A stretch of 64,000 bases of DNA from contig NZ_JBBKAR010000033.1 of assembly GCF_037722395.1 (NCBI RefSeq), forward strand, positions 433,390 through 497,389, read 5' to 3'. Each line of letters begins with the position of its first letter. Position 1 is the stretch's first letter. The notes below the pieces were generated by a model. That model had not been told where the DNA came from. It saw only the letters and a list, made by a program, of their open reading frames with translations, and did not search any database. Positions 1-64,000 of the stretch are shown piece by piece. Both the position numbers and the translations under genes were made by a program. Source of the DNA: Saccharibacillus sacchari (lineage in GTDB: Bacteria; Bacillota; Bacilli; Paenibacillales; Paenibacillaceae).

Positions 1-471
1 GGACAGGCTTTGGCTGAACTTGTTTCGATGCGAGGTTCGGAAGGCAATCATTTGACGGCGGATTGTCGTTTAAGATTGACTAACCTTATGGCAGCGCATG
101 AAGAGCTGGCTCGCCTGGCTCCGACTGTTGTCGACGATTACCGGACGAAGCTAAGGCAGAGATTATCCGAATTGCAGGACGGAAGTTTCGTGGTGGACGA
201 ATTCCGTCTGGGTATGGAAATCGCACTTTTCGCGGATCGTTGCAGTATTGATGAAGAATTGGCGAGACTGCGAAGTCACTTCGACCAATGCTCGGAGCTG
301 CTGGGCAATAGCGAAGCAAAAGGGCGCAAGCTGGACTTTTTGATTCAGGAAATGAATAGAGAGGTCAATACGATTGGCTCGAAGGCGAATCATTTGGCGC
401 TCGGAAGCCATGTCGTCGAGATGAAGGCCGAACTTGAGAAAATGCGAGAACAGGCTGCCAATCTCGAATAA
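1..471 (+). CDS. YicC/YloC-family stress-induced protein, C-terminal portion. The 5' end lies off-window because the reading frame is open to position 1.
   Basis: The translation ends with a YicC-like C-terminal domain (…FLIQEMNREVNTIGSKAN…). It sits immediately upstream of remA-gmk-rpoZ, as in Bacillus. Confidence 0.75.
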   Translation, partial: GQALAELVSMRGSEGNHLTADCRLRLTNLMAAHEELARLAPTVVDDYRTKLRQRLSELQDGSFVVDEFRLGMEIALFADRCSIDEELARLRSHFDQCSELLGNSEAKGRKLDFLIQEMNREVNTIGSKANHLALGSHVVEMKAELEKMREQAANLE

Positions 472-532
472 CGGCCGGGCGCCTGGCCCGACTTACAGAA
501 AAAGTACCAACTAATAGGGGGAAAACCTAGAC

Positions 533-793
533 ATGGCAATCAAGCTTATTAACATCGGCTTCGGGAACATTGTATCGGCCAACCGAATCATTTCCATCGT
601 AAGCCCGGAATCCGCACCGATTAAGCGGATTATTCAGGAGGCACGAGATAGGCATATGCTGATCGATGCCACTTACGGCCGCAGAACGCGCGCCGTAATC
701 ATCACCGACAGCGATCACGTCATTTTGTCCGCGGTACAGCCGGAGACGGTCGCTCACCGACTGTCCACCAAAGACGACGATAACGACGAATAA
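533..793 (+). CDS. remA: RemA (DUF370) extracellular-matrix/biofilm regulator
   Basis: An 86-aa protein beginning [14 protein letters not shown]…[10 protein letters not shown]…, typical of RemA/YlzA. Its TAATG stop/start overlap leads into the guanylate kinase gene, which is the conserved remA-gmk order. Confidence 0.85.
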
Positions 794-804
794 TGGGGAG
801 AACT

Positions 805-1377
805 ATGTCTAAAGGGTTATTGATTGTATTGTCCGGACCGTCAGGAGTCGGAAAAGGGACGGTATGCAGCGCACTGCGCAAAAGATTGCCAGGGCTTGTC
901 TACTCGGTTTCCGCGACGACTCGTTCGCCTCGTGAAGGGGAGCAGCATGGCGTCAATTATTTTTTCAAAAGTCAGGAAGAGTTTCGTGATATGATTGCGA
1001 ATGACCAATTGCTGGAGTACGCGCAGTATGTCGAGAATTTCTACGGCACGCCACGTGACTTCGTTGAGCAAACGATCGAAGCAGGCAACGATATCATTCT
1101 GGAAATCGAAGTGCAAGGCGCACTCAAGGTGAAGGAGACTTTCCCCGACGGTGTATTCATTTTCCTGACGCCGCCTTCGCTTAAAGAATTGAAGGATCGA
1201 ATCGTTGGGCGCGGCACAGAGACGGAATCGGTGATCCATAACCGCATGTCGGTGGCCGAGGAAGAGATTGCCTTGATGCGTCATTACGATTATGCTGTCG
1301 TTAACGACGAGGTCGATAAAGCTTGCATGCGTATCGAATCGATCATCGTGGCCGAGCATTGCCGTATCGCCAAGTGA
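805..1377 (+). CDS. gmk: guanylate kinase
   Basis: A P-loop GPSGVGKGT is followed by guanylate kinase motifs. A GGGGAG ribosome-binding site precedes the ATG at 805. The ORF track instead begins at an upstream in-frame codon at 793. Confidence 0.93.
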
Positions 1378-1472
1378 GTTTTTTTAAAACAGATTGCCGG
1401 AGAACCGGGCTTTTCCCTTGTCCGTGACGCTTACGCGACCGGAGCAGGGGACATACAGAGAGGACGATAAAC

Positions 1473-1712
1473 ATGCTGTATCCTTCCATCGACAAAATCA
1501 TGACCAAGGTAGATAGTAAATATTCGCTCGTTGTAGCGGCTAGCAGACGCGCAAGACAACTTCGCGAAGGTTCGGAGTCGGAACTTCAACGCCCGAAAGC
1601 ACACAAACAAGTCGGCGTAGCGCTTGAAGAAATCTACGGCGATTATATCAAAGTGGAAGCTCGCGACGAGAACGAAGTGGTCGAAGAACAAAAAGGCAAA
1701 CGGAACCTGTAA
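1473..1712 (+). CDS. rpoZ: DNA-directed RNA polymerase subunit omega
   Basis: A 79-aa protein containing …KYSLVVAASRRARQL…. Its position after gmk is conserved. A hairpin plus T8 terminator follows at 1784-1811. Confidence 0.9.
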   Translation: MLYPSIDKIMTKVDSKYSLVVAASRRARQLREGSESELQRPKAHKQVGVALEEIYGDYIKVEARDENEVVEEQKGKRNL

Positions 1713-1829
1713 AGGTTCTGTTACGCACGGCCTGGCGGCACAGGCAGGGCAGATCATGCAAAATAAGCCGTAAGGCTCCATCTCTAACAACCTCACGGTT
1801 GTTATTTTTTTTCAGGAGGGGAAAAGCGC

Positions 1830-3266
1830 ATGTTAAACGGGAAAAAGATTTTGCTCGGTGTGACCGGAGGGATTGCTGCTTACAAGGCGGCGACACTTTG
1901 CAGTCAGTTGGTCAAAGCGGGAGCACAGGTACAGGTCATCATGACGGACGCTGCCCAGCAGTTTATTCCGGCATTGACACTTCAGGTGCTGACGCGCAAT
2001 CCGGTGCATACCGATACTTTTGACGAGCACAACCCGAAAGTCGTGAATCATATCGACTTGGCGGATTGGGCCGATCTGGTGCTGGTTGCTCCGGCGACGG
2101 CAAACATCATTGGGAAACTGGCAAATGGCCTGGCCGACGACATGCTCTCTACAACATTGCTTGCCGTGACAGCTCCGCTGATGATTGCGCCTGCGATGAA
2201 TGTTCATATGTATACCCATCCTGCTGTCGTGCACAATATGCAGACGCTGGTTGATCGCGGCGCCCTTATGATCGAACCGGGCGACGGTATGCTGGCTTGC
2301 GGTTACGTGGGCAAAGGACGCTTGGAAGAACCGGAGACGATCGTGGAAATATTGCGCCGTTTCTTCGAAAAACGCGAGGTCGGCGGAACTTCGCGTGCGG
2401 AAAGCTTTGCGCCGTCCGAACGTTCGGATACGGCCGATACCGATATTCATGATCCGGGGCCGGAACCGTTCGTGTCTGCCGCAAGTACGGATGAAAATGC
2501 GAACCCAAGCGGCGAAACGTTGTTTGCAACGGCCGGAGGGGCTTCGGAACATGGACTTGCCGGCGACCTGACTTCTGCGGGAACAGCCAAATACTCTGTA
2601 CAAGGCCCGTTATCCGGCAAAAAAATCGTGGTGACCGCAGGCGGTACGATCGAGCGGATCGATCCGGTCCGTTATATCACCAACGATTCGTCGGGCAAAA
2701 TGGGCATCGCTTTGGCTCAAGCCGCGCAAGATTTGGGCGCCGAAGTCAAGCTGATCGCGGGCAAAGTGCAGGTTCAGCTCCCGGCAGGCATCCCGACGCT
2801 TCGCATCGAATCTGCCGAAGACATGTACGAAGCTTGCCTGAACGAATGGGGCAAAACGGATATACTCATCATGTCCGCCGCGATTGCCGATTACCGGCCG
2901 AAGTCCAGTTCCCCGCGCAAGATCAAGAAAGTCGGCGATACGATGGCGCTGGAACTGGTCAAGACCGTGGATGTGCTGCAAACGCTCGGCTCGCAAAAAG
3001 AACATCAATTCCTGATCGGTTTTGCGGCCGAGACGCATGATTTGGACACGTACGCGGCCGAAAAGCTGCAACGCAAAAACTGCGACCTGCTCGTAGCCAA
3101 CGACGTGACGCAGACCGGAGCCGGCTTCGGATCGGATACCAATATCGTGCGGTTGTTCGGCCCGGAAGGACGTATCGCCGATCTTCCGAAGCAGTCCAAG
3201 TACGATACGGCTCGCGAAATTCTGCTTGAAGCTTCGCGTCGTTTGGAAAAGGGAGCAGTGCGATGA
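1830..3266 (+). CDS. coaBC: bifunctional phosphopantothenoylcysteine decarboxylase / phosphopantothenate-cysteine ligase
   Basis: The N-terminal flavoprotein (CoaC) domain and the C-terminal CoaB domain are both recognisable. They are separated by an unusually long (~80 aa) low-complexity linker. Confidence 0.9.
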   Translation: MLNGKKILLGVTGGIAAYKAATLCSQLVKAGAQVQVIMTDAAQQFIPALTLQVLTRNPVHTDTFDEHNPKVVNHIDLADWADLVLVAPATANIIGKLANGLADDMLSTTLLAVTAPLMIAPAMNVHMYTHPAVVHNMQTLVDRGALMIEPGDGMLACGYVGKGRLEEPETIVEILRRFFEKREVGGTSRAESFAPSERSDTADTDIHDPGPEPFVSAASTDENANPSGETLFATAGGASEHGLAGDLTSAGTAKYSVQGPLSGKKIVVTAGGTIERIDPVRYITNDSSGKMGIALAQAAQDLGAEVKLIAGKVQVQLPAGIPTLRIESAEDMYEACLNEWGKTDILIMSAAIADYRPKSSSPRKIKKVGDTMALELVKTVDVLQTLGSQKEHQFLIGFAAETHDLDTYAAEKLQRKNCDLLVANDVTQTGAGFGSDTNIVRLFGPEGRIADLPKQSKYDTAREILLEASRRLEKGAVR

Positions 3267-5836
3267 ATTTCGCGCGGGTCATCGTGGACGTACCGGTGCG
3301 GGCGGTAAGCCGGCCGTTCGACTACCGGATTCCGCCTGAAATGCAAGAATGGATTGCCGTCGGCAGCCGGGTCGGAGTACCTTTCGGCGGCCGGACGGTG
3401 CAAGGATTCGTCGTTGGATTGACGGACGAAAGCGAATATAAGCACGGACGGATCAAAAACATTCGAGAGCTGCTCGATCTGGTTCCCCCGCTACCGGAGG
3501 ATCTGGTCGAACTTGGGGGTTGGATTGCGGATAAATATGCTTGCCATAAGACCATGGCGCTGCAAGCGATGATCCCGTCGGCGTTGAAAGGCAAGGCCGA
3601 GCGATTTATTCATGCCGCGCAGCCGGATGCCGATATCGAGGAGCATGAAGAAATCGGGCGGTTGCTCGCCGATATCCCGGAAGACACGGATGAGCTATCT
3701 TTGTTTGGCAGTCCATCCAACGCTGATGTGCCTTCGGCGAACGAAATTTTGGAATATGTACGCAATCGCGGTCAGGTTAAAGCGGAACAGCTTCGTCAGA
3801 ACTTCCCTGGCCGCGAGAAAACGGTACAAGCCTTGATTCGGGGCGGACTGCTTTTTGAAAGCCAGGAAATTCGCGATCGGATGGGTCGGAAAACGGTCAA
3901 AACCGTGACGTTGAACGTAGATGCGCAGCAGGCTGAGGAAGAACTGGAACGTTTCCCGGCGCGTGCAAAAAAGCAAAAGGAAGTCTTCGAGTTCCTGATG
4001 CAGATCGGCGTACCGATGGCGATGAAGGAAGTACTCAGCCACCTTGGCGTAACGGCAAGCACCGTGAAATCGCTCGAAGAAAAAGGTTTGGTTAAAATGG
4101 AGGACGTGGAAGTCTTCCGCGATCCTTACGCAGGCCGCGACTTCAAACCGAGCGAGCCGCCCAAGCTGACTGGTGAGCAGCAACAGGTGTACGATGCCGT
4201 CATAGCCCGATTGAACGCACGTCGAGAAGGCGTGTTCTTGCTGCACGGCATCACCGGTAGCGGCAAGACCGAAGTTTACCTTCAGTCGATCCAACTGTGC
4301 ATTGCCCAAGGCCGGCAGGCGATCGTGCTCGTGCCGGAGATTTCGCTGACGCCGCAAATGGTCGAACGGTTCAAAAGCCGCTTCGGCTCCAAAGTCGCGG
4401 TCATGCACAGCCGTCTGTCGGGCGGGGAGCGTTACGACGAATGGCGCAAAATTCGCGAAGGACGGGTACAGGTCGCGATCGGGGCCCGTTCCGCGATTTT
4501 CGCGCCGTTCAAAGACATCGGTCTGATCGTGATGGACGAAGAACACGAGTCTTCTTACAAGCAGGAAGAAAGCCCGAAATACCATGCGCGCAACGTAGCC
4601 GTCAAACGCGCGGAACAGCACAACGCGGTCGTTATTCTCGGTTCCGCCACGCCGTCGCTGGAATCGTATCACGCGGCAAGATCGCAAAGCGATCCGCATT
4701 TCTCGCCCGTACTGGCGGAAATCTCGCTACGGGCGCTTGGAAGCGAACTGCCCGGCGTCCAGATCGTCGATATGCGCGAGGAACTTAAAGAAGGCAACCG
4801 CTCGATGTTCAGCCGGGATTTGCATAAAGCGATCGAGCAACGTCTGGAGCGGGGCGAACAAACGGTGCTGCTGCTTAATCGCCGCGGCTACTCGACATTC
4901 GTGATGTGCCGTACCTGCGGTTATGTCGCCGAATGTCCGAACTGCGATATCTCGCTGACGTTCCATCAACGTTCCAATAATCTGCGCTGTCATTATTGCG
5001 GTCATTCGGAACCGGTGCCCGAGACTTGTCCGGAATGCGGAAGCGAACATATCCGTTATTTCGGCACGGGAACGCAGCGCGTCGAAGAAGAATTGGCGAA
5101 GTTGTTCCCCGGTATTCGCGTGGTGCGGATGGACGTCGATACAACAAGCGAAAAAGGGTCGCACGAGAAACTTTTGCAGCGATTCCGGGATAAAAAGGCC
5201 GACGTGCTGCTCGGTACGCAGATGGTCGCCAAAGGTCTGGATTTCCCGGACGTAACGCTGGTCGGAGTCATCGCAGCCGATTCCGCGCTCAACTTGCCGG
5301 ATTTCCGAGCGGGAGAAAAAACATTCCAACTGCTGACGCAGGTTGCGGGACGCGCGGGACGACATCATCTGCCGGGCGAAGTGTTTATCCAGTCGTATAA
5401 CCCGGATCATTACTCGATTCAGCACGCTTCGAAGCATGATTATCATTCGTTCGTGCGCGAAGAGTTGGGCCATCGGCGCAAATTGGGCTATCCGCCGTAC
5501 TGCCGCTTGATTCTGGTGACGTTTTCGCATGAGCAGCTTCCGGTCGTCGTGCGCATGGCGGAGAACTATGCGGCTATGGTCAAAGAAAAAGCGCGTGCGC
5601 GCGGTTGGTTGGCCCGTATGGATAAATTGGCACCGAACGTGCTTGATTTGCTTGGGCCGATCGCCTCCCCGATTCCTCGGATCAAGAATAGATACCGATT
5701 TCAATGTATGATAAAATGGCGTGGAGAAATGGACGCTGCCCTGCTGGCGCGGGAAATCGCGGATGAACTGGAAGATACGGCGAAGGAGCAGGATCTGCTC
5801 ATCAGCATCGACGTGGACCCTCAGGTCATGATGTGA
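3263..5836 (+). CDS. priA: primosomal protein N' (PriA helicase)
   Basis: An 857-aa protein with Walker A GITGSGKT, a DEEH box, a Cys-rich zinc-binding region (CxxC ×4) and a C-terminal helicase domain. It overlaps coaBC in an ATGA junction. Confidence 0.95.
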   Translation: MNFARVIVDVPVRAVSRPFDYRIPPEMQEWIAVGSRVGVPFGGRTVQGFVVGLTDESEYKHGRIKNIRELLDLVPPLPEDLVELGGWIADKYACHKTMALQAMIPSALKGKAERFIHAAQPDADIEEHEEIGRLLADIPEDTDELSLFGSPSNADVPSANEILEYVRNRGQVKAEQLRQNFPGREKTVQALIRGGLLFESQEIRDRMGRKTVKTVTLNVDAQQAEEELERFPARAKKQKEVFEFLMQIGVPMAMKEVLSHLGVTASTVKSLEEKGLVKMEDVEVFRDPYAGRDFKPSEPPKLTGEQQQVYDAVIARLNARREGVFLLHGITGSGKTEVYLQSIQLCIAQGRQAIVLVPEISLTPQMVERFKSRFGSKVAVMHSRLSGGERYDEWRKIREGRVQVAIGARSAIFAPFKDIGLIVMDEEHESSYKQEESPKYHARNVAVKRAEQHNAVVILGSATPSLESYHAARSQSDPHFSPVLAEISLRALGSELPGVQIVDMREELKEGNRSMFSRDLHKAIEQRLERGEQTVLLLNRRGYSTFVMCRTCGYVAECPNCDISLTFHQRSNNLRCHYCGHSEPVPETCPECGSEHIRYFGTGTQRVEEELAKLFPGIRVVRMDVDTTSEKGSHEKLLQRFRDKKADVLLGTQMVAKGLDFPDVTLVGVIAADSALNLPDFRAGEKTFQLLTQVAGRAGRHHLPGEVFIQSYNPDHYSIQHASKHDYHSFVREELGHRRKLGYPPYCRLILVTFSHEQLPVVVRMAENYAAMVKEKARARGWLARMDKLAPNVLDLLGPIASPIPRIKNRYRFQCMIKWRGEMDAALLAREIADELEDTAKEQDLLISIDVDPQVMM

Positions 5837-5926
5837 CGCGGTCCTCCGCGTCTTTTTTATGGGCTGGGCAGGTACGTGATGCACGGCAAACACAGATAGA
5901 ATTGACTACACGTTTGAGGAAGGTGC

Positions 5927-6415
5927 TTGGCAATGGGAATTCGTATGATCGTAAAAGAACCGGACGAGGTTTTGCATAAAAGAGCAAAAGAAGTCACAAA
6001 AATTACGCCCAACGTACAAAAGCTTATGGCTGATATGGCCGAGACGATGTATGACGCGGACGGCGTAGGTCTTGCGGCTCCGCAGGTCGGTATTTTGAAG
6101 CGGATTATCGTGATCGACGTCGGAGACGACAACGGCTTGATCGCGATGATTAACCCGGAGATCGTCGAAAAAAGCGGCGAACAGTTCGGCATCGAAGGAT
6201 GCTTGAGCATTCCCGGGTTGAACGGAGACGTGCGTCGCGCCATGACGGTAACGGTAAAAGGCTTGAACCGGGACGGCGAAGAGTTCACGGTTACGGGCAG
6301 CGAGCTGTTGGCGCGTGCCTTCCAGCATGAAATCGACCATTTGGATGGAATCTTATTTACCGACGTGGCCGAAAAAGTCTATGAACCTGTCCGGGAAAGC
6401 GCGGCAAAGGAGTGA
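5927..6415 (+). CDS. def: peptide deformylase
   Basis: The three deformylase motifs are present: GVGLAAPQ, EGCLS and HEIDHL. Confidence 0.95.
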   Translation: MAMGIRMIVKEPDEVLHKRAKEVTKITPNVQKLMADMAETMYDADGVGLAAPQVGILKRIIVIDVGDDNGLIAMINPEIVEKSGEQFGIEGCLSIPGLNGDVRRAMTVTVKGLNRDGEEFTVTGSELLARAFQHEIDHLDGILFTDVAEKVYEPVRESAAKE

Positions 6416-6420
6416 GCGAA

Positions 6421-7362
6421 ATGAAAAGAATCGTATTTATGGGAACTCCGCAATTTGCGGTATCCTGCCTGGAAGCTCTGTTGGAATCGGAATGCAATAT
6501 CGTAGCGGTTGTGACTCAACCCGACCGTCCTCAAGGACGCAAGAAAATACTGACGCCTTCTCCGGTCAAAGAAGCGGCATTGAAGCACCATCTGCCTGTG
6601 CTTCAGCCGGAACGGATGCGCAATAAAGAAGCCGTCGAAGAGTTGGCTTCGTTCCATCCGGATCTGATCGTCACAGCGGCATACGGCCAAATTTTGCCGA
6701 AGTCGCTGCTGGAAGTGCCGGAGCTTGGCTGCGTGAACGTGCATGGATCGCTGCTGCCCGCTTACCGCGGAGGAGCGCCGATTCAGCGTTCGATCATCAA
6801 CGGAGAGAGCAAAACAGGCATCACGTTGATGTACATGGCCGAGGGACTGGATACAGGCGATATGATCGCGGTCGAGGAAGTCGAGATTACGGACGAAGAT
6901 ACGTCGGGCACTTTGTTCGAAAAAATGGGCGTAGCCGGAGCTGCGCTGCTTAAACGCGAGCTTCCGCGTCTTTTGGCAGGCCGGGTTGACGCGCAACCGC
7001 AGGACGAATCGTTGGCTACGTATGCGCCTAACCTGACGCGCCAGGACGAAATGATCGATTGGACACGTTCGTCCCGGCAAATTTTCAATCAGGTACGCGG
7101 ACTGTCGCCATTTTCGGGTGGATATACGCTGTGGAACGGTGAAGTATTCAAGGTATGGGAAGTAGAGCGCCCCGAAGAAAACGGACCCGAAGCCGGAGCT
7201 GCGCCGGGAACCGTTCTTGACGTGAACAATAAAGCCATCGTTGTCGCTTGCGGCGACGGTGCAGTACGGCTGACGAAAGTTCAACCAGCCGGTAAAAAGG
7301 CAATGCTTGTATCCGAGTTTGCTCGGGGTACGGCTATGCAGGCAGGGACGGTGCTGGGATGA
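6421..7362 (+). CDS. fmt: methionyl-tRNA formyltransferase
   Basis: The N-terminal formyltransferase domain MKRIVFMGTPQFAV…, HGSLLP and a C-terminal domain are present. The def-fmt-rsmB order is conserved. A ribosome-binding site AAGGAGTG precedes the ATG at 6421. Confidence 0.93.
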   Translation: MKRIVFMGTPQFAVSCLEALLESECNIVAVVTQPDRPQGRKKILTPSPVKEAALKHHLPVLQPERMRNKEAVEELASFHPDLIVTAAYGQILPKSLLEVPELGCVNVHGSLLPAYRGGAPIQRSIINGESKTGITLMYMAEGLDTGDMIAVEEVEITDEDTSGTLFEKMGVAGAALLKRELPRLLAGRVDAQPQDESLATYAPNLTRQDEMIDWTRSSRQIFNQVRGLSPFSGGYTLWNGEVFKVWEVERPEENGPEAGAAPGTVLDVNNKAIVVACGDGAVRLTKVQPAGKKAMLVSEFARGTAMQAGTVLG

Positions 7363-9230
7363 GCGAGAATAACGGGAAAAGTCCGGAAGGATCGGGTATT
7401 CGCATGTTCGGCGGCGGATCAAAACCCGCAGGGGGATTCGATCCAAACAAGTCGCCAGAGCGCAAAAAAGCTTCGGACGATAAAAAGTCGACAACCGGCA
7501 AAAAAACGGATGATCGAAAAAAAGGCTCGTTTAGCCGCAGCAATGCCTCGGGCGCAGCGAAACGGATCGAAGCCAAGTCCGGCGGTGCAAAACCGAAAAC
7601 AAGCAGTTCGGCAAAAGCAGGCGTAAAATCCAAGTCTGATCCTGCCGGAAAGCCGGCCCTGCACACTAAGTCGAATTTCAAGCCTGCTGCCAAGCCGGGA
7701 ACATCGGCGTCGGCGAACCGAACCAAGCCGACAAGCGCATCCGAGCGTATTGCGGCCAAAGCCGCAAAAGGCGGAGCCCAACCGATGACTTCGGCAAGCA
7801 GAGGCGAAAAAGCTCTATCCGGTGCCGCACGGCGTGGGCAATCGGCTCCTGCGGCAAAAGGCGTCGAACAACCACGCAGACGCAAAATCGAATTAACCGC
7901 TCGCGAAGTCGCGTTGAACGTACTGACCAGCGTTGACGAAAACGCGTCGTACAGCAATCTGCTGTTGAACCGTTCGCTTCAGCAAGCCGAGTTGAGTCCG
8001 GCGGATGCCGGGCTTGCGACTGAGCTGGTATACGGTACGATCGCGCGCCAAGCTACGCTTGATTATTTTTTGAACCTTTTTATCAAAAGCGAAGTGAAGC
8101 GTCTGAATCCATGGGTGCGCAGTCTGGCCCGGATGTCGCTGTATCAAATCCGTTACCTGGACCGGATTCCGGCCCATGCGGCGGTTAACGAAGCGGTAGA
8201 GATTGCCAAGAAGCGCGGACACCAAGGGATCGCGTCCATGATCAACGGCGTATTGCGCAGCATCCTTCGCGAAGGCGATACGCTGGCGATCCCGGACGAC
8301 CTGCCGACGGCGGAACGGATTGCTTTGCAGCATTCGCATCCGCAATGGCTGGTTGAACGCTGGATTACCCAATACGGCGAAGAAACGGCGGAAGCGGTCT
8401 GCGCATCGAACAATCAGCCGCCGAAGGTCAGCATTCGCGTGAATACGTTAAAAGCCGACCGCGACGAACTGATGCGCGAGCTGGAAAACGAAGGGCGCAC
8501 GGTGCGTGCATCGGAACTGTCGCGATTCGGTATTATCGTCGAAAGCGGCGGCAACATGGCGAACGACCATTTGTACCGCGACGGACGCTTCAGCATTCAG
8601 GACGAGAGTTCCATGCTGGTCGCCGAAGCGCTGGCAGCCGAACCGGGCATGAGCGTGCTGGACTGCTGCGCGGCTCCCGGCGGCAAAACGGCCCATATCG
8701 CCGAAAAAATGGGCAACAAAGGACGTATCGTTGCCAACGATTTGCATGAGCATAAGCAGGGATTGATCATGGAACAGGCCGAGCGTCTGGGATTGTCAGG
8801 TATCGAGTCGAGTGTCGGCGACGCGATGGCGTTAAAAGATCAATTCGAGCCGGCTTCGTTTGACCGCGTGCTGCTCGACGCACCTTGCTCCGGCTTCGGC
8901 GTCATTCGTCGCAAGCCGGATCTTCGTTGGGCGAAAACGCCTGACGACGCCGCTTCGATCGCGCGTCTTCAACGTCAAATGCTGAGCGCCGTATCCGGTC
9001 TGGTGAAGCCGGGCGGGATTCTGGTGTACAGCACATGCACGATCGAGCGGGAAGAGAACCAACGGGCGGTTGCCGAATTCCTGCGCGATCACGCGGAATT
9101 CATTGCGGAGCCTTTTGAAGTGCCTGCATTGGAAGCTCTGCCGCAGGCAGGCGGAGCCGGCGTTCAGATCCTCCCGAATCAGTTCGGTTCGGACGGATTC
9201 TATATTGCACGGCTGCGTCGCAGAAGTTAA
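7359..9230 (+). CDS. rsmB: 16S rRNA (cytosine967-C5)-methyltransferase RsmB/Sun with a ~180-aa basic low-complexity N-terminal extension
   Basis: The C-terminal ~440 aa carry the NusB-like domain and a SAM-dependent methyltransferase fold (…DCCAAPGGKT…, …DAPCSG…, catalytic Cys in …YSTCT…). The N-terminal ~180 aa are Lys/Ala/Ser-rich. Confidence 0.85.
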   Translation: MSENNGKSPEGSGIRMFGGGSKPAGGFDPNKSPERKKASDDKKSTTGKKTDDRKKGSFSRSNASGAAKRIEAKSGGAKPKTSSSAKAGVKSKSDPAGKPALHTKSNFKPAAKPGTSASANRTKPTSASERIAAKAAKGGAQPMTSASRGEKALSGAARRGQSAPAAKGVEQPRRRKIELTAREVALNVLTSVDENASYSNLLLNRSLQQAELSPADAGLATELVYGTIARQATLDYFLNLFIKSEVKRLNPWVRSLARMSLYQIRYLDRIPAHAAVNEAVEIAKKRGHQGIASMINGVLRSILREGDTLAIPDDLPTAERIALQHSHPQWLVERWITQYGEETAEAVCASNNQPPKVSIRVNTLKADRDELMRELENEGRTVRASELSRFGIIVESGGNMANDHLYRDGRFSIQDESSMLVAEALAAEPGMSVLDCCAAPGGKTAHIAEKMGNKGRIVANDLHEHKQGLIMEQAERLGLSGIESSVGDAMALKDQFEPASFDRVLLDAPCSGFGVIRRKPDLRWAKTPDDAASIARLQRQMLSAVSGLVKPGGILVYSTCTIEREENQRAVAEFLRDHAEFIAEPFEVPALEALPQAGGAGVQILPNQFGSDGFYIARLRRRS

Positions 9231-9420
9231 AAGCTAAGGTTTTTTTTCGAAATTGCCGATAACAGGTTCAGTTGCTTTTGAGTGAAAAAGAGGAACCGCC
9301 GCCGAAGCCTATACGGATCGGCAGGGGTTCCTCTTTAGCATGAACGGCTTTTGTGCTAATATAGATAAGATGGAAACCGATAAAGTCAACACAGTCAATA
9401 AAATCAACGAACAGGGGATA

Positions 9421-10488
9421 ATGAACACCATGAAACCTTTTATATACGACTATAATCTCGATGAGCTGCGCGAGTGGGTCAAAGCCAGCGGCGAAGCCGC
9501 GTTCCGCGCCGATCAGATTTTCGACTGGCTGTACGTCAAGCGCGTATCCAGCTTCGAAGAAATGACCAACCTATCCAAAGCGTTGCGTCAAAAGATGGAC
9601 GATCATTTCGCGTTCGTCACGCTGAACGAAATCACCAAGTTCCAGTCCAAAGACGGCACGGTGAAATTTTTGTTCGGTCTGCATGACGAGCACGCGATCG
9701 AGACCGTTATCATGAACCACAATTACGGCAACAGCGTCTGCGTGACGACACAAGTCGGCTGCCGCATCGGCTGCACGTTCTGCGCGTCCACGCTGGGCGG
9801 ACTGAAGCGCAATCTGACCGCGGGCGAGATCGTGGCACAGGTCGTCGAAGCGCAAAAAATGCTCGACAAAGAAGGCGAGCGCGTAAGCAGCATCGTCATC
9901 ATGGGCTCCGGCGAGCCTTTCGAAAACTATGAAGCGACGATGACTTTCCTGCGCATCATGATCCACGAAAAAGGACTGAATATCGGTCAGCGGCACATCA
10001 CCGTTTCCACAAGCGGCATCGTTCCGAACATCTACAAATTCGCGGACGAAGACACGCAGATCAACCTGGCGATTTCCATCCACGCGCCGAACGACAAGCT
10101 GCGTTCCAAGCTGATGCCGGTTAACCGTCGCTTCCCGTTCGATGACGTGATGGCTTCGCTGGATTACTATTTCGAAAAAACAGGCCGTCGCCTGACGTTC
10201 GAATACGCACTGATCGGCGGCGTCAACGACCAAGCCGAGCACGCGCAGGAGCTGGCAGACGTGTTGAAGACGCGGATGGCGCATGTCAACCTGATCCCGG
10301 TCAACCATGTACCGGAACGCAAATACGTCCGTACATCGCGTAGCGACATTTTCAACTTCCAACGGATTCTGATCGAAAATGGCATCAATGCGACCATCCG
10401 ACGCGAACAAGGCCACGATATTGCTGCGGCGTGCGGTCAATTGCGTGCGAAGCATATGGAAAAAGGACAGGAAAAGGCTGCGAGGTGA
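9421..10488 (+). CDS. rlmN: dual-specificity rRNA/tRNA m2A radical-SAM methyltransferase RlmN
   Basis: A CxxxCxxC radical-SAM motif ([13 protein letters not shown]) is present, and the position after rsmB is conserved. The start is taken at MNTMKPF… because of the ribosome-binding site; the ORF track starts it 81 nt upstream. Confidence 0.93.
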
Positions 10489-10494
10489 GTTAGG

Positions 10495-11274
10495 GTGATT
10501 CATACCGTTCATGCAACGCATATCGGAAACGTACGGAATGTCAACGAAGATTTGTCCTGGGTCGGACGGATCAAGCCTGGCGGCTATACGCTGGGCATCG
10601 TGGCGGACGGAATGGGTGGACATCTGGCCGGGGATACGGCGAGTCGCTTGACCGTCGAGACCATGGTCGCAGACCTGAGCGGTCTGGAGCCGGGGCTTTC
10701 CCCGGAAGCCTGCGAAGCCGCGCTTAGCGATGCGATTCTGCATGCCAACGAAGTGGTCTATCGCAAAGGCGAATCGGATATTCGGTATCACAATATGGGC
10801 ACGACCGTTGTGGCTGTACTGCTTAGCGGCGAACAAGGGATTATTGCCCATATCGGGGATAGCCGGGCGTATAAAGTCACTTTTTCCGGCATCGAGCGTT
10901 TGACCGACGACCATACGTTAGTCAACGAGTTGCTCAAAAGCGGACAGATCAGCGAAAAAGAAGCAGGTGCGCATCCCAGACGCAATGTATTGACGCGTGC
11001 GCTCGGCACAGATGCGGAAGTCAAAGTCGATCTCAGAAGAATCGTGCTCAAGCCAGGCGAAGGTCTGGTGCTGTGCAGCGACGGGCTGAGCAACTTCGTA
11101 GCGGAAGCCGAGATGCTGCGCACGGTAATCAAGCCGGGGGCAGCACTTGATGATCGCGCGCACAAGCTGGTTCGCATGGCGCTGAATTCCGGGGGCGACG
11201 ATAATATTACCGTGGCTTTGTTTGAAAACGGGCGCGTCGGTCAGGATGCAGCGACGAAGGAGTGGGTACAATGA
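10495..11274 (+). CDS. prpC: PP2C-family Ser/Thr protein phosphatase
   Basis: PP2C metal-binding motifs are present (…DGMGGH…, …GDSR…, …DGLSN…). It starts with GTG and overlaps the kinase gene that follows. Confidence 0.9.
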   Translation: MIHTVHATHIGNVRNVNEDLSWVGRIKPGGYTLGIVADGMGGHLAGDTASRLTVETMVADLSGLEPGLSPEACEAALSDAILHANEVVYRKGESDIRYHNMGTTVVAVLLSGEQGIIAHIGDSRAYKVTFSGIERLTDDHTLVNELLKSGQISEKEAGAHPRRNVLTRALGTDAEVKVDLRRIVLKPGEGLVLCSDGLSNFVAEAEMLRTVIKPGAALDDRAHKLVRMALNSGGDDNITVALFENGRVGQDAATKEWVQ

Positions 11275-13529
11275 TCGGTCAGGTGTTCAGCGGCCGCTAC
11301 GAGATTGTAGAGCGCGTAGGCGGCGGGGGAATGGCGCTGGTGTATAAGGCGCTCGACCTGCTGCTGAATCGCTTCGTTGCGGTCAAGGTGCTGCGCCAGC
11401 AGTTCATGCACGACGAAGAGTTTATTCGCCGGTTCCGGCGCGAAGCGCAGTCGGCCGCATCGCTGTCCCATCCCAACATCGTCAGCATTTATGATGTGGG
11501 CCAGGATGGCGAGGTTCAGTATATTGTGATGGAGTATATCGAGGGACGCGATCTGGATGAATTGATCAAGGAACGTGCGCCGCTGCCGGTTGAAGAAGCG
11601 GTCCGCATTGCTTCGCAGATTTGCGACGCGCTCGACCATGCCCATACTAACCAGATTATTCACCGGGATATCAAGCCTCATAACATTTTGATCGGCCGCA
11701 ACGGTCGGGTTAAAGTGACAGACTTCGGGATCGCCCGCGCGGTTACGTCGACAACGATCACACAGACCGGCTCCGTTGTCGGTTCGGTTCACTATTTCTC
11801 GCCTGAGCATGCCAAGGGCGTGACTGCGGGCGAAAAGTCGGACCTGTACTCGCTCGGTATCGTGCTGTATCAGATGCTGACGAGCGCGCTGCCTTACGAG
11901 GGCGAAAGTCCGATCAGCGTAGCCTTGAAGCATTTGCAGGATGAATATGAAGAGCCGCGCAAGCTCAATCCAACCATCCCGCAAAGCGTGGAAAATATTA
12001 TCGTGAGAGCGATGCGCAAAAACCCGTCGGAGCGTTATGCTTCGGCGGCCGAGATGCAGAGCGATCTTGACACCTGCCTGCTGCCTTCGCGCCGTGAAGA
12101 GCAGAAAGTACAGTTCGATGATGTGGACGATACGGATCGTACGCTGGTCGTGCCTGCAATCCGTTCTTCTTCGTACGAGCCTCCCGTTTCGGAGATGCAC
12201 CGAGGAGACAAGACGGACAAGAAGAAGCCGGCCGGTAAAAAGAATTGGAAAAAGCCTGCGATCATTATCGGTGCGACGCTGCTGTTTTTGGCAACCGTGT
12301 TGATCGTGGTGTTGTACGTTCGAGCGCAATTCGTCGTGCCGGAAACAACCGTTCCGAACGTGATTGGAATGACGGAGGAAGAAGCCCGAAGCACACTCGC
12401 TGCACGCAATTTGGAAGTTGAAGGTGTGAAGTACGAGTATGATCCTTCCACCGAAGCCGGAATCGTGTTCCGCCAGAGTAAACTGGAAGGGTACACGGTT
12501 AAGGAAGGAGCTTCCTTGCTGTTGACCGTAGGGTCCGAAAAGCCGTTAACGGCGATGCCAAAACTGACGGAATCGAATTACGATGAAGCGCGTCGGGATT
12601 TGGTAGCGCTTGGCGTGACGGAAGACCGGATTGTACGCGAAGAAGTTTTCGACGATGCCAACCCGGAAACCGTCATTAAGCAGTCCCCGGAGCAAGGTGA
12701 AGACTTTGATCCGGATCAAGCCACAGTGACATTGACAGTAAGCAAAGGCGTTGAAGAGAAGTCGGTGCCGGATGTCGTGGGCAAGACACGTCAACAGGCG
12801 CTCGATCTTATCAATGGTCAGGCGCTGGCGCCGTCGTCGACGGAAGAAGCAAGCTTCACGGTCGAAAAAGGCAACGTTATGAGTCAAAGTCCGGAAGCCG
12901 GAACCGAACTGAAACCGGGCGAAGTCGTGAAGTTTGTCGTCAGCTCGGGTATCCCGGGTGATGCGACCACCTTTATCTTGCAGGTTCCGGTAGAACCTTC
13001 GCAGGAAGGCGTAGCTACGAAAATCCGTTTGGAGTATAGCGACGCACGCGGAGACCGAATCGAGTGGGGAACCGATACAATCTCATCGCGTCGGATTTTC
13101 CCGGTATCTCTTGTGCTTGCGCCTAATCGAAACGGGGCGGTGTCGGTATACCGTGACGGACAGTTTGTGACTTCGTATACGGTCAATTACTCGGACGTTC
13201 AAAACGGCTCGTTCGTTCAACCGCAGTTCCCGGAAGAACAGCAGCCTGAACAAACGCCTCCTTCGGAAGAGCAGACGCCTGTAGATCCTCCGGCTGATAA
13301 CGGCGGTGACGCGGGTAGTACGGACGGCGGTAACACAGGTGACGGAACAGAAGCCGGAGATGGAGACGGTTCGCAGGTGGAGACACCGCCTGACGATACG
13401 CAGCAGGAAGGCGATGGGCAGACTGAAGGAGAAGAAGGCGGCGATCCGTCGGCATTCGCTCCTTCGGGCAAGCCCGTTGTTGCCGGAGCGGTAGTAAGCG
13501 TCTCGACTCGCGTGAACGGTAGATCATGA
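11271..13529 (+). CDS. prkC: Ser/Thr protein kinase with three PASTA repeats plus an Ig-like/acidic C-terminal tail
   Basis: Hanks kinase motifs are present (VAVK, HRDIKPHN, DFG, SPE). A transmembrane segment precedes three PASTA repeats, followed by a ~105-aa Asp/Glu/Gly/Pro-rich tail. Confidence 0.9.
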   Translation: MIGQVFSGRYEIVERVGGGGMALVYKALDLLLNRFVAVKVLRQQFMHDEEFIRRFRREAQSAASLSHPNIVSIYDVGQDGEVQYIVMEYIEGRDLDELIKERAPLPVEEAVRIASQICDALDHAHTNQIIHRDIKPHNILIGRNGRVKVTDFGIARAVTSTTITQTGSVVGSVHYFSPEHAKGVTAGEKSDLYSLGIVLYQMLTSALPYEGESPISVALKHLQDEYEEPRKLNPTIPQSVENIIVRAMRKNPSERYASAAEMQSDLDTCLLPSRREEQKVQFDDVDDTDRTLVVPAIRSSSYEPPVSEMHRGDKTDKKKPAGKKNWKKPAIIIGATLLFLATVLIVVLYVRAQFVVPETTVPNVIGMTEEEARSTLAARNLEVEGVKYEYDPSTEAGIVFRQSKLEGYTVKEGASLLLTVGSEKPLTAMPKLTESNYDEARRDLVALGVTEDRIVREEVFDDANPETVIKQSPEQGEDFDPDQATVTLTVSKGVEEKSVPDVVGKTRQQALDLINGQALAPSSTEEASFTVEKGNVMSQSPEAGTELKPGEVVKFVVSSGIPGDATTFILQVPVEPSQEGVATKIRLEYSDARGDRIEWGTDTISSRRIFPVSLVLAPNRNGAVSVYRDGQFVTSYTVNYSDVQNGSFVQPQFPEEQQPEQTPPSEEQTPVDPPADNGGDAGSTDGGNTGDGTEAGDGDGSQVETPPDDTQQEGDGQTEGEEGGDPSAFAPSGKPVVAGAVVSVSTRVNGRS

Positions 13530-13608
13530 AGCTTTTATACACAAACGGACAGGCGAGGCCGGACGAAAGTCCGGCCCGCTTCCGCTTTAAGACAAAGGAA
13601 GGTGAAGC

Positions 13609-14517
13609 ATGCCGGAAGGTTTGATTGTCAAAGCATTAAGCGGCTATTATTATGTGAAGGACGACGAAGCATCGCCTGGAGCGGCTGCGATTCAGTGTCG
13701 GGCCAGAGGTGTGTTTCGGATCAAAGGCAAGTCGCCGCTGGTTGGGGATCGGGTAGTCTATGCGCTAACGGAGAACGGAGAAGGTACGGTAACGGAGATC
13801 AAGCCCCGCTCGACGGAATTGATTCGTCCGCCTGTGGCTAACGTCAATCTGGCCGTACTGGTGTTCTCGGTCAAGGAGCCGGACTTGAATCTCAATCTGC
13901 TCGATAAATTCCTGGTGCATATCGAACATGAAGGTCTGGACGCATTGATCTGTCTGACCAAGATGGATCTGATCGCTGAAGACGATATCGCCACGCGCGA
14001 ATCTGTCGAACGAGCCAAGGCGTTGTACGCGTCGATCGGTTACGAAGTGCTGGAGACGAGTTCTCCCCAGGGGGTAGGAGCCGATCAGCTGCGGGAGCGT
14101 CTGCAAGGCGAAATCAGCGTCTTTTCCGGTCAATCGGGCGTCGGCAAGTCTTCGTTGTTAAACGCCATGTTCCCTAATCTCGATTTGCTCACAAGCGAAA
14201 TTAGCTTACGGTTGGGCCGCGGCCGACATACCACAAGACACGTCGAACTGGTGGAGTTGGGCAACGGCGGCTATATCGCCGATACGCCGGGATTCAGCCA
14301 ACTCGATTTTCTGGAGCTGGGCGTAGAGGAACTGGGAAGCTGCTTCCGGGAGTTCGCCGAGCTGTCGGAAGGCTGTAAATTCCGGGGCTGCACGCATCTG
14401 CATGAACCGGGCTGCAAGGTACGCGAAGCACTGGAAGCAGGCGAGGTCGCCGAGAGCCGTTATAAGCATTACGCTGCTTTTTACCAGGAGATGAAAGATA
14501 AAAAACGGAGGTACTGA
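13609..14517 (+). CDS. rsgA: ribosome small-subunit-dependent GTPase A
   Basis: It has the circularly permuted GTPase arrangement (…LTKMDL…, GQSGVGKSSL) and a C-terminal zinc-finger Cys cluster. Confidence 0.9.
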   Translation: MPEGLIVKALSGYYYVKDDEASPGAAAIQCRARGVFRIKGKSPLVGDRVVYALTENGEGTVTEIKPRSTELIRPPVANVNLAVLVFSVKEPDLNLNLLDKFLVHIEHEGLDALICLTKMDLIAEDDIATRESVERAKALYASIGYEVLETSSPQGVGADQLRERLQGEISVFSGQSGVGKSSLLNAMFPNLDLLTSEISLRLGRGRHTTRHVELVELGNGGYIADTPGFSQLDFLELGVEELGSCFREFAELSEGCKFRGCTHLHEPGCKVREALEAGEVAESRYKHYAAFYQEMKDKKRRY

Positions 14518-14519
14518 AT

Positions 14520-15185
14520 ATGGTATTGATTGCTCCTTCGATCTTGTCCGCGGATTTCTCGAAGCTTGGGGCTGACGTTCAAGAAGTAGAAAACGGCGGT
14601 GCGGATTGGCTGCATGTCGACGTCATGGACGGACATTTCGTTCCGAATATTTCATTTGGCGCGCCGATTATGCGTTCGATCGCACCGTTGACCCAACTGC
14701 CTCTCGACGTTCACTTAATGATCGAAAATCCGGAAAATTACATACCGGAATTCGCCAAAGCAGGAGCTTCGATCATTACCGTGCATGCTGAAGCTTGTGT
14801 GCATTTGCACCGGGTCGTGCATTTGATTAAGGAACAAGGTGCCAAAGCGGGTGTTGCGCTCAATCCGGGTACGCCGGTATCGGCGATTCGCGAAGTGCTG
14901 GAAGATCTGGATCTGGTCCTGATTATGACGGTTAATCCAGGCTTTGGCGGCCAGGCGTTCATCGAACGCACCGTGCAAAAGATTCGCGAAACCCGTGAAC
15001 TGGCGAATTCGCTCGGCTTGACCGGATTGCATATCGAAGTAGACGGGGGCATTGCGGCAGATACGGCGGCGAAGGTGGTCGCGGCAGGCGCAGACGTACT
15101 GGTTGCGGGCAGTGCCGTATACGGCGCCGCAGACCGTGCCGGAGCGATTCGAACGATCCGTGAGAGTGCGGAGCAAAGCGTATGA
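14520..15185 (+). CDS. rpe: ribulose-phosphate 3-epimerase
   Basis: The TIM-barrel epimerase signature is clear (…LHVDVMDGHFVPN…, …MTVNPGFGGQ…). Confidence 0.95.
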   Translation: MVLIAPSILSADFSKLGADVQEVENGGADWLHVDVMDGHFVPNISFGAPIMRSIAPLTQLPLDVHLMIENPENYIPEFAKAGASIITVHAEACVHLHRVVHLIKEQGAKAGVALNPGTPVSAIREVLEDLDLVLIMTVNPGFGGQAFIERTVQKIRETRELANSLGLTGLHIEVDGGIAADTAAKVVAAGADVLVAGSAVYGAADRAGAIRTIRESAEQSV

Positions 15186-15436
15186 ACAATTTTAAATCCA
15201 CGCTGATGCTTGCGTTGATTACTTCGGTTGTCGGACTGCTGATCGCTGTTTTTGCTTTTCTGCCGGTGCCTTTTAACGCATTGGTGGGTCTGCTTGCCGC
15301 AGGGCTGGTGGTCTGGTATTTCCGGAAGCTTGAAGAGCGGGGACCGAAGATTATGTTTATCGTTTTTGCAGTCGTGTATTTCTTGTTCTTCACGGTATTG
15401 ATCGCATCGATCCGCTACCGGATGGGCTTGATCTAA
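15182..15436 (+). CDS. small hypothetical membrane protein (2-3 TM). It occupies the position where thiN sits in Bacillus subtilis.
   Basis: An 84-aa hydrophobic ORF translationally coupled to rpe. No recognisable homology. Confidence 0.45.
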   Translation: MNNFKSTLMLALITSVVGLLIAVFAFLPVPFNALVGLLAAGLVVWYFRKLEERGPKIMFIVFAVVYFLFFTVLIASIRYRMGLI

Positions 15437-15487
15437 ACGAACGGCATGAATCGGGATTGGGTGGGAGTGGCACCTTTCCTGATATGC

Positions 15488-15534
15488 AAATAAGCCGCAA
15501 CGTTCTGCATTGCAGGAACGTTGCGGCTTATTTT
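15488..15534. terminator. bidirectional rho-independent terminator between the rpe operon and rpmB
   Basis: A perfect 18-bp stem, AAATAAGCCGCAACGTTC…GAACGTTGCGGCTTATTT, is flanked by A-runs and T-runs. Confidence 0.8.
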
Positions 15535-15649
15535 GTGCAAGGAACGTCGTGCGGCGCTCCGAAGCAGTCTTATGGCATTGATGCCACATAGGGCGATACA
15601 AACTAAAAAACACCTTCCGAAAGAAGGTGCTTTCTCGTCTATATCTGGA

Positions 15650-15838
15650 TTAAACGCGAGTTACTTTACCCGATTTAAGAGCACGGGTGCTAACGTATAC
15701 GCGTTTCGGTTTGCCGTTTACGAGGATGCGAACCTTTTGGACGTTAACTCCCCAAGTACGACGGTTGCGGTTGTTAGCGTGGGAAACGTTGTTGCCGGTG
15801 CTTGGTTTTTTACCCGATACAAAACATCTGCGAGCCAT
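15650..15838 (-). CDS. rpmB: 50S ribosomal protein L28
   Basis: A 62-aa protein [27 protein letters not shown]…. On the minus strand upstream are a TTGACG…TATGAT promoter and an AAGGAGG ribosome-binding site. The ORF track extends 15 codons further upstream. Confidence 0.9.
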
Positions 15839-16257
15839 GAATGACACCTCCTTGCTTAGATCAAACAACACTTCAAACATCATAACACAACAAAAAAAGC
15901 TCCGTCAACGGTTCTAAAAACTTTATTTATTTCTACGTAAGCTTATAGTACAATATTAGGTGGGGCCTTTTGCAAAATCTGCTTTGAAACGTTGCCCGGA
16001 TTTTGCAAAAGGCTCATGATGTGTGGGAGTATAAACGGAGTTACCTGTATGTATCCGGCAAAGGGTGGGTAATACCGTTTGAAGGGCCTGTACATCATCG
16101 CGGGGGACGGAAACCCGGTTTCCGGTGCACGCATGATAAGCATGGGCAAGCGAGCATAAGCGAGTGAACGTACAGGTTTAGACATCGAATAGAGAGCGGA
16201 CGTTTCCGAAATTTCGGCGTTTGCGTATCCAGTAGGTTTTAGGAAGGGGAATTTTCA

Positions 16258-18036
16258 TTGAGCAGGCGTTCGATTAACGGAACTGATTTTACAGGCATGG
16301 TATTGGCCGGGGCGGAGAAACTTTCGCGTCAGGCGGAGCATGTTAATGCGTTGAACGTATTCCCGGTGCCGGACGGCGACACGGGCACGAACATGAATTT
16401 GACGATGACGGCGGGGGTAAACGAACTTCGCGAGCGAAGCTCGGCTTCGATCGGCCAATCGGCTACCGTTTTGTCCAAAGGGCTATTGATGGGAGCACGC
16501 GGCAATTCCGGCGTTATTTTGTCGCAGTTGTTCCGCGGATTCGGCCGTTATGCGGCTTCGCACCAAGAATTGAATGCGATTCAATTTGCGGCGGCGCTTC
16601 AAATCGGGGTGGAAACGGCTTACAAAGCGGTCGTGAAGCCGGTCGAAGGGACGATTCTGACCGTCGCCAAAGAAGCGGCCAAGCATGCGGCTACCTATGC
16701 GCGCCGTACGACGGATGTTGTGGAATTGATGCGCGAAGTGCTTGCCAAAGCCCAATATGCGCTTGATCGCACGCCGGAACAGCTTCCTGTGTTGAAGCAG
16801 GTCGGCGTTGTGGATTCGGGCGGTCAAGGCCTTGTTTATATTTACGAAGGCTTCCTGGATTATCTGGAAAATGGGGCATCGGCAGAATCGGCTCGTCCGT
16901 CTGCCACGAGTGCTTCTACGGATGCCAAGCCTGCGGTTCCGGCAGCTGCTGCCGCAGCTCAAGCTTCGCATGTTCAAGCGTCCGCGCAGGCTCAACTGGA
17001 AACGGAAAACATCGAATTCCTGTATGACATGGAATTTTTCATCAACCGAGGACTAGGCGACGGGCCCCGGGATTTCTTCGATGACGAAGCTTTCCGGAAA
17101 GCGCTGTCCGTCAATGGAGATTCTATTATTATTATTGCGGACGACGATATCGTCAAAGTCCATGTGCATTCCAAAACGCCTGGCGAAGTCATGACACTCG
17201 CGCTGCGTTACGGCGAAATTACGCAAATCCATATCTTGAACATGCGCGAGCAGCACCGCGACCTGCTCCACGCGGGCATGGACGGAGCGGCTCCTCCGGA
17301 ACTGTTCGCCGATATTCCGGCACCGGCACCGGCTCCTGAAGAGCTTTCGGCTTTGCCGGCTGACGAAGTGGCTCCTTACGGCTTTATCGCGGTAGCAAGC
17401 GGAGCGGGCATCGAAGAAATCTTCAAAAGCCTCGGCGTAGATATTGTATTGTCCGGCGGACAAACGATGAATCCGAGTACCGAAGATTTCGTGAATGCCA
17501 TCGGGCAACTGTCCGCGCAACATATCTTCCTGTTGCCGAATAACTCCAACATCGTGCTTGCCGCGCAGCAGGCCCGCGATTTGCTCGAAGGCGAACGCCA
17601 GATTACTGTCGTTCCATGCAAAAGCATTCCGCAAGGCATCGCCGCGGCGTTGGCTTTCCAGGAAGAAGATTCCCCGGAAGCCAATGCGGAGCAGATGAAC
17701 GAAGCGATCAAACACGTGAAAACAGGCCAGATCACGCACGCCGTACGCGATACCACGTTCGACGATCTGGACATCACGGCCGGCCATTATATCGGCATCT
17801 TCAACTCCAAGATCGTCGCCACGGCCGAAGACCGCCTGACGACCAGCAAAAACCTGCTGGCAGCCATGGTCGAAAGCGGCGACGAAGTGATCACCTTGCT
17901 TACCGGCCAGGACGCTTCCGAATCCGAAACCGCCGAGTTGGCCGAATGGCTGACCGAACAGTACCCGGACGCCGAAGTCGAATTCCACACCGGCGGCCAA
18001 CCGGTGTACGATTATATGTTCTCGGTCGAAGCTTGA
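16258..18036 (+). CDS. DAK2-domain protein (YloV-like; DhaL-like kinase-related)
   Basis: The N-terminal DAK2 domain is recognisable (…NVFPVPDGDTGTNM…). It has a TTG start. It is the conserved neighbour of rpmB in Bacilli. Confidence 0.85.
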   Translation: MSRRSINGTDFTGMVLAGAEKLSRQAEHVNALNVFPVPDGDTGTNMNLTMTAGVNELRERSSASIGQSATVLSKGLLMGARGNSGVILSQLFRGFGRYAASHQELNAIQFAAALQIGVETAYKAVVKPVEGTILTVAKEAAKHAATYARRTTDVVELMREVLAKAQYALDRTPEQLPVLKQVGVVDSGGQGLVYIYEGFLDYLENGASAESARPSATSASTDAKPAVPAAAAAAQASHVQASAQAQLETENIEFLYDMEFFINRGLGDGPRDFFDDEAFRKALSVNGDSIIIIADDDIVKVHVHSKTPGEVMTLALRYGEITQIHILNMREQHRDLLHAGMDGAAPPELFADIPAPAPAPEELSALPADEVAPYGFIAVASGAGIEEIFKSLGVDIVLSGGQTMNPSTEDFVNAIGQLSAQHIFLLPNNSNIVLAAQQARDLLEGERQITVVPCKSIPQGIAAALAFQEEDSPEANAEQMNEAIKHVKTGQITHAVRDTTFDDLDITAGHYIGIFNSKIVATAEDRLTTSKNLLAAMVESGDEVITLLTGQDASESETAELAEWLTEQYPDAEVEFHTGGQPVYDYMFSVEA

Positions 18037-18249
18037 GTCAATAAAGCTTGAGTCGCGCCGTATTCAGCGCATCCATATTCTTTCGTTTTTCCCGCTACAC
18101 CCTAATCGGCCGTAAAAGGCCGGAATTGCTTTGAAAGTCTTTTCGATTCATTGAAGCCGCCGTGGCTTCAAACCGATCGGACAGGACTTTCAAAAAGAAC
18201 TCCGGCCAGCCTTAGGCCGCTGCCCCTAACTTAAAGGACGGTGACCCTC

Positions 18250-19113
18250 ATGAATCCGATTATCGTAACCGACAGCACATCCGATATTCCCGAAGAACTG
18301 ATCGAACGTCTCGGCATTATCGTCGTACCGCTTAAAGTCATGTTCGGTGATAAAGCGCTGCTGGACGGCGTTGATATCCAAGCGCCGGGGTTCTACCAAC
18401 GCCTTGTGGCCGCAGACAAGCTGCCGACGACATCGCAGCCTTCTCCGATCGAATTCACGGAGGCGTATCAGCGTGTGCTGGATCAGCATCCAGGAGCGCC
18501 GATCGTTTCGATTCATATCTCAACGGGCATGAGCGGAACCTTCCAATCGGCGACGCTCGGAAAGTCGATGCTGGAAAATGAGGATGCCGATATCACGCTG
18601 ATCGACTCGCGATCCGCTTCGTACGGGTTCGGTCTAATGGTGGTTCGTGCGGCGGAGATGGCGCAGGGCGGCGCTTCGCCGCAGGATATTCAAACCGAAG
18701 TGGAGCGTCTCCAGTCGGCGAGAAGCTTGTACTTCCTCGTCGATACGCTGGAGTATTTGCAAAAGGGCGGCCGTATCGGACGTGCAGCAGCTGTACTGGG
18801 TACTTTGCTGAATATCAAGCCCATCCTGTCGATTGACAAGGAAGGCGTCATTTACGCGGTAGAGAAGGTCAGAGGACGCAAAAAAGCGCTGGCTCTGGTT
18901 GTGGAACTGTTCAAACAGGAGCTCGGCAATACGGGTAAAGTCGACGTGGCGATCGGCCATACGGTAAAACCTGAATCCGCCGACGAAATCCTTGAACTGC
19001 TGCGTCAGCATTTCGAGGTCGGCAATGTCGTCTACTCGCATATCGGTTCCGTGGTCGGTACGCATGTCGGACCGGGCTGCAACGCGATCTATATCTGGCC
19101 TTCCGTTAAATAA
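18250..19113 (+). CDS. DegV-family fatty-acid-binding protein
   Basis: The DegV fold signature is present (…IVTDSTSDIP…, …ISTGMSGT…). Confidence 0.85.
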   Translation: MNPIIVTDSTSDIPEELIERLGIIVVPLKVMFGDKALLDGVDIQAPGFYQRLVAADKLPTTSQPSPIEFTEAYQRVLDQHPGAPIVSIHISTGMSGTFQSATLGKSMLENEDADITLIDSRSASYGFGLMVVRAAEMAQGGASPQDIQTEVERLQSARSLYFLVDTLEYLQKGGRIGRAAAVLGTLLNIKPILSIDKEGVIYAVEKVRGRKKALALVVELFKQELGNTGKVDVAIGHTVKPESADEILELLRQHFEVGNVVYSHIGSVVGTHVGPGCNAIYIWPSVK

Positions 19114-19124
19114 GGGAGAGCGCA

Positions 19125-21176
19125 ATGAATATACACCTGGATCAAATCCCGGTGAAAGAAGTCAACGGTGTGGGCGCTCGCAAAGTGGAGGAGCTTCACG
19201 CCGTTGGCATTTTTACCGTCAAAGACCTAATTGAATATTTCCCGTTTCGTTACGAAGATTACCGTCAAAAGTCGCTTGGCGATGTCAAAGACGGAGATAA
19301 AGCTACCGTACAGGCCAAAATCGTCGGGATGCCGATCGTGCAGCGTTTTGGCAAAAAGACCAAACTGAGCTGTAAAGTGTTGGCCGATTATTCGATGTTC
19401 ACCGCTGTATGGTTTAACCGCAATTATTTGAAGGATCAACTGGAGCTGGATCGCGAAATCATTCTGACCGGCAAATGGGACGGACGCCGGTTGCAGATGA
19501 ACGTGACGCAGTCGGAGTTTCCGGATCGCGGCGTTATTCGCAGCGGTTCGCTTCAGCCGGTCTATTCGGTCGGCGGCGATCTGACACAGAATTCGTTGCG
19601 AAAAGCTATCGGAAATGCGCTTGATCAGTACGGCGGCCAGCTTGAAGAAGTGCTGCCCGAAGATTTGGTGAAAAAATACGATCTGATGCCGCGTCCGCAA
19701 GCGATCCGTTTGCTTCATCAGCCCGGTGATCTCACCGAAGGCCAGGAAGCACGCAAACGGATGGTTTACGAAGAGTTATTTCTGTTCCAGCTTAAGCTGC
19801 AAGCATACCGTTCTCTGAATCGCGAGCGCCGTGACGGCGTGGTGCATACGACGCCGAACTCGGTGATTCGCGAGTTCGTGCGCAGTTTGCCGTTCGAATT
19901 GACGGATGCGCAGAAGAACGTCGAATTGGAAATTTTAAAAGATATGCGTTCCGAGGCGTGCATGAATCGGCTGCTTCAAGGCGATGTCGGTTCCGGCAAA
20001 ACGGCGGTCGCCGCGATCGGACTGTTCACGACCGTTCGTTCAGGCTTCCAGGGCGCATTGATGGTGCCGACCGAGATCCTGGCCGAACAACATACGCGCT
20101 CGATGCAAAAAATGTTCGAACCGTTCGGGATCACCGTCGGCTTGCTGACAAGCAGCGTCACCGGACGCAAACGCAAAGATCTGCTCGCGGATCTGCAAAT
20201 GGGCATGATCGATATTCTGATCGGCACGCATGCTTTGATCCAAGATGAAGTGAATTTCCGTTCGCTGGGTCTTGTCGTCACGGACGAGCAGCATCGTTTC
20301 GGCGTTAATCAGCGCAGCGTTTTGCGTCGAAAAGGCTATAATCCCGATGTATTAACGATGACCGCTACCCCGATTCCGCGAACCTTGGCCATCACGGCGT
20401 TCGGCGATATGGATGTCTCGACAATTGCCGAACGTCCGAAAGGCCGCGTGCCGATCGAAACGTATTGGGTGAAGCACGAAATGATGGAACGTGTGCTGGG
20501 CTTTATTCGCCGCGAAGTCGCCCAAGGACGCCAAGCCTATATGATTTGTCCGTTGATTGAAGAGTCCGAAAAGCTTGATGTGCAAAACGCGATCGATCTG
20601 CATATGCAGATGAGCGAGTCTTTGCCCGAGTACAAAGTCGGGCTGCTGCACGGTCGAATGAGCGCGGCGGAGAAAGAAGAAACCATGCGTGAATTTTATG
20701 CCGGGGAAACGCAGCTGCTCGTATCCACGACCGTGGTCGAAGTCGGCGTCGATGTACCGAATGCGACCTTGATGGTCATTATGGATGCCGATCGTTTCGG
20801 TCTGTCACAGCTGCACCAGCTTCGCGGACGCGTCGGACGGGGCGAACATGCGTCTTATTGCGTACTGATCGCCGATCCGAAGTCCGAGCTGGGCCGTCAG
20901 CGCATGGGCGTCATGACCGATACCAACGACGGCTTCGAAGTATCGCGCCGCGACCTTGAACTGCGCGGTCCCGGCGATTTCTTCGGCACGAAACAAAGCG
21001 GTCTGCCGGAGTTCAAAGTCGCCGATATGGTTGCCGACTTCAAAGTGTTGGAACAGGCACGCGACGATGCGGCAAAGCTGGTCGAAGATTCATTCTTCTG
21101 GACATCGCCCGCTTACGAAAGCTTGCGCGCCAATTTGGAAAAGGAAGAGAAGTTCCGCGGCGAACTGATCGACTAA
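19125..21176 (+). CDS. recG: ATP-dependent DNA helicase RecG
   Basis: An N-terminal wedge domain is followed by the SF2 helicase motifs GDVGSGKT, DEQHRFG and QLHQLRGRVGRG. Confidence 0.95.
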   Translation: MNIHLDQIPVKEVNGVGARKVEELHAVGIFTVKDLIEYFPFRYEDYRQKSLGDVKDGDKATVQAKIVGMPIVQRFGKKTKLSCKVLADYSMFTAVWFNRNYLKDQLELDREIILTGKWDGRRLQMNVTQSEFPDRGVIRSGSLQPVYSVGGDLTQNSLRKAIGNALDQYGGQLEEVLPEDLVKKYDLMPRPQAIRLLHQPGDLTEGQEARKRMVYEELFLFQLKLQAYRSLNRERRDGVVHTTPNSVIREFVRSLPFELTDAQKNVELEILKDMRSEACMNRLLQGDVGSGKTAVAAIGLFTTVRSGFQGALMVPTEILAEQHTRSMQKMFEPFGITVGLLTSSVTGRKRKDLLADLQMGMIDILIGTHALIQDEVNFRSLGLVVTDEQHRFGVNQRSVLRRKGYNPDVLTMTATPIPRTLAITAFGDMDVSTIAERPKGRVPIETYWVKHEMMERVLGFIRREVAQGRQAYMICPLIEESEKLDVQNAIDLHMQMSESLPEYKVGLLHGRMSAAEKEETMREFYAGETQLLVSTTVVEVGVDVPNATLMVIMDADRFGLSQLHQLRGRVGRGEHASYCVLIADPKSELGRQRMGVMTDTNDGFEVSRRDLELRGPGDFFGTKQSGLPEFKVADMVADFKVLEQARDDAAKLVEDSFFWTSPAYESLRANLEKEEKFRGELID

Positions 21177-21330
21177 ATCCAGTATCTCTAACGTTGACAA
21201 GGTACTGGGCTTATGTGCAAACCGGAAGGAAGCTGACTGGACGTACAAGTCTTGAAACGATTACTTGATCAACCGTCGGCAAGCAAGCCGGCGGTTTTGT
21301 TTTCGGAAAACGGAAAGGAGGAAATTTCTT

Positions 21331-23004
21331 ATGGACCCGACGCATCCGCTGGCTATTTTTTTGCAGTTATTTGAACGGGGATCGTTGCTGTTGATGTGTT
21401 TATTCGTGCTCACGCGCATTCCGCGCTTTAAAGCCGTGTTTCAAAAAGAAGAGTATCGCCCGCAAGATCTCGTTACCGTTACCGCGATCTTCGGGTTATT
21501 TGCTATTTTCGGAACTTACATGGGCATCAGCGTGGAAGGTTCGCTGGTGAATGTCCGCATCGTGGCGATCATGTCGGGAGGATTGCTGTTCGGTCCTTGG
21601 GTCGGCATCGTGACAGGCATCGTTGCGGGGGTTCACCGTTACCTGATCGATATCGGAGGCGTGACCGCATTGCCCTGTCTGATTACCAGCATCGTGGCGG
21701 GGTGCGTCTCCGGCGTGATCCATTTGCGCGTAGCCAAGCGTAAACGCTGGCTGTACGGCATTATCGCGGGCATGTTGTGCGAAGCGTTGACGATGCTGTT
21801 GATTTTGTGGATGGCCGAACCGTATGCGCTGGGTCTGGATATCGTGTCCAAAATCGCGGCTCCGATGATTTTGGCCCAGGTCATGATTGGGTTGATCGTG
21901 ATGCTGGTGCAAAGCGTCGAGGAGGAAAAAGAAAACGTAGCCGCCAAACAGGCAAAACTTGCGCTGGATATCGCCAACGAGACGCTACCGTATTTTCGTA
22001 AAGTGGATAGCGTCTCCCTGCTGCGAATTTGCGAGATCATCGAGCAGAAAATCGGCGCGGACGCGGTAGCGATTACGGATACCAGCCACATTTTGGCGTA
22101 TTCGGGCTTCGGGCAGGAGCGCTACAATATCGGGCACGAGATCATGACGGAGGAAACGAAACAGTCGATCCGAAGCGGCAGTATCACGATACGCAACAAT
22201 GATGCCGATCATCGCAACGAATGGATCAAGTCGATGATTATTATCCCGCTTCAGGAAAAAGGGATCGTGACCGGTGCGCTCAAAATTTACTATCGGCATG
22301 CCCATCAGATCACGTATTCGCTGCGCGAGCTTGCGGTCGGCTTGTCGCAGATCATTTCCACGTTGATGGAAGTGTCGCGGGTCGAGCAGATCAAAGCGAT
22401 GGCGGACAAAGCCGAGATCAAAGCGCTTCAAACGAAGATTAGCCCGCATTTCCTGTTTAACGCGCTGAACGCGATCGCTTCGTCGATCCGTCTCAATCCC
22501 GACAAAGCGCGCGAGTTGATTATCAATCTGTCCGGGTATCTGCGTTACAATCTGGAACTCAACGACGAGTTGATCGAGGTGCATCGCGAGCTTCAGCAGG
22601 TGAAGGATTACGTGGAGATCGAAAAAGCCCGCTTCGGCAACCGGCTTCAGGTGGAGTACGATATCGACGACGAGACGGACGTGAAGATTCCGAGCCTCAT
22701 CATCCAGCCGCTGGTCGAGAACGCGATCGTGCATGGCATTTTAAAAGACAAAGGCAAAGGCACCGTCACGATCCGTGTCAAAAACGAAGGGAATCAAGTC
22801 CGCTTCGAAATCGCAGATACGGGCGTGGGAATCGATCCCTCCGTGATTGAACGAATTCAAAGCGGCAGCATGCCGTCCAACAAAATCGGGCTGTCGAACG
22901 TACATGAGCGACTCAAGCTGATTTACGGAGAAGGCGTGAATATTCGCAGAGCGGATAAAGGTACGGTGATCGGTTTTACGGTCGGAAAGGGGCAATATGA
23001 ATGA
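21331..23004 (+). CDS. lytS: LytS-family sensor histidine kinase (5TM-LytS/YhcK sensor + GAF + HisKA_3/HATPase)
   Basis: A hydrophobic N-terminal sensor is followed by a GAF-like region, an H-box …[11 protein letters not shown]… and N/G ATPase boxes. A ribosome-binding site GGAGG precedes the ATG at 21331. Confidence 0.85.
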
Positions 23005-23807
23005 GCATGAGAGGGATCATCGTGGAAGACGAATTTTTGGCGATGGAAGAACTGGATTATCTGGTTGGCAAAAACAGCTCGGTAGAGATCGTCGGCAAAT
23101 TCGAAGACGGGATCGACGTGCTGAAGTTTTTGCAAACGAGCGATGTGGACGTCATTTTTCTCGATATCAATATTCCGTCGCTCGATGGGGTGCTGCTTGC
23201 CAAAAGCGTCAGCAAGTTCGCGAACAAACCCTATATCGTGTTTACGACGGCGTACAAGGAGCATGCGGCGGAAGCGTTCGAGATCGAGGCGTTCGACTAT
23301 ATCCTGAAGCCGTATCACGAACCGCGCATCGCGGCGATGCTGTCGAAGCTGGAAGCGGCATTTGCGGCGAAAAAGCAGCGGGAGGAAGCCGAAGCGGCAG
23401 CGATCTCCGCGCATAACGGAGCGATCCGTGAGGCGTCCCCGGCAAGTACGGAAGCTCCGGCTTCTCTTGCGGCGGTCAATCATCGGGTCAATCTGTACAA
23501 AGACGACAAAATCATCGTAGTCGACGCGGACGATATTTATTATGCTTCGGCCCAGGAAAAAACAACGCTCGTTTACACGAGAAAAGAAGAGTACACGATG
23601 CACATGAGCATTTCCGACTTTCAAGCGAATCTGCCGCAGGACAAGTTCTTCCGCTGCCATCGCTCGTATACGGTCAATCTGTCGAAGATCCGCGAGATCG
23701 TGCCGTGGTTCAACAACACGTATCTGCTGCGACTGCGCGACGTGAACGCGGAGGTTCCGGTCAGCCGTAGCAAAGCCAAAGAATTCCGGCAACTGATGCG
23801 GATTTAG
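23001..23807 (+). CDS. lytT: LytTR-family response regulator
   Basis: A receiver domain (…IFLDINIP…) is followed by a C-terminal LytTR DNA-binding domain. It overlaps the kinase gene. Confidence 0.85.
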
Positions 23808-23970
23808 TAGTACCAAAAGGTTTCAAAACGTTCAAGACACATGATGCGCATTTCATTCCGTATTTCCGGCATCTCATTCCAAAAACGCTTTCAACAGAAC
23901 GCTCAAGCTTATAATTAAGCCATAAGAGAAGTTCAAATGAAACGTAAAACGAATGAGAGAAGGAATAGAG

Positions 23971-25308
23971 ATGACAGCCATTTCGAAAGCCAACGACAAC
24001 CCTTCGATGCAGGTCAATCGCCTATGGATCGTGATCGGCACCATTATCGTACAGATGGGACTGGGTACGATCTACACGTGGAGCCTGTTTAACCAACCGC
24101 TTGCGGACAAATTCGGTTGGGAACTGGGCGGTACGGCGATGACGTTCTCGATCACCAGCTTCGCCCTTGCGTTTGCGACTTTGTTTTCCGGTAAGCTGCA
24201 AGATAAATTCGGTATTCGCAAGCTGATCGCCGCCTCGGGTATCGTACTCGGCGTCGGACTGATGCTTTCTTCGCAGGTTACATCGCTCGGGCTGCTGTAT
24301 CTGGTGGCTGGCGTACTGGTCGGTTACGCGGACGGTACGGCGTATATGAGTTCGTTATCCAATCTGATCAAATGGTTCCCTAAACACAAAGGTCTGATGT
24401 CCGGCGTATCGGTCGGCGCGTACGGTACGGGCAGCTTGATTTTCAAATACATCAACGGTGCCATGATCGAATCGCACGGCGTATCGCAAGCGTTCCTGAT
24501 CTGGGGAATTATCGTGCTGGCTATGGTGGTGTTCGGATCGTTCCTGATTCGCGAAGCGGTCGTTGCGGCGACTCTCGCTTCGGCGTCCGGCATTCGCGTC
24601 AAAGACTTTACGGTCAAAGAAATGCTCAAAACCAAACAGGCCTATCTGCTGTTCGTCGTGTTCTTCACGGCCTGCATGAGCGGATTGTACCTGATCGGCA
24701 GCGTCAAAGACATCGGCGTGCGTCTCGCGGGACTGGACGTTGCTACAGCCGCCAACGCGGTTGCCATGATCGCGATCTTCAATACGGCCGGACGTCTGAT
24801 CCTCGGCCCGCTGTCCGATAAAGTCGGCCGTCTGAAAGTCGTCTCCGGCGCACTGCTGGTCACCTTCGCGGCGGTCATGGTGCTTAGCTTCGCGACACTG
24901 ACGTATCCGTTGTTCTTCGCCAGCGTAGCTGCGATCGCGTTCTGTTTCGGCGGCAACATCACCGTGTTCCCGGCGATTGTCAGCGACTTCTTCGGTTTGA
25001 AAAACCAAGGGAAAAACTATGGCGTGATCTATCAGGGCTTCGGCCTCGGCGCTTTGTCCGCTTCGTTTATCGCGGCGCTGCTCGGCGGATTCAAACCTAC
25101 GTTCCTGGTGATCGGCGTGCTGTGCGCCATCTCGTTCCTGATCGCGGTGTGGGTCAAAGCGCCAACGGCTGCGGCGGTTGTCTCGGAAACTTCTTCGGAA
25201 GCGACGGAAGCAGGCGAAGATGCGATCGGAAAAGATACCCGTGGCAAAGAAGCTCAAGGCAAAGACGGCAAAGGCATGCGGCTTAATCCGCAAACGAAAG
25301 GCATCTAA
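23971..25308 (+). CDS. MFS transporter, oxalate/formate-antiporter (OFA)-like family
   Basis: About 12 transmembrane segments with MFS motifs. It is the same family as E. coli YhjX. A hairpin-T6 terminator follows at 25586-25620. Confidence 0.75.
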   Translation: MTAISKANDNPSMQVNRLWIVIGTIIVQMGLGTIYTWSLFNQPLADKFGWELGGTAMTFSITSFALAFATLFSGKLQDKFGIRKLIAASGIVLGVGLMLSSQVTSLGLLYLVAGVLVGYADGTAYMSSLSNLIKWFPKHKGLMSGVSVGAYGTGSLIFKYINGAMIESHGVSQAFLIWGIIVLAMVVFGSFLIREAVVAATLASASGIRVKDFTVKEMLKTKQAYLLFVVFFTACMSGLYLIGSVKDIGVRLAGLDVATAANAVAMIAIFNTAGRLILGPLSDKVGRLKVVSGALLVTFAAVMVLSFATLTYPLFFASVAAIAFCFGGNITVFPAIVSDFFGLKNQGKNYGVIYQGFGLGALSASFIAALLGGFKPTFLVIGVLCAISFLIAVWVKAPTAAAVVSETSSEATEAGEDAIGKDTRGKEAQGKDGKGMRLNPQTKGI

Positions 25309-25372
25309 TCGAGACTTTCGTTTAAAAACAAAAGTTTCCGGGGATTCGATTGGTTTACGGACTTTCCCGGCC

Positions 25373-25536
25373 TAGGGCGTGTCTTCAAACCTACCAACGT
25401 GCATCTTTTACCGCCTTTTCGTCCTGCCCTACGTCACTTTCCCTTGACGTGCCCCGGCACGCCTTCAGAAAAGTTCCTTGGTCAGCACGAAAATTCGGCA
25501 AAATCTGCTTCCGTCGAGGTTTGAAGACATGCCCTA
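25373..25536. mobile_element. MITE-like element (copy 1): ~19-bp imperfect terminal inverted repeats GGGCGTGTCTTCAAACCT / AGGTTTGAAGACATGCCC, flanked by TA on both sides
   Basis: The terminal inverted repeat is visible directly in the sequence. The element is non-coding. Its internal sequence is ~75% identical, in inverted orientation, to the element at 59839-60042. Confidence 0.7.
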
Positions 25537-25737
25537 GCGCCGGGGGCGAGCGGGTCCCTTATAGAGACACATATGATGTTGGCTAAAAGCCCCGACGAAG
25601 ATCTGTCGGGGCTTTTTTGATGGGTTTAAAAATAAAATTAGAAATTTCCGACTTTTTGCTTGTGCTTCACGCATATATGATTAGACGGATGATACGTGTT
25701 GGGGCAATCGGCGGGAGGAGGTCGGGGGAAAGTCTTG

Positions 25738-26409
25738 ATGCAGAATACGAAAAGAAACGGAAAAAGAAATGAAAAAGAGAATACACAAGGAAACAGTCAA
25801 ACCAAAATTGCGGCGCACGAGGCGCGGTTAGTTCGGCGGATTCAGCAGAAAGGCGACCGTGCGGCCGCCGACGAGTTGGTTTCGATCTATTATCGCGAGA
25901 TTTATGCTTTTGTGTATCGTCAGCTTCAGGAGCGCGAGCAGAGTTTGGATCTGACGCAGGATATTTTCGTCAGCATGCTGCGCAGTATCGGTTCGTTTGA
26001 AGGCAAAGTGGCGTCGCTGCGCACCTGGTTATACCGGATCGCTACCAATCGGGTGATTGATCATTTTCGCTCCAGAGCGTACCGGGACGCCAAGTTGACC
26101 GATCCGATCAACGATTTTGAATTTCCAACGAACGAAGATTTCACGCTGGAGCTGGAACAACGCGATGAAGTGGGGCGTGTGCTGGAGCTGTTGCGGACAT
26201 TCGAATGGCGCGCCCAGGAGATCGTCAGGCTGAAGTTGTTTGCGGAGCAGACCTTTGCCGAGATTTCGCAGATTATGGGCTTGCCGGATTCGACGGTCAA
26301 AACTCACTATTACGCGGCGATTCGTAAAATCAAACAAAAATTCAAGGAGGAGCGGCATGAAGAATCATCGGGAAACACAGCTTCGAAGCGGCGAACGGCC
26401 GGCGTTTGA
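25738..26409 (+). CDS. ECF (sigma-70 family, group 4) sigma factor
   Basis: Region 2 and region 4 are recognisable (…LVSIYYREIYAFVYRQL…, …FAEISQIMGLPDSTVKTHYYAAIRKIK). The N-terminal ~30 aa are Lys/Asn-rich. Confidence 0.8.
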   Translation: MQNTKRNGKRNEKENTQGNSQTKIAAHEARLVRRIQQKGDRAAADELVSIYYREIYAFVYRQLQEREQSLDLTQDIFVSMLRSIGSFEGKVASLRTWLYRIATNRVIDHFRSRAYRDAKLTDPINDFEFPTNEDFTLELEQRDEVGRVLELLRTFEWRAQEIVRLKLFAEQTFAEISQIMGLPDSTVKTHYYAAIRKIKQKFKEERHEESSGNTASKRRTAGV

Positions 26410-27142
26410 CGATATCGATTATCCGGACGAATCCGAAATCCGTCTGCACATCGCATCCATCGTGGACGAAGCGCTGCCGGTCACGCCTTTCTTTTCAAGC
26501 GAGTTAGGCAAAATGTATCGTCAACTCGGGTTTCGCCATTTGTTCCGGGATTTGACGGAGATTGTGTTTGTGTTAGTGCTGGGCTTGGGAATCCTGGTCT
26601 TTATGGCTTTATTCGTACTGTCCAACGCCAATACGGACGGAATTTACGCGTTTATTTTTATCGTATCGCCTTTGCTTTATCTCGCCGTGGCTGTTATTTT
26701 TTTTGCCGATTTGCGCAGGCGAGATACGTATCAGGTGGAGATGTCCTGCCGCTATAACGTGTATCAACTTGCGTCGCTTCGTATGTTGATTTTTGCCGCC
26801 GTAGCGCTGGTTGTGAATATCGGATTCGTATGTTGGATCGCGATCGCTTCGCAGCAGGTCGAACTTTTGCGCGGAGTGCTGCTGTCGGTATCGTCGCTAT
26901 TTTTGTTCGCCGCTATGTTCCTGTATGGACAACTGCGCGGACGAACGGCTGCAAGCCGTTACGGGCTGGTCGGTCTATGGCCGCTGCTCAACGCCGGATT
27001 ATGGATTGCGCAGCCGCATGGGTATTTGAGTTTGCTGTCGGGCATTCCCCTATATGCGTATGCGATGCTGATCGTGCTGGGAGCCGCCGCTTACGTGAGT
27101 CAGACCCGACGCTTGCTTTATTTTAAACCAAAGCTGACCTGA
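26357..27142 (+). CDS. putative anti-sigma factor / polytopic membrane protein co-transcribed with the ECF sigma
   Basis: It overlaps the 3' end of the sigma gene. It has a cytoplasmic N-terminus followed by ~6 transmembrane segments. A ribosome-binding site AAGGAGG precedes the ATG at 26357. The function is inferred from the arrangement only. Confidence 0.5.
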   Translation: MKNHRETQLRSGERPAFDDIDYPDESEIRLHIASIVDEALPVTPFFSSELGKMYRQLGFRHLFRDLTEIVFVLVLGLGILVFMALFVLSNANTDGIYAFIFIVSPLLYLAVAVIFFADLRRRDTYQVEMSCRYNVYQLASLRMLIFAAVALVVNIGFVCWIAIASQQVELLRGVLLSVSSLFLFAAMFLYGQLRGRTAASRYGLVGLWPLLNAGLWIAQPHGYLSLLSGIPLYAYAMLIVLGAAAYVSQTRRLLYFKPKLT

Positions 27143-27178
27143 GTCCGGAAAAAGCAAAAGAAAAGGAGTTGAATCACC

Positions 27179-28114
27179 ATGCTGACTGTACATGCTGTAA
27201 CTAGACGCTACGGCAACGACCCTGCGCTGGAAGGAATAGATCTGGCTTTTGAAAATGGAGTCTATGGACTGCTTGCACCGAACGGAGCGGGAAAAACGAC
27301 GCTGCTGAAGATGTTGGCCGGACTGCTTCCCCCATCGGAAGGCGAGATTTTGTATGAAGGAGAATCTATCGCGGCGTTAGACGAGAAGTATCGGATGCGA
27401 CTGGGCTATTTGCCGCAGCGCTTCGGTTATTATCCCAACGATACGCCTCGCAAATATATGCAGTACCTCGCCGCAATCAAAGGGATGGGCCGGAAAGAAG
27501 CACTGGAGCGGTCCGAACTTCTGCTTGAAGCGGTAGCGCTCGGCGAGGTCAAACGTAAAAAGATGAAGACGTTCTCCGGCGGCATGATCCAACGGGTTGG
27601 CATCGCGCAGGCGCTGTTGAACGATCCGCGTGTGCTGATTTTGGACGAACCGACAGGCGGTCTTGATCCAAAAGAACGTGCGAGGTTTCGGAGTCTGCTG
27701 ACCAAGCTTGGCCGCGAACGGATCGTTATTTTGTCCACGCATGTGGTGTCGGATGTGGAATCGGCGGCGAATGAGATCGTTTTGCTGAAAAACGGTCGCG
27801 TATTTGCCAAAGACAAGCCGGAAGCCATTTGCGCCATGCTGGCAGGGAAAGTGTACGAGACGAGAGTGTCCGATCATGAAGTCGATACTTTTCGGCAAAA
27901 TTATCCGATCTTGGCCGAACGAGGGGAAGCGGAGGGGTGGCACATGCGCTTCGTGGCAGAAGCCGAATCGGCCATGCCGCATTGGGAACTGATGAAGCCG
28001 GGATTGGAAGACGTGTTTTTATACGTGTATCGGGATGGTGAGCGACAGACGGCGAAGCAGAGATTGTTTCCGGGTGAGTTGGCTGGTGTCAGGGAAGAAG
28101 GTGTGCAGATATGA
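27179..28114 (+). CDS. ABC transporter ATP-binding protein
   Basis: Walker A APNGAGKTT, signature FSGGMIQR and Walker B ILDEPTGGLD are all present. Confidence 0.88.
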   Translation: MLTVHAVTRRYGNDPALEGIDLAFENGVYGLLAPNGAGKTTLLKMLAGLLPPSEGEILYEGESIAALDEKYRMRLGYLPQRFGYYPNDTPRKYMQYLAAIKGMGRKEALERSELLLEAVALGEVKRKKMKTFSGGMIQRVGIAQALLNDPRVLILDEPTGGLDPKERARFRSLLTKLGRERIVILSTHVVSDVESAANEIVLLKNGRVFAKDKPEAICAMLAGKVYETRVSDHEVDTFRQNYPILAERGEAEGWHMRFVAEAESAMPHWELMKPGLEDVFLYVYRDGERQTAKQRLFPGELAGVREEGVQI

Positions 28115-29304
28115 AGACGATTGCGCATGGTTCCGTAAACAGTTACGGCAGATCGAAGCTTTCGTTGGTTTGGCTGGAGTTCAAAAAGTTGTTTATGCCG
28201 AAAAGGATCGGGTTTGCGGCGTTGGTGCTATTGCTTGGCGGGTTGTGGTTGTATCCGTTCCATGTATTGTATCCCGGCTCAGAGTTCAAAAACTGGAATA
28301 CGGCCATTGCCGTAGATATGGAAGCGAAGTATGGCGATCAAATCAGCGCAGCCGAGGCGGAACAATTCAAACAGTCTTTGGCGCCGAAAATCGCGGAAGC
28401 AGATGCTTATATCCGTTCGACGCCCGCATTCGCCAAAGCCAATCTGGATAGCTACGAACGGTATATCAAAAGATCCGGTATGGCGGACGGAGGGACGATG
28501 CCGCTATGGCGAATCATCCAAGCCGGGCCGGCTCGGGATTTGTTTGCAGAGCTGCAAGCGTCGTTCGAGTGGATAGACTATTATGAGGATAATTATTCGA
28601 ATACAGTAGGTATGAATGAAAAAGAGAAAGAACGAGTGGCGGAAATCAGAAGCCGCGAATGGGTATCGGTGCTGCCTACTGACTTTTTAAACAACTATAA
28701 TTCTGTAAACCTTTTGAATCGACTCGCTATAGCGGCTATGCTAATCACCTCGCTGCTTGTCATGCATATCCATATCGGCGACCGTCGCTCAGGGCTAGGC
28801 GAGATACAAGCGGCATCGAAATCAGGGGTGAAAGGGCTGTTTCGTATCAAAATAGGCGCGGCGCTGTTAGCGGGAACATTCGTCGCGGCGGTACTGTTTG
28901 TCGTTCTGCTGTTGGCTTATCGTTTCAGCGGAACTTGGAGTTTGATGGGAGCGGATATCAGTCGAAAAGGAGGAGGCTTTTTCTGGTACGATATGAGCTT
29001 CTTGCAATATATGTGTGTGACCTATGCCGCTGTAGTGGCTCTTTGCTGGATCGCGGCATTGTTGACCGTGTTCTTTTCGTCGGTCGCACCGAATTATATC
29101 GTATTGGCCGGAGCGGTTGCTTTGACGTTAATCTTGTTTTTTGAAGGGGACTACTTTTTAAATCCGATGTTAAACAATATTCTTAGCGTAGGGTTGGGAC
29201 GGGGTCCGTTTCAGACGTTTATCGAACTGGCCGTTTTGCTGGCGATTTCAAGCGGACTGCTGTATGTCGCATGGAAACGGGAAAGCAGGCGTATCGGATG
29301 GTAA
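28111..29304 (+). CDS. ABC-2-type permease-like membrane protein partner of the preceding ATPase
   Basis: It overlaps the ATPase gene. An N-terminal transmembrane segment is followed by a large extracytoplasmic loop and ~5 C-terminal transmembrane segments. No specific family was recognised. Confidence 0.5.
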   Translation: MKTIAHGSVNSYGRSKLSLVWLEFKKLFMPKRIGFAALVLLLGGLWLYPFHVLYPGSEFKNWNTAIAVDMEAKYGDQISAAEAEQFKQSLAPKIAEADAYIRSTPAFAKANLDSYERYIKRSGMADGGTMPLWRIIQAGPARDLFAELQASFEWIDYYEDNYSNTVGMNEKEKERVAEIRSREWVSVLPTDFLNNYNSVNLLNRLAIAAMLITSLLVMHIHIGDRRSGLGEIQAASKSGVKGLFRIKIGAALLAGTFVAAVLFVVLLLAYRFSGTWSLMGADISRKGGGFFWYDMSFLQYMCVTYAAVVALCWIAALLTVFFSSVAPNYIVLAGAVALTLILFFEGDYFLNPMLNNILSVGLGRGPFQTFIELAVLLAISSGLLYVAWKRESRRIGW

Positions 29305-29462
29305 ATCAACCTATCTCGTACATCTACACCGTATCCACTGAAATCCGTCGCTGGCTCACACCGGTCCTTTTGATCCTGTACGTTTTATGCTGCGCGTATC
29401 CGTTCGTTTATCTGGCATTTTCGCACCGTGCTTATTCACTCAGCGATTGGATAGACGTATAG
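29298..29462 (+). CDS. small (54-aa) hydrophobic protein, possibly translationally coupled (ATGGTAA overlap)
   Basis: A single transmembrane helix. The only other support is gene context. Confidence 0.3.
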   Translation: MVNQPISYIYTVSTEIRRWLTPVLLILYVLCCAYPFVYLAFSHRAYSLSDWIDV

Positions 29463-29510
29463 TAGAAGCAGAAGAGATCGAACGACATAGGTTTGAGGAG
29501 GAAATTGGCG

Positions 29511-30290
29511 GTGAGTGACATGGTGTTGAATTTGTTGCAGGGCTACGAGGTGACGGTTGCTTCGGCAGAGCAGATGGAATATCCGATTCAAGCTTCGCAG
29601 GGTCTAAAGCGGATATTGATCGTTGCGGGCGATAATATCGAGGAAATGCTGGAAGAAGCGGCAGACGGCGAGGATTCGATTCAAGGGTATGTTGAAAAAG
29701 AGTCGGAAGAAGTCGAGAGCAGGTCTGCATTGGAGGTGTTGAAAAGTCTGGTTGATAATTCTTTAACGGATAGCGGGTTGCAAGCAACAGATTCCGATTC
29801 CGACGACGGACATCTGATCTACAAGGCTTATGCAGCGTTATGGGCGGAGCAAAGCGAACTGTTGGATGAACGGCTTGATGTTGGAATAGGGGAAAAAGAG
29901 GATTCAGAGCTTCAAGGCACTTTGCCCGATGCAGCTTGGGTCGAGCGTAATGAAGAAGGTGCATTGCTGTTGTTGGATCTGCCGGAAGCGGAGGCTTGGA
30001 TAGCTGCACTGATCGTGCCAATGGGCGGTTATAACGAGTGTCCGCAGCCGGTAGAGCAGGCGATCATATTCCGGGATTGGCAAAAGCGATACGGGGCCGT
30101 TCCTACGGCAGTGACCGAAGATTCGTGGCTGCTGCGCGCTTCGCGATTGCCGGAAAGCGATAAGGAAGCACTGGAGCTGGCTCGGGAGCATTTTATGTTT
30201 TGTTCGTATGTGCTGGAGGGATATGCTTCGATCGGGGAATATGCGGCTTATTTGAAAGGGAACTGTGATTGGAGCTTTTGGTGGGATTGA
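29511..30290 (+). CDS. acidic DUF4253-like protein
   Basis: The C-terminus (…WIAALIVPMGGYNECPQP…FWWD) resembles the DUF4253 family. It is highly acidic. Confidence 0.55.
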   Translation: MSDMVLNLLQGYEVTVASAEQMEYPIQASQGLKRILIVAGDNIEEMLEEAADGEDSIQGYVEKESEEVESRSALEVLKSLVDNSLTDSGLQATDSDSDDGHLIYKAYAALWAEQSELLDERLDVGIGEKEDSELQGTLPDAAWVERNEEGALLLLDLPEAEAWIAALIVPMGGYNECPQPVEQAIIFRDWQKRYGAVPTAVTEDSWLLRASRLPESDKEALELAREHFMFCSYVLEGYASIGEYAAYLKGNCDWSFWWD

Positions 30291-30321
30291 AGGAGGGAAT
30301 ATTCTGTTCGGTAAAGAAGCT

Positions 30322-30424
30322 GGGGCGCTGCGGGAGAAATTCGTTCGAGACGCTGTCTCACGCAGAAAGCCGGTGGCTTTCCGCGTTCAAAGGCGTCTCT
30401 CACTGAATTTCTCCCTCCGCTAGG
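30322..30424. repeat. dispersed repeat family 2, copy A. The hairpin core is deleted but both boundaries are shared with copy D.
   Basis: GGGGCGCTGCGGGAGAAATT…GACGCTGTCTCACGCA…CCGCGTTCAAAGGCGTCT…CCCTCCGCTAGG aligns with 53896-54037. Confidence 0.7.
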
Positions 30425-30660
30425 AGCTTCGTTTCTATAGAATATTCGGGGGAGAGAAGAGATAAGAAAGAAGAGAAGCTGTCGATTGGGCAGCTTCTCA
30501 GCGTGTCGAGAGATCCAGCTTTCTTAAAGAAAGTTGGGTTTATTTGGCGTTTCATATTTTTCACCCGGCTAAGAGGTCAAATAAGTGGTGTAGACTGGCT
30601 TGGCTTCTCGGTCCATGTGGACGACGGCTGCTTCTCTTGAGTTTTGCGCAGTATGAGCAT

Positions 30661-30765
30661 AATTCAAATCCAATCCATTTTCCGAGTGAGACAGCGTCTT
30701 GTGAAGCATTTCGAAGAAATGCACTTCGGAAGCATATGCTTATAAATTTTCTCGCAGTCTTCTCC
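30661..30765. repeat. dispersed repeat family 2, copy B (opposite orientation to A and D). It carries the 55-nt core.
   Basis: Positions 30686-30741, GTGAGACAGCGTCTTGTGAAGCATTTCGAAGAAATGCACTTCGGAAGCATATGCTT, match the reverse complement of 53920-53974 exactly. Confidence 0.75.
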
Positions 30766-31342
30766 CTTCCCCCACCTACGTGACTTTCGAGGGCAGCTTC
30801 TTTTCCATGCCCAAAAAGCGAGTCGCCATAGTTGCGCCCTGTTGGTCGGCTTTAAGATCGGGCACAATAGAAAGCAGATCCGGTGAAGGATTCGCGAATG
30901 GTCTTCCCTAGGCACGGACTTCGATGCGGTTCGGCGGTGCCGGGCGCGATGCGCTGGCGGTATACCGGAAGCAGCGTTCGCAACAGAAAAGTACTATTTG
31001 CGGGGTTCGAATCCCCACTCGCTTTAGATGCGAGCTCTTGGTTGAGCATTCTCCACTTCAAATGGAGACACAAACGAAAATCTTTGAGGACGGGAAGTTC
31101 CGCTGGCGCTGCTTACATAGGGGGCCGATATGCGAAGGTGCTTTGCGGCTTTGGTGGATGCGTCGGTGAAGGTTGGGCACAGAGGCAGAAAGAAAATACA
31201 TCGTTGTGGATTCGAAGTTGGCTTCCATATTCGGCTGTACGAATCTTTCGCTTCCCTGCGTGACTGAAGTCGGCTTAAGCCAGGCTCCGTGCATGAGCAT
31301 AGGTGAACTTCCGTCCCAAAGATTCCAAGGAGGAACTTATTC

Positions 31343-32659
31343 ATGACAAATTTTCAACATCAATCTCATATAAATCAGGCGCATGGGCGCAAAATTCCGG
31401 GGCTTCCGGGGAAGGATATCCGTCCCGGTGAATCTGCTAATGTGTTGGCATTCGGCACGATGGTGCTGGGAGCAGGCTTGCGTAAAGTCGAGGTCGGGGA
31501 TAACGAGCGTGCTTTGCTTTTCGAGCAGGGGCGCTACGTACGGACGTTAATGCCGGGTTCGTATCGTTTTTTTGCCTGGACCGAAGGGCTTCGTACATTG
31601 GTATTCAAAAAAACGAACGAACCGTTTGACTATCGACCAACATCGACTGGCGGGGTTGATGCTCAAGATGTACGGTTGTTCAGCCACGACGCTGATCTGA
31701 TGGGCCAGTTGAATGTGACGGACGTCAGCGACAGCGAATATGTGTTGCATTTGGAAAACGGGCGCTTCCGTGATGTATTGATGGCCGGAACGTATGCCTA
31801 CTGGAAAGAGCCGATTACGCATACCTTTGTCCGGGTGGATATTCGCACGCCGGAGATCGGCCCTGACATAAGTCGCGTGCTGCTGGAAAAGATCGGCGCG
31901 AATTATATCCAGACGGTGGATGTAGCCAGCCATGAAGTCGGACTTTTATACTTCGACAACCGTTTGCAGCGGCAGCTTTCGCCCGGACGCAGCTTTTTCT
32001 GGCGCGGTTCGGAAGCCGTCACGGTCAAAAAGTTCGATCTGCGCCGTCAACAGCTCGATATGACGGGACAGGAGATTTTGACCGAGGATAAAGTTTCGTT
32101 GCGTTTGAATTTTGTGTGCCAATATCGCATCACTGATCCGCTTCGGGCGGCAGAAATCAAAAACTTCGAAGAGCAGGTGTATGTGCAACTCCAGCTGCTG
32201 CTGCGCGAGTATGTCGGTACGCTGAAACTGGACGATTTGCTGAAAATGAAACAGGAAATCGGCGATTACGTGCTGGGTCGATTGAAGCCGGGCGGCGTGG
32301 AGTACGGAGTCGAATTTCTGGCAGCGGGCTTGAAAGACGTCATTTTGCCGGGAGAGATTCGTGCGATTCTGAATACGGTGCTGTTGGCCGAGAAGAAAGC
32401 GCAGGCGAACATGATTACTCGGCGCGAAGAGACGGCGTCTACCCGAAGCTTGCTGAATACGGCCAAACTGATGGATGAAAATGCGACGTTGTACCGGCTC
32501 AAGGAGCTTGAATTCGTGGAGAAAATCTGCGAAAAAATCGGTACCATTTCGCTCAGCGGCGGAGGCAATATGCTGGAGCAGATGAACGGGCTACTCGGAC
32601 TTCGGCAAGAAGAAGATCGGAAAAAGATCGGTTCAGAGGAAGTCAATCGGGCAGAGTGA
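31343..32659 (+). CDS. SPFH/Band-7 (stomatin/prohibitin-like) domain protein, apparently with two SPFH-like halves
   Basis: The second half has the SPFH signature (…PGRSFFWRG…LTEDKVSLRLNFVCQYRITDPLRAA…). There is a C-terminal coiled-coil. No obvious N-terminal transmembrane segment. Confidence 0.6.
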   Translation: MTNFQHQSHINQAHGRKIPGLPGKDIRPGESANVLAFGTMVLGAGLRKVEVGDNERALLFEQGRYVRTLMPGSYRFFAWTEGLRTLVFKKTNEPFDYRPTSTGGVDAQDVRLFSHDADLMGQLNVTDVSDSEYVLHLENGRFRDVLMAGTYAYWKEPITHTFVRVDIRTPEIGPDISRVLLEKIGANYIQTVDVASHEVGLLYFDNRLQRQLSPGRSFFWRGSEAVTVKKFDLRRQQLDMTGQEILTEDKVSLRLNFVCQYRITDPLRAAEIKNFEEQVYVQLQLLLREYVGTLKLDDLLKMKQEIGDYVLGRLKPGGVEYGVEFLAAGLKDVILPGEIRAILNTVLLAEKKAQANMITRREETASTRSLLNTAKLMDENATLYRLKELEFVEKICEKIGTISLSGGGNMLEQMNGLLGLRQEEDRKKIGSEEVNRAE

Positions 32660-32754
32660 TCGAGTGGAATTTATAAATTTAGGGTTAGAGCAAACGAATC
32701 GCGGCTGATCTGCGTCTTTATCAAGAACCCTGCTTATTGAAAGGAGACAACGAA

Positions 32755-33222
32755 TTGAAAAAAACCATCTCTACCGTATTGGCAGCCGCGATCCTATTGA
32801 GTTCCGGAAGCGCCTACGCGGCGCAATCGTCGAATTCCGACAAGCGCGCCTATCCGGTTGCCCCGAATCCGATCGCCGACGCTCCGAATATTGTCGTGAT
32901 CAATGACCGTCCGGAACTTGAAATTTTCGCTTCGCTGAAAAAAGGCGAATGGCCTGACGAGTTCGTGATTGTCGGCATGATGCAATCTTTATCGGAAGCT
33001 AGGCTAAATCCGAAATCTACACCGATTTTCTTATCCTCCAAATGGCGTTTGAACCTTTTTGATCAAATGATCGAAGGCGGTCAAAAACGCGACATTTATA
33101 ACAATGTGCAGCTGCTTAAAGAAATCGTGAGCCGATGGCAAGCCGACGATTATTCCCAGTTGGAGCGGGATAATTGGCTGTTGGAAAAAATGCTGGATCT
33201 GCATCACGAATCTTTTGATTAA
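32755..33222 (+). CDS. secreted hypothetical protein with a signal peptide
   Basis: The N-terminus KKTISTVLAAAILLSSGSAYAAQS is a Sec signal. It has a TTG start with a ribosome-binding site AAAGGAGA. Confidence 0.5.
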   Translation: MKKTISTVLAAAILLSSGSAYAAQSSNSDKRAYPVAPNPIADAPNIVVINDRPELEIFASLKKGEWPDEFVIVGMMQSLSEARLNPKSTPIFLSSKWRLNLFDQMIEGGQKRDIYNNVQLLKEIVSRWQADDYSQLERDNWLLEKMLDLHHESFD

Positions 33223-33352
33223 GCGTCGAATAAGCAAGAATTGAATACCTAAACCGTCTTTTTAAAGGCGGTTTTTTGGCATGGAAATGAAACCGTTATC
33301 AACCTTGAGACGTATGAGCAGGGATTGAACAAAAAAAGGAGGAGGAAACAGG

Positions 33353-35365
33353 ATGTTCCAATCACGAAAAGTAACAACAAAGTCGGTAACGGCTTTATTC
33401 CTGACGTTGCTATTGGTTCTTCCACAAGCATCCGGAGTCGTGATCGCTGCTGGGGCTTCGCCCCGCGGCCCAAGCGATCCGGTAGAGATTGAACAGTTCG
33501 CGGATAACCTGATGACCAACCGCTTTAAGCAAGCCGGAGCTGTGCTCACGATTGTCGGCGACGGAAAGGTATTGTTGAACAAAGGGTACGGCTACGCTGA
33601 CGTCGAGACGCAAACGCCCGTCGATGCGGATCAAACGTTATTTGCCATGGCGTCCGTATCTAAAACGGTTACGGCAGCCGCGGTCATGCAGCAAGTCGAA
33701 CAAGGCAAGATCGAATTGAATGCCGACGTGCAGACGTATATGGACGGCTTGAGTATTCCCAATCAAACGGACGTCCCTGTCACGATGGCCGATCTGCTGA
33801 CGCATACGAGCGGATTCGAACGTGGCGAAGGCGATGTCAGCTTGGCGATGCCGCCCGAAGCCCGAAAAACGCTTGATCATTTTATTGAACAGTCGATGCC
33901 TAGCGTTGTGCGTGAACCGGGAACCGTGTATCGGTATGATAATTTTGCGTTTACTCTTCAAGGCTACATATTGGAAAAAGTTTTGGATATGCCTTATGAA
34001 GACGTCATCCGGCAAAATATATTCGAACCGCTCGGGATGCAAGATAGCGGATTTGGTCGTGTCGAGCAAACGAAAGAACGATTGGCGAGCGCTTACGATT
34101 CAAGCGGAGCGAAAATCGGGCTTTACGAAAACGGATTGCCTCCCGCTATTGCTCCTTCAGGCGGAATGGTCACGACAGGTTCCGATATGGCAAAGTTCAT
34201 GCTGGCTATGCTGGGCGAAGGCGATCATGAACTTCTAAAGCCGGAAACGCTAGCCGATATGGGGAAGACTCATTTTCAAATGTCTGATCGGCAGCCTATT
34301 ACCGGTTATGGTTTCGAATTCTTTTCTCGTCAATCGTATAATGGAGAAGTCGTAGCCGCTAAAGGCGGAGACTTTTATGGGTTCCATTCTTACATGTGGC
34401 TGCTGCCTGAACATGGAGTCGCTGCTATGTACGTGACCAATACGGATGCCACTGCTTCGTACGACGGCATCTTCCAGTCCTTTATGGACCATTATTATCC
34501 GAAAGCGATTGAAAAGAAGTCCATAAACTCCGATGTACCATCCGTTTCTGCCGAAGAATCGGCGAAATACGAAGGTTATTACCGCAACCTTCGCCAACCG
34601 TATCTTTATGCGAAAGTCACCGCCGAAAACGGCATTTTGCAACTCCAGTCAAGTGAAATATTGAACTTCCGCTTAAAGCCTTCCGGGCAAGATCTGTTCC
34701 AAGACAGTTACGGCAATTGGGTCGGATTCCATCAAGACGAGGGCGATCGGGCCGATTACTTTTATTCCGACTACTTCAGGGATACCTGGTATGAACGAAT
34801 GCCTGATTTCAAGCCGTATGCCGACGTGGATTCAAACAATCCCTATGCCGATTCGATCGAAGCGATTCGCTTGATGGGCTTGTCCACAGAAGAATTAGAA
34901 CCGAATTTCGGACCGGAACAAGCCGTGACCCGCAGCGAATTTGTCGGACAACTCGCAAAAGTCGCAAACAGTCAACTCGTTAATACGCCTTCGCGCTTCA
35001 CCGATGTCCAAGGCGATCCAAACGCGCAAGCCATCCAACTATTTACCGAGCTCGGCGGAATCATGGGCTACCCGGACGGAACCTTCCGCCCCGACCAGCC
35101 GATCACGCGCGAAGAAGCCGCTTTGATGATCTTCCGTATCGCTTCCGCAAGCTACGGCACTTCCCTAACCGAAAGTACCGTAACTTTTTCGAATCCTCCT
35201 TCGTATTGGGCTGCCGACGGCGTCAAATTCATGATCGATTCCCAACTCTCCGACCTCGAAGTGCAGCGCGATCCGGACGGTACTTACGACTATCACCCAA
35301 CCGCCCCTTTGCTGCGCCAAGAAGCCGCGATTACATTGGTCAAACTGATCAATGTCACAAAGTGA
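33353..35365 (+). CDS. beta-lactamase-family serine hydrolase (class C / PBP-like) with C-terminal SLH domains
   Basis: A signal peptide is followed by an S-x-x-K motif (ASVSKTV) in a beta-lactamase fold. The C-terminus carries S-layer homology repeats (…FTDVQGDPNAQAIQLFTELGGIMGYPDGTFRPDQPITREEAALMIFR…). Confidence 0.8.
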   Translation: MFQSRKVTTKSVTALFLTLLLVLPQASGVVIAAGASPRGPSDPVEIEQFADNLMTNRFKQAGAVLTIVGDGKVLLNKGYGYADVETQTPVDADQTLFAMASVSKTVTAAAVMQQVEQGKIELNADVQTYMDGLSIPNQTDVPVTMADLLTHTSGFERGEGDVSLAMPPEARKTLDHFIEQSMPSVVREPGTVYRYDNFAFTLQGYILEKVLDMPYEDVIRQNIFEPLGMQDSGFGRVEQTKERLASAYDSSGAKIGLYENGLPPAIAPSGGMVTTGSDMAKFMLAMLGEGDHELLKPETLADMGKTHFQMSDRQPITGYGFEFFSRQSYNGEVVAAKGGDFYGFHSYMWLLPEHGVAAMYVTNTDATASYDGIFQSFMDHYYPKAIEKKSINSDVPSVSAEESAKYEGYYRNLRQPYLYAKVTAENGILQLQSSEILNFRLKPSGQDLFQDSYGNWVGFHQDEGDRADYFYSDYFRDTWYERMPDFKPYADVDSNNPYADSIEAIRLMGLSTEELEPNFGPEQAVTRSEFVGQLAKVANSQLVNTPSRFTDVQGDPNAQAIQLFTELGGIMGYPDGTFRPDQPITREEAALMIFRIASASYGTSLTESTVTFSNPPSYWAADGVKFMIDSQLSDLEVQRDPDGTYDYHPTAPLLRQEAAITLVKLINVTK

Positions 35366-35520
35366 TCCATGCAAGAGGCGTTCGCTTTCGAGAAAAACCT
35401 GAATCCTATACAAATCAATCGAGATATTGAACAACCTATTTTCTGCACCAAGAAAAGAACCCGTTAGACTTTATCTTGTAGTTGTAATGTGAAAAAAGCT
35501 CTAGCAGAGGGAGAAATTCA

Positions 35521-35650
35521 GTTCAAAACGCCTTTGAACTTGGAAAACCTTCAACTCAAAATTTAATCCGGTTTTCCAAGCGAGACAGCGTTTTGTGAAG
35601 CATTTCGAAGAAATGCACTTCGGAAGCCTATGCTTGTAATTTCTCCCGCA
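35521..35650. repeat. dispersed repeat family 2, copy C (same orientation as B)
   Basis: Positions 35582-35635 differ from the core in copy B at 3 positions. The family boundary GGGCGCTGCGGGAGAAATTA is present as its reverse complement at the right end. Confidence 0.75.
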
Positions 35651-35721
35651 GCGCCCAAGCTTTCACCCAAAACAAACAGGAACTGCAATCCCCAGCCTGC
35701 GACAACTCGCAGGCTTTTCCC

Positions 35722-35768
35722 TATTGACAAAAACCATCTACACCATTATGGTTAGTTACATGACTAAC
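35722..35768 (+). promoter_or_regulatory. sigma-A promoter (TTGACA-17-TATGGT) with an overlapping palindromic candidate GntR operator GTTAGT-tacatg-ACTAAC
   Basis: These are read directly from the sequence. They lie immediately upstream of the YtrA-like GntR gene. Confidence 0.55.
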
Positions 35769-35788
35769 AAACCAGAAAGGTGGTCAAA

Positions 35789-36166
35789 ATGCCGATTCCA
35801 TTCGACGAGAGCCGGCCTATTTTTCAGCAGATTGCAGAGCGAATTGAAGACGACATTCTAAATGGCACTTATGCGGAAGAAGATCAGATTATTTCGACCA
35901 CGCAGTTTTCGCGCATATTCCAGATTAATCCCGCCACGATCGTCAAGGGATTCGGACTGCTGGTGAATGAGGACATCATCTACAAAAAACGAGGGCTGGG
36001 CATGTACGTAGCCGTCGGAGCGAAGGAGAAGATCATGGCCAAACGCCGCGAACGATTTTACAGTGATCTGGTGGTCAAACTGTTGGAAGAAGCGGAAAAG
36101 CTGGGAATGACGACCGAAGACGTGATCCAAATGATTCAACGCGAAAAGGAGGAACAACGAAAATGA
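35789..36166 (+). CDS. GntR-family (YtrA-subfamily-like) transcriptional regulator
   Basis: A 125-aa protein with an N-terminal winged helix-turn-helix (…TQFSRIFQINPATIVKGFGLL…) and a short C-terminus, as in the YtrA subfamily. An ABC transporter gene follows. Confidence 0.8.
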   Translation: MPIPFDESRPIFQQIAERIEDDILNGTYAEEDQIISTTQFSRIFQINPATIVKGFGLLVNEDIIYKKRGLGMYVAVGAKEKIMAKRRERFYSDLVVKLLEEAEKLGMTTEDVIQMIQREKEEQRK

Positions 36167-37041
36167 GTTCAGTTCTTGAAGTCAGACAGGTAAGCAAAGC
36201 ATATGGACGCACGGATGCCGTGGATAGCCTGAACATGGATCTTGCCGAGCATACCATTTACGGATTGCTGGGCCGAAACGGTGCGGGGAAAACAACGTTT
36301 TTAAACATGATTACCGGTGGGATCTTTCCGGACGGCGGAGAAATCGCGGTTCACGGAAATCTGCTCAAAAAAGGGGATGTGCCCACGCAAACCTGCTACA
36401 TACGGGAGAAAAACTTTTACCCGAACAATGCCAGAGTCCGTGATGTATTGCAGATGGCCGCAGCTTTCCACCCGGATTGGGACGCGAAATTTGCTTCCAA
36501 GCTGCTCGGGACATTCAAGCTGAATCCACGCAAAAAAATGCGGCAGTTGTCGCGGGGCATGGAGTCGATGGTCGGCAATCTGATCGGACTGGCCAGCCGG
36601 GCGCCGTTGACGATTTTCGACGAGCCGGTGCTGGGATTGGATGTGCTGATGCGGGAACGTTTTTACCGGATGCTGATCGAAGACTATGCCGAGCATCCGC
36701 GCACGATCCTGCTGTCCACCCATCTGATCGACGAAATCGCGACCGTGGTCGAGCAAGTTTTTATTATGGAATCGGGAAGCATTTTGATGCACGAAGAGGT
36801 TGAACAGATTCGGGACCGTGCGCATATGATCAGCGGTTTGGGCGCGGGGCTGGATCATTTTCTGCAAGGCAGACGCGTGATTCACGGCGAACGTTACGGC
36901 AATGCGGGCATGGCGGTCGTGTACGGGGAGTTGACGGAGCACGATCATCGGGAAGCCGCAAGCCAGGGGCTGACGATCGAAGGCGTGCCTTTGCAAAAGT
37001 TTTTTGCTTACCTGATCGAGGAGGGACAGACGGATGAATAA
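36163..37041 (+). CDS. ABC transporter ATP-binding protein (YtrB-like)
   Basis: Walker A GRNGAGKTT, signature LSRGMES and Walker B IFDEPVLGLD are present. It overlaps the GntR gene. Confidence 0.85.
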   Translation: MSSVLEVRQVSKAYGRTDAVDSLNMDLAEHTIYGLLGRNGAGKTTFLNMITGGIFPDGGEIAVHGNLLKKGDVPTQTCYIREKNFYPNNARVRDVLQMAAAFHPDWDAKFASKLLGTFKLNPRKKMRQLSRGMESMVGNLIGLASRAPLTIFDEPVLGLDVLMRERFYRMLIEDYAEHPRTILLSTHLIDEIATVVEQVFIMESGSILMHEEVEQIRDRAHMISGLGAGLDHFLQGRRVIHGERYGNAGMAVVYGELTEHDHREAASQGLTIEGVPLQKFFAYLIEEGQTDE

Positions 37042-37813
37042 AATGAAAGTGCAGCTCCGGGTATCCTGGTTGCGCATGAAGCTTGCCGTATGGATCTTGC
37101 TTGCGGCTATCGCGGTCTCGATGGCGACGGGCATTATCGTCAATGCGGCGTTGGATAGCGATCCCCAACAGGACGCGCAGGACGTCGCGGCAGCCGTGGG
37201 GGAACTTCGGGAAATTACCGGTAACGACGAATTGCAGATCGAAGTGCCTTCCGAAATGGAGAATGTCAATGTATCTTCGGCCAATATGCTGCTGACGCTT
37301 CTGCCTTTGCTGGCGATTATCCTGCCTTTGCAAACGTTCCGTCCCATGATGAATTTTGGGGATTCGCGTCGCCGGTATTTTACGGGACTGCTGGGTGTGT
37401 ATGCCGTATCCGCGTTATTGCTGGCTTTGGTAAATAGCTTGTGGTGGCCGTTTGAGCAAAATTTCGTTCGAATCTATAGCCAGACGTACAATTTGATCGA
37501 AGTGTTCGGCTGGGAGCAATTCGGGACCGTCGGAGCGTTTATTTACCAGTCGGTGTTTTATTTCTTCGTTTTGACGCTGTTCAATCTGCTGTTCTCCGGA
37601 CTAAAGTCGCCGATATCGTGGATCATCTGGACCGTCCTGATCGCCGCGATTCCGATCGGCACATCCATTGCATCTTTGCGCGTACACGTAGCTGACTTTT
37701 TCCTGGCTTTATTGTTCAACGATTCGCTAATTAACGCGGTTGGAATAAATTTGGGACTGAGCCTTATCTTTATAGCAGGAGCCTGGTTATTCACGCGCCG
37801 AAGAACGTTCTAA
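37034..37813 (+). CDS. polytopic membrane protein, putative permease partner
   Basis: About 6 transmembrane segments. It overlaps the ATPase gene. Confidence 0.5.
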   Translation: MNKMKVQLRVSWLRMKLAVWILLAAIAVSMATGIIVNAALDSDPQQDAQDVAAAVGELREITGNDELQIEVPSEMENVNVSSANMLLTLLPLLAIILPLQTFRPMMNFGDSRRRYFTGLLGVYAVSALLLALVNSLWWPFEQNFVRIYSQTYNLIEVFGWEQFGTVGAFIYQSVFYFFVLTLFNLLFSGLKSPISWIIWTVLIAAIPIGTSIASLRVHVADFFLALLFNDSLINAVGINLGLSLIFIAGAWLFTRRRTF

Positions 37814-38043
37814 TAGCTTGTCTTGAATAAATGTAGGGTTACACTTGCCGGAGATTTCGTACCTAACCCGTGTACGAAGTCTCCGACGGAAACGTACCAG
37901 AACCATGCACGTTTCAGGCAAGCGCAAACCTCAGATTGAAGCAAGACAAGCTACTATTACATCCCTGATCGTGAATACTTTAAATGAAGAGAACTGTGAA
38001 AAAAAGATCAATTATTCGCACCATCCCTAGAAAAACGTTTCAC

Positions 38044-38080
38044 TTGTGCAAAAGCAAATGCTTTTGCACTTTTTCTTTTT
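38044..38080 (+). terminator. rho-independent terminator (GTGCAAAAGC-aaat-GCTTTTGCAC + T-run)
   Basis: A perfect 10-bp stem followed by TTTTTCTTTTT. Confidence 0.8.
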
Positions 38081-38097
38081 CCTTCTCCTTTTTATGC

Positions 38098-38124
38098 TAA
38101 ATTTTCTGCTGATTATGTCGATAA
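38098..38124 (+). promoter_or_regulatory. candidate SigD-type promoter (TAAA-N15-GTCGATAA) upstream of the first chemoreceptor gene
   Basis: It matches the Bacillus SigD consensus TAAA-N15-GCCGATAT at 6 of 8 positions in the -10 element. Chemoreceptor genes are commonly SigD-dependent. Confidence 0.45.
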
Positions 38125-38240
38125 ATATCGAAACAAAGCATGCTTTTCCTTTTCGAGTGGCGCGAATGCCTTCAAGGGTTGTCGTGATAATGGATAGGTA
38201 TTTGCTTAGGCAGATTGGCACAATCAAGGGGGTCATTGGA

Positions 38241-40220
38241 ATGAATTTGAAAATGAAATTGGCTATTTTGTTGGTAGTCGTGACCCTTTTGGGTACGGGC
38301 AGCATTAGCATCGCGGCGCTGAGCAGCATGAGAAATGAAGCCGAAGAGTCAATCAGCGATAACTTGCGGAGTACGGCTGAAAATACAGCAGAGCAAATCG
38401 GAGGCTGGGTTGGCAAAAATGCAAAAGTCGTGGAGACAACGGCTCAAATCATTGAGTCTTCAGTCCCTTTGGATCAAATCAAAGAAAGCCAGCTTCAAGC
38501 TTATACAGCTGAATCCAACAAAAACAATTTGTCCGATATCTACGTGGGGATGGAAGACGGGCGTATGATCGACGGCTCCGGCTGGGTTCCGGAAGCGGGA
38601 TACGATGTCAAAGTGCGTCCATGGTATACGGAAGGAAAAGCAGCGAATGCGCTGAACTTCAGCAATCCTTACCTGGACATGATCAGCGGCGATTACGCCG
38701 TCTCGATCGGGTATCCGCTGCATGAAGCCGACGGTACTTTTGCCGGGGTGGTCGCGGGCGATATGAAGCTGTCCACGTTGACGGATACGATCAACAACAT
38801 CAAGATCGACGGCGGGTTCGCGTTTATGACGGATAAAACAGGCGTTGTACTTGCTCACCCCGATGCGGATGACGTCAATAAACCGCTAAAAGAAATCGCC
38901 GATTATTCGGGCATCGCCGATCAGATCCTGCAAGGCGGAGATTCCGGCAGCTTGACGTACACGTACAAAGGCGAACCGCAATTGCTTTATTATCAAAAGG
39001 TGGACGGTACAGGCTGGTTTGTAGCCGCTTCGGTATCCAAAAGCTATGCGTTTGCCGAATACGTGCACATGCGTAATCTGTTTATCGGCGGCATTATCGG
39101 TCTTGCCGTTTTGTTGGGAGCTTTGGCCGTATTCGCCGCCGCTCGCCTGATCAAACCGCTGATTCTGCTGCAAAAAAGCGCGCAAAGCATGGCCGAAGGC
39201 GATCTGACGGTTAGCGTCGACGTTAAAGGCAAAGACGAAATCGGCAAGCTCGGCACGGCGTTCAACGAAATGTCGGCGAGCCTGCGTGAACTGATCCATG
39301 CGGCGGCAGGTTCGGCGGAAGGCGTGGAAAACTCGGCTAAATACATGCACGGTCAAGCCGAAGGCGCGAAGCATATCTCGGATCAAATCGCGGTCGTCAT
39401 CGAAGAATTGGCGAAAGGCGCAACGGATCAAGCGTCCTCGATCCAAACAGGAGTCGAGCAACTGGGCGATATGAACGAGTCGATCGAAGCGATCGCGAGC
39501 AGTGCAGGTCTGGCCGCATCCAGCGCAGACGAAGTAACCGAAGCGATGAAAGGCGGCCTGGAAGCCGTGGCTTCGCAAGGCGATCTGACCGAAGCAAGCC
39601 GCAGCTCGGCGGGACGCGTGGAAGAAGCCAACCGCCGCCTCGGCGATCAGACTGTGAAGATCGGCGAAGCCGTTAGTCTGATTCACACCGTGGCGAAACA
39701 AACCAACTTGCTTGCGCTGAACGCGGCGATCGAAGCGGCGCGTGCAGGCGAGCATGGCAAAGGCTTCAGCGTTGTCGCGGACGAAGTGCGCAAGCTGGCG
39801 GAACAGACCCGCGCTTCGGCGGCGGATATCGATACGCTTCTGGCAGGCGTGCAGGAAGCCGGTCGTCAAAGCATTGATGAAATCCAGGAATTCCAGGCAA
39901 CCGTGGATAAACAGATCGAAGCGGCAGCCTCTACGCGCGGAGCGTTCGACGTCATTCGCGGCTTGGTCGATGGCATTACGAGCCGGATTCGCGAAGTGTC
40001 TATCGCATCGGACGAGCTGAAGCACAGCGCGGATCATGTTTCTTCGATCATGACCGATATCGCGGCGGTAGCGGAGCAAAGCGCAGCGAGCACGGAAGAA
40101 GCGGCATCTTCGACGCAAGAGCAGGCTCAGGCCATTTCCAGCATTTCCGATCTCTCGGGCGAAGTGTCCGTGAGCGCCGATGAACTGCGCGCGAGAATCG
40201 CCAAGTTCAAAACGGAATGA
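38241..40220 (+). CDS. methyl-accepting chemotaxis protein (dCache_1 sensor + HAMP + MCP signalling domain), paralog 1
   Basis: A transmembrane segment is followed by a periplasmic double-Cache domain, a second transmembrane segment, HAMP and the conserved MCP signalling domain. The start is taken at MNLKMK… after a ribosome-binding site AAGGGGG. Confidence 0.9.
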
Positions 40221-40271
40221 ATAAACGCATCAGCATCGGATCTATCTTGATTATCAAGGGAGGCGTCTGGG

Positions 40272-42257
40272 ATGAACCTGAAAATGAAGTTGGCCGCACT
40301 ATTGGTCGTCGTAACGTTGGTTGGCACGGGAAGTATCAGTATCGCGGCACTCAGCAGCATGAAAAACGAAGCGGAAGAATCGATCAGTGACAGCTTGCGC
40401 GCGACGGCCACCAACACGTCCGAGCAAATCGGCGGTTGGGTCGCGGCCAATGCCAAACTGGTCGAAACGACCGCGCTGACGCTTCAGGCTTCCGTTCCGC
40501 TGGATCAAATCCAGGTTAAACATCTTCAAGCATTCCAAGCCGATTCGAACAAAGACAAGATCGGCGATATGTACGTCGGCCTGGAAAGCGGCAAATTGGT
40601 CGACGGGCTGGACTGGAAACCGGGCGCGGACTACGTATTGAAAGAACGGCCGTGGTACGTAGAAGCCAAAGCGGCCAACGCGTTGAACTTCAGCAATCCG
40701 TATCTCGATGCGGCCAGCAAGCAATATGCCGTCTCGATCGGGTATCCGCTTCGCGATTCGTCCGGCAATTTTGCCGGCGTGCTGGCCGGCGATATGCGGT
40801 TGTCCAAGCTTACGGAAACGATTAACAATATCAAGGTCGACGGCGGATTCGCGTTTATGACCGATAAAACGGGTGTCGTTCTGGCGCACCCGGATGCGGA
40901 CGACGTGAACAAACCGTTGAGCGAGATCGCCGATTATGCGGGCATCGCGAGCCAACTGCTGCAAGGCGATTCGGGCAGTCTGGAATACACGTACAAAGGC
41001 GAACCTCAGCTTCTGTACTATCAAAAAGTCGAAGGAACAGGTTGGGTGGTCGCCGCTTCCGTTTCTAAAAGCTATGCGTTTGCCGAATACGTGCAAATGC
41101 GCAACCTGTTTATCGGAGGCATTCTGCTGCTCGCCGTGCTGCTGACCGTCGTGGCGGTATTCGCCGCAGCCCGTCTGATCAAACCGCTGATCCTGCTGCA
41201 AAAAAGCGCGCAAAGCATGTCCGAAGGCGATCTGACGGTTAGCGTGGATGTGAAAGGCAAAGACGAAATCGGCAAGCTCGGCACGGCGTTCAACGAAATG
41301 TCGGCGAGCCTGCGTGAACTGATCCATGCGGCGGCCGGTTCTGCCGAAGGGGTAGAAAATTCGGCCAAATACATGCACGGTCAAGCCGAAGGCGCGAAGC
41401 ATATCTCGGATCAAATCGCGGTCGTCATCGAAGAACTGGCAAAAGGCGCAACGGATCAAGCGTCCTCGATCCAAACAGGAGTCGAGCAACTGGGCGATAT
41501 GAACGAATCGATCGAAGCGATCGCTAATAGCGCGGGCCTTGCCGCATCTAGCGCGGACGAAGTAACCGAAGCGATGAAAGGCGGCCTGGAAGCCGTGGCT
41601 TCGCAAGGCGATTTAACCGAAGCCAGCCGTAGTTCTGCGGGACGCGTGGAAGAAGCCAACCGCCGCCTCGGCGATCAGACGGTGAAGATCGGCGAGGCTG
41701 TTAGCCTGATTCATACGGTTGCCAAGCAAACGAATCTATTGGCGCTGAACGCGGCGATCGAAGCGGCGCGTGCAGGCGAGCATGGCAAAGGCTTCAGCGT
41801 GGTCGCGGACGAAGTACGCAAGCTGGCGGAACAGACCCGCGCTTCGGCGGCGGATATCGATACGCTTCTGGCAGGCGTGCAGGAAGCCGGTCGTCAAAGC
41901 ATTGATGAAATCCAGGAATTCCAGGCAACCGTGGATAAACAGATCGAAGCGGCAGCCTCTACGCGCGGAGCGTTCGACGTCATTCGCGGCTCGGTCGATG
42001 GCATTACGAGCCGGATTCGCGAAGTGTCTATCGCATCGGACGAGCTGAAACACAGCGCGGATCATGTTTCTTCGATCATGACCGATATCGCGGCCGTTGC
42101 GGAGCAAAGCGCAGCGAGCACGGAAGAAGCGGCATCTTCGACGCAAGAGCAGGCTCAGGCCATTTCCAGCATTTCCGATCTCTCGGGCGAAGTGTCCGTG
42201 AGCGCCGATGAACTGCGCGCGAGAATCGCGAAGTTCAAAACGGAAGAATCGGCATAA
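40272..42257 (+). CDS. methyl-accepting chemotaxis protein, paralog 2 (tandem duplicate)
   Basis: Same architecture as paralog 1. The C-terminal ~350 aa are identical to paralog 1, and the final ~450 nt are almost identical at nucleotide level. Confidence 0.9.
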
Positions 42258-42315
42258 TTCGTTCCAAACGTTCCCCTATTTATGGCAGACGCCATGGGGA
42301 ACGTTTTTTTGTGCA
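42258..42315 (+). terminator. rho-independent terminator (AACGTTCCCC…GGGGAACGTT + T-run)
   Basis: A 10-bp stem followed by TTTTTTTGT. Confidence 0.75.
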
Positions 42316-42414
42316 TATTTTTAAAAAAGCCCGGCTTCGGGTAAACTGAAAGTAGAGAAAGGCCGAGCCGAAGCGCTCAAGCCGCATCGAATCCACAGAA
42401 GGGAGTCGTGAACA

Positions 42415-43500
42415 ATGAAGGAAGATGAAGAATTGCGGGAGCAGGGCGATCAGGATGATCAAGCACCGGGTTGGGATGCGATTTACGCGGTATTGAATAA
42501 GCGTTATCCGGGAGTCGAACCTTTTCATTACGGCACGCTGATTTCGTATCAATTGGGAGGACCCGATCCGCTCAACGGGGTCAGCGTATATGCTTGCGAA
42601 GAGCCGGTCCCGCACTGGCATTATGTGACGTATGGGTTCACAGAGCTGTATGAAAAGGAATCCGAAAATACGGAGTACAGCGGTTTTGGCTTTGAATTGA
42701 CCTTGCGGTTGGCGCGTGAAGGCGAAGAACAACCGCCTGCCTGGGCGATCAATTTCCTTCAGAACCTGGCGCGGTACGTTTTTAACAGCGGAAACGGGTT
42801 CCAGTCCGGACACCATCTGGATGCCAACGGTCCGATTGAAGCAGAAAGGGACACGCCGATTACGGCTGTCGCTTTTGTGGAAGATCCGGAACTGGGGGAA
42901 GCCATCTCTCCTTTTGGCAAGTTCCAATTTTTGCAGGTGGTTGGGATTACGGCAGACGAGCTGGATATGATCAAAGTCTGGAATACACGGAGTTTTCTCG
43001 AATTAGCCAAGCAGCATCTCCCCCTGTATCTGACCGATCTTACCCGTCGTTCGTTGCTTGAAGATGCCGGGATCAGAGCTGCTGCCGAAATGGGCGTACG
43101 TACGGAAGGATCAAGCACAGGCGTACTATACTTCGAAAGTTTGAGCTGGGAAGAGAAAAGAAACCTGTTTAAAGGCAATTCCTATACGCTTCAGCTCGGC
43201 GCCAAACAGGCGGAATCGTTGGCACGTATTTTGTCGGGACGCCTGCTGCACGATCGGGATTTGACATTGATGGGTCCCGATACAGGAGTCGTGATGATTC
43301 CCGATGTACAGAACCGAATAGCGGAACTGGATAACGCGCTGCAATTGTACCTGAATGCGGATGCAGTAGCTGAACTGTCTCGCCGTCTAGTGCCCAAAGA
43401 AAGCGAATTCCAACTGGATACGATGGAAAGCTTGACCATTCGTATTGTCAAAACACTGATGCGCGATCCGGATGGGAATATTGTGGAGACGATCGGTTAA
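42415..43500 (+). CDS. SUFU (suppressor-of-fused)-like domain protein
   Basis: The N-terminal region (…WDAIYAVLNKRYPGVEPFHYGTLISYQLGGPDPLNGVSVYACEEPVPHWHYVTYGFTELYEKES…) matches the pattern of bacterial SUFU-family proteins. A terminator follows at 43525-43575. Confidence 0.55.
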   Translation: MKEDEELREQGDQDDQAPGWDAIYAVLNKRYPGVEPFHYGTLISYQLGGPDPLNGVSVYACEEPVPHWHYVTYGFTELYEKESENTEYSGFGFELTLRLAREGEEQPPAWAINFLQNLARYVFNSGNGFQSGHHLDANGPIEAERDTPITAVAFVEDPELGEAISPFGKFQFLQVVGITADELDMIKVWNTRSFLELAKQHLPLYLTDLTRRSLLEDAGIRAAAEMGVRTEGSSTGVLYFESLSWEEKRNLFKGNSYTLQLGAKQAESLARILSGRLLHDRDLTLMGPDTGVVMIPDVQNRIAELDNALQLYLNADAVAELSRRLVPKESEFQLDTMESLTIRIVKTLMRDPDGNIVETIG

Positions 43501-43821
43501 CGAATAGATGGCTTTCGATCTGCACGACAAACCGCGCCGACTGGTCTTTTGGGTTGGCGGCGGTTTTTTTGCGGTTTCACTAAAATGTCAAAACCTTGCA
43601 TCCGATAATAGGTTCAAAGACAAGCATGATTTTGAAAGATTGAACGTTTTTGAGGAAAGAAGAATCCTGAACAGGGAAGCGTTACCAAAGCTTTACCCGC
43701 AAGAAATGAAGGGTTTTCAACTTTTTAGATTCCTGATGAAATATTTTGAATGTTTTTGGAGAAAAGTGATTGTTTTTTGTTAAAGCGTAGGTTACAATGA
43801 GTGGCAGATGGAGGAATCAAT

Positions 43822-44568
43822 ATGTTGACAGAAGAAAGATACCGAATCATACTACAGCGCTTACAAGTTTCCGGAATAGTCAAGCTTCAGGAACTCGTCG
43901 AGCTGCTGGGTACCTCCGAATCAACGGTACGGCGCGATTTGATCGACCTGGAGTCGCAGCATCTGCTCAAGCGTGTGCACGGTGGGGCTTCTCTGCTGCA
44001 TCGTCGGAGCGAAGAACCCGGCATGGAAGAGAAAACGTTCAAAAACGTTCAGCAAAAGAATGCAGTCGGTCGCGCAGCGGCTCGTCAGCTTCGGGACGGC
44101 GAATGTATTTACATCGATGCGGGGACAACGACGCTCGCTATGATTCCTTTTATCGAAGCACAAGACATTACGGTCGTGACGAATGGACTTTCGCATGTCG
44201 AAGCACTGGTCAGCAAAAATATTCGTGCTTATCTACTTGGCGGCATGATGAAAAGCCATACGAAAGCCGTCATCGGCAGTATTGCTCTTCAAAATATGGA
44301 CAACTTCCGATTCGACAAAGCTTTTATCGGAACCAACGGTGTGAACGCCGAATTTGGATTTACGACGCCTGACCCGGAAGAAGCGCTAATCAAGCGCCGT
44401 GCGCGGCAGTTGGCGGAACGTTCGTATGTATTGGCGGATGCCAGCAAGTTTGGAGAAGTGGCCTTTGCCAAATTATTCGATCTCAAGGAAGCCGCGATCA
44501 TTACCGACTCGATTCCCGAGCGGTGGAGAAAGTCGATTCTTGAGAAAACCAAAATAATCGAGGGATGA
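43822..44568 (+). CDS. fruR: DeoR-family repressor of the fructose operon
   Basis: An N-terminal helix-turn-helix (…TSESTVRRDLIDLE…) is followed by a DeoR C-terminal sugar-binding domain. The fruR-fruK-fruA order is conserved. Confidence 0.85.
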   Translation: MLTEERYRIILQRLQVSGIVKLQELVELLGTSESTVRRDLIDLESQHLLKRVHGGASLLHRRSEEPGMEEKTFKNVQQKNAVGRAAARQLRDGECIYIDAGTTTLAMIPFIEAQDITVVTNGLSHVEALVSKNIRAYLLGGMMKSHTKAVIGSIALQNMDNFRFDKAFIGTNGVNAEFGFTTPDPEEALIKRRARQLAERSYVLADASKFGEVAFAKLFDLKEAAIITDSIPERWRKSILEKTKIIEG

Positions 44569-44571
44569 ATC

Positions 44572-45483
44572 ATGATTTACACCGTAACGCTTAATCCTTC
44601 TATCGATTACATCGTGGAAGTGGAAGATTTGAAGCTGGACGCATTGAACCGTATGAAGCGTGATTTGAAGCTCCCCGGGGGAAAAGGAATCAACGTATCG
44701 CGGATTCTGAGTCGCCTTGGCGTTGAAAATACAGCATGGGGTTTCCTGGGAGGATTCACGGGACGTTTTATCGAGGATGTACTCAAGTCCGAATCGATTG
44801 TGACGGATTTCGTCAACGTACAAGACGATACGCGGATCAATATTAAGCTGAAGCATGGCGGCGAGACCGAGATTAACGGCCAAGGGCCGCAAATCGGAGA
44901 CAAGGAAGCCCATGCGCTGGTGGAGAAGCTGAGAGCGCTTACCGAAGAGGATATCGTGGTTCTATCGGGTAGCGTTCCTCCTTCGCTCGGCGGTTCGTTC
45001 TACGATCGACTGATTGCGGTAATCAAGGAACGCGGCGCGAAATTCGTGATCGACACCACGGGGGACGCGCTGCTCCAGGCATTGCCTCACGGTCCGTTGC
45101 TCGTCAAGCCGAATCACCATGAACTGGCCGAACTGTTCGGCGTTGAGATCGAAGGTCAAGAAGACCTGATCAAGTACGGACGCAAACTGCTGGAAAAAGG
45201 CGCTAAAAACGTGCTGATTTCCATGGCGGGCGACGGGGCGCTTTTGGTGACAGAAGAACAGGTCTACCACGCCAACGTTCCCAAAGGAGAAGTACGCAAC
45301 TCCGTCGGTGCAGGCGATTCCATGATTGCGGGATTTGTCGGCACATTGGCCAAAACAAACAACCCGCTGGAAGCACTCCGTACCGGTACGGCTTCAGGCA
45401 GTGCTACCGCGTTCTCGGATGACCTGGCCGAGCGGGCGAAGATTGATTCGCTGCTGTCGCAGGTTCAAGTGAATCCCGTTTAA
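44572..45483 (+). CDS. fruK: 1-phosphofructokinase (PfkB family)
   Basis: PfkB motifs are present (…GGKGINV…, …GAGDSMIAG…). Confidence 0.9.
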   Translation: MIYTVTLNPSIDYIVEVEDLKLDALNRMKRDLKLPGGKGINVSRILSRLGVENTAWGFLGGFTGRFIEDVLKSESIVTDFVNVQDDTRINIKLKHGGETEINGQGPQIGDKEAHALVEKLRALTEEDIVVLSGSVPPSLGGSFYDRLIAVIKERGAKFVIDTTGDALLQALPHGPLLVKPNHHELAELFGVEIEGQEDLIKYGRKLLEKGAKNVLISMAGDGALLVTEEQVYHANVPKGEVRNSVGAGDSMIAGFVGTLAKTNNPLEALRTGTASGSATAFSDDLAERAKIDSLLSQVQVNPV

Positions 45484-45624
45484 TGCTTCACCGATAGATC
45501 GCGCAGGCTTGATCGAGCTGTCGGTCAAGCACCCGGCAAGTCAAAGCAAGGCCCGCGAGGGCAAAGGCAATAAACGGCGTGCGGAAACCGCGCGCCGACA
45601 ACACCTCCAGAGGAGTGGAACAAG

Positions 45625-47577
45625 ATGAGAATTACGGACCTGATGATTGAACCGGTCATGATCCTGGACCTGCGGTCCATTACGAAAGAAGCCGTTATCG
45701 ACGAATTGATCGCGTCTTTGAATAAAAGCGGAAGAATCAACGACGCCGCGGCGTTCAAGCAAGCGATTCTGGCTCGCGAAGCGCAATCCAGCACGGGGAT
45801 CGGCGAAGGCATCGCCATGCCGCACGCCAAAACGAGCGCGGTAAACGAGCCGACGATCGTGTTCGGCAAAAGCTCGGCCGGCGTCGAGTACGAATCTCTC
45901 GACGAACAGCCTGCGCATTTCTTCTTCATGATCGCTGTTCCGGAAGGCGAATCCAATCTGCATCTGCAAGCGCTCAAAGTGCTGTCGCGCATGCTGCTTG
46001 ATCCCGATTTCCTGGCTAAGCTTCGCAATGTTCGCACACCGGCCGAAGTTACCGCATTGTTCAATGCCGCCCAAGCGGAATCCGAAGGCGCCCAAGCTTC
46101 TGCTTCGTCTGCGAACGCAAGCGCTTCCGCCGCATCCGGCACGATCGTGGGCAACCCCAATTCCGACAAGTTCGTCGTAGCGGTAACCGCTTGTCCAACC
46201 GGCATTGCGCACACATTCATGGCGGAAGACGCATTGAAGAAAAAAGCCAAAGAACTCGGCGTGAATATTCGCGTTGAAACGAACGGTTCCGAAGGTGTCG
46301 GTAACGAACTGACGGCCGACGAGATCGCTCGTGCAAGCGGCGTCATCATCGCGGCGGACAAGAACGTCGAGATGGCCCGTTTCAGCGGCAAACCGGTTCT
46401 CCAACGTCCAGTCAGCGACGGTATCCGCAAATCCGAAGAACTGATTCGCAAAGCAGCCAGCGGCGATGCGCCGATCTACCGTCATGAAGGCGGAGCAGCG
46501 ACAGGCGGTTCCGACAAAGGCGCCAAAATCAGCGTAGGCGGCAAAATCTACAAAGACCTGATGAACGGCATCTCGCATATGCTTCCGTTCGTGGTCGGCG
46601 GCGGTATTCTGATTGCGATCTCGTTCCTGTTCGAGCAATACGGCGGCGGCGGAGCGGAAAATCCGATCTTCAAACTGTTGATGGGAATCGGCGGCGGAGA
46701 CGGAGCATTCCACTTCCTGATTCCGATCCTCGCAGGCTTTATCGCGATGAGCATTGGCGACCGCCCAGCCCTGATGCCGGGTATCGTCGGCGGTTATCTG
46801 GCTTCGACATCGGGCGCGGGCTTCCTCGGCGGTCTGGTAGCGGGCTTCCTGGCCGGTTATATCGTCATCGGTCTTCGCAAAGTATTCAAAGGCATTCCGA
46901 AAAGCATCGAAGGTCTGAAGCCAATTCTGCTGTATCCGGTCTTCGGTCTGCTGCTGACAGGGATCGTGATGTACTACGTGATCGATCCGGTGTTCGGCGG
47001 TCTGAACACCTGGATCACGAACGTATTGGAAAACCTGGGTACAGGTAACGCGGTTCTGCTGGGCTTGCTGCTCGGCGGCATGATGGCAATCGACATGGGC
47101 GGTCCATTCAACAAAGCAGCTTACACTTTCGCGATCGGGATCTTCACTTCCACAGGCGATGGCGCTTGGATGGCAGCGGTTATGGCAGGCGGTATGGTTC
47201 CGCCGCTGGCAATCGCGCTTGCAACGACCTTCTTCAAAAACAAATTCGATGAGCAAGAACGCAAATCCGGCATCACGAACTACGTGCTTGGCCTAAGCTT
47301 CATCACGGAAGGCGCGATTCCATTCGCAGCGGCTGATCCGCTGCGCGTCCTGACTTCCTGCATCATCGGCTCCGCGGTAGCGGGCGGCCTGACTCAACTG
47401 TGGGCAATCAACGTTCCGGCTCCACACGGCGGTATCTTCGTCGCTGCACTGGCTAACCACGCGCTGTTGTTCTTGCTGACTGTCGTCATCGGTTCGGTTA
47501 TCTCCGGCCTGATCCTCGGTTTTTGGAAAAAAACGCTGGCGCAACGCGCGGAAATCGCAGCTAAAAAAGCCGCATAA
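45625..47577 (+). CDS. fruA: PTS fructose-specific EIIA-EIIB-EIIC component
   Basis: An N-terminal EIIA(Fru/Mtl) domain with a His site, an EIIB domain with a Cys site (…VTACPTGIAHT…) and a C-terminal EIIC membrane domain are present. Confidence 0.9.
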   Translation: MRITDLMIEPVMILDLRSITKEAVIDELIASLNKSGRINDAAAFKQAILAREAQSSTGIGEGIAMPHAKTSAVNEPTIVFGKSSAGVEYESLDEQPAHFFFMIAVPEGESNLHLQALKVLSRMLLDPDFLAKLRNVRTPAEVTALFNAAQAESEGAQASASSANASASAASGTIVGNPNSDKFVVAVTACPTGIAHTFMAEDALKKKAKELGVNIRVETNGSEGVGNELTADEIARASGVIIAADKNVEMARFSGKPVLQRPVSDGIRKSEELIRKAASGDAPIYRHEGGAATGGSDKGAKISVGGKIYKDLMNGISHMLPFVVGGGILIAISFLFEQYGGGGAENPIFKLLMGIGGGDGAFHFLIPILAGFIAMSIGDRPALMPGIVGGYLASTSGAGFLGGLVAGFLAGYIVIGLRKVFKGIPKSIEGLKPILLYPVFGLLLTGIVMYYVIDPVFGGLNTWITNVLENLGTGNAVLLGLLLGGMMAIDMGGPFNKAAYTFAIGIFTSTGDGAWMAAVMAGGMVPPLAIALATTFFKNKFDEQERKSGITNYVLGLSFITEGAIPFAAADPLRVLTSCIIGSAVAGGLTQLWAINVPAPHGGIFVAALANHALLFLLTVVIGSVISGLILGFWKKTLAQRAEIAAKKAA

Positions 47578-47599
47578 TCGTCTAAAAACCTTTTTCGTC

Positions 47600-47650
47600 A
47601 AACATCCGTGTTGCCCAAACTTTGGGCGATACGGATGTTTCTTTTTTATA
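47600..47650 (+). terminator. rho-independent terminator after fruA
   Basis: AACATCCGT…ACGGATGTT followed by a T-run. Confidence 0.75.
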
Positions 47651-47865
47651 TGATCATTCCTTTTTCGATGTATTCATGAAAAAAAAGGTAATATGATTCA
47701 AGCTGATCGTAGTCGGGTTAAGTACACTCGACATCAGGGAACGAAAAATAGATCCCGCAAGCCGTCGCAGCCGTTGTACTCTTTTCCATACATACATAAA
47801 ACGACGCAGGCTTTCCGAATAAACGCGGACTTACCCAACCGAATCTAATAAGGAGGCGGAAGAAG

Positions 47866-48969
47866 CTGAAACCGCTGGTAAGCATCATCGTACCGGTATT
47901 TAACGTAGAAGGTTATCTGGAGAGATGCCTCTACAGTCTGCTTGCGCAGACCTTGCAAAACATCGAGATTATTATCGTGGAGGACGGATCGACAGACGGT
48001 TCTCCGAAGATCGCCGCGGATTTCGCCGGTCGCGACTCCAGAATCCGATTGATCCGGCAGCAAAACCAAGGGTTGAGCGGCGCAAGAAATACAGGATTAA
48101 AAGCGGCGAACGGAAAATTCGTCGGTTTCGTCGACTCTGATGATTGGGTCGCGCCGGAAATGTTCGAAACGATGTATCGTCAGGCGGAAACGCACGGAGC
48201 CCAGATGTGCGCTTGCGATTACGCGCTGGCTTACGAGGACGGACGCATGGAAAGCTCGGTGCTTGGCTTGCGAAGCGAAAAGCTGGAGCTGCGCACGATT
48301 GGGCTGGATCGTTTTTGGAACAGCAAAACGCTTGGGGTCACCGTCTGGAACAAGCTATATGCCCGAAGCGTTATCGCGGAAAATTCGCTGTATTTCGAAT
48401 CGAACCGCAATGTGTTCAGCGAGGATGTATTATTCAATCTGTGCTTTTTGAAGCATGCCTCGGTCTGCGCGTCGGTTGCCGATTCGTTTTATTTTTATAT
48501 GCAGCGCGAGAACTCTTTAATGAAAAGCCCCAAACCGGATTACTTGAAAAGAGAGCTTTTTCTGGTCGACCGATTTTCGGATTACTACGCCGACTATGCG
48601 AATCGTGCCGTATACCGCGCACTGTTGACCCGGCTCTTTTTCGAACGGGTTCAAAATGCTTGCCTGCATAGCTTGGAAACGGGGGCCGGAGTCGCGAACG
48701 TGCATCGCGGGCTGGTCGAAGCGGGCGGGCACGCGTCGTTTGAGACCTGTATGCGGGAAGCCGGCGAAGACCGAACGATCTGGATGCCGATGCGGGTTTT
48801 TGCCCGAATCTGCGGAAAGCGCATGTACCGTTCGGCCGCCTGGTATTTGGGCCTGTTTGCGACGCTGTCCAAAGTCAAACAGCGTCTTGCGAGCAGCACG
48901 CAGCCGATCGGCATTGCGGATATGGCTCAAACCCGCGCCAAAGCAAGTCGAAAGGAGGAACCGGCTTGA
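47866..48969 (+). CDS. family-2 glycosyltransferase
   Basis: The GT2 N-terminal motif is present (…VSIIVPVFNVEGYLERCL…, DxD VDSDD). The start is uncertain: there is no ATG or GTG near the ribosome-binding site, and the frame is open from ~47860 (possibly CTG or TTG). Confidence 0.75.
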   Translation: MKPLVSIIVPVFNVEGYLERCLYSLLAQTLQNIEIIIVEDGSTDGSPKIAADFAGRDSRIRLIRQQNQGLSGARNTGLKAANGKFVGFVDSDDWVAPEMFETMYRQAETHGAQMCACDYALAYEDGRMESSVLGLRSEKLELRTIGLDRFWNSKTLGVTVWNKLYARSVIAENSLYFESNRNVFSEDVLFNLCFLKHASVCASVADSFYFYMQRENSLMKSPKPDYLKRELFLVDRFSDYYADYANRAVYRALLTRLFFERVQNACLHSLETGAGVANVHRGLVEAGGHASFETCMREAGEDRTIWMPMRVFARICGKRMYRSAAWYLGLFATLSKVKQRLASSTQPIGIADMAQTRAKASRKEEPA

Positions 48970-49745
48970 ATCGGATTCCGAAAATTATTCATTATTGCTG
49001 GTTCGGGCGAGGAGAGCTGCCGGAGCTGGCCCTTAAATGTATCGAGAGCTGGAAAACGCATTTGCCGGACTATCAAATCGTGCGTTGGGACGAAGACAGC
49101 TTCGATATCGAATCGAATCTTTTCGTTCGCCAGGCTTACGAAGCGCGCAGGTTCGCTTTCGTCAGCGATTACGTGCGGTTGTATGCGCTCTACACGCAAG
49201 GCGGCATTTATATGGATACCGACGTGCAGGTGTTGAAGCCGTTCGACCGTTTTTTGCATCATGAGGCTTTTTCCGGTTTCGAAACGCCGAAACGCATTCC
49301 GACGGCGGTTATGGGAGCCCAAGCGGGCAGCGGAATCATCCGAGACTTTATGAGTTATTACGACGATCGTCCTTTTATCAAGCCCGACGGCAACATGGAG
49401 ATCACGACCAACGTCACGATTATTACCGAATATTGCAGTAGCCTGGGATTCGTGCCGAATAACCGGTATCAGACATTCGACGGTTTTGCCCTTTATCCCC
49501 AAGACGTCTTCTGCCCGCTGAATTGGAGCGCCGACCACTCCAGAGCCGTCGATCGTCCGATTCCGGAAGAAAGCCACGCGGTTCACCATTTTGCAGGCTC
49601 ATGGCTGACCGAGAAAGAAATCCGGCGCAGCAAAAGCTTCGCATGGCGTCATTTCGGCAAGCCGATCGGCTTTGCGCTTCGCATGACCCGAACCGTTCTT
49701 GGGGATAAAAACTATGCCAAACTCAAACAGAAGTACGGAAATTAG
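48966..49745 (+). CDS. glycosyltransferase with a DXD sugar-binding region (GT32 / Gly_transf_sug-like)
   Basis: …IPKIIHYCWFGRGELPE…YMDTDV… resembles the OCH1/TcdA-type DXD glycosyltransferase domain. Confidence 0.65.
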   Translation: MNRIPKIIHYCWFGRGELPELALKCIESWKTHLPDYQIVRWDEDSFDIESNLFVRQAYEARRFAFVSDYVRLYALYTQGGIYMDTDVQVLKPFDRFLHHEAFSGFETPKRIPTAVMGAQAGSGIIRDFMSYYDDRPFIKPDGNMEITTNVTIITEYCSSLGFVPNNRYQTFDGFALYPQDVFCPLNWSADHSRAVDRPIPEESHAVHHFAGSWLTEKEIRRSKSFAWRHFGKPIGFALRMTRTVLGDKNYAKLKQKYGN

Positions 49746-49803
49746 TGCTTTTGATCGAAACAAATACCGATTTTCGGAAGCTTAACTCGAAAGGAAAGGT
49801 CCC

Positions 49804-51309
49804 TTGCGAACAAAACGTGCCCTCTATAATACGCTGACCGCAATTTTAATGCAGCTGATCAATTTCGGTGCGGGTCTGATCATTCCCCGTCTGATTATTG
49901 AAAGCTACGGTTCAAGCGTCAACGGGCTGGTTGTCTCGGTCGTGCAGTTTATCGGCTATCTGTATCTGATCGAAGTCGGCATCTCGGGGGCGCTCAATTA
50001 TTCGCTATACAAGCCGTTGACGGCAGGCGACCAGACTGCGGTTAACCGTATTTTGGCGGCTGCTCGGCAAACGTATCGCCAGGTCGGTTTATACGCTTCG
50101 GGCATCGTGCTGATCTTGATGTTCGTCTATCCGCTGTTCGTCATGGAAGAGAGCATTGCCTATTCGGATGTCCTGTTGCTGGTTGCAGCCGTAGGCTGTG
50201 CCAGTTTGCTGAATTATTTTACCATCGCCAAATACAATGCGCTGCTGACTGCCTCGCAATCCAATTACATCCTGTCGATCTTCCGCATCGTCTATCTGGT
50301 GGCCAACACGCTGATTATCGTCAGCATGGTACAGAGCGGCGCCGATTATCCATGGGTGTACGCTGCCGCGCTCGGTGCTCAGATGTTGCAGGCCGTAGGG
50401 ATTACGTGGTATGTTCGGCGCAAGTACCCGGATGTTCGATTCGACGTCGAACCGGATCTGAGCGCGTTGGCGAACCGGAACAATGTATTGGTGCATGAGC
50501 TGTCCAGAATGGCGGTCTTCGGCTCTCCGGTGATTCTGTTAACGTTGTTCGCGACGCTGACCGACGTGAGTATTTATTCGGTGTATGCGCTTGTGTTTAC
50601 AGGCATCAATATGCTGATTGGCGTCTTCAACAACGGATTTACGGCGGGGTTCGGCCAATTATTCACGCAAAAAGAGCTGCGACGCAACCTGCAAGTCTCG
50701 TACTCGCAGTATGAGCTGTTGTTCTATATGATTCTGACCTTCGTGTATGCGTGCGCCTGGATTCTCGGACTTCCGTTCGTGCATGTGTATACGAATGGAA
50801 TCAGCACGACGAATTACGAGGATGCGATTGTGCTCCTGCTATTCGTAGGGATCGGCGTGTTGGAAAATTGGAAGATTCCGCAGTCCACGATTATTATCGC
50901 AGCCGGACATTTCAAGCAGACGCGGCATCGTGCCATCATTGAAGCCGTTATCGTACTGGTCGCGTCGACGATTCTGGTGTTCCCTTTGGGATTAAAAGGC
51001 GTACTGATCGGCAGTATGCTGGGACTTGCGTATCGGGCGATCGATCTGCTCTATGCGCATAAGCTGATCGGTATTCCTTTTCGGCCGACGTTGCTGCGAT
51101 TGGTGCGGGTATTTGTAGCGGGTGCGATCATTATTTTGCCCTTCCAGACGTTTCTTCCGGTTCGTGCCGACGGATTATGGAGTTGGGTGTTACTGGCGCT
51201 CGGCGTTTCCGTGTGGGCGGGGCTGGTCGTATTGGCGGCAAATCTTCTGACCGAGCGAAAAGAACTTATGGCAGTCGTCTCTCGGGTCGGACAAGTCTTT
51301 AAGCGTTAG
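49804..51309 (+). CDS. polysaccharide biosynthesis protein / Wzx-like flippase (MOP superfamily)
   Basis: A polytopic membrane protein of ~500 aa with 12-14 transmembrane segments, adjacent to glycosyltransferase genes. TTG start. Confidence 0.7.
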   Translation: MRTKRALYNTLTAILMQLINFGAGLIIPRLIIESYGSSVNGLVVSVVQFIGYLYLIEVGISGALNYSLYKPLTAGDQTAVNRILAAARQTYRQVGLYASGIVLILMFVYPLFVMEESIAYSDVLLLVAAVGCASLLNYFTIAKYNALLTASQSNYILSIFRIVYLVANTLIIVSMVQSGADYPWVYAAALGAQMLQAVGITWYVRRKYPDVRFDVEPDLSALANRNNVLVHELSRMAVFGSPVILLTLFATLTDVSIYSVYALVFTGINMLIGVFNNGFTAGFGQLFTQKELRRNLQVSYSQYELLFYMILTFVYACAWILGLPFVHVYTNGISTTNYEDAIVLLLFVGIGVLENWKIPQSTIIIAAGHFKQTRHRAIIEAVIVLVASTILVFPLGLKGVLIGSMLGLAYRAIDLLYAHKLIGIPFRPTLLRLVRVFVAGAIIILPFQTFLPVRADGLWSWVLLALGVSVWAGLVVLAANLLTERKELMAVVSRVGQVFKR

Positions 51310-51405
51310 AGCACGTCGATAAAAATCGAATACGTATCGAGTAAACATAAGGAACTGACCTTTTAGAGGCAGTTCCTTTTTGTTTGCCTAAAAAGGAGGA
51401 GAAGC

Positions 51406-53078
51406 TTGTTGAATACGTTGAAAAGAATGCTACTGCCTGTATGGAATGAGCGGTTATGGGTCGGTTTGACGATTATGCTCGGCGTGGTTACAGCGGGATT
51501 AAACCTGTCCAGACCTTTACTATTCGGGCTGATCGTAGGCGAGTTGGTTAAGCTTGATCCCGAGCAGAAGGTAAATAGCTACGTATGGTTGTATATATGT
51601 AGTTGGGGCATGAGTTGGACGGTGTCTCTACTTATTCGATACATCGGAGCTAAACTGGATCAGCGGATTCTTGCGCAAATGAGAGTTGACGTCCTGGCTC
51701 ATTTGCTTCATATTCCTTTGCTTGAAAATGAACGACAGCCGAACGGGCGCATACAAGCGTATATCTCCTCCGACTTACCGACATGGACCCGGTTATACGG
51801 AACACTACTGGCACAAATCGTCCATTCAGTGGTTCAACTGGCAGGGGCGAGTGTCGCTTTGGTGAATTTCGATCCTGAGATGACCCTGATGATTCTGCCG
51901 TTTCTGCTGCTAGGCTCGCTGGCTCCACTGTTCATTTCCAAACTTATGGTCAAGGTTAACCGGACTGCTCAGGATTCGTTATCGCAAGCGTTTGAAACAT
52001 TATCCGGCTTGATTCGGGGAACCGGCGACTTGCGCTTTTTGCATGCGGAAAAATGGGGGATCGAGCGCTTTAGGAAAGTTTGCGTGCGTTCCCAATGTGC
52101 CGAGGTCAAACGGACGTTAGCCCAAAGTTTGATGCAGGTGTGTGCAGCTTTTTCGGAAATAGCTGCTTATGTGTTGGTTTTGTGGTGGGGAGGAAAGCGT
52201 GTGCTTCGAAATGAGATGCAGATCAGCGAACTGGTCGGTTTTCTCGTTACGATCGAAATGATTTTTTTTTCGGCCAGAAATGCAAGCGATCTAGCGTCTG
52301 AGGTTTACAGTGCGTGGGCCTCTGCCCAGCGTGTGCTGGCGTTTTTATCAATCTCGGTAAAAGAACGAAGCGCAACAAAAGAAGGGGATTTGGTCATTCG
52401 TGAATTGTCATTTCGTTATCCGGGCGAGCAAAAGGATGCTGTTTGCTCGGTCAACTGTACCCTGCGAAAAGGGGAAGTTATCGTCATTTTAGGGGAAAGC
52501 GGCTCGGGGAAATCGACGTTCCTGAAATTGATCTCAGGAGAATATGCGCCGACCTCGGGAGCAATCGTTTCAGAAGGAACCGCGTCGCGCATTTCCTCAT
52601 TCGTCGGACAAGATCCCCTATTATTCGATGTCAGCATTCGAGATAACCTCAGTCTGGGACGCAAAGTAGACTGGAGAATCGTTGAAGAATTAGCCGAGCA
52701 GTTTAGCTGAACTTCCTGATCTGCGAAATGCCCCAGCAATATGAGACGATTCTAAGGGATAATGGTACGAACTTGTCGGTGGGGCAAAAGAAACGGATGG
52801 CACTGGTGCGGGCGTTGCTTATTCCGAGTGACTGCTTGCTCCTCGATGAGCCTACAGCGGGATTGGATAGGGAAAATGCAGATCGGTTCTGGATGTCGCT
52901 GTTGAACAGGAATCAGGACGTGACGCGAATCGTCACCACGCATCGTGTGGAGGAAACGAAGTTTGCAGATCAGGTGTTGATTTTTAAAGAAGGATATTTG
53001 GTTGAAGCGGGGAGATCGAATGAACTGCTGCTTCTGGGCGGGGAATATAGCCGATTAATGGAAAAGGAGCACAATTGA
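51406..53078 (+). pseudogene. ABC exporter (fused TMD-NBD) interrupted by a frameshift near 52700-52710
   Basis: ORF 51406-52710 carries the transmembrane domain and Walker A GESGSGKST. ORF 52728-53078, in another frame, carries the signature LSVGQKKR, Walker B LLLDEPTAGLD and the H-loop. The second frame is open back to 52707, so a single-nucleotide indel explains the split. Confidence 0.7.
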
Positions 53079-53147
53079 TTAGGACGAATCGCAAAAGCGA
53101 TCAAAGAAAAATGCCCCCGATGATCGAGGGCATGAATTCTGAACCAT

Positions 53148-53783
53148 TTAAGAACTGGCATTAGCGATGCGTTGCTGAGCGTTTTTGACGACAGCCGCGG
53201 TTTCTTCGGTTTGCTTTTTGAGCTTGGCGATATCGTCTTGAAGCTGCGTATCGTTCTCTTGCTCGCTCTGGAATTTTTCCAGCTCGATCTTCAGATCGCG
53301 AACGGCGGCTTCGATCTCGACTTTCCATTCCATCGCGACTTCGCCGACTTCTTTGCCGAAAGCGATTAGTTCGCGGCTGGTTTCCGCTGCGGCTTGGCCT
53401 TTGGCACGCAGAACCGCGATCGCGTTTTGACCTTTGTCCTTGGCGTTTTCCAACGAAGCTTGACCTTTGTCGCGAAGCGCGATCGCTGTGTCGACGCTGC
53501 GGTCTTTGAGGTCGATCGCGGCAGTAACGCCACGGTCTTTCAGTTCCAGGCCTTTGTCTTTGAGATCGATAGCTGCTGTAACGCTTCTGTCCTTCAGATC
53601 GATCGCCGCCACGACGCTGCGATCTTTCAGCTCCAGGCTTTTGTCTTTCAGGTCGATTGCACCGTCCGCGATAACCCGGCGCGTCTCCGATCCGCGCTGC
53701 GGAGCGAACAGTAGAGCGGTAATTCCTCCGATTGCGGCCCCGGCCGCGACACCGGCAATAAATTTTAAAGTTGAATTTGACAT
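53148..53783 (-). CDS. YtxH-like (DUF948) protein with five tandem 11-aa repeats (AAIDLKDRSVT-like)
   Basis: An N-terminal transmembrane segment/glycine zipper MSNSTLKFIAGVAAGAAIGGITALLFAPQRGS is typical of the YtxH family. 33-bp tandem repeats are visible in the DNA at ~53467-53665. Confidence 0.7.
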   Translation of the reverse strand: MSNSTLKFIAGVAAGAAIGGITALLFAPQRGSETRRVIADGAIDLKDKSLELKDRSVVAAIDLKDRSVTAAIDLKDKGLELKDRGVTAAIDLKDRSVDTAIALRDKGQASLENAKDKGQNAIAVLRAKGQAAAETSRELIAFGKEVGEVAMEWKVEIEAAVRDLKIELEKFQSEQENDTQLQDDIAKLKKQTEETAAVVKNAQQRIANASS

Positions 53784-53895
53784 ATGTAAGCCTCCTGTCT
53801 AAAAGTCTTCTTCTTTAATATTACCCATAGTTACGTTTCTGAACAGAGTTAGCAGGGGGAAAATCGAGGGAATTTGATTTAGGGCGGGCTCAATG

Positions 53896-54037
53896 GGGGG
53901 CGCTGCGGGGAAAATTACCAGCATATGCTTCCGAAGTGCATTTCTTCGAAATGCTTCACAAGACGCTGTCTCACGCAAAAAGCTTTCAGCTTTCCGCGTT
54001 CAAAGGCGTCTGGACCTGAATTTTCCCCTCCGCTGGC
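53896..54037. repeat. dispersed repeat family 2, copy D (the most complete copy), between two YtxH-like genes
   Basis: It contains the 55-nt core (53920-53974). It shares the left boundary GGGGCGCTGCGGGGAAAATT and the right module GACGCTGTCTCACGCA…CCGCGTTCAAAGGCGTCT…CCCCTCCGCTGG with copy A. Confidence 0.75.
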
Positions 54038-54132
54038 ATTGAGCCGGATCGAATTTCTCGATTGACGGGAAGGGGACAGTTTCGCTTCTTGCTTCAAGCA
54101 AAAAGACGCTCCGAGGAGGAGCGCCCAATTGT

Positions 54133-54480
54133 TTAATCCTTTTTCACAACTTGTAAATGCGGCGTGGCTTCAGAGGGGGAGGCAGGGGAAGCGTCTGCTT
54201 CTGCCGAAGGTTGAATTTCAAGCGTCTCGATGGCTTCTTTCCAATCTTCGTCGCTTCGGACTTCGCGTCCGAGCGCGATAAGGTCGCGTGTTTTTTCAGC
54301 CGTCTCGTGTCCCAACTCCAAACCTTTTTCTTTGGTCTGAACAGCTATTTTGCGAATCTGCTGCCGGGCACCGGCGCTTTTGCGGGAAGTGAGAAACCAG
54401 GCGGCGCCGGCTCCGGCCAGCGTGCCCATGACGATTCGGGCCATGCGCCGTTTCGTTGTTTCGTCCATCGGCTTTTTCAT
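54133..54480 (-). CDS. YtxH-like (DUF948) small protein
   Basis: The N-terminal transmembrane/Gly-Ala segment …ARIVMGTLAGAGAAWFLTSRKS is followed by a charged helical region. Confidence 0.6.
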   Translation of the reverse strand: MKKPMDETTKRRMARIVMGTLAGAGAAWFLTSRKSAGARQQIRKIAVQTKEKGLELGHETAEKTRDLIALGREVRSDEDWKEAIETLEIQPSAEADASPASPSEATPHLQVVKKD

Positions 54481-54532
54481 CTCCTTGTCGACTTCAGCGA
54501 TTGAACTTCTTCCCTACATTAACCCTCTTTAA

Positions 54533-56347
54533 TCAGCTGCCAAACTGTGCTTGATGCAGACGGCTGTAAATCCCGCCCGTTTCGATCAAATCTTCGTGTT
54601 TGCCTTCTTCGGCGATGCCGTCTTTGCTGACCACGATGATACGATCCGCATTCCGAATTGTCGCCAGACGGTGGGCAATCACGAGCGTCGTACGTCCGAT
54701 CGCAAGCTCCGACAGCGATTTTTGAATCGCCAATTCGGTCTCGGTATCGAGTGCCGATGTGGCTTCGTCCAAAATAAGGATCGGCGGATTTTTCAGGAAC
54801 ATCCGTGCGATCGCCATACGTTGCTTTTGTCCGCCGGACAGCTTCACGCCGCGTTCGCCGATGACGGTGTCCATGCCTTCAGGCATCGCGCGAATAACGT
54901 CGGCCATATGCGCACGTTCAGCGGCATCCCAGATCTCTTCCAGCGAAGCATCGAGTTTGCCATAGGCGATGTTCTCGCGGATCGTACCGGAGAACAAGAA
55001 TACGTCCTGCTGAACGATACCGATCTGTTTGCGAAGCGATTCCAGCGTCATGTCCCGAATATCCATGCCGTCCACGGTGATCGAACCGGCCTGGACTTCA
55101 TAGAAGCGAGGCAAAAGGCTACAGATCGTCGTTTTACCCGCACCGGATGGTCCGACAAAGGCTACCGTTTCGCCCGGATGAACCTGAAGACTGATATCGT
55201 CAAGGATCGGGCGTTCTTTTTCATAACCGAATGTAACGTTGTTGAAGTGAATTTCGCCTTTGAGGGAATCGACTTCTTTGGCATTCGGCGCGTCCTGGAT
55301 ATCCGGATCGGTGTCCATGATTTCCAGGTAACGGCGGAAGCCCGCGATCCCTTTTGGGTAACTCTCGATCACGGCATTGATCTTCTCGATTGGACGGAAG
55401 AAGACATTCGCGAGCAATTGGAAAGCCACGAATTCGCCGATCTGGATCTCGCCGCGAATAAAGTACCATGCGCCGAACACCAGAACGAGTACGCTGATCA
55501 ATCGCATCATCATATAGTTGACGGACATGCTGCCTGCCATCGTTTTGTAGGCCATCAGCTTCGTTTTACGGAAATCCTGATTTTCTACGTCGAACAGTTC
55601 GCTTTCGTGTTTTTCGTTCGCGAACGATTGTACGACGCGGATACCGCCGATGTTGTCTTCGATGCGGGAGTTGAAGTTACCTACGTTACCGAAGAGTCGG
55701 CTGTATGTACGCGTCATGCGGCGACCGAAGAAGATAATCATCCAAGCCATAACCGGAATGATAATAAACGTGATGATCGCAAGTTCCGGGCTGATGCTGT
55801 ACATGAGGATAAACGAACCGACAAGGGTCATGATGGCGATAAATACATCTTCCGGCCCGTGGTGGGCCAGTTCGCCGATATCGTTCAGGTCGTTCGTGAT
55901 CCGGCCGATCAGATGACCGGTCTTATGATTATCGTAGAATCGGAACGACAGCTTTTGTAATTTGCCGAAAAGGCTTTTGCGCATGTCGGTCTCGATATTG
56001 ATCCCGAGCATATGCCCCCAATACGTGACGACATACTGCATGCCCGTATTCAACGCATAGATGGCAAGCAACCCAATACATGCTGCCAGAATCAAGGTCC
56101 AGTTGCCACCTGGAAGCAGGTCGTCGATAAACGTGTTGACCGCAATCGGAAACGCGAGTTCAAGCAGACCGGCAAATACGGCACAGCAGAAGTCGAGAAT
56201 GAACAGCCCTTTGTAAGGCCGATAAAATGCGAAGAAACGTTTCAAAATATTGATGCCAATCCCTCTTTTCTCTCTTAATCTGTACTCCTCAATCTCTGAT
56301 CCGAAGCGTTTGGCCGACCCGTCGGAACAGCGTCTATTGAGAATCAT
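54533..56347 (-). CDS. ABC exporter, fused permease/ATP-binding (MsbA/multidrug type)
   Basis: Six transmembrane segments are followed by Walker A GPSGAGKTT, signature LSGGQKQR and Walker B ILILDEATSALD. Confidence 0.9.
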   Translation of the reverse strand: MILNRRCSDGSAKRFGSEIEEYRLREKRGIGINILKRFFAFYRPYKGLFILDFCCAVFAGLLELAFPIAVNTFIDDLLPGGNWTLILAACIGLLAIYALNTGMQYVVTYWGHMLGINIETDMRKSLFGKLQKLSFRFYDNHKTGHLIGRITNDLNDIGELAHHGPEDVFIAIMTLVGSFILMYSISPELAIITFIIIPVMAWMIIFFGRRMTRTYSRLFGNVGNFNSRIEDNIGGIRVVQSFANEKHESELFDVENQDFRKTKLMAYKTMAGSMSVNYMMMRLISVLVLVFGAWYFIRGEIQIGEFVAFQLLANVFFRPIEKINAVIESYPKGIAGFRRYLEIMDTDPDIQDAPNAKEVDSLKGEIHFNNVTFGYEKERPILDDISLQVHPGETVAFVGPSGAGKTTICSLLPRFYEVQAGSITVDGMDIRDMTLESLRKQIGIVQQDVFLFSGTIRENIAYGKLDASLEEIWDAAERAHMADVIRAMPEGMDTVIGERGVKLSGGQKQRMAIARMFLKNPPILILDEATSALDTETELAIQKSLSELAIGRTTLVIAHRLATIRNADRIIVVSKDGIAEEGKHEDLIETGGIYSRLHQAQFGS

Positions 56348-56438
56348 TCTCTATCATAGCTTGTATACGAGCAAAACGGCAAGATAAAAATACAAAAAAA
56401 TACGAACAAGTATTTTGTTTACGGGTTGCCGGAATCAA

Positions 56439-57638
56439 CTATACCGCTTCATGTTCACTCAGCCGCCGCTTCAACATGTCGTAACAAGCCGTCAGCTCCG
56501 CTTCTGTTGCGAATCCGGCCTGAGCCATTCGATCGTTACCTCCGCCGCGACCGCCGAAGGCCGGCAGCATTTCTTTGAAAAGCGCCCCGCAAAAGAACCC
56601 GGCTTCGCCGCCGTGAGCGAGAATCAATTTAAACTCCGTCAACGAAGCAAGCAGGACCGGGAGCCGGGCATTGCGTGCTGTCAGGGCGGTCGCGAGGCTT
56701 TGCAGTTCTTTTAGGGTCCGGTCACTGAATACTTTCGCGATCGGGCCTCCCGCATGTGTCGCTTCATTGAGCAATTCTTCGGCGACGTATTCGTCCAGTT
56801 GCTGCCGCAGCGTATTTAACTGTGTTTGTTTGCGCCGATCCTCTTCGGTCCATTTTTCCAATCGTTCGACAAGTTCTTCCTTGGGTGTGCTGAGCTTGGA
56901 GGAGAGGGTGCTGAGTACTTTGGTTTGTGCGACGAATTCGTCGAGTGCACGCAGTCCCGTTTTAAAAGTGAGGCGAAGATTTCCTTTTTGCTTCTCCGCA
57001 CGTAGCAGCTTGAGCAAGCCAAGTTCGCCCGTGGCGTTCACATGAGTACCGCCGCAAGCGTTGTATTCAATGCCTTCGATCTCGACGATACGCACCTCTC
57101 CCTCGACGGAAGGAGCTTTGACGAGCGGTAAGTTTGCGGCCTCCTCGCTGCTGACAAAATAACTTTTGATCGGCAGATTGCGCATGATGCGAAGATTGAC
57201 TTCCCGTTCGACTCCATCCAATTCCTGCTGTGTCCACTCTGCACGTTCCACGTCGATGGTGGCGTAGTCTTCACCGAGATGGAAACTCAACGTGGCGGCG
57301 CCCAGCAGATCCAGCACCGTAGCGGATAACAGATGCTGACCGCTATGCTGCTGCATATGATCGAAGCGGCGCTCCCAGTCCAGTCGGCAAGATACTTCGC
57401 TCCCAGGTTCCCCAGGCGGCGCCTCGACGAGATGCAGGATGTTGCCGTTTTGACTCTGTGTATCCAGCACGCGGACTTCGCCGATCCAGCCGGAGTCCCC
57501 CGGTTGCCCGCCGCCCTCGGGATAGAAAGCCGTCTTGCCCAGTCGGACATAGAAGCCGTTTTCACCTGGAACGATTTCTTGAATAATGCTTGTCCACTCT
57601 TGAGAATAGGCGGAATCGTAGTAGATTTTATGCGTCAT
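56439..57638 (-). CDS. AlaX-L-type alanyl-tRNA editing protein (AlaRS editing-domain homolog)
   Basis: The editing-domain zinc motifs are present (…HSGQHLL…, …CGGTHV…), and it has a C-terminal DHHA1-like region. A ribosome-binding site AAAGGAGA precedes the MTHKIYY start; the ORF track extends further upstream. Confidence 0.8.
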   Translation of the reverse strand: MTHKIYYDSAYSQEWTSIIQEIVPGENGFYVRLGKTAFYPEGGGQPGDSGWIGEVRVLDTQSQNGNILHLVEAPPGEPGSEVSCRLDWERRFDHMQQHSGQHLLSATVLDLLGAATLSFHLGEDYATIDVERAEWTQQELDGVEREVNLRIMRNLPIKSYFVSSEEAANLPLVKAPSVEGEVRIVEIEGIEYNACGGTHVNATGELGLLKLLRAEKQKGNLRLTFKTGLRALDEFVAQTKVLSTLSSKLSTPKEELVERLEKWTEEDRRKQTQLNTLRQQLDEYVAEELLNEATHAGGPIAKVFSDRTLKELQSLATALTARNARLPVLLASLTEFKLILAHGGEAGFFCGALFKEMLPAFGGRGGGNDRMAQAGFATEAELTACYDMLKRRLSEHEAV

Positions 57639-58162
57639 GACGTTCTCCTTTTTGTTTCCGGTCCGGCATAAAAAGGAACCTTTTTTTAGCCGCGGAAGAG
57701 TCTGTTTGCATCGTATCCCATATCCGTATTTTGGGCAACGCTGTGAAGGAGTTCGGCGTGTAATAGAGGAGCAGACACCGTGGGGTTGAAATGAAGCCAA
57801 GCATGTGATCCTGGCGACGGGTGCCCTAGCGGATCTGGCTTCTGCTTCGGATCGAGCTATGGCGTAAAAAAAGAACCTTTCGCGAGATCGCGGAAGGTTC
57901 TTTTGGAGAGGAGGAATGAATGCTTCTCAGGCGTGGACATGTTTGCGGTAAAAAAGGTAAGAAGCGACGTAGTTGGCACCTGCAAGCACCAGAATAAGTA
58001 GCGCGCCTGCCGTGAATTGGAAAAAAGTTCAAGGCGCATCAAGCGTTGTTCACACATCATTCTCGCTTTTAGCTCGTTTGGCTCGGTGATGATGTCATGT
58101 TATACTTCCTCCTAAAGTGCTCGTCAGTCGATACATTCCAATCCACGAAAGGGAGATGAAGT

Positions 58163-59008
58163 ATGGCAATCGATCTTGAAAAAAATCCGGCAGATATGGC
58201 ATTGATACGGAACGCGGCTTTGGGTGATTTGAGTGCGCTGGAAGAGCTTCGCAGCAGAAAAGTGTTGTTTGCCCAAAGTGAGGGATTGTGTTTTACAGTA
58301 TCCACTGTAGACGAAAGCGGGCGTCAACAAGGCATTCTGTCCGAGCATCGGGAAGGCGGAGGCGGGATGGATAGTCTGATCGAGATTCCGTCATCCTTTA
58401 CGATCGTAGACGTAGCTATGGAAGGAAGCAAAGTTGTATTGACGGCTGAGGATGGTCGTGTATTGGCAGCAGAACCGGAGCGATTCGGCTTCAGACATCT
58501 GATTAGGGAGGCAAACAATCCGGACTATGAAGCACAGTTGGAGCATGACTTTCTCTCGATTCCTACCAAACGTCGAGGAGAAGCGGGCCTTTATCGGGAT
58601 GAATGGGAAAATGAGTGGACGTATAATACGGAAATCGGCGGGTATTGGTTGACTCGTTCGGTTGGGGGCGAAAAAGCGCAAGCCGAGGTGTCTTGTGAAG
58701 CGACTACTCGCGATGAGCTGATCGAAATGCTGCCGACGGTCAATCAGCGGTTGCAACGACTGGATGCGTATGTGAACGCTGCCAAGGCTTATCTGTGGAA
58801 GAGTGGTAGCGAAGAGGAGCGAGAGGTTTTGGGATTGGAAGAGTTTCAAGCCCTGCTGCGTCTGGATTCAGTTAATTTCAGCTATTATGGGGATCTGGAA
58901 TTGTGGTTGGGCGAAAAGGATGAAGATGGAGCGCTATTCGATGGATATAGCCCGACTATTTATTTTGACCGGAAAGATGAAATTGTAAATTGGGCGATGA
59001 ATGGGTAA
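58163..59008 (+). CDS. hypothetical acidic Trp-rich protein (281 aa)
   Basis: A clean ORF with a ribosome-binding site AAAGGGAGA. No motif was recognised. A hairpin plus T8 terminator follows at ~59080-59135. Confidence 0.5.
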   Translation: MAIDLEKNPADMALIRNAALGDLSALEELRSRKVLFAQSEGLCFTVSTVDESGRQQGILSEHREGGGGMDSLIEIPSSFTIVDVAMEGSKVVLTAEDGRVLAAEPERFGFRHLIREANNPDYEAQLEHDFLSIPTKRRGEAGLYRDEWENEWTYNTEIGGYWLTRSVGGEKAQAEVSCEATTRDELIEMLPTVNQRLQRLDAYVNAAKAYLWKSGSEEEREVLGLEEFQALLRLDSVNFSYYGDLELWLGEKDEDGALFDGYSPTIYFDRKDEIVNWAMNG

Positions 59009-59838
59009 GTGAGTCGAAAATGAAAAAGTTTGCTTTCTGATGAATAATCCATTTTTTATAATTAATAGATTTAAAAGTCGCGAAGCGCGCGGACGTATTT
59101 TTTTCCTTTTGGGAAGGGAACTCGTCCGCTTTTTTTTGTGTATGAACGGTAAAAAAATAGGGTGTTCTCAAATGCTGCAACCCAGCGACAAAAGAGTTTA
59201 CATAGACCGGGAAATACATAGCTAAAAAGATTAAAGGGAAAAATTGGAATGAGAAAAAGTTGGAGGAAATGCACATTAACGCTGTTGGCGACACCGGATA
59301 TGCGAAATTTGCTTAAGCTTTAGCATTTTTCAATTTGCGCTCTTGTGTGAGAAACAACTTGACTCGTACATAGTGGCGTTAAAAAGTAAACGAATGAAAT
59401 ATTCAGCAACGTTCCTTTAAACGTCCCTTTGAACGGTTTGGGCAAATGCTTGGGATCATCAATGCCTTGCACAATGAACGACGAACGAGTCGAGCTGTAG
59501 GTTTTGTTGATAGATTAGCCCCTTGTGCATTCGTGTTCGGTACCGACACAGGTGCTTGGTTTCGATTGTGTACAAAACGTCAAGATTTTCAGCTCTAACT
59601 CGTGCTTTTTTTGCAAATGTTGACGTTTCGGCAACATATTTGCACATTTTCTGCTTAAATCGGCGTTCAATCGAAAATGTGTTGACTTTTCATCAACATT
59701 TTTGAAAATCAGCCGTTGAAACTCATAAAATGTGTGCAAAACGTCAACAATCAAAACGAGTACTTGGGCGATCCTGTAGGAGTAGTTTTTGCGATCTGTT
59801 GAGAATTGATTTTATTTACGTGTTAAAACCATCATGTA

Positions 59839-60042
59839 CTAGGGCGTGTTTGAAAACTCCGAAGGAAGCAGATTTTGCCGAATTTTCGTTTGCAACAAGG
59901 AAGGGTTTCGCAGTCGTGCCGGGGCACGTCAAGAAACCGTGACGCGGCGTCGCCGGAACCGTACGCGCTTTAGGCACGGTTCCGGTAGCGGGCGAAAAGA
60001 CGGTAAAAGATGTACGTCGCCCAAGTTTTCAAACACGCCCTA
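59839..60042. mobile_element. MITE-like element (copy 2), same family as 25373-25536, inserted directly next to the CRISPR trailer-end repeat
   Basis: A perfect 19-bp terminal inverted repeat TAGGGCGTGTTTGAAAACT / AGTTTTCAAACACGCCCTA is flanked by TA. Its interior aligns with the reverse complement of copy 1 and carries an extra ~40-nt hairpin insert. Confidence 0.7.
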
Positions 60043-60069
60043 ATTGTAACCAATCGTATTCAAGGTTGT

Positions 60070-60700
60070 GTTTCAATGCGCGCTCCCGCATGAGGAGCGA
60101 CAAGAGGTTTGCCCGCTGTGCGCTGCAAATCCAGGGTTTCAATCCACGCTCCCGCATGAGGAGCGACGGCAGCGCGTTCCGCTACCCAGGGCGCAACAGT
60201 GCGTTTCAATCCACGCTCCCGCATGAGGAGCGACGATCGCGCGCATCGGTTTGACGATTGCAGGCTGGTTTCAATCCACGCTCCCGCATGAAGAGCGACA
60301 AGCACATGGTAGATCCGGTAAACCTCGATCTCCCGTTTCAATCCACGCTCCCGCATGAAGAGCGACTTTGCAGTGTTCTGCACCAGCTGCTACTACACCA
60401 GTGTTTCAATCCACGCTCCCGCATGAAGAGCGACCGTCTGGAATCTTACGATAATGTCTTACAGATAGGTTTCAATCCACGCTCCCGCATGAAGAGCGAC
60501 CTATGCAGGATGCCAGCAGCTCCAACTATTATGTGTTTCAATCCACGCTCCCGCATGAAGAGCGACTTACAATGTTGGTGGGGTTTGGCAGCCTTGGAGC
60601 GTTTCAATCCACGCTCCCGCATGAAGAGCGACTAGAGACTCGATATTTTTACCCTCTCTATAAAGGCTGTTTCAATCCACGCTCCCGCATGAAGAGCGAC
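60070..60700 (-). CRISPR. CRISPR array with 10 repeats and 9 spacers (33-36 nt); the 32-nt repeat resembles type I-C. It is likely transcribed on the minus strand, with the leader at 60701-~60880.
   Basis: Plus-strand repeat GTTTCAATCCACGCTCCCGCATGAAGAGCGAC. Its reverse complement GTCGCTCTTCATGCGGGAGCGTGGATTGAAAC has the GTCGC…GTGGATTGAAAC shape of subtype I-C repeats. The seven rightmost repeats are identical. The three leftmost carry 1, 1 and 3 substitutions, which marks the degenerate trailer end. Confidence 0.9.
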
Positions 60701-60825
60701 TGTACCCACCCTCAGCCCTTACACCGCAAGGCTTCACGGGCCGAAAAGTGCGAACCTCCAATTTAGCCTAACGAAACCTGGACAAAAATACAAGCAAAAC
60801 CCTCCAACCCCTTACGTAGCGCGGG

Positions 60826-60925
60826 GTGCGAACCTCCCGGGGATTTCATGGGAGCTGTAGGTTCGCACTTTTTTCTTCTATAAAATAAAGACCTCGATCC
60901 CCACACGAGGACCGAAGTCTTTATT
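60826..60925. terminator. two adjacent hairpins: a plus-strand hairpin+T6 (60826-60874) and the minus-strand galU terminator (60880-60925)
   Basis: GTGCGAACCT…AGGTTCGCAC followed by TTTTTT, and AAAGACTTCG…CGAGGTCTTT followed by ATTTT on the minus strand. Confidence 0.6.
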
Positions 60926-60951
60926 CCGAACTATTCGGACAACCGCATCCT

Positions 60952-61875
60952 TCAATCGCCCGACTGCCGCATCGCGCTTACTCCGGAAGCCGATACAGTA
61001 GCATATTCGGGGCGGGAGACCAGTTCATGCAGATAATCCAGCAGCATCGGAGACAGCTCCTGGCGGCGCAGGCCGATCTCCAGGATCGCTTTCATATAGC
61101 CGAATTTATCGCCGATGTCGTAGCGATCGCCGGCGAGTTCAAGAGCGAGCAATCCGTCCTCGACGCAGGCAGCGTGCAAAGCGTCGGTTAATTGATACTC
61201 GCCTCCCGCGCCGGGCGGGATCGCTTCGAGTATCTCGAAGATCGAAGGATTCAGGATATAGCGGCCCATGACCGCCATATTGGACGGGGCTTCTTGCGGA
61301 GCAGGCTTTTCGATTAGGCCAGCCGCCGTGTGTACCCGGCCTTGCGCAACGCCAGGCACCAGAATCCCATATTTGTTGACTTCCGAATACGGAACAGGCT
61401 GAACGCCTACGATATGGCGCCCCGTTTCTTCGTATAAACGAGTCATTTGCTTGAGTGCGGGCGGATCGGAGACCATAATGTCGTCACCCAGCAGCACGGC
61501 AAAAGGTTCGTCTCCGATAAACTGTTTCGCACACAAAATAGCATGACCCAGTCCCAAAGGCTCGCGTTGACGGATGTAATGGATACTCGCCATCGAACCG
61601 ATCGAGCGTACGTTTTCCAACAAGTCGAGCTTGCCTTTCGCTTCGAGCTGTTGTTCCAATTCTACCGATTTGTCGAAATGGTCTTCGATGGACTTCTTGT
61701 TGCGCCCCGTCACGATAATGATGCTTTCGATTCCGGCTGCGACCGCTTCTTCGACAATATATTGAATAGCAGGCTTATCGACAATCGGGAGCATTTCTTT
61801 CGGTTGGGCTTTGGTCGCAGGGAGGAAACGCGTTCCCAGGCCTGCGGCCGGAATGACGGCTTTTCGGATTCTCAT
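60952..61875 (-). CDS. galU: UTP--glucose-1-phosphate uridylyltransferase
   Basis: N-terminal motif MRIRKAVIPAAGLGTRFLPATKAQPKEMLPIVDKP. Confidence 0.92.
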   Translation of the reverse strand: MRIRKAVIPAAGLGTRFLPATKAQPKEMLPIVDKPAIQYIVEEAVAAGIESIIIVTGRNKKSIEDHFDKSVELEQQLEAKGKLDLLENVRSIGSMASIHYIRQREPLGLGHAILCAKQFIGDEPFAVLLGDDIMVSDPPALKQMTRLYEETGRHIVGVQPVPYSEVNKYGILVPGVAQGRVHTAAGLIEKPAPQEAPSNMAVMGRYILNPSIFEILEAIPPGAGGEYQLTDALHAACVEDGLLALELAGDRYDIGDKFGYMKAILEIGLRRQELSPMLLDYLHELVSRPEYATVSASGVSAMRQSGD

Positions 61876-63035
61876 CAGCGATCACTCCTTCTCGTGCTAT
61901 GGTGAACGACGTGACCGGAGGCATTTCCGTGTCCGGTTGGATAATGAGTGCGATCCCGGAAAGGCGTATGTTCATTCGCTTCGATATGCACCACGGATTC
62001 TGTTTCGCGTTGATGGGCAGAGGACGCGTACATGGATTCTTTTCCATAGGCTTCGGGTGCAAAACGGCTGCGAGTATCTGTTTCCCGCGAAGGAACCCGC
62101 TGCATATTATGCGTTTCGCGAACGATGTAGAGCGGACGGCCTTTGACTTCGTCATAGATGCGCCCGATATATTCGCCGATTACGCCAAGCATAATCAAGG
62201 TTACGCCGTTAAAGATCAGCATTAAGCAGATCGTCGAGGCCCAGCCGCGCATCGTAGTGTCCGTGAACAAAGCCATCGCGACCGCGTACAGCATATACAC
62301 AAATCCGGCTACGGACATGATCGCCCCGGCGTAACCGGCCAATTTGAGCGGTTTATGGGAAAAGGAAGTCAGGCCGTCCAGGGACAGTTTAATCATCTTT
62401 TTCAGCGGATATTTGGTCTCGCCCGCCAGACGCTCATCCCGCTCGTATTCAATCGCAACCTGCCGGAAGCCTGTCCAGCTCACCAGTCCGCGTACAAACG
62501 GATTACGTTCGCCAAGGCGGTTCATCTCGTCGCAGACTTTGCGGTCGATCAGGCGGAAGTCGCCGGTATCGACCGGAATCGGCACCTCGGTCGAAGCATG
62601 GAGAATGCGATAGAAGAGAGAGGCCGACCATTTTTTGAAAAGAGATTCGCCTTTGCGCTTGGAGCGCTTGGCATAGACCACCTCGTACCCTTCATGCCAT
62701 TTGTCCAGCATATCGAGGATTAGCTCCGGCGGATCTTGCAGATCCGCATCGATAATGATGACCGCATCGCCGGACGCGTAATCCATACCTGCCGTGACCG
62801 CAATCTGGTGACCGAAGTTACGGGAGAAATCGATCAGCTTGACCGACTCGTCCCGGTGCGACAGCTCGCGGATGATATCCGGCGAGCGATCCACTCCTCC
62901 GTCGTTGATAAACAGCAGCTCATAGCTTTCGCCTGTCCGGCGCATGACGTCCGACAAACGGCGGTACGTCTCGGCGATGACCGCTTCTTCGTTGTACATA
63001 GGGATAATGACGGAAATTCGCGCTTGATTGTTCAT
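61875..63035 (-). CDS. GT2 polyprenyl-phosphate glycosyltransferase (GtrB/DPM1-like; YkcC/CsbB-like) with a ~70-aa C-terminal extension
   Basis: …VIIPMYNEE…, DxD IIDADLQDPPE and two C-terminal transmembrane segments are present. Its stop overlaps the galU start (TGATG). Confidence 0.85.
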   Translation of the reverse strand: MNNQARISVIIPMYNEEAVIAETYRRLSDVMRRTGESYELLFINDGGVDRSPDIIRELSHRDESVKLIDFSRNFGHQIAVTAGMDYASGDAVIIIDADLQDPPELILDMLDKWHEGYEVVYAKRSKRKGESLFKKWSASLFYRILHASTEVPIPVDTGDFRLIDRKVCDEMNRLGERNPFVRGLVSWTGFRQVAIEYERDERLAGETKYPLKKMIKLSLDGLTSFSHKPLKLAGYAGAIMSVAGFVYMLYAVAMALFTDTTMRGWASTICLMLIFNGVTLIMLGVIGEYIGRIYDEVKGRPLYIVRETHNMQRVPSRETDTRSRFAPEAYGKESMYASSAHQRETESVVHIEANEHTPFRDRTHYPTGHGNASGHVVHHSTRRSDR

Positions 63036-63074
63036 CGTATTCGCCTCCTTGAAAGGTCTGGACTTGTCGAATCG

Positions 63075-64000
63075 TTACTCCGGCAAAGTCACTTCATATA
63101 GGGTCAGGTTGTCATTGAAGCCGAAAGGATTCTGCGTATCGGCAGTTGAGGTGTCCGTATCCGTGTCCGCTGTGGTTTGCCATTCGGAAGACGGAATTTC
63201 GGTGCCATGTTCCGTGATCCAGTCGGTGACCTCCGAATTGCCGTCGCGCCCTCCGCCCATCCCGCCGCCGAGCAGGAAATACTTGACCTTGCCGCTGCGG
63301 ACGAGTGCTTCGAGCGTCTCGGGCGTATAGACTTCGTCGGAAGCGTTGAAGCCGTTTAAAATAACCAGGCTTTCGCCTTCGTCGATCATGTAAGGAGCAG
63401 CGGTGGTGTAGTTGGTGACGGCCATCAGGTATTGTTCGCCCGTATTGTGTTCACGCAGATAAGCGAGCAGCTCCTGATTGGCGGATTCCGAATCATTCAT
63501 GCCGCCGAATCCGCCATTATTTCGACCCGAGCTACCGGGCATGGCTCCGGTGTTCGCCGCGTCATCGTCAGTAGCGGCGTTGCTGGTTGCCGTCGCAGGA
63601 CCGTTGCCGCCCGGCATGCCCATCCCGCCTGGGAATCCATTTTCCGAATTGCTTCCGCCAGGGAAGCTTCCTCGTCCGCCGCCACCGCCTCCGAATGCTG
63701 AACTGCTACCATCGGGACCGGCTGCCGGTAACTGTGAATTTTGACCGTACACGATCGGCGTGAACGACCAGTAGATCGGACCGATAAACATAGCCGCCAG
63801 TGCCGCGATGAGCGAAGCTTGCTGTAAACGGTTGTTACTGCCACGCTTGAACACCGCAAGTAACGCAGCTGCGACAATGCCCAGAATCAGTACACCGATC
63901 GACCAGAAGCTGCCAATCGTATCGTCGTACGGATGAAGAATGAACCACGAGAATACCGTCGTTGCAAGTACGGAGACGGGCAGCAGCCACGAAGACCATT
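63075..64000 (-). CDS. GT-C (GT39/ArnT/PMT-like, YkcB-like) membrane glycosyltransferase, C-terminal part. The gene continues past the window end.
   Basis: The frame is open to position 64000 with transmembrane segments. A Gly-rich linker precedes a C-terminal domain ending …LVILNGFNASDEVYTPETLEALVRSGKVKYFLLGG, which is typical of YkcB-like proteins paired with a GtrB-like GT2. Confidence 0.6.
   Translation of the reverse strand, partial: WSSWLLPVSVLATTVFSWFILHPYDDTIGSFWSIGVLILGIVAAALLAVFKRGSNNRLQQASLIAALAAMFIGPIYWSFTPIVYGQNSQLPAAGPDGSSSAFGGGGGGRGSFPGGSNSENGFPGGMGMPGGNGPATATSNAATDDDAANTGAMPGSSGRNNGGFGGMNDSESANQELLAYLREHNTGEQYLMAVTNYTTAAPYMIDEGESLVILNGFNASDEVYTPETLEALVRSGKVKYFLLGGGMGGGRDGNSEVTDWITEHGTEIPSSEWQTTADTDTDTSTADTQNPFGFNDNLTLYEVTLPE

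Follow-up and report, generated by a model that had tools for sequence, protein, structure and literature searches.

The locus raises the question of what is represented by a hairpin-forming sequence that recurs between the genes of a single stretch of DNA: a mobile element, a functional RNA or a dispersed set of protein-binding sites. The whole stretch analysed (64,000 nt, referred to here as the window) was scanned with a profile HMM trained on 48 family members, and exactly four matches were obtained (copies A to D, Table 1) and nothing more in the 64 kb, in agreement with the preliminary description, in which four copies had been reported at closely similar coordinates. All four were found to be intergenic by our gene calls, as had been stated. 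The alignment also reproduced the reported conservation of a 55-nt stretch, which is identical in B and D and differs at three positions in C, and a core sequence of 35 nt (GCTTCCGAAGTGCATTTCTTCGAAATGCTTCACAA) was the same in B, C and D, with 0 exact matches expected on the basis of shuffles. On the evidence presented below, the four copies are probably genus-specific, non-autonomous and non-coding mobile repeats, that is, a mosaic MITE located at terminators; the earlier assignment to an unannotated dispersed repeat family of the MITE or REP kind was thus borne out. The family is new and previously undescribed, and in kind it is MITE-like selfish DNA and no new RNA class.

Table 1. Coordinates of the four family copies, their parts and neighbouring features in the window.
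Feature	Position	Strand	Remarks
Exact 35-mer, copy B	30699-30733	-	
Exact 35-mer, copy C	35593-35627	-	
Exact 35-mer, copy D	53927-53961	+	
HMM match, copy A	30322-30425	+	E=3.4e-18
HMM match, copy B	30657-30769	-	E=1.5e-31; model positions 2-115 only
HMM match, copy C	35497-35662	-	E=4.5e-51
HMM match, copy D	53894-54037	+	E=6e-44
Copy A, extent	~30297-30447	+	Complete core-less S-form; begins 7 nt past the stop codon of the DUF4253 gene
Copy A, inverted repeats	30327-30342/30405-30420, 30313-30321/30425-30433, 30297-30305/30439-30447		
Hairpins between A and B	30470-30560		
Host hairpin between the right ends of A and B	30470-30500	unassigned (.)	GAGAAGCTG-N9-CAGCTTCTC; sequence reading and fold of the A-B gap
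Second hairpin in the A-B gap	~30530-30552		After the 30470-30500 hairpin
Copy B, extent	~30657-30794	-	L-form with core; right half (right TIR and arm) lost
Copy C, extent	~35487-35686	-	Complete S-form; core present; long central hairpin
Hairpin beside the left end of copy C	35694-35715		8 nt from the left end
Promoter-like site of the GntR operon	35724-35752		Copy C lies upstream of it
Copy D, extent	~53861-54062	+	Complete S-form; core present; short central hairpin
Copy D, nested inverted repeats	53902-53916/54019-54033, 53887-53895/54037-54045		Plus ATCGAGGGAATTTGAT/ATCGAATTTCTCGAT
Copy D, core module	53917-53958	+	42 nt, optional, ACCAGCATATGCTTCCGAAGTGCATTTCTTCGAAATGCTTCA; holds the 7-bp hairpin GCATTTC-TTC-GAAATGC
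Copy D, central domain	53960-54012	+	Stem AAGACGC/GCGTCT(G) around the conserved 8x8 internal loop TGTCTCAC / GTTCAAAG
Copy D, variable hairpin	Inside 53960-54012	+	GCAAAAAGC-TTTCA-GCTTTCCGC
Copy D, central inverted repeat	53961-53984/53988-54011		
Intrinsic-terminator-like hairpin of the small ytxH-like gene	54104-54126	-	Terminator scan; T-tract ~36 nt from the right end of D

Copies A and B follow the DUF4253 gene and are arranged tail-to-tail with hairpins between them, C is located in the 3' region of a beta-lactamase/SLH gene and before a GntR-type operon, and D is situated between the terminator of a small ytxH-like gene and the promoter region of the 211-aa ytxH gene. The true extents, which are set by complementary outer arms, are about 150-200 nt. 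The modular nature of the element had been recognized correctly, but its length had been put at only ~100-145 bp, the long terminal inverted repeats having been overlooked; likewise, the boundary modules described earlier are present in the copies, A included, but had not been recognized as mutual inverted repeats (GCTGCGGGGAAAATT / AATTTTCCCCTCCGC in D). The whole of copy D was predicted to fold as one long hairpin with three inner branches (-47.6 kcal/mol on the + strand; -55.1 kcal/mol on the - strand, z=-3.6), and the core alone folded no better than shuffles (z -0.9 and -1.3). Two adjacent perfect hairpins had been proposed for the core; the first, GCATTTC-N3-GAAATGC, was confirmed, but the second, CTTC-g-GAAG, has a 1-nt loop and was not predicted.

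All copies could be read in register with the same order of modules: an outer arm, TGCGRGAGAAATT, the optional core, AAGACGC-TGTCTCAC, a variable hairpin, GTTCAAAG-GCGTCTT, an optional module termed M7, TCACTGAATTTCTCYCTCCG and the other outer arm. Each element is thereby a long imperfect palindrome, about 94-260 nt in size and without coding capacity. The inner terminal repeat is TGCGRGAGAAATT / AATTTCTCYCTCCG, and two types of outer arm were distinguished, the L-form (TCGAGAAAGTYAC...GGAAGCGAGAAGAC) and the S-form (GAAAGNCCTRTTCG...GAAGCTTGGGCGC), the arms being complementary to each other inside each subfamily and the inner repeat changing in step with the arms (GAGAG/CTCTC versus GGGAG/CTCCC). 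S-form arms are carried by A, C and D in the window, and B, of which the right half is lost, has an L-form left arm (CTCGAAAGTCACGTAGGTGGGGGAAGGGAGAAGAC); a complete orthologue of B was identified by alignment in S. endophyticus (L049:983-1227; sampled loci are given L numbers). M7 is ~45 nt long and contains a second TTTC-TTC-GAAA hairpin, a motif that it shares with the core, and five or more sequence classes of the variable hairpin were distinguished. In a third type of backbone, TCGGTCGCGTGTTGAA takes the place of the first loop and the core is on the 3' side and not on the 5' side. A coding reading was discarded: a minus-strand RBS-like GGAGG followed by GTG is missing in D, and variants in hairpin length disrupt any frame.

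The exact core 27-mer was scanned against one genome per prokaryotic species and gave 74 matches in 72 blocks, all of them in Saccharibacillus (40 in S. sacchari DSM 19268, 33 in S. endophyticus CCM 8702 and one in Saccharibacillus sp. JS10), the copies in S. sacchari being scattered over 0.6-5.8 Mb of scaffold. This genome sample was selected on the core and is unfit to gauge how frequent the core is. A sample not selected on the core was therefore taken from metagenome contigs, which were scanned with the backbone pattern TTCAAAGGCG-N6-ACTGAATTTC (120 loci, 895 kb). It contained 174 elements, of which 42 carried the core and 132 did not, so that the core is present in ~24% of them. The module boundaries of the core were derived from orthologous elements with and without it: core-less copies invariably read AAATT-CGTT-CAAGACGC, and core-bearing copies have the 42-nt module instead of CGTT. 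The core-less form is about three times as common, from which it follows that copy A represents the commoner allelic form and no private deletion. A does have both boundaries and lacks the core, as originally noted, but the 'clean deletion' assumed at that time is in fact the absence of an optional module that replaces CGTT. The exact 27-mer was found in 29 of the 42 cores of the metagenome sample, which was not selected on the core, and its uniformity in the genome sample was partly built in by the exact-match search.

By extrapolation, and not by counting, the copy number per genome is put at ~10^2. The family is restricted to Saccharibacillus, and the window itself, which belongs to a third species, is collinear with blocks of S. 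endophyticus and S. sacchari at 80-88% nucleotide identity. The further copies that had been called for were thus found both as the exact core matches in three Saccharibacillus species and as the metagenome elements. The expectation that the sequence would match no known Rfam family also held: the window gave no match at gathering thresholds, and a permissive Rfam search with D and one L-form copy returned only chance-level hits (E at least 0.67). When the core, the backbone and whole elements were used as queries, no match was obtained in plasmids, phages or viral contigs, and in the searchable literature on Saccharibacillus repeats and Paenibacillus MITEs the family was not described.

Evidence for mobility came from a comparison in which the flanks of every element were matched against all other loci, yielding three informative pairs of filled and empty sites. 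In the first, a 189-nt core-less L-form insert in the metagenome locus L082 is absent from the S. sacchari locus L009. The empty site has a single terminator (AAGAGCCTTCCCGTCAAGGAAAGGCT), and in L082 the hairpin of ~26 bp flanks the insert on both sides, with the A-rich upstream context staying with the left copy of the hairpin and the T-tract with the right copy. In the second pair (L086 versus L119) a 19-nt hairpin was directly duplicated. In the third, an S-form element in L148 is inserted a few nt past a terminator T-tract and is absent in L014, the flanks being 94-98% identical; here the duplication is ~3-4 bp (CRT[T/C]), with an uncertainty of ~3 nt. Two further candidates were discarded, L019/L044 being actually a partial internal deletion and not an empty site, and L046/L136 not being a clean filled and empty pair. 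These comparisons show that the elements insert at intrinsic terminators and that the entire terminator hairpin is directly repeated on either side of L-form copies (19-26 bp in the two filled and empty pairs). Target-site duplications, which the preliminary description had proposed to look for, therefore exist in the family, and together with the small size, the terminal inverted repeats and the dispersed copies they give it the characteristics of a MITE. Among 34 L-form copies, the likeness of the two flanks exceeded the 99th percentile of mismatched flanks in 13 when compared in inverted and in 10 when compared in direct orientation, and in about half of the duplicated-hairpin cases the loops were mutually inverted. 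Such inverted loops count against a simple fill-in duplication and need a secondary flip. Of the window's copies, D has no counterpart at the orthologous ytxH junctions in S. alkalitolerans and GCA_037032925, where the terminator directly precedes the conserved promoter region. No target duplication was demonstrable for copies A to D; the intergenic DNA around D is too diverged from that of S. alkalitolerans and GCA_037032925 for one to be read.

Elements continued to change after insertion. When S. sacchari, S. endophyticus and metagenome relatives with flanks 87-98% identical were compared, elements at the same site were found to differ by whole modules: the core was present or absent in L008/L056, in both elements of L009/L016, in L023/L156 and in L172/L135/L194; M7 was present or absent in L004/L035 and in the comparison of copy A with its L049 orthologue, which has the additional module; and the hairpin class was swapped in L172 versus L135/L194 and in L039/L045, the S. 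sacchari and S. endophyticus orthologues of copy C, of which L045 differs from C in this class. The alternative state was always the standard sequence of the other allelic form, suggesting templated exchange (gene conversion) as the simplest cause. Moreover, in L014/L148 an L-form element together with its 7-nt spacers was inverted between the copies of the duplicated hairpin, which shows that the segment between palindromic hairpin duplicates can flip; flipping of this kind may account for the inverted loops seen in about half of the hairpin duplicates.

The near-identity of the core had been attributed, as one possibility, to recent mobility, and this part of the earlier interpretation was not supported. 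Copies A, B and C are old: all three have orthologues at the corresponding sites of S. endophyticus, as C has in S. sacchari too, with flanking genes that are only ~83% identical, and the DNA between A and B can no longer be aligned with the orthologous locus. No identical paralogues were found, the best pair being 95.7% identical, about the same as orthologues of two close species. Orthology across ~83% identity and the lack of identical paralogues indicate that the identity of the core reflects homogenization (concerted evolution), selection or both, and not recent jumping. Since most of the sites examined are also common to S. sacchari and S. endophyticus, transposition is rare or extinct.

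The elements were enriched in convergent intergenic regions (37 of 87 elements compared with 71 of 336 background regions) and depleted in divergent ones (5 of 87 compared with 63 of 336). Elements less than 700 nt apart were arranged tail-to-tail, with their right ends facing, in 39 of 39 pairs (15 of 15 in the genome sample and the window and 24 of 24 in the metagenome sample, some being orthologous duplicates), and a terminator-like hairpin was present in the gap of all 14 pairs inspected from the genome sample and the window, A-B included. Just past the right end of 84 isolated full-length elements a strong hairpin was found in 46 cases, compared with 15 past the left end, and flanking terminators were mostly directed away from the element. 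In the window, A, B and D comply with this association of the right end with a hairpin, and C is the exception, its left end lying by the hairpin. The polarity suggests that insertion is oriented by the hairpin. The right-end orientation rule nevertheless goes beyond what the demonstrated insertion steps account for, and to this extent it counts against the mobile-repeat explanation. Relative to the sign of the GC skew, which marks the replication strand, 30 elements had the same and 37 the opposite orientation, and a strand-specific single-stranded-DNA model of the IS200/IS605 or REP-like type was rejected on these numbers.

Several of these observations could also be understood if the element were a selected cis-acting RNA, acting at mRNA 3' ends or as a small RNA that stabilizes, processes or terminates transcripts, with its copy number reflecting recruitment and not selfish spread. 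We consider this explanation unlikely. It would fit the retention of A, B and C at orthologous sites while the adjacent intergenic DNA has become unalignable. It would also fit the many copies with a stop codon on one side and an outward-facing terminator on the other (on the right in 31 of 69, on the left in 20 of 69) and the preferred orientation, 25 to 9, of isolated elements in tandem gene contexts. However, elements are frequently found in either orientation with respect to the upstream gene, those in pairs are mirrored without exception, and the elements occur inside as well as outside transcription units, D and B lying downstream of terminators. Close relatives differ at a given site by the gain or loss of entire modules, the most conserved one among them, D is missing from the same operon junction in other species, and the family has no Rfam relative.

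Covariation, which also speaks for an RNA, was extensive. In 48 copies, 87% of the cells in the proposed helices were paired, compared with 81% in shuffles and at most 55% with slid partners, and 33 pairs had changes on both sides, so that the compensatory changes that had been sought are indeed present in the stems of the family. In the terminal repeat, for example, the counts were AU:22/GC:22 and GC:24/AU:22, and at a position of the variable hairpin they were UA:31/CG:9/GC:7; both helices of the central domain (helices 5 and 6) covaried across the 48 copies. The pairs were, however, almost purely Watson-Crick: the Watson-Crick share was at least 86% in the inner helices (95% in the inner TIR and 93% in the variable hairpin), and G-T compared with A-C mismatches numbered 11 and 8, 3 and 5, and 6 and 14 in the inner helices, showing that wobble is rare and alike on both strands, with no excess on either. 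This small and symmetric amount of wobble, the mixed orientation and the turnover of modules fit complementarity at the level of DNA better than a function of one RNA strand, and the small-RNA interpretation raised in the preliminary description is accordingly disfavoured, although copies situated in 3' untranslated regions may have a role as RNA. Pairing of the DNA could be kept by the need of one enzyme for identical ends, by quasi-palindrome correction or by gene conversion, and both template-switch correction of quasi-palindromes and gene conversion can mimic covariation.

It is improbable, more so than an RNA function, that a host DNA-binding protein (nucleoid-associated or regulatory) binds to the core and to the conserved internal loop and that the repeats are kept as a dispersed set of its sites. 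The conservation of the core in sequence and not just in structure would agree with this possibility, the 35-mer being shared unchanged by the three core-bearing copies of the window and the consensus for two other species, as would the TTTC-TTC-GAAA motif common to the core and M7 and the unpaired loops TGTCTCAC and GTTCAAAGG, which are invariant or nearly so in 48 copies. Against it, roughly three quarters of the elements lack the core and its presence varies at the same site between close relatives, the elements avoid the divergent, promoter-containing regions, and no candidate protein was found; the uniformity of the 27-mer also owes something to the exact-match search, its share being 29 of 42 when elements were sampled without regard to the core. 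That the similarity stems from chance or from a local segmental duplication without any family, for which only the small copy number within one window speaks, has a negligible probability and is refuted by the 0 matches expected in shuffles and by the 74 plus 174 further dispersed copies in several organisms.

The preferred explanation, a non-autonomous mobile repeat, places the family beside several known systems. Bacterial MITEs such as the Correia elements of Neisseria and bcr1 of the Bacillus cereus group are small, non-coding, intergenic elements with hairpin-folding TIRs that are present in tens to hundreds of copies within a narrow taxon and generate target-site duplications. The Saccharibacillus family resembles them in size, intergenic location, TIR hairpin, copy number, narrow taxonomic range and target duplication. 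In contrast to the short fixed duplications (TA, TTTAT and the like) and the single architecture of those MITEs, it shows a 19-26-bp duplication of a terminator hairpin (in the L-form), optional modules and two arm types, and no parent IS was found in the ~1.5 Mb sampled. In the BIMEs and REP sequences of enterobacteria and in the BOX elements of Streptococcus pneumoniae, modules are likewise combined and some of them are optional, and alternating palindromic units occupy gene 3' ends and convergent intergenic regions; a REP unit measures 20-40 nt and depends on a RAYT transposase, and BOX elements are without long terminal inverted repeats. The combinatorial build, the alternating palindromic units and the 3'-end or convergent location are thus common to these elements and to the present family, with no relation in sequence, but here the filled and empty sites with target duplication suggest that the unit is inserted as a whole, by a cut-and-paste or copy-in mechanism. 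REPIN-RAYT systems are characterized by inverted repeat doublets, hairpin-forming units and concerted evolution within a genome, features which are also seen here, whereas the orientation of the present elements has no replication-strand bias. Furthermore, the members of a pair often belong to different subfamilies and are separated by locus-specific host terminators, indicating that the doublet is not the mobile unit. The unusual features of the family are the duplication of a whole terminator, invertibility, the strict tail-to-tail layout and the exchange of modules at fixed sites.

To our knowledge, duplication of an inverted-repeat target is otherwise known only from IS1630 in Mycoplasma. 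This member of the IS30 family in Mycoplasma fermentans has inverted repeats as its targets, which are duplicated over 19-26 bp (16-26 bp in strain M64) upon insertion (PMC2853133, PMC3317919; title of Calcutt et al. 1999). The long and variable duplication of an inverted-repeat target (19-26 bp in both) is alike in IS1630 and in the present family. IS1630 is an autonomous element of 1.2-1.4 kb with a transposase and 27-bp inverted repeats, whereas the elements analysed here are gene-less, and the likeness observed concerns the target duplication.

By analogy, transposition of the Saccharibacillus elements would be catalysed in trans by a putative transposase, maybe one that behaves like that of IS1630 in choosing inverted repeats as targets and duplicating them; two enzymes, or two modes of cutting, may underlie the two arm types. 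The uniformity of the core would be due to conversion between copies, perhaps with a contribution of selection on a putative binding site of the mobilizing protein or of a host protein. Effects on host genes, such as the provision of hairpins at 3' ends or insulation between a terminator and the next promoter, would, if there are any, be a by-product. A more far-reaching version of this scheme, which we advance as a doubtful, speculative possibility, is terminator-directed transposition in Bacillota. A putative enzyme would recognize an extruded terminator hairpin, cut at both of its bases and duplicate the whole hairpin as IS1630 does, leaving the element between palindromic repeats that later allow it to be inverted. 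In this scheme the 42-nt core, which has a C-GAA-G triloop on one of its strands, would act as a putative protein-binding hairpin that can be exchanged independently and is kept uniform across species by selection and not by drift.

The search for a partner was made in ~1.5 Mb of sampled Saccharibacillus DNA, corresponding to ~10% of two genomes plus metagenome fragments. No pairs of terminal repeats 0.4-4 kb apart, which would be the sign of an autonomous copy, were present in this sample, and tblastn with the E. coli IS30 transposase (InsI1) against all sampled loci (~1.5 Mb) gave no match. Among ten genes located between neighbouring elements a single transposase gene was found (L051); it encodes an IS4/IS5-like DDE transposase that has its own unrelated inverted repeats and was hence dismissed as a partner.

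The family is unannotated, and in genomes of Saccharibacillus its copies could be taken for genes of small RNAs or for regulatory sites. It offers a natural system in which targeting, homogenization and the tolerance of palindromic repeats beside terminators can be studied, and a lead towards transposases that duplicate inverted-repeat targets outside Mycoplasma. The family also disrupts short-read assemblies, as is seen at the ytxH locus, where a contig ends inside copy D. This contig, from a Logan assembly, was the one public match to the ytxH gene and protein of the window.

Variant cores of the main repeat family, a mosaic MITE-like element of Saccharibacillus, were found at two sampled loci (L050:1101–1185 and L067:4551–4724), where the hairpin reads GCCTTTC...GAAAGGC instead of the usual GCATTTC...GAAATGC. 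Since this is a compensatory change in the core hairpin, the two loci represent diverged core subfamilies, which were overlooked by the exact-match scan with the core 27-mer. One of these variant cores lies within a minimal element of 85 nt that consists of the terminal repeats and the core only. Microsatellites directly adjoin main-family elements at two further loci: (CTACAC)n beside the S. sacchari orthologue of window copy C (L039:6730–6800), and (GCTTGCT)n beside another element (L051:4000–4058), with an IS4/IS5-like insertion sequence coming next.

The main family also affects assemblies. The sole public contig encoding the exact ytxH protein of the window (L073, Logan SRR28399031_346) terminates within copy D (contig positions 1–30), with the inner terminal repeat at position 13. 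Copies of this family thus interrupt assemblies made from short reads. In the S. sacchari scaffold (L068:2414–4111), an MgtE gene and a stretch of N lie between two elements whose left flanks are identical. The repeat seems to have misled the scaffolding here, and one of the 40 core matches in S. sacchari may therefore be spurious. In the window, copy D is located immediately upstream of CTCTGTTCAGAAACG-N-TATGGGTAATA (53800–53842, minus strand). This sequence, which precedes the gene for the 211-aa YtxH protein, has been retained in three species of Saccharibacillus (loci L074 and L075 besides the window) and resembles a sigma-B-type promoter (GTTTAA-N12-15-GGGTAT).

A second repeat family, unrelated to the main one, is present in two copies of approximately 190–210 nt sharing about 78% identity, with terminal inverted repeats of its own (CTAGGGCGTGTTTGAAAAC...GTTTTCAAACACGCCCTA). 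One copy is situated directly upstream of a CRISPR array, i.e. at the expected leader position. The repeat of this array resembles those of type I-C and is slightly divergent in the opening units (GAGGAGCGAC). The window also contains a tandem gene duplication with a DNA identity of 69–83% (window repeat families D2 and D3).

Location of features in the window and at one sampled locus
Feature	Location	Description
CRISPR array	window 60056–60700	at least 10 repeats; 32-nt unit GTTTCAATCCACGCTCCCGCATGAAGAGCGAC; period 65–68 nt
Second repeat family, two copies	window 59839–60042 and ~25390–25570	opposite strands
Two neighbouring paralogous genes	window 38046–42257	~2 kb each; products of 724 and 661 aa
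IS4/IS5-like insertion sequence	L051:4061–5426	DDE_Tnp_1

Follow-up and report, generated by a model that had tools for sequence, protein, structure and literature searches.

Two related repeats in the window

The analysed window (a contiguous stretch of 64 kb of the Saccharibacillus sacchari genome) contains two short repeats, referred to below as element 1 and element 2 (Table 1). Element 1 starts 67 nt past the stop codon (25308) of a gene encoding a transporter of the MFS type (Pfam MFS_1). Beyond the element lies a stem-loop followed by a T-run (25589-25618), which is conserved in relatives and which was absent from the list produced by a simple terminator scan of the window. With this stem-loop and T-run, as read from the sequence, taken for the terminator, element 1 indeed lies between the MFS gene and its terminator, as the original prediction had it. 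The element would be co-transcribed within the 3' UTR of the MFS gene, ahead of the stem-loop. Homologues of the MFS protein are 85-87% identical in named Saccharibacillus species and 95-96% identical on metagenome or read-archive contigs; exact matches to the MFS and GalU-like proteins of the window are not on record.

Element 2 lies beside a CRISPR array (60070-60700) in which ten repeats of 32 nt alternate with nine spacers of 33-36 nt. The left-most repeat (60070-60101), a degenerate one, lies 27 bp past the end of the element, precisely the distance from the trailer repeat that had been predicted. As neighbours the array has genes for a GalU-like nucleotidyltransferase, a glycosyltransferase (GT2) and an unknown protein of 281 aa, and the ~3 kb on each side of it contained no cas genes. 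Upstream of element 2, around ~59617-59760 in the long intergenic region, are two to three operator-like palindromes of the form TGTTGA...TCAACA (ATGTTGACGTTTCGGCAACAT, TGTTGACTTTTCATCAACA).

Table 1. Positions of the two elements, their parts, and the copies or fragments of a second repeat family in the window
Feature	Position	Strand	Remarks
Element 1, MITE body, 160 bp, standard form	25375..25534	-	inverted relative to element 2; in the predicted 3' UTR of the MFS gene
Element 1, TIR GGGCGTGTCTTCAAACCT	25375..25392	+	right arm in canonical orientation; 16/17 versus TIR of the P. xylanexedens IS5-family IS
Element 1, TIR GGGCATGTCTTCAAACCT	25517..25534	-	17/18 match to the other arm
Element 1, TA on one side	25373..25374	.	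context C-TA; gap versus empty alleles 162 = 160 + 2
Element 1, TA on other side	25535..25536	.	context TA-G
Element 2, MITE body, 199 bp, long form	59842..60040	+	canonical orientation, GCAGATTTTGCCGAATTTTC arm on the left
Element 2, left TIR GGGCGTGTTTGAAAACT	59842..59858	+	16/17 versus TIR of the P. durus IS5-family IS
Element 2, right TIR	60024..60040	-	perfect complement of the left TIR
Element 2, left TA	59840..59841	.	putative target duplication; context C-TA
Element 2, right TA	60041..60042	.	context TA-A
Element 2, 38-nt hairpin module	59951..59988	+	10-bp stem CCGGAACCGT/ACGGTTCCGG; missing from the 160-bp form
Second MITE-like family, copy or fragment	30317-30424		
Second MITE-like family, copy or fragment	30678-30757		
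Second MITE-like family, copy or fragment	35501-35662		
Second MITE-like family, copy or fragment	53898-54034		

Both elements are bounded by terminal inverted repeats (TIRs) with a TA directly outside. Direct reading gives TA / GGGCGTGTCTTCAAACCT ... AGGTTTGAAGACATGCCC / TA for element 1, with arms that agree at 17 of 18 positions, and TA / GGGCGTGTTTGAAAACT ... AGTTTTCAAACACGCCC / TA for element 2, in which the TIR is a perfect 17 bp. A degenerate TIR pattern matched the 64-kb window four times, exactly at these four arms, with 0.30 matches expected by chance and four matches reached in none of 100 shuffles. Aligned in opposite orientation, the two elements show 79% column identity and have the blocks GGAAGCAGATTTTGCCGAATTTTCGT and CGTGCCGGGGCACGTCAAG in common. 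Neither contains a transposase ORF, only spurious short ORFs. The original prediction was thus accurate in describing two TA-flanked TIR elements that encode no transposase and have similar interiors (~75% identity claimed) in opposite orientation, with the quoted blocks present in both. It had also noted an extra hairpin insert in element 2. The 38-nt insert is there, but it is not peculiar to this element: the same module is found at the same position in two other S. sacchari copies (L016 and L060) and is doubled in a copy from Saccharibacillus sp. (L045). It thus defines a subfamily of long forms and is no insertion private to element 2.

A repeat family of the Paenibacillaceae

The interior 20-mer GCAGATTTTGCCGAATTTTC was used as seed in a genome scan and hit at least 111 loci, each of which carries a copy of the element except for a single chance match (L098). 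The hosts among the matches listed are Paenibacillus, Saccharibacillus, Cohnella and MAGs assigned to Paenibacillaceae/Bacillota. After collapsing copies with identical flanks, 86 complete copies remained. On basis of TIR pairing, most copies in the family measure 160-161 bp, a few 198-199 bp, and a few others, which have nested material, 241-256 bp. A full-length parent was not encountered among the first 111 loci, where the longer copies represent nested insertions or two abutting MITEs. Plasmid collections yielded one partial match from Paenibacillus; phage collections yielded none, and a scan of viral contigs for the TIR gave 0 matches. The two copies of the original prediction are correct for the window itself, but elsewhere the family is very large, which makes 'two copies' and 'new family' the one inaccurate part of what had been observed; the further copies that were to be looked for exist in abundance.

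Copies within one genome can be up to 99.4% identical, as in P. agaridevorans, which indicates recent amplification; the family has been active recently in some genomes. Element 1 is 95% identical to one of the other S. sacchari copies. Literature searches with the sequences of the TIR and of the interior, and on MITEs of Paenibacillus, returned only primers and generic surveys. The family is apparently undescribed in papers, and automated MITE catalogues may contain it.

At three loci (L001, L033 and L065) an insert of ~90 nt follows TTCGTTCC, and at a fourth (L011) an insert of ~95 nt follows GTGACGCAG. These fixed-position interior inserts may be other small mobile or modular sequences.

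Target site and empty alleles

The flanks of the 86 collapsed complete copies are strongly biased. The two bases on the left are T in 78 and A in 82 of the copies, those on the right T in 80 and A in 79. One base further out, the left side has a pyrimidine (C in 64, T in 14) and the right side a purine (G in 45, A in 38), so that the context reads YTA / element / TAR. A duplication of 4 bp, of the type of the IS5 group, was considered and ruled out on the same 86 copies, in which the GGG/CCC beside the TA is invariant and the outer bases vary. At one S. sacchari locus (L016, 3605-3998) two copies that belong to different subfamilies abut head-to-head with one TA in common (TA-A-TA-B-TA), the first of them minus 4 nt of its right TIR. 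A single TA common to both copies is what is expected if the TA is the target and not part of the element.

Among the fetched family loci there were no empty sites, only occupied orthologous sites common to several of them. For element 1 the empty sites that the original prediction proposed to seek in related strains were found: the element is missing from two close relatives, L112 and L117, the MFS proteins of which are 96% and 95% identical, respectively, to that of the window. It is likewise missing from the more distant S. qingshengii and S. brassicae. In both close relatives the alignment gap comprises exactly 162 columns, which equals the 160 bp of the element plus 2. For the CCTA to which the window reconstructs, the empty alleles have TTTG, and thus TG rather than TA at the site. 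We infer the TA duplication at element 1 from the additional 2 bp in length, as the empty alleles do not contain an intact single TA; of the predicted TA duplication, the length difference therefore stood up, but the single TA in the uninserted allele was not seen. The insertion site lies in the loop of a small hairpin, the stem of which reads TTTCCGG...CCGGAAA in the relatives versus CCCGG...CCGGG in the window, with compensatory differences. Among the loci examined none is orthologous to the site of element 2, the uninserted form of which would read ...CATGTAC-TA-ATTGTAACC...

Insertion sequences with the same termini

Metagenome contigs were scanned with the TIR in combination with 'not-MITE' bases at three interior positions. 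The scan revealed nine loci with two inverted TIRs 877-1001 bp apart. The best preserved of these (L185:3304-4248) is 945 bp long, has the TIR GGGCGTGTCTGAAAACT at both ends and a TA outside both. It encodes a 114-aa ORFA (PF13340, DUF4096) and, in a different frame, an ORFB with a DDE domain (PF01609/PF13586). An A AAA AAG motif, a putative frameshift site, lies at the junction between the two, and both ORFs match the NCBIfam model NF033580 'IS5 family transposase' end to end. The copies of this ~945-bp IS reside in metagenome contigs of ~30% GC. With ORFB as query, transposases of Paenibacillus were reached and two of them were looked up. The first belongs to an IS of 889 bp in P. durus (CP009288; L240:1073-1961) with a perfect 18-bp TIR, GGGCGTGTCTGAAAACTA, and flanks T-TA...TA-G. 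The second belongs to an IS of 832 bp in P. xylanexedens (CP183887; L241:1149-1980) with the TIR GGGCGTGTCTTCAAACT and flanks C-TA...TA-G. The two transposases are only 49% identical. The 832-, 889- and 945-bp ISs are all flanked by TA and all carry ORFA and ORFB in different frames, with DUF4096 and DDE_Tnp_1 domains. The P. durus copy adjoins genes for NifH-like and radical-SAM/NifB-like proteins (L240 1961-3131).

Two other observations were made on human-gut contigs. Apparent 'pairs' at ~1.9 kb were rejected as ISs, as they consist of a lone TIR-like match at the start of a gene and a small unrelated MITE. On contigs of ~54% GC, L126:5468-5627 and L128:1681-1751 represent the same site with an inverted-repeat element of either 160 bp or 70 bp and a related TIR, GAGCRTGTCTGAAAAA; here another small element differs in size between alleles.

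The termini of the ISs and of the MITEs correspond closely. The P. durus TIR GGGCGTGTCTGAAAACTA is the common TIR of the Paenibacillus MITEs, copies of which match L240 and L185 at 17 of 17 positions, and it is one base away from the TIR of element 2. In fact, all ISs found differ from the latter in a single base (the T that element 2 has at position 9). The P. xylanexedens TIR GGGCGTGTCTTCAAACT is of the element 1 type and has one difference from the TIR of element 1. Beyond these 17-18 bp the Paenibacillus ISs have nothing in common with the MITE, the interior of which is unrelated to the subterminal IS sequence; the MITE thus did not arise from these particular ISs by simple deletion. A different situation is found on low-GC (Clostridia-like) contigs (L121, L129, L148, L152, L160, L164 and L171), which harbour AT-rich MITEs of 131-160 bp with the TIR GGGCGTGTCTGAAAAC and TA flanks. 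The interiors of these AT-rich MITEs are similar to the ends of the 945-bp IS, which makes them look like deletion derivatives, and the IS lineage appears to spawn MITEs. They are similar to the Paenibacillaceae MITE in their 16-17-bp TIR and TA flanks, but the interior of the latter is GC-rich and unrelated to theirs. Neither the 64-kb window nor the Saccharibacillus loci examined contained an IS5/IS427 transposase, and none of the transposase motifs searched for (IS630 YSPxLNPIE, IS5 TRYDK and others) turned up when the window and the first 119 loci were translated in six frames.

The original prediction had derived the elements from IS630/Tc1-mariner transposons, which would imply that a DDE_3 transposase mobilises them and duplicates the TA. 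A TA is indeed present on both sides of both elements and of ~90% of the family members, and IS630 itself prefers CTAG and duplicates the TA. However, the flanking TA that was held to be the hallmark of that origin is not specific, as it is common to the IS427 group. Moreover, all full-length elements that were recovered with these TIRs code for IS5-family proteins (DUF4096 plus DDE_Tnp_1, NF033580), a length of 832-945 bp and a two-ORF layout fit the IS427 group, which likewise has 2-bp repeats, and in ~1.5 Mb of fetched loci neither an IS630-like motif or ORF nor a DDE_3 partner with GGGCGTGTCTGAAAAC termini was seen. We therefore consider an IS630/Tc1-mariner origin very improbable. MITEs of that origin are comparable in small size, TIRs and TA duplication, but differ in their termini and in the partner transposase, which here is of the IS5 family. 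The full-length IS with matching TIRs that had been anticipated does exist (L185, L240 and L241), only it is an IS5-family and not an IS630-family element.

The ISs of the IS427 group within the IS5 family have been described as elements of 832-865 bp with 13-21-bp IRs, 2-bp direct repeats and two overlapping ORFs connected by a frameshift motif (PMC3281130). The partner ISs found here are alike in size, IRs, 2-bp flanks and two ORFs to members such as IS1248, ISPaes1 and ISPpa2 of Paracoccus (PMC3281130), and their assignment to the IS427 subgroup, which is based on anatomy and a family-level HMM, fits. The MITE differs from the ISs of this group in being non-coding and in an interior unrelated to the subterminal DNA of the Paenibacillus ISs. 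Considering the near-identical termini (16/17 for each of the window elements), the 2-bp TA repeat and the partner ISs of 832-945 bp with two ORFs, the elements are very probably MITEs with termini of the IS427 group of the IS5 family, moved in trans by the transposase of such an IS with duplication of the TA in a YTAR site.

Mobilisation by an IS427-type transposase could proceed as follows. An IS5/IS427-type IS encoded elsewhere in the genome would provide the transposase, a DDE protein produced as a frameshifted OrfAB. The OrfAB would bind the GGGCGTGTYTKMAAAC termini and put the ~160-bp element into a YTAR site, often CTAG, with duplication of the central TA. Element 1 would then have entered, as an insertion specific to its lineage, the loop of a small hairpin within the 3' UTR of the MFS transporter gene, and element 2 would be a long-form copy that by chance would have landed 27 bp beyond the old (trailer) end of the CRISPR array. 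We infer that IS5-family transposases mobilise the MITE, that this genome encodes one of these and that the genes beside the two elements are unaffected.

The MITE nature of the repeats, as originally predicted, is borne out by the further copies, by the empty sites and by the ISs with matching TIRs. The elements are short, contain no transposase ORF, have TIRs, and occur as dispersed copies at unrelated sites. In addition, they show presence/absence polymorphism with a target-site duplication (the empty alleles having TG), and autonomous elements have matching TIRs. We conclude that the two are copies of a single non-autonomous DNA transposon, a MITE that occurs in abundance in the Paenibacillaceae. 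As such the family is ordinary in kind and holds nothing unexpected. For genome annotation, the result implies that the ~160-bp intergenic repeat of Paenibacillus, Cohnella and Saccharibacillus can be designated an IS5/IS427-type MITE with a YTAR/TA target; repeats of this sort are probably one cause of fragmented draft assemblies and of short ORFs called spuriously. It also corrects the shortcut by which TA flanks are taken to imply IS630/mariner.

Conservation of the interior and the foldback

Both elements can fold back on themselves, nearly perfectly and from end to end. The RNA of element 1 (+ strand) has a predicted folding energy of -65 kcal/mol (z = -9.3), and element 2, folded as DNA, forms a hairpin over its whole length with an MFE of -52.4 kcal/mol (z = -5.05). 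In 75 distinct copies 91% of the cells are paired, versus 35-53% when the partners are slid. Compensatory double changes occur in 22 of the 61 pairs and amount to 174 cells versus 58.7 in shuffles, with 174 reached in 0 of 500 shuffles; these counts are inflated, as the copies are related and the tested structure was drawn from one member. RNAalifold independently recovered the central hairpin, in which GC is replaced by AU in 31 sequences. These comparisons show that the self-complementarity persists through the divergence of the subfamilies. The interior is highly conserved across three genera among copies that were ascertained with an exact 20-mer.

Such conservation could suggest that the element is a structured sequence selected by the host, similar to a REP/ERIC-like hairpin with a function in mRNA stability, termination or protein binding, and that its spread is secondary or ancient. 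Arguments for this reading are the conserved whole-length foldback with its compensatory changes, the switches from GC to AU in the central hairpin, an interior conservation across the three genera above that expected of junk DNA, and the expectation that the MFS transcript would include element 1 as the -65 kcal/mol hairpin. They are countered by the presence/absence polymorphism with precise ends, by termini that are near-identical to those of autonomous ISs, by near-identical copies inside one genome and by the inflation of the covariation counts mentioned above. Furthermore, the orientation relative to the neighbouring ORFs is even (17 versus 16) and no type of intergenic region is preferred, as judged from crude gene calls, which speaks against a regulatory role that depends on direction. 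In Rfam, neither the whole window at gathering thresholds nor the element at permissive E-values had a match. Taken together, we regard selection by the host as an improbable explanation, and a mobile element with IS5/IS427 termini remains the preferred one.

The Correia elements (CREE/NEMIS) of Neisseria are a comparable case: they too measure 100-160 bp, have a TIR and TA flanks, occur in many intergenic copies and can form a long hairpin if transcribed together with adjacent genes. They have no sequence relationship to the Paenibacillaceae MITE and belong to a different host phylum, and it is for the latter, in distinction to the Correia elements, that candidate autonomous partners have been identified.

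Within the preferred IS5/IS427 reading, two terminal types co-exist. The TIR types GTCTGAAAAC and GTCTTCAAAC both occur in Saccharibacillus, on interiors that are ~79% identical, and the transposase lineages with these types of termini are the two that diverge to 49% identity. One might speculate that a foldback scaffold of ~125 bp has exchanged the ~8 variable positions of its TIR to suit two IS5/IS427 transposase lineages, while selection kept the interior and the hairpin. We consider this scenario rather unlikely; if true, it would mean selection for mobilisation or for a role in the host or at the RNA level, rather than recent common descent alone. The conserved interior, the compensated hairpin and the two TIR types with two transposase lineages in any case make the family a reasonable system in which to study how MITEs recruit a transposase.

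Position next to the CRISPR array

The repeats of the array show a gradient of variants: the three left-most repeats have GAGGAG, the last of them with two further changes, and the others GAAGAG. The repeat end on the minus strand is ATTGAAAC. The repeat decay and this minus-strand end suggest that the array is transcribed on the minus strand, with the leader on the right and the MITE at the trailer. One could suppose that element 2 is functionally tied to the array, as a trailer or leader element or as the relic of a rearrangement of a cas locus, given that only 27 bp separate it from the terminal degenerate repeat and that the array has no cas genes nearby. Nevertheless, the ~100 other copies examined have diverse, unrelated flanks, none of the spacers matches the MITE or its ISs, and element 2 is situated at what is presumed to be the trailer, not at the end where transcription and spacer acquisition start. 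A functional tie is therefore extremely unlikely. On the grounds of the spacers and of the unrelated flanks of the other copies, the adjacency of element 2 and the array is best read as coincidence.

Other repeats in the window

A second, unrelated MITE-like family of ~140-160 bp, with ends like GCGGAGGGAGAAATTC / GAATTTCTCCCGCAGC, is represented in the window by three to four copies or fragments (Table 1). In L117 a relative of this second family, ~225 bp in length (~2375-2600), directly follows the MFS terminator and duplicates the terminator sequence. The window also contains two tandem paralogous genes (38046-40220 and 40272-42257, encoding proteins of ~660-724 aa) that repeat with a period of 2028 bp; in the stretches compared, their DNA is 69-83% identical.
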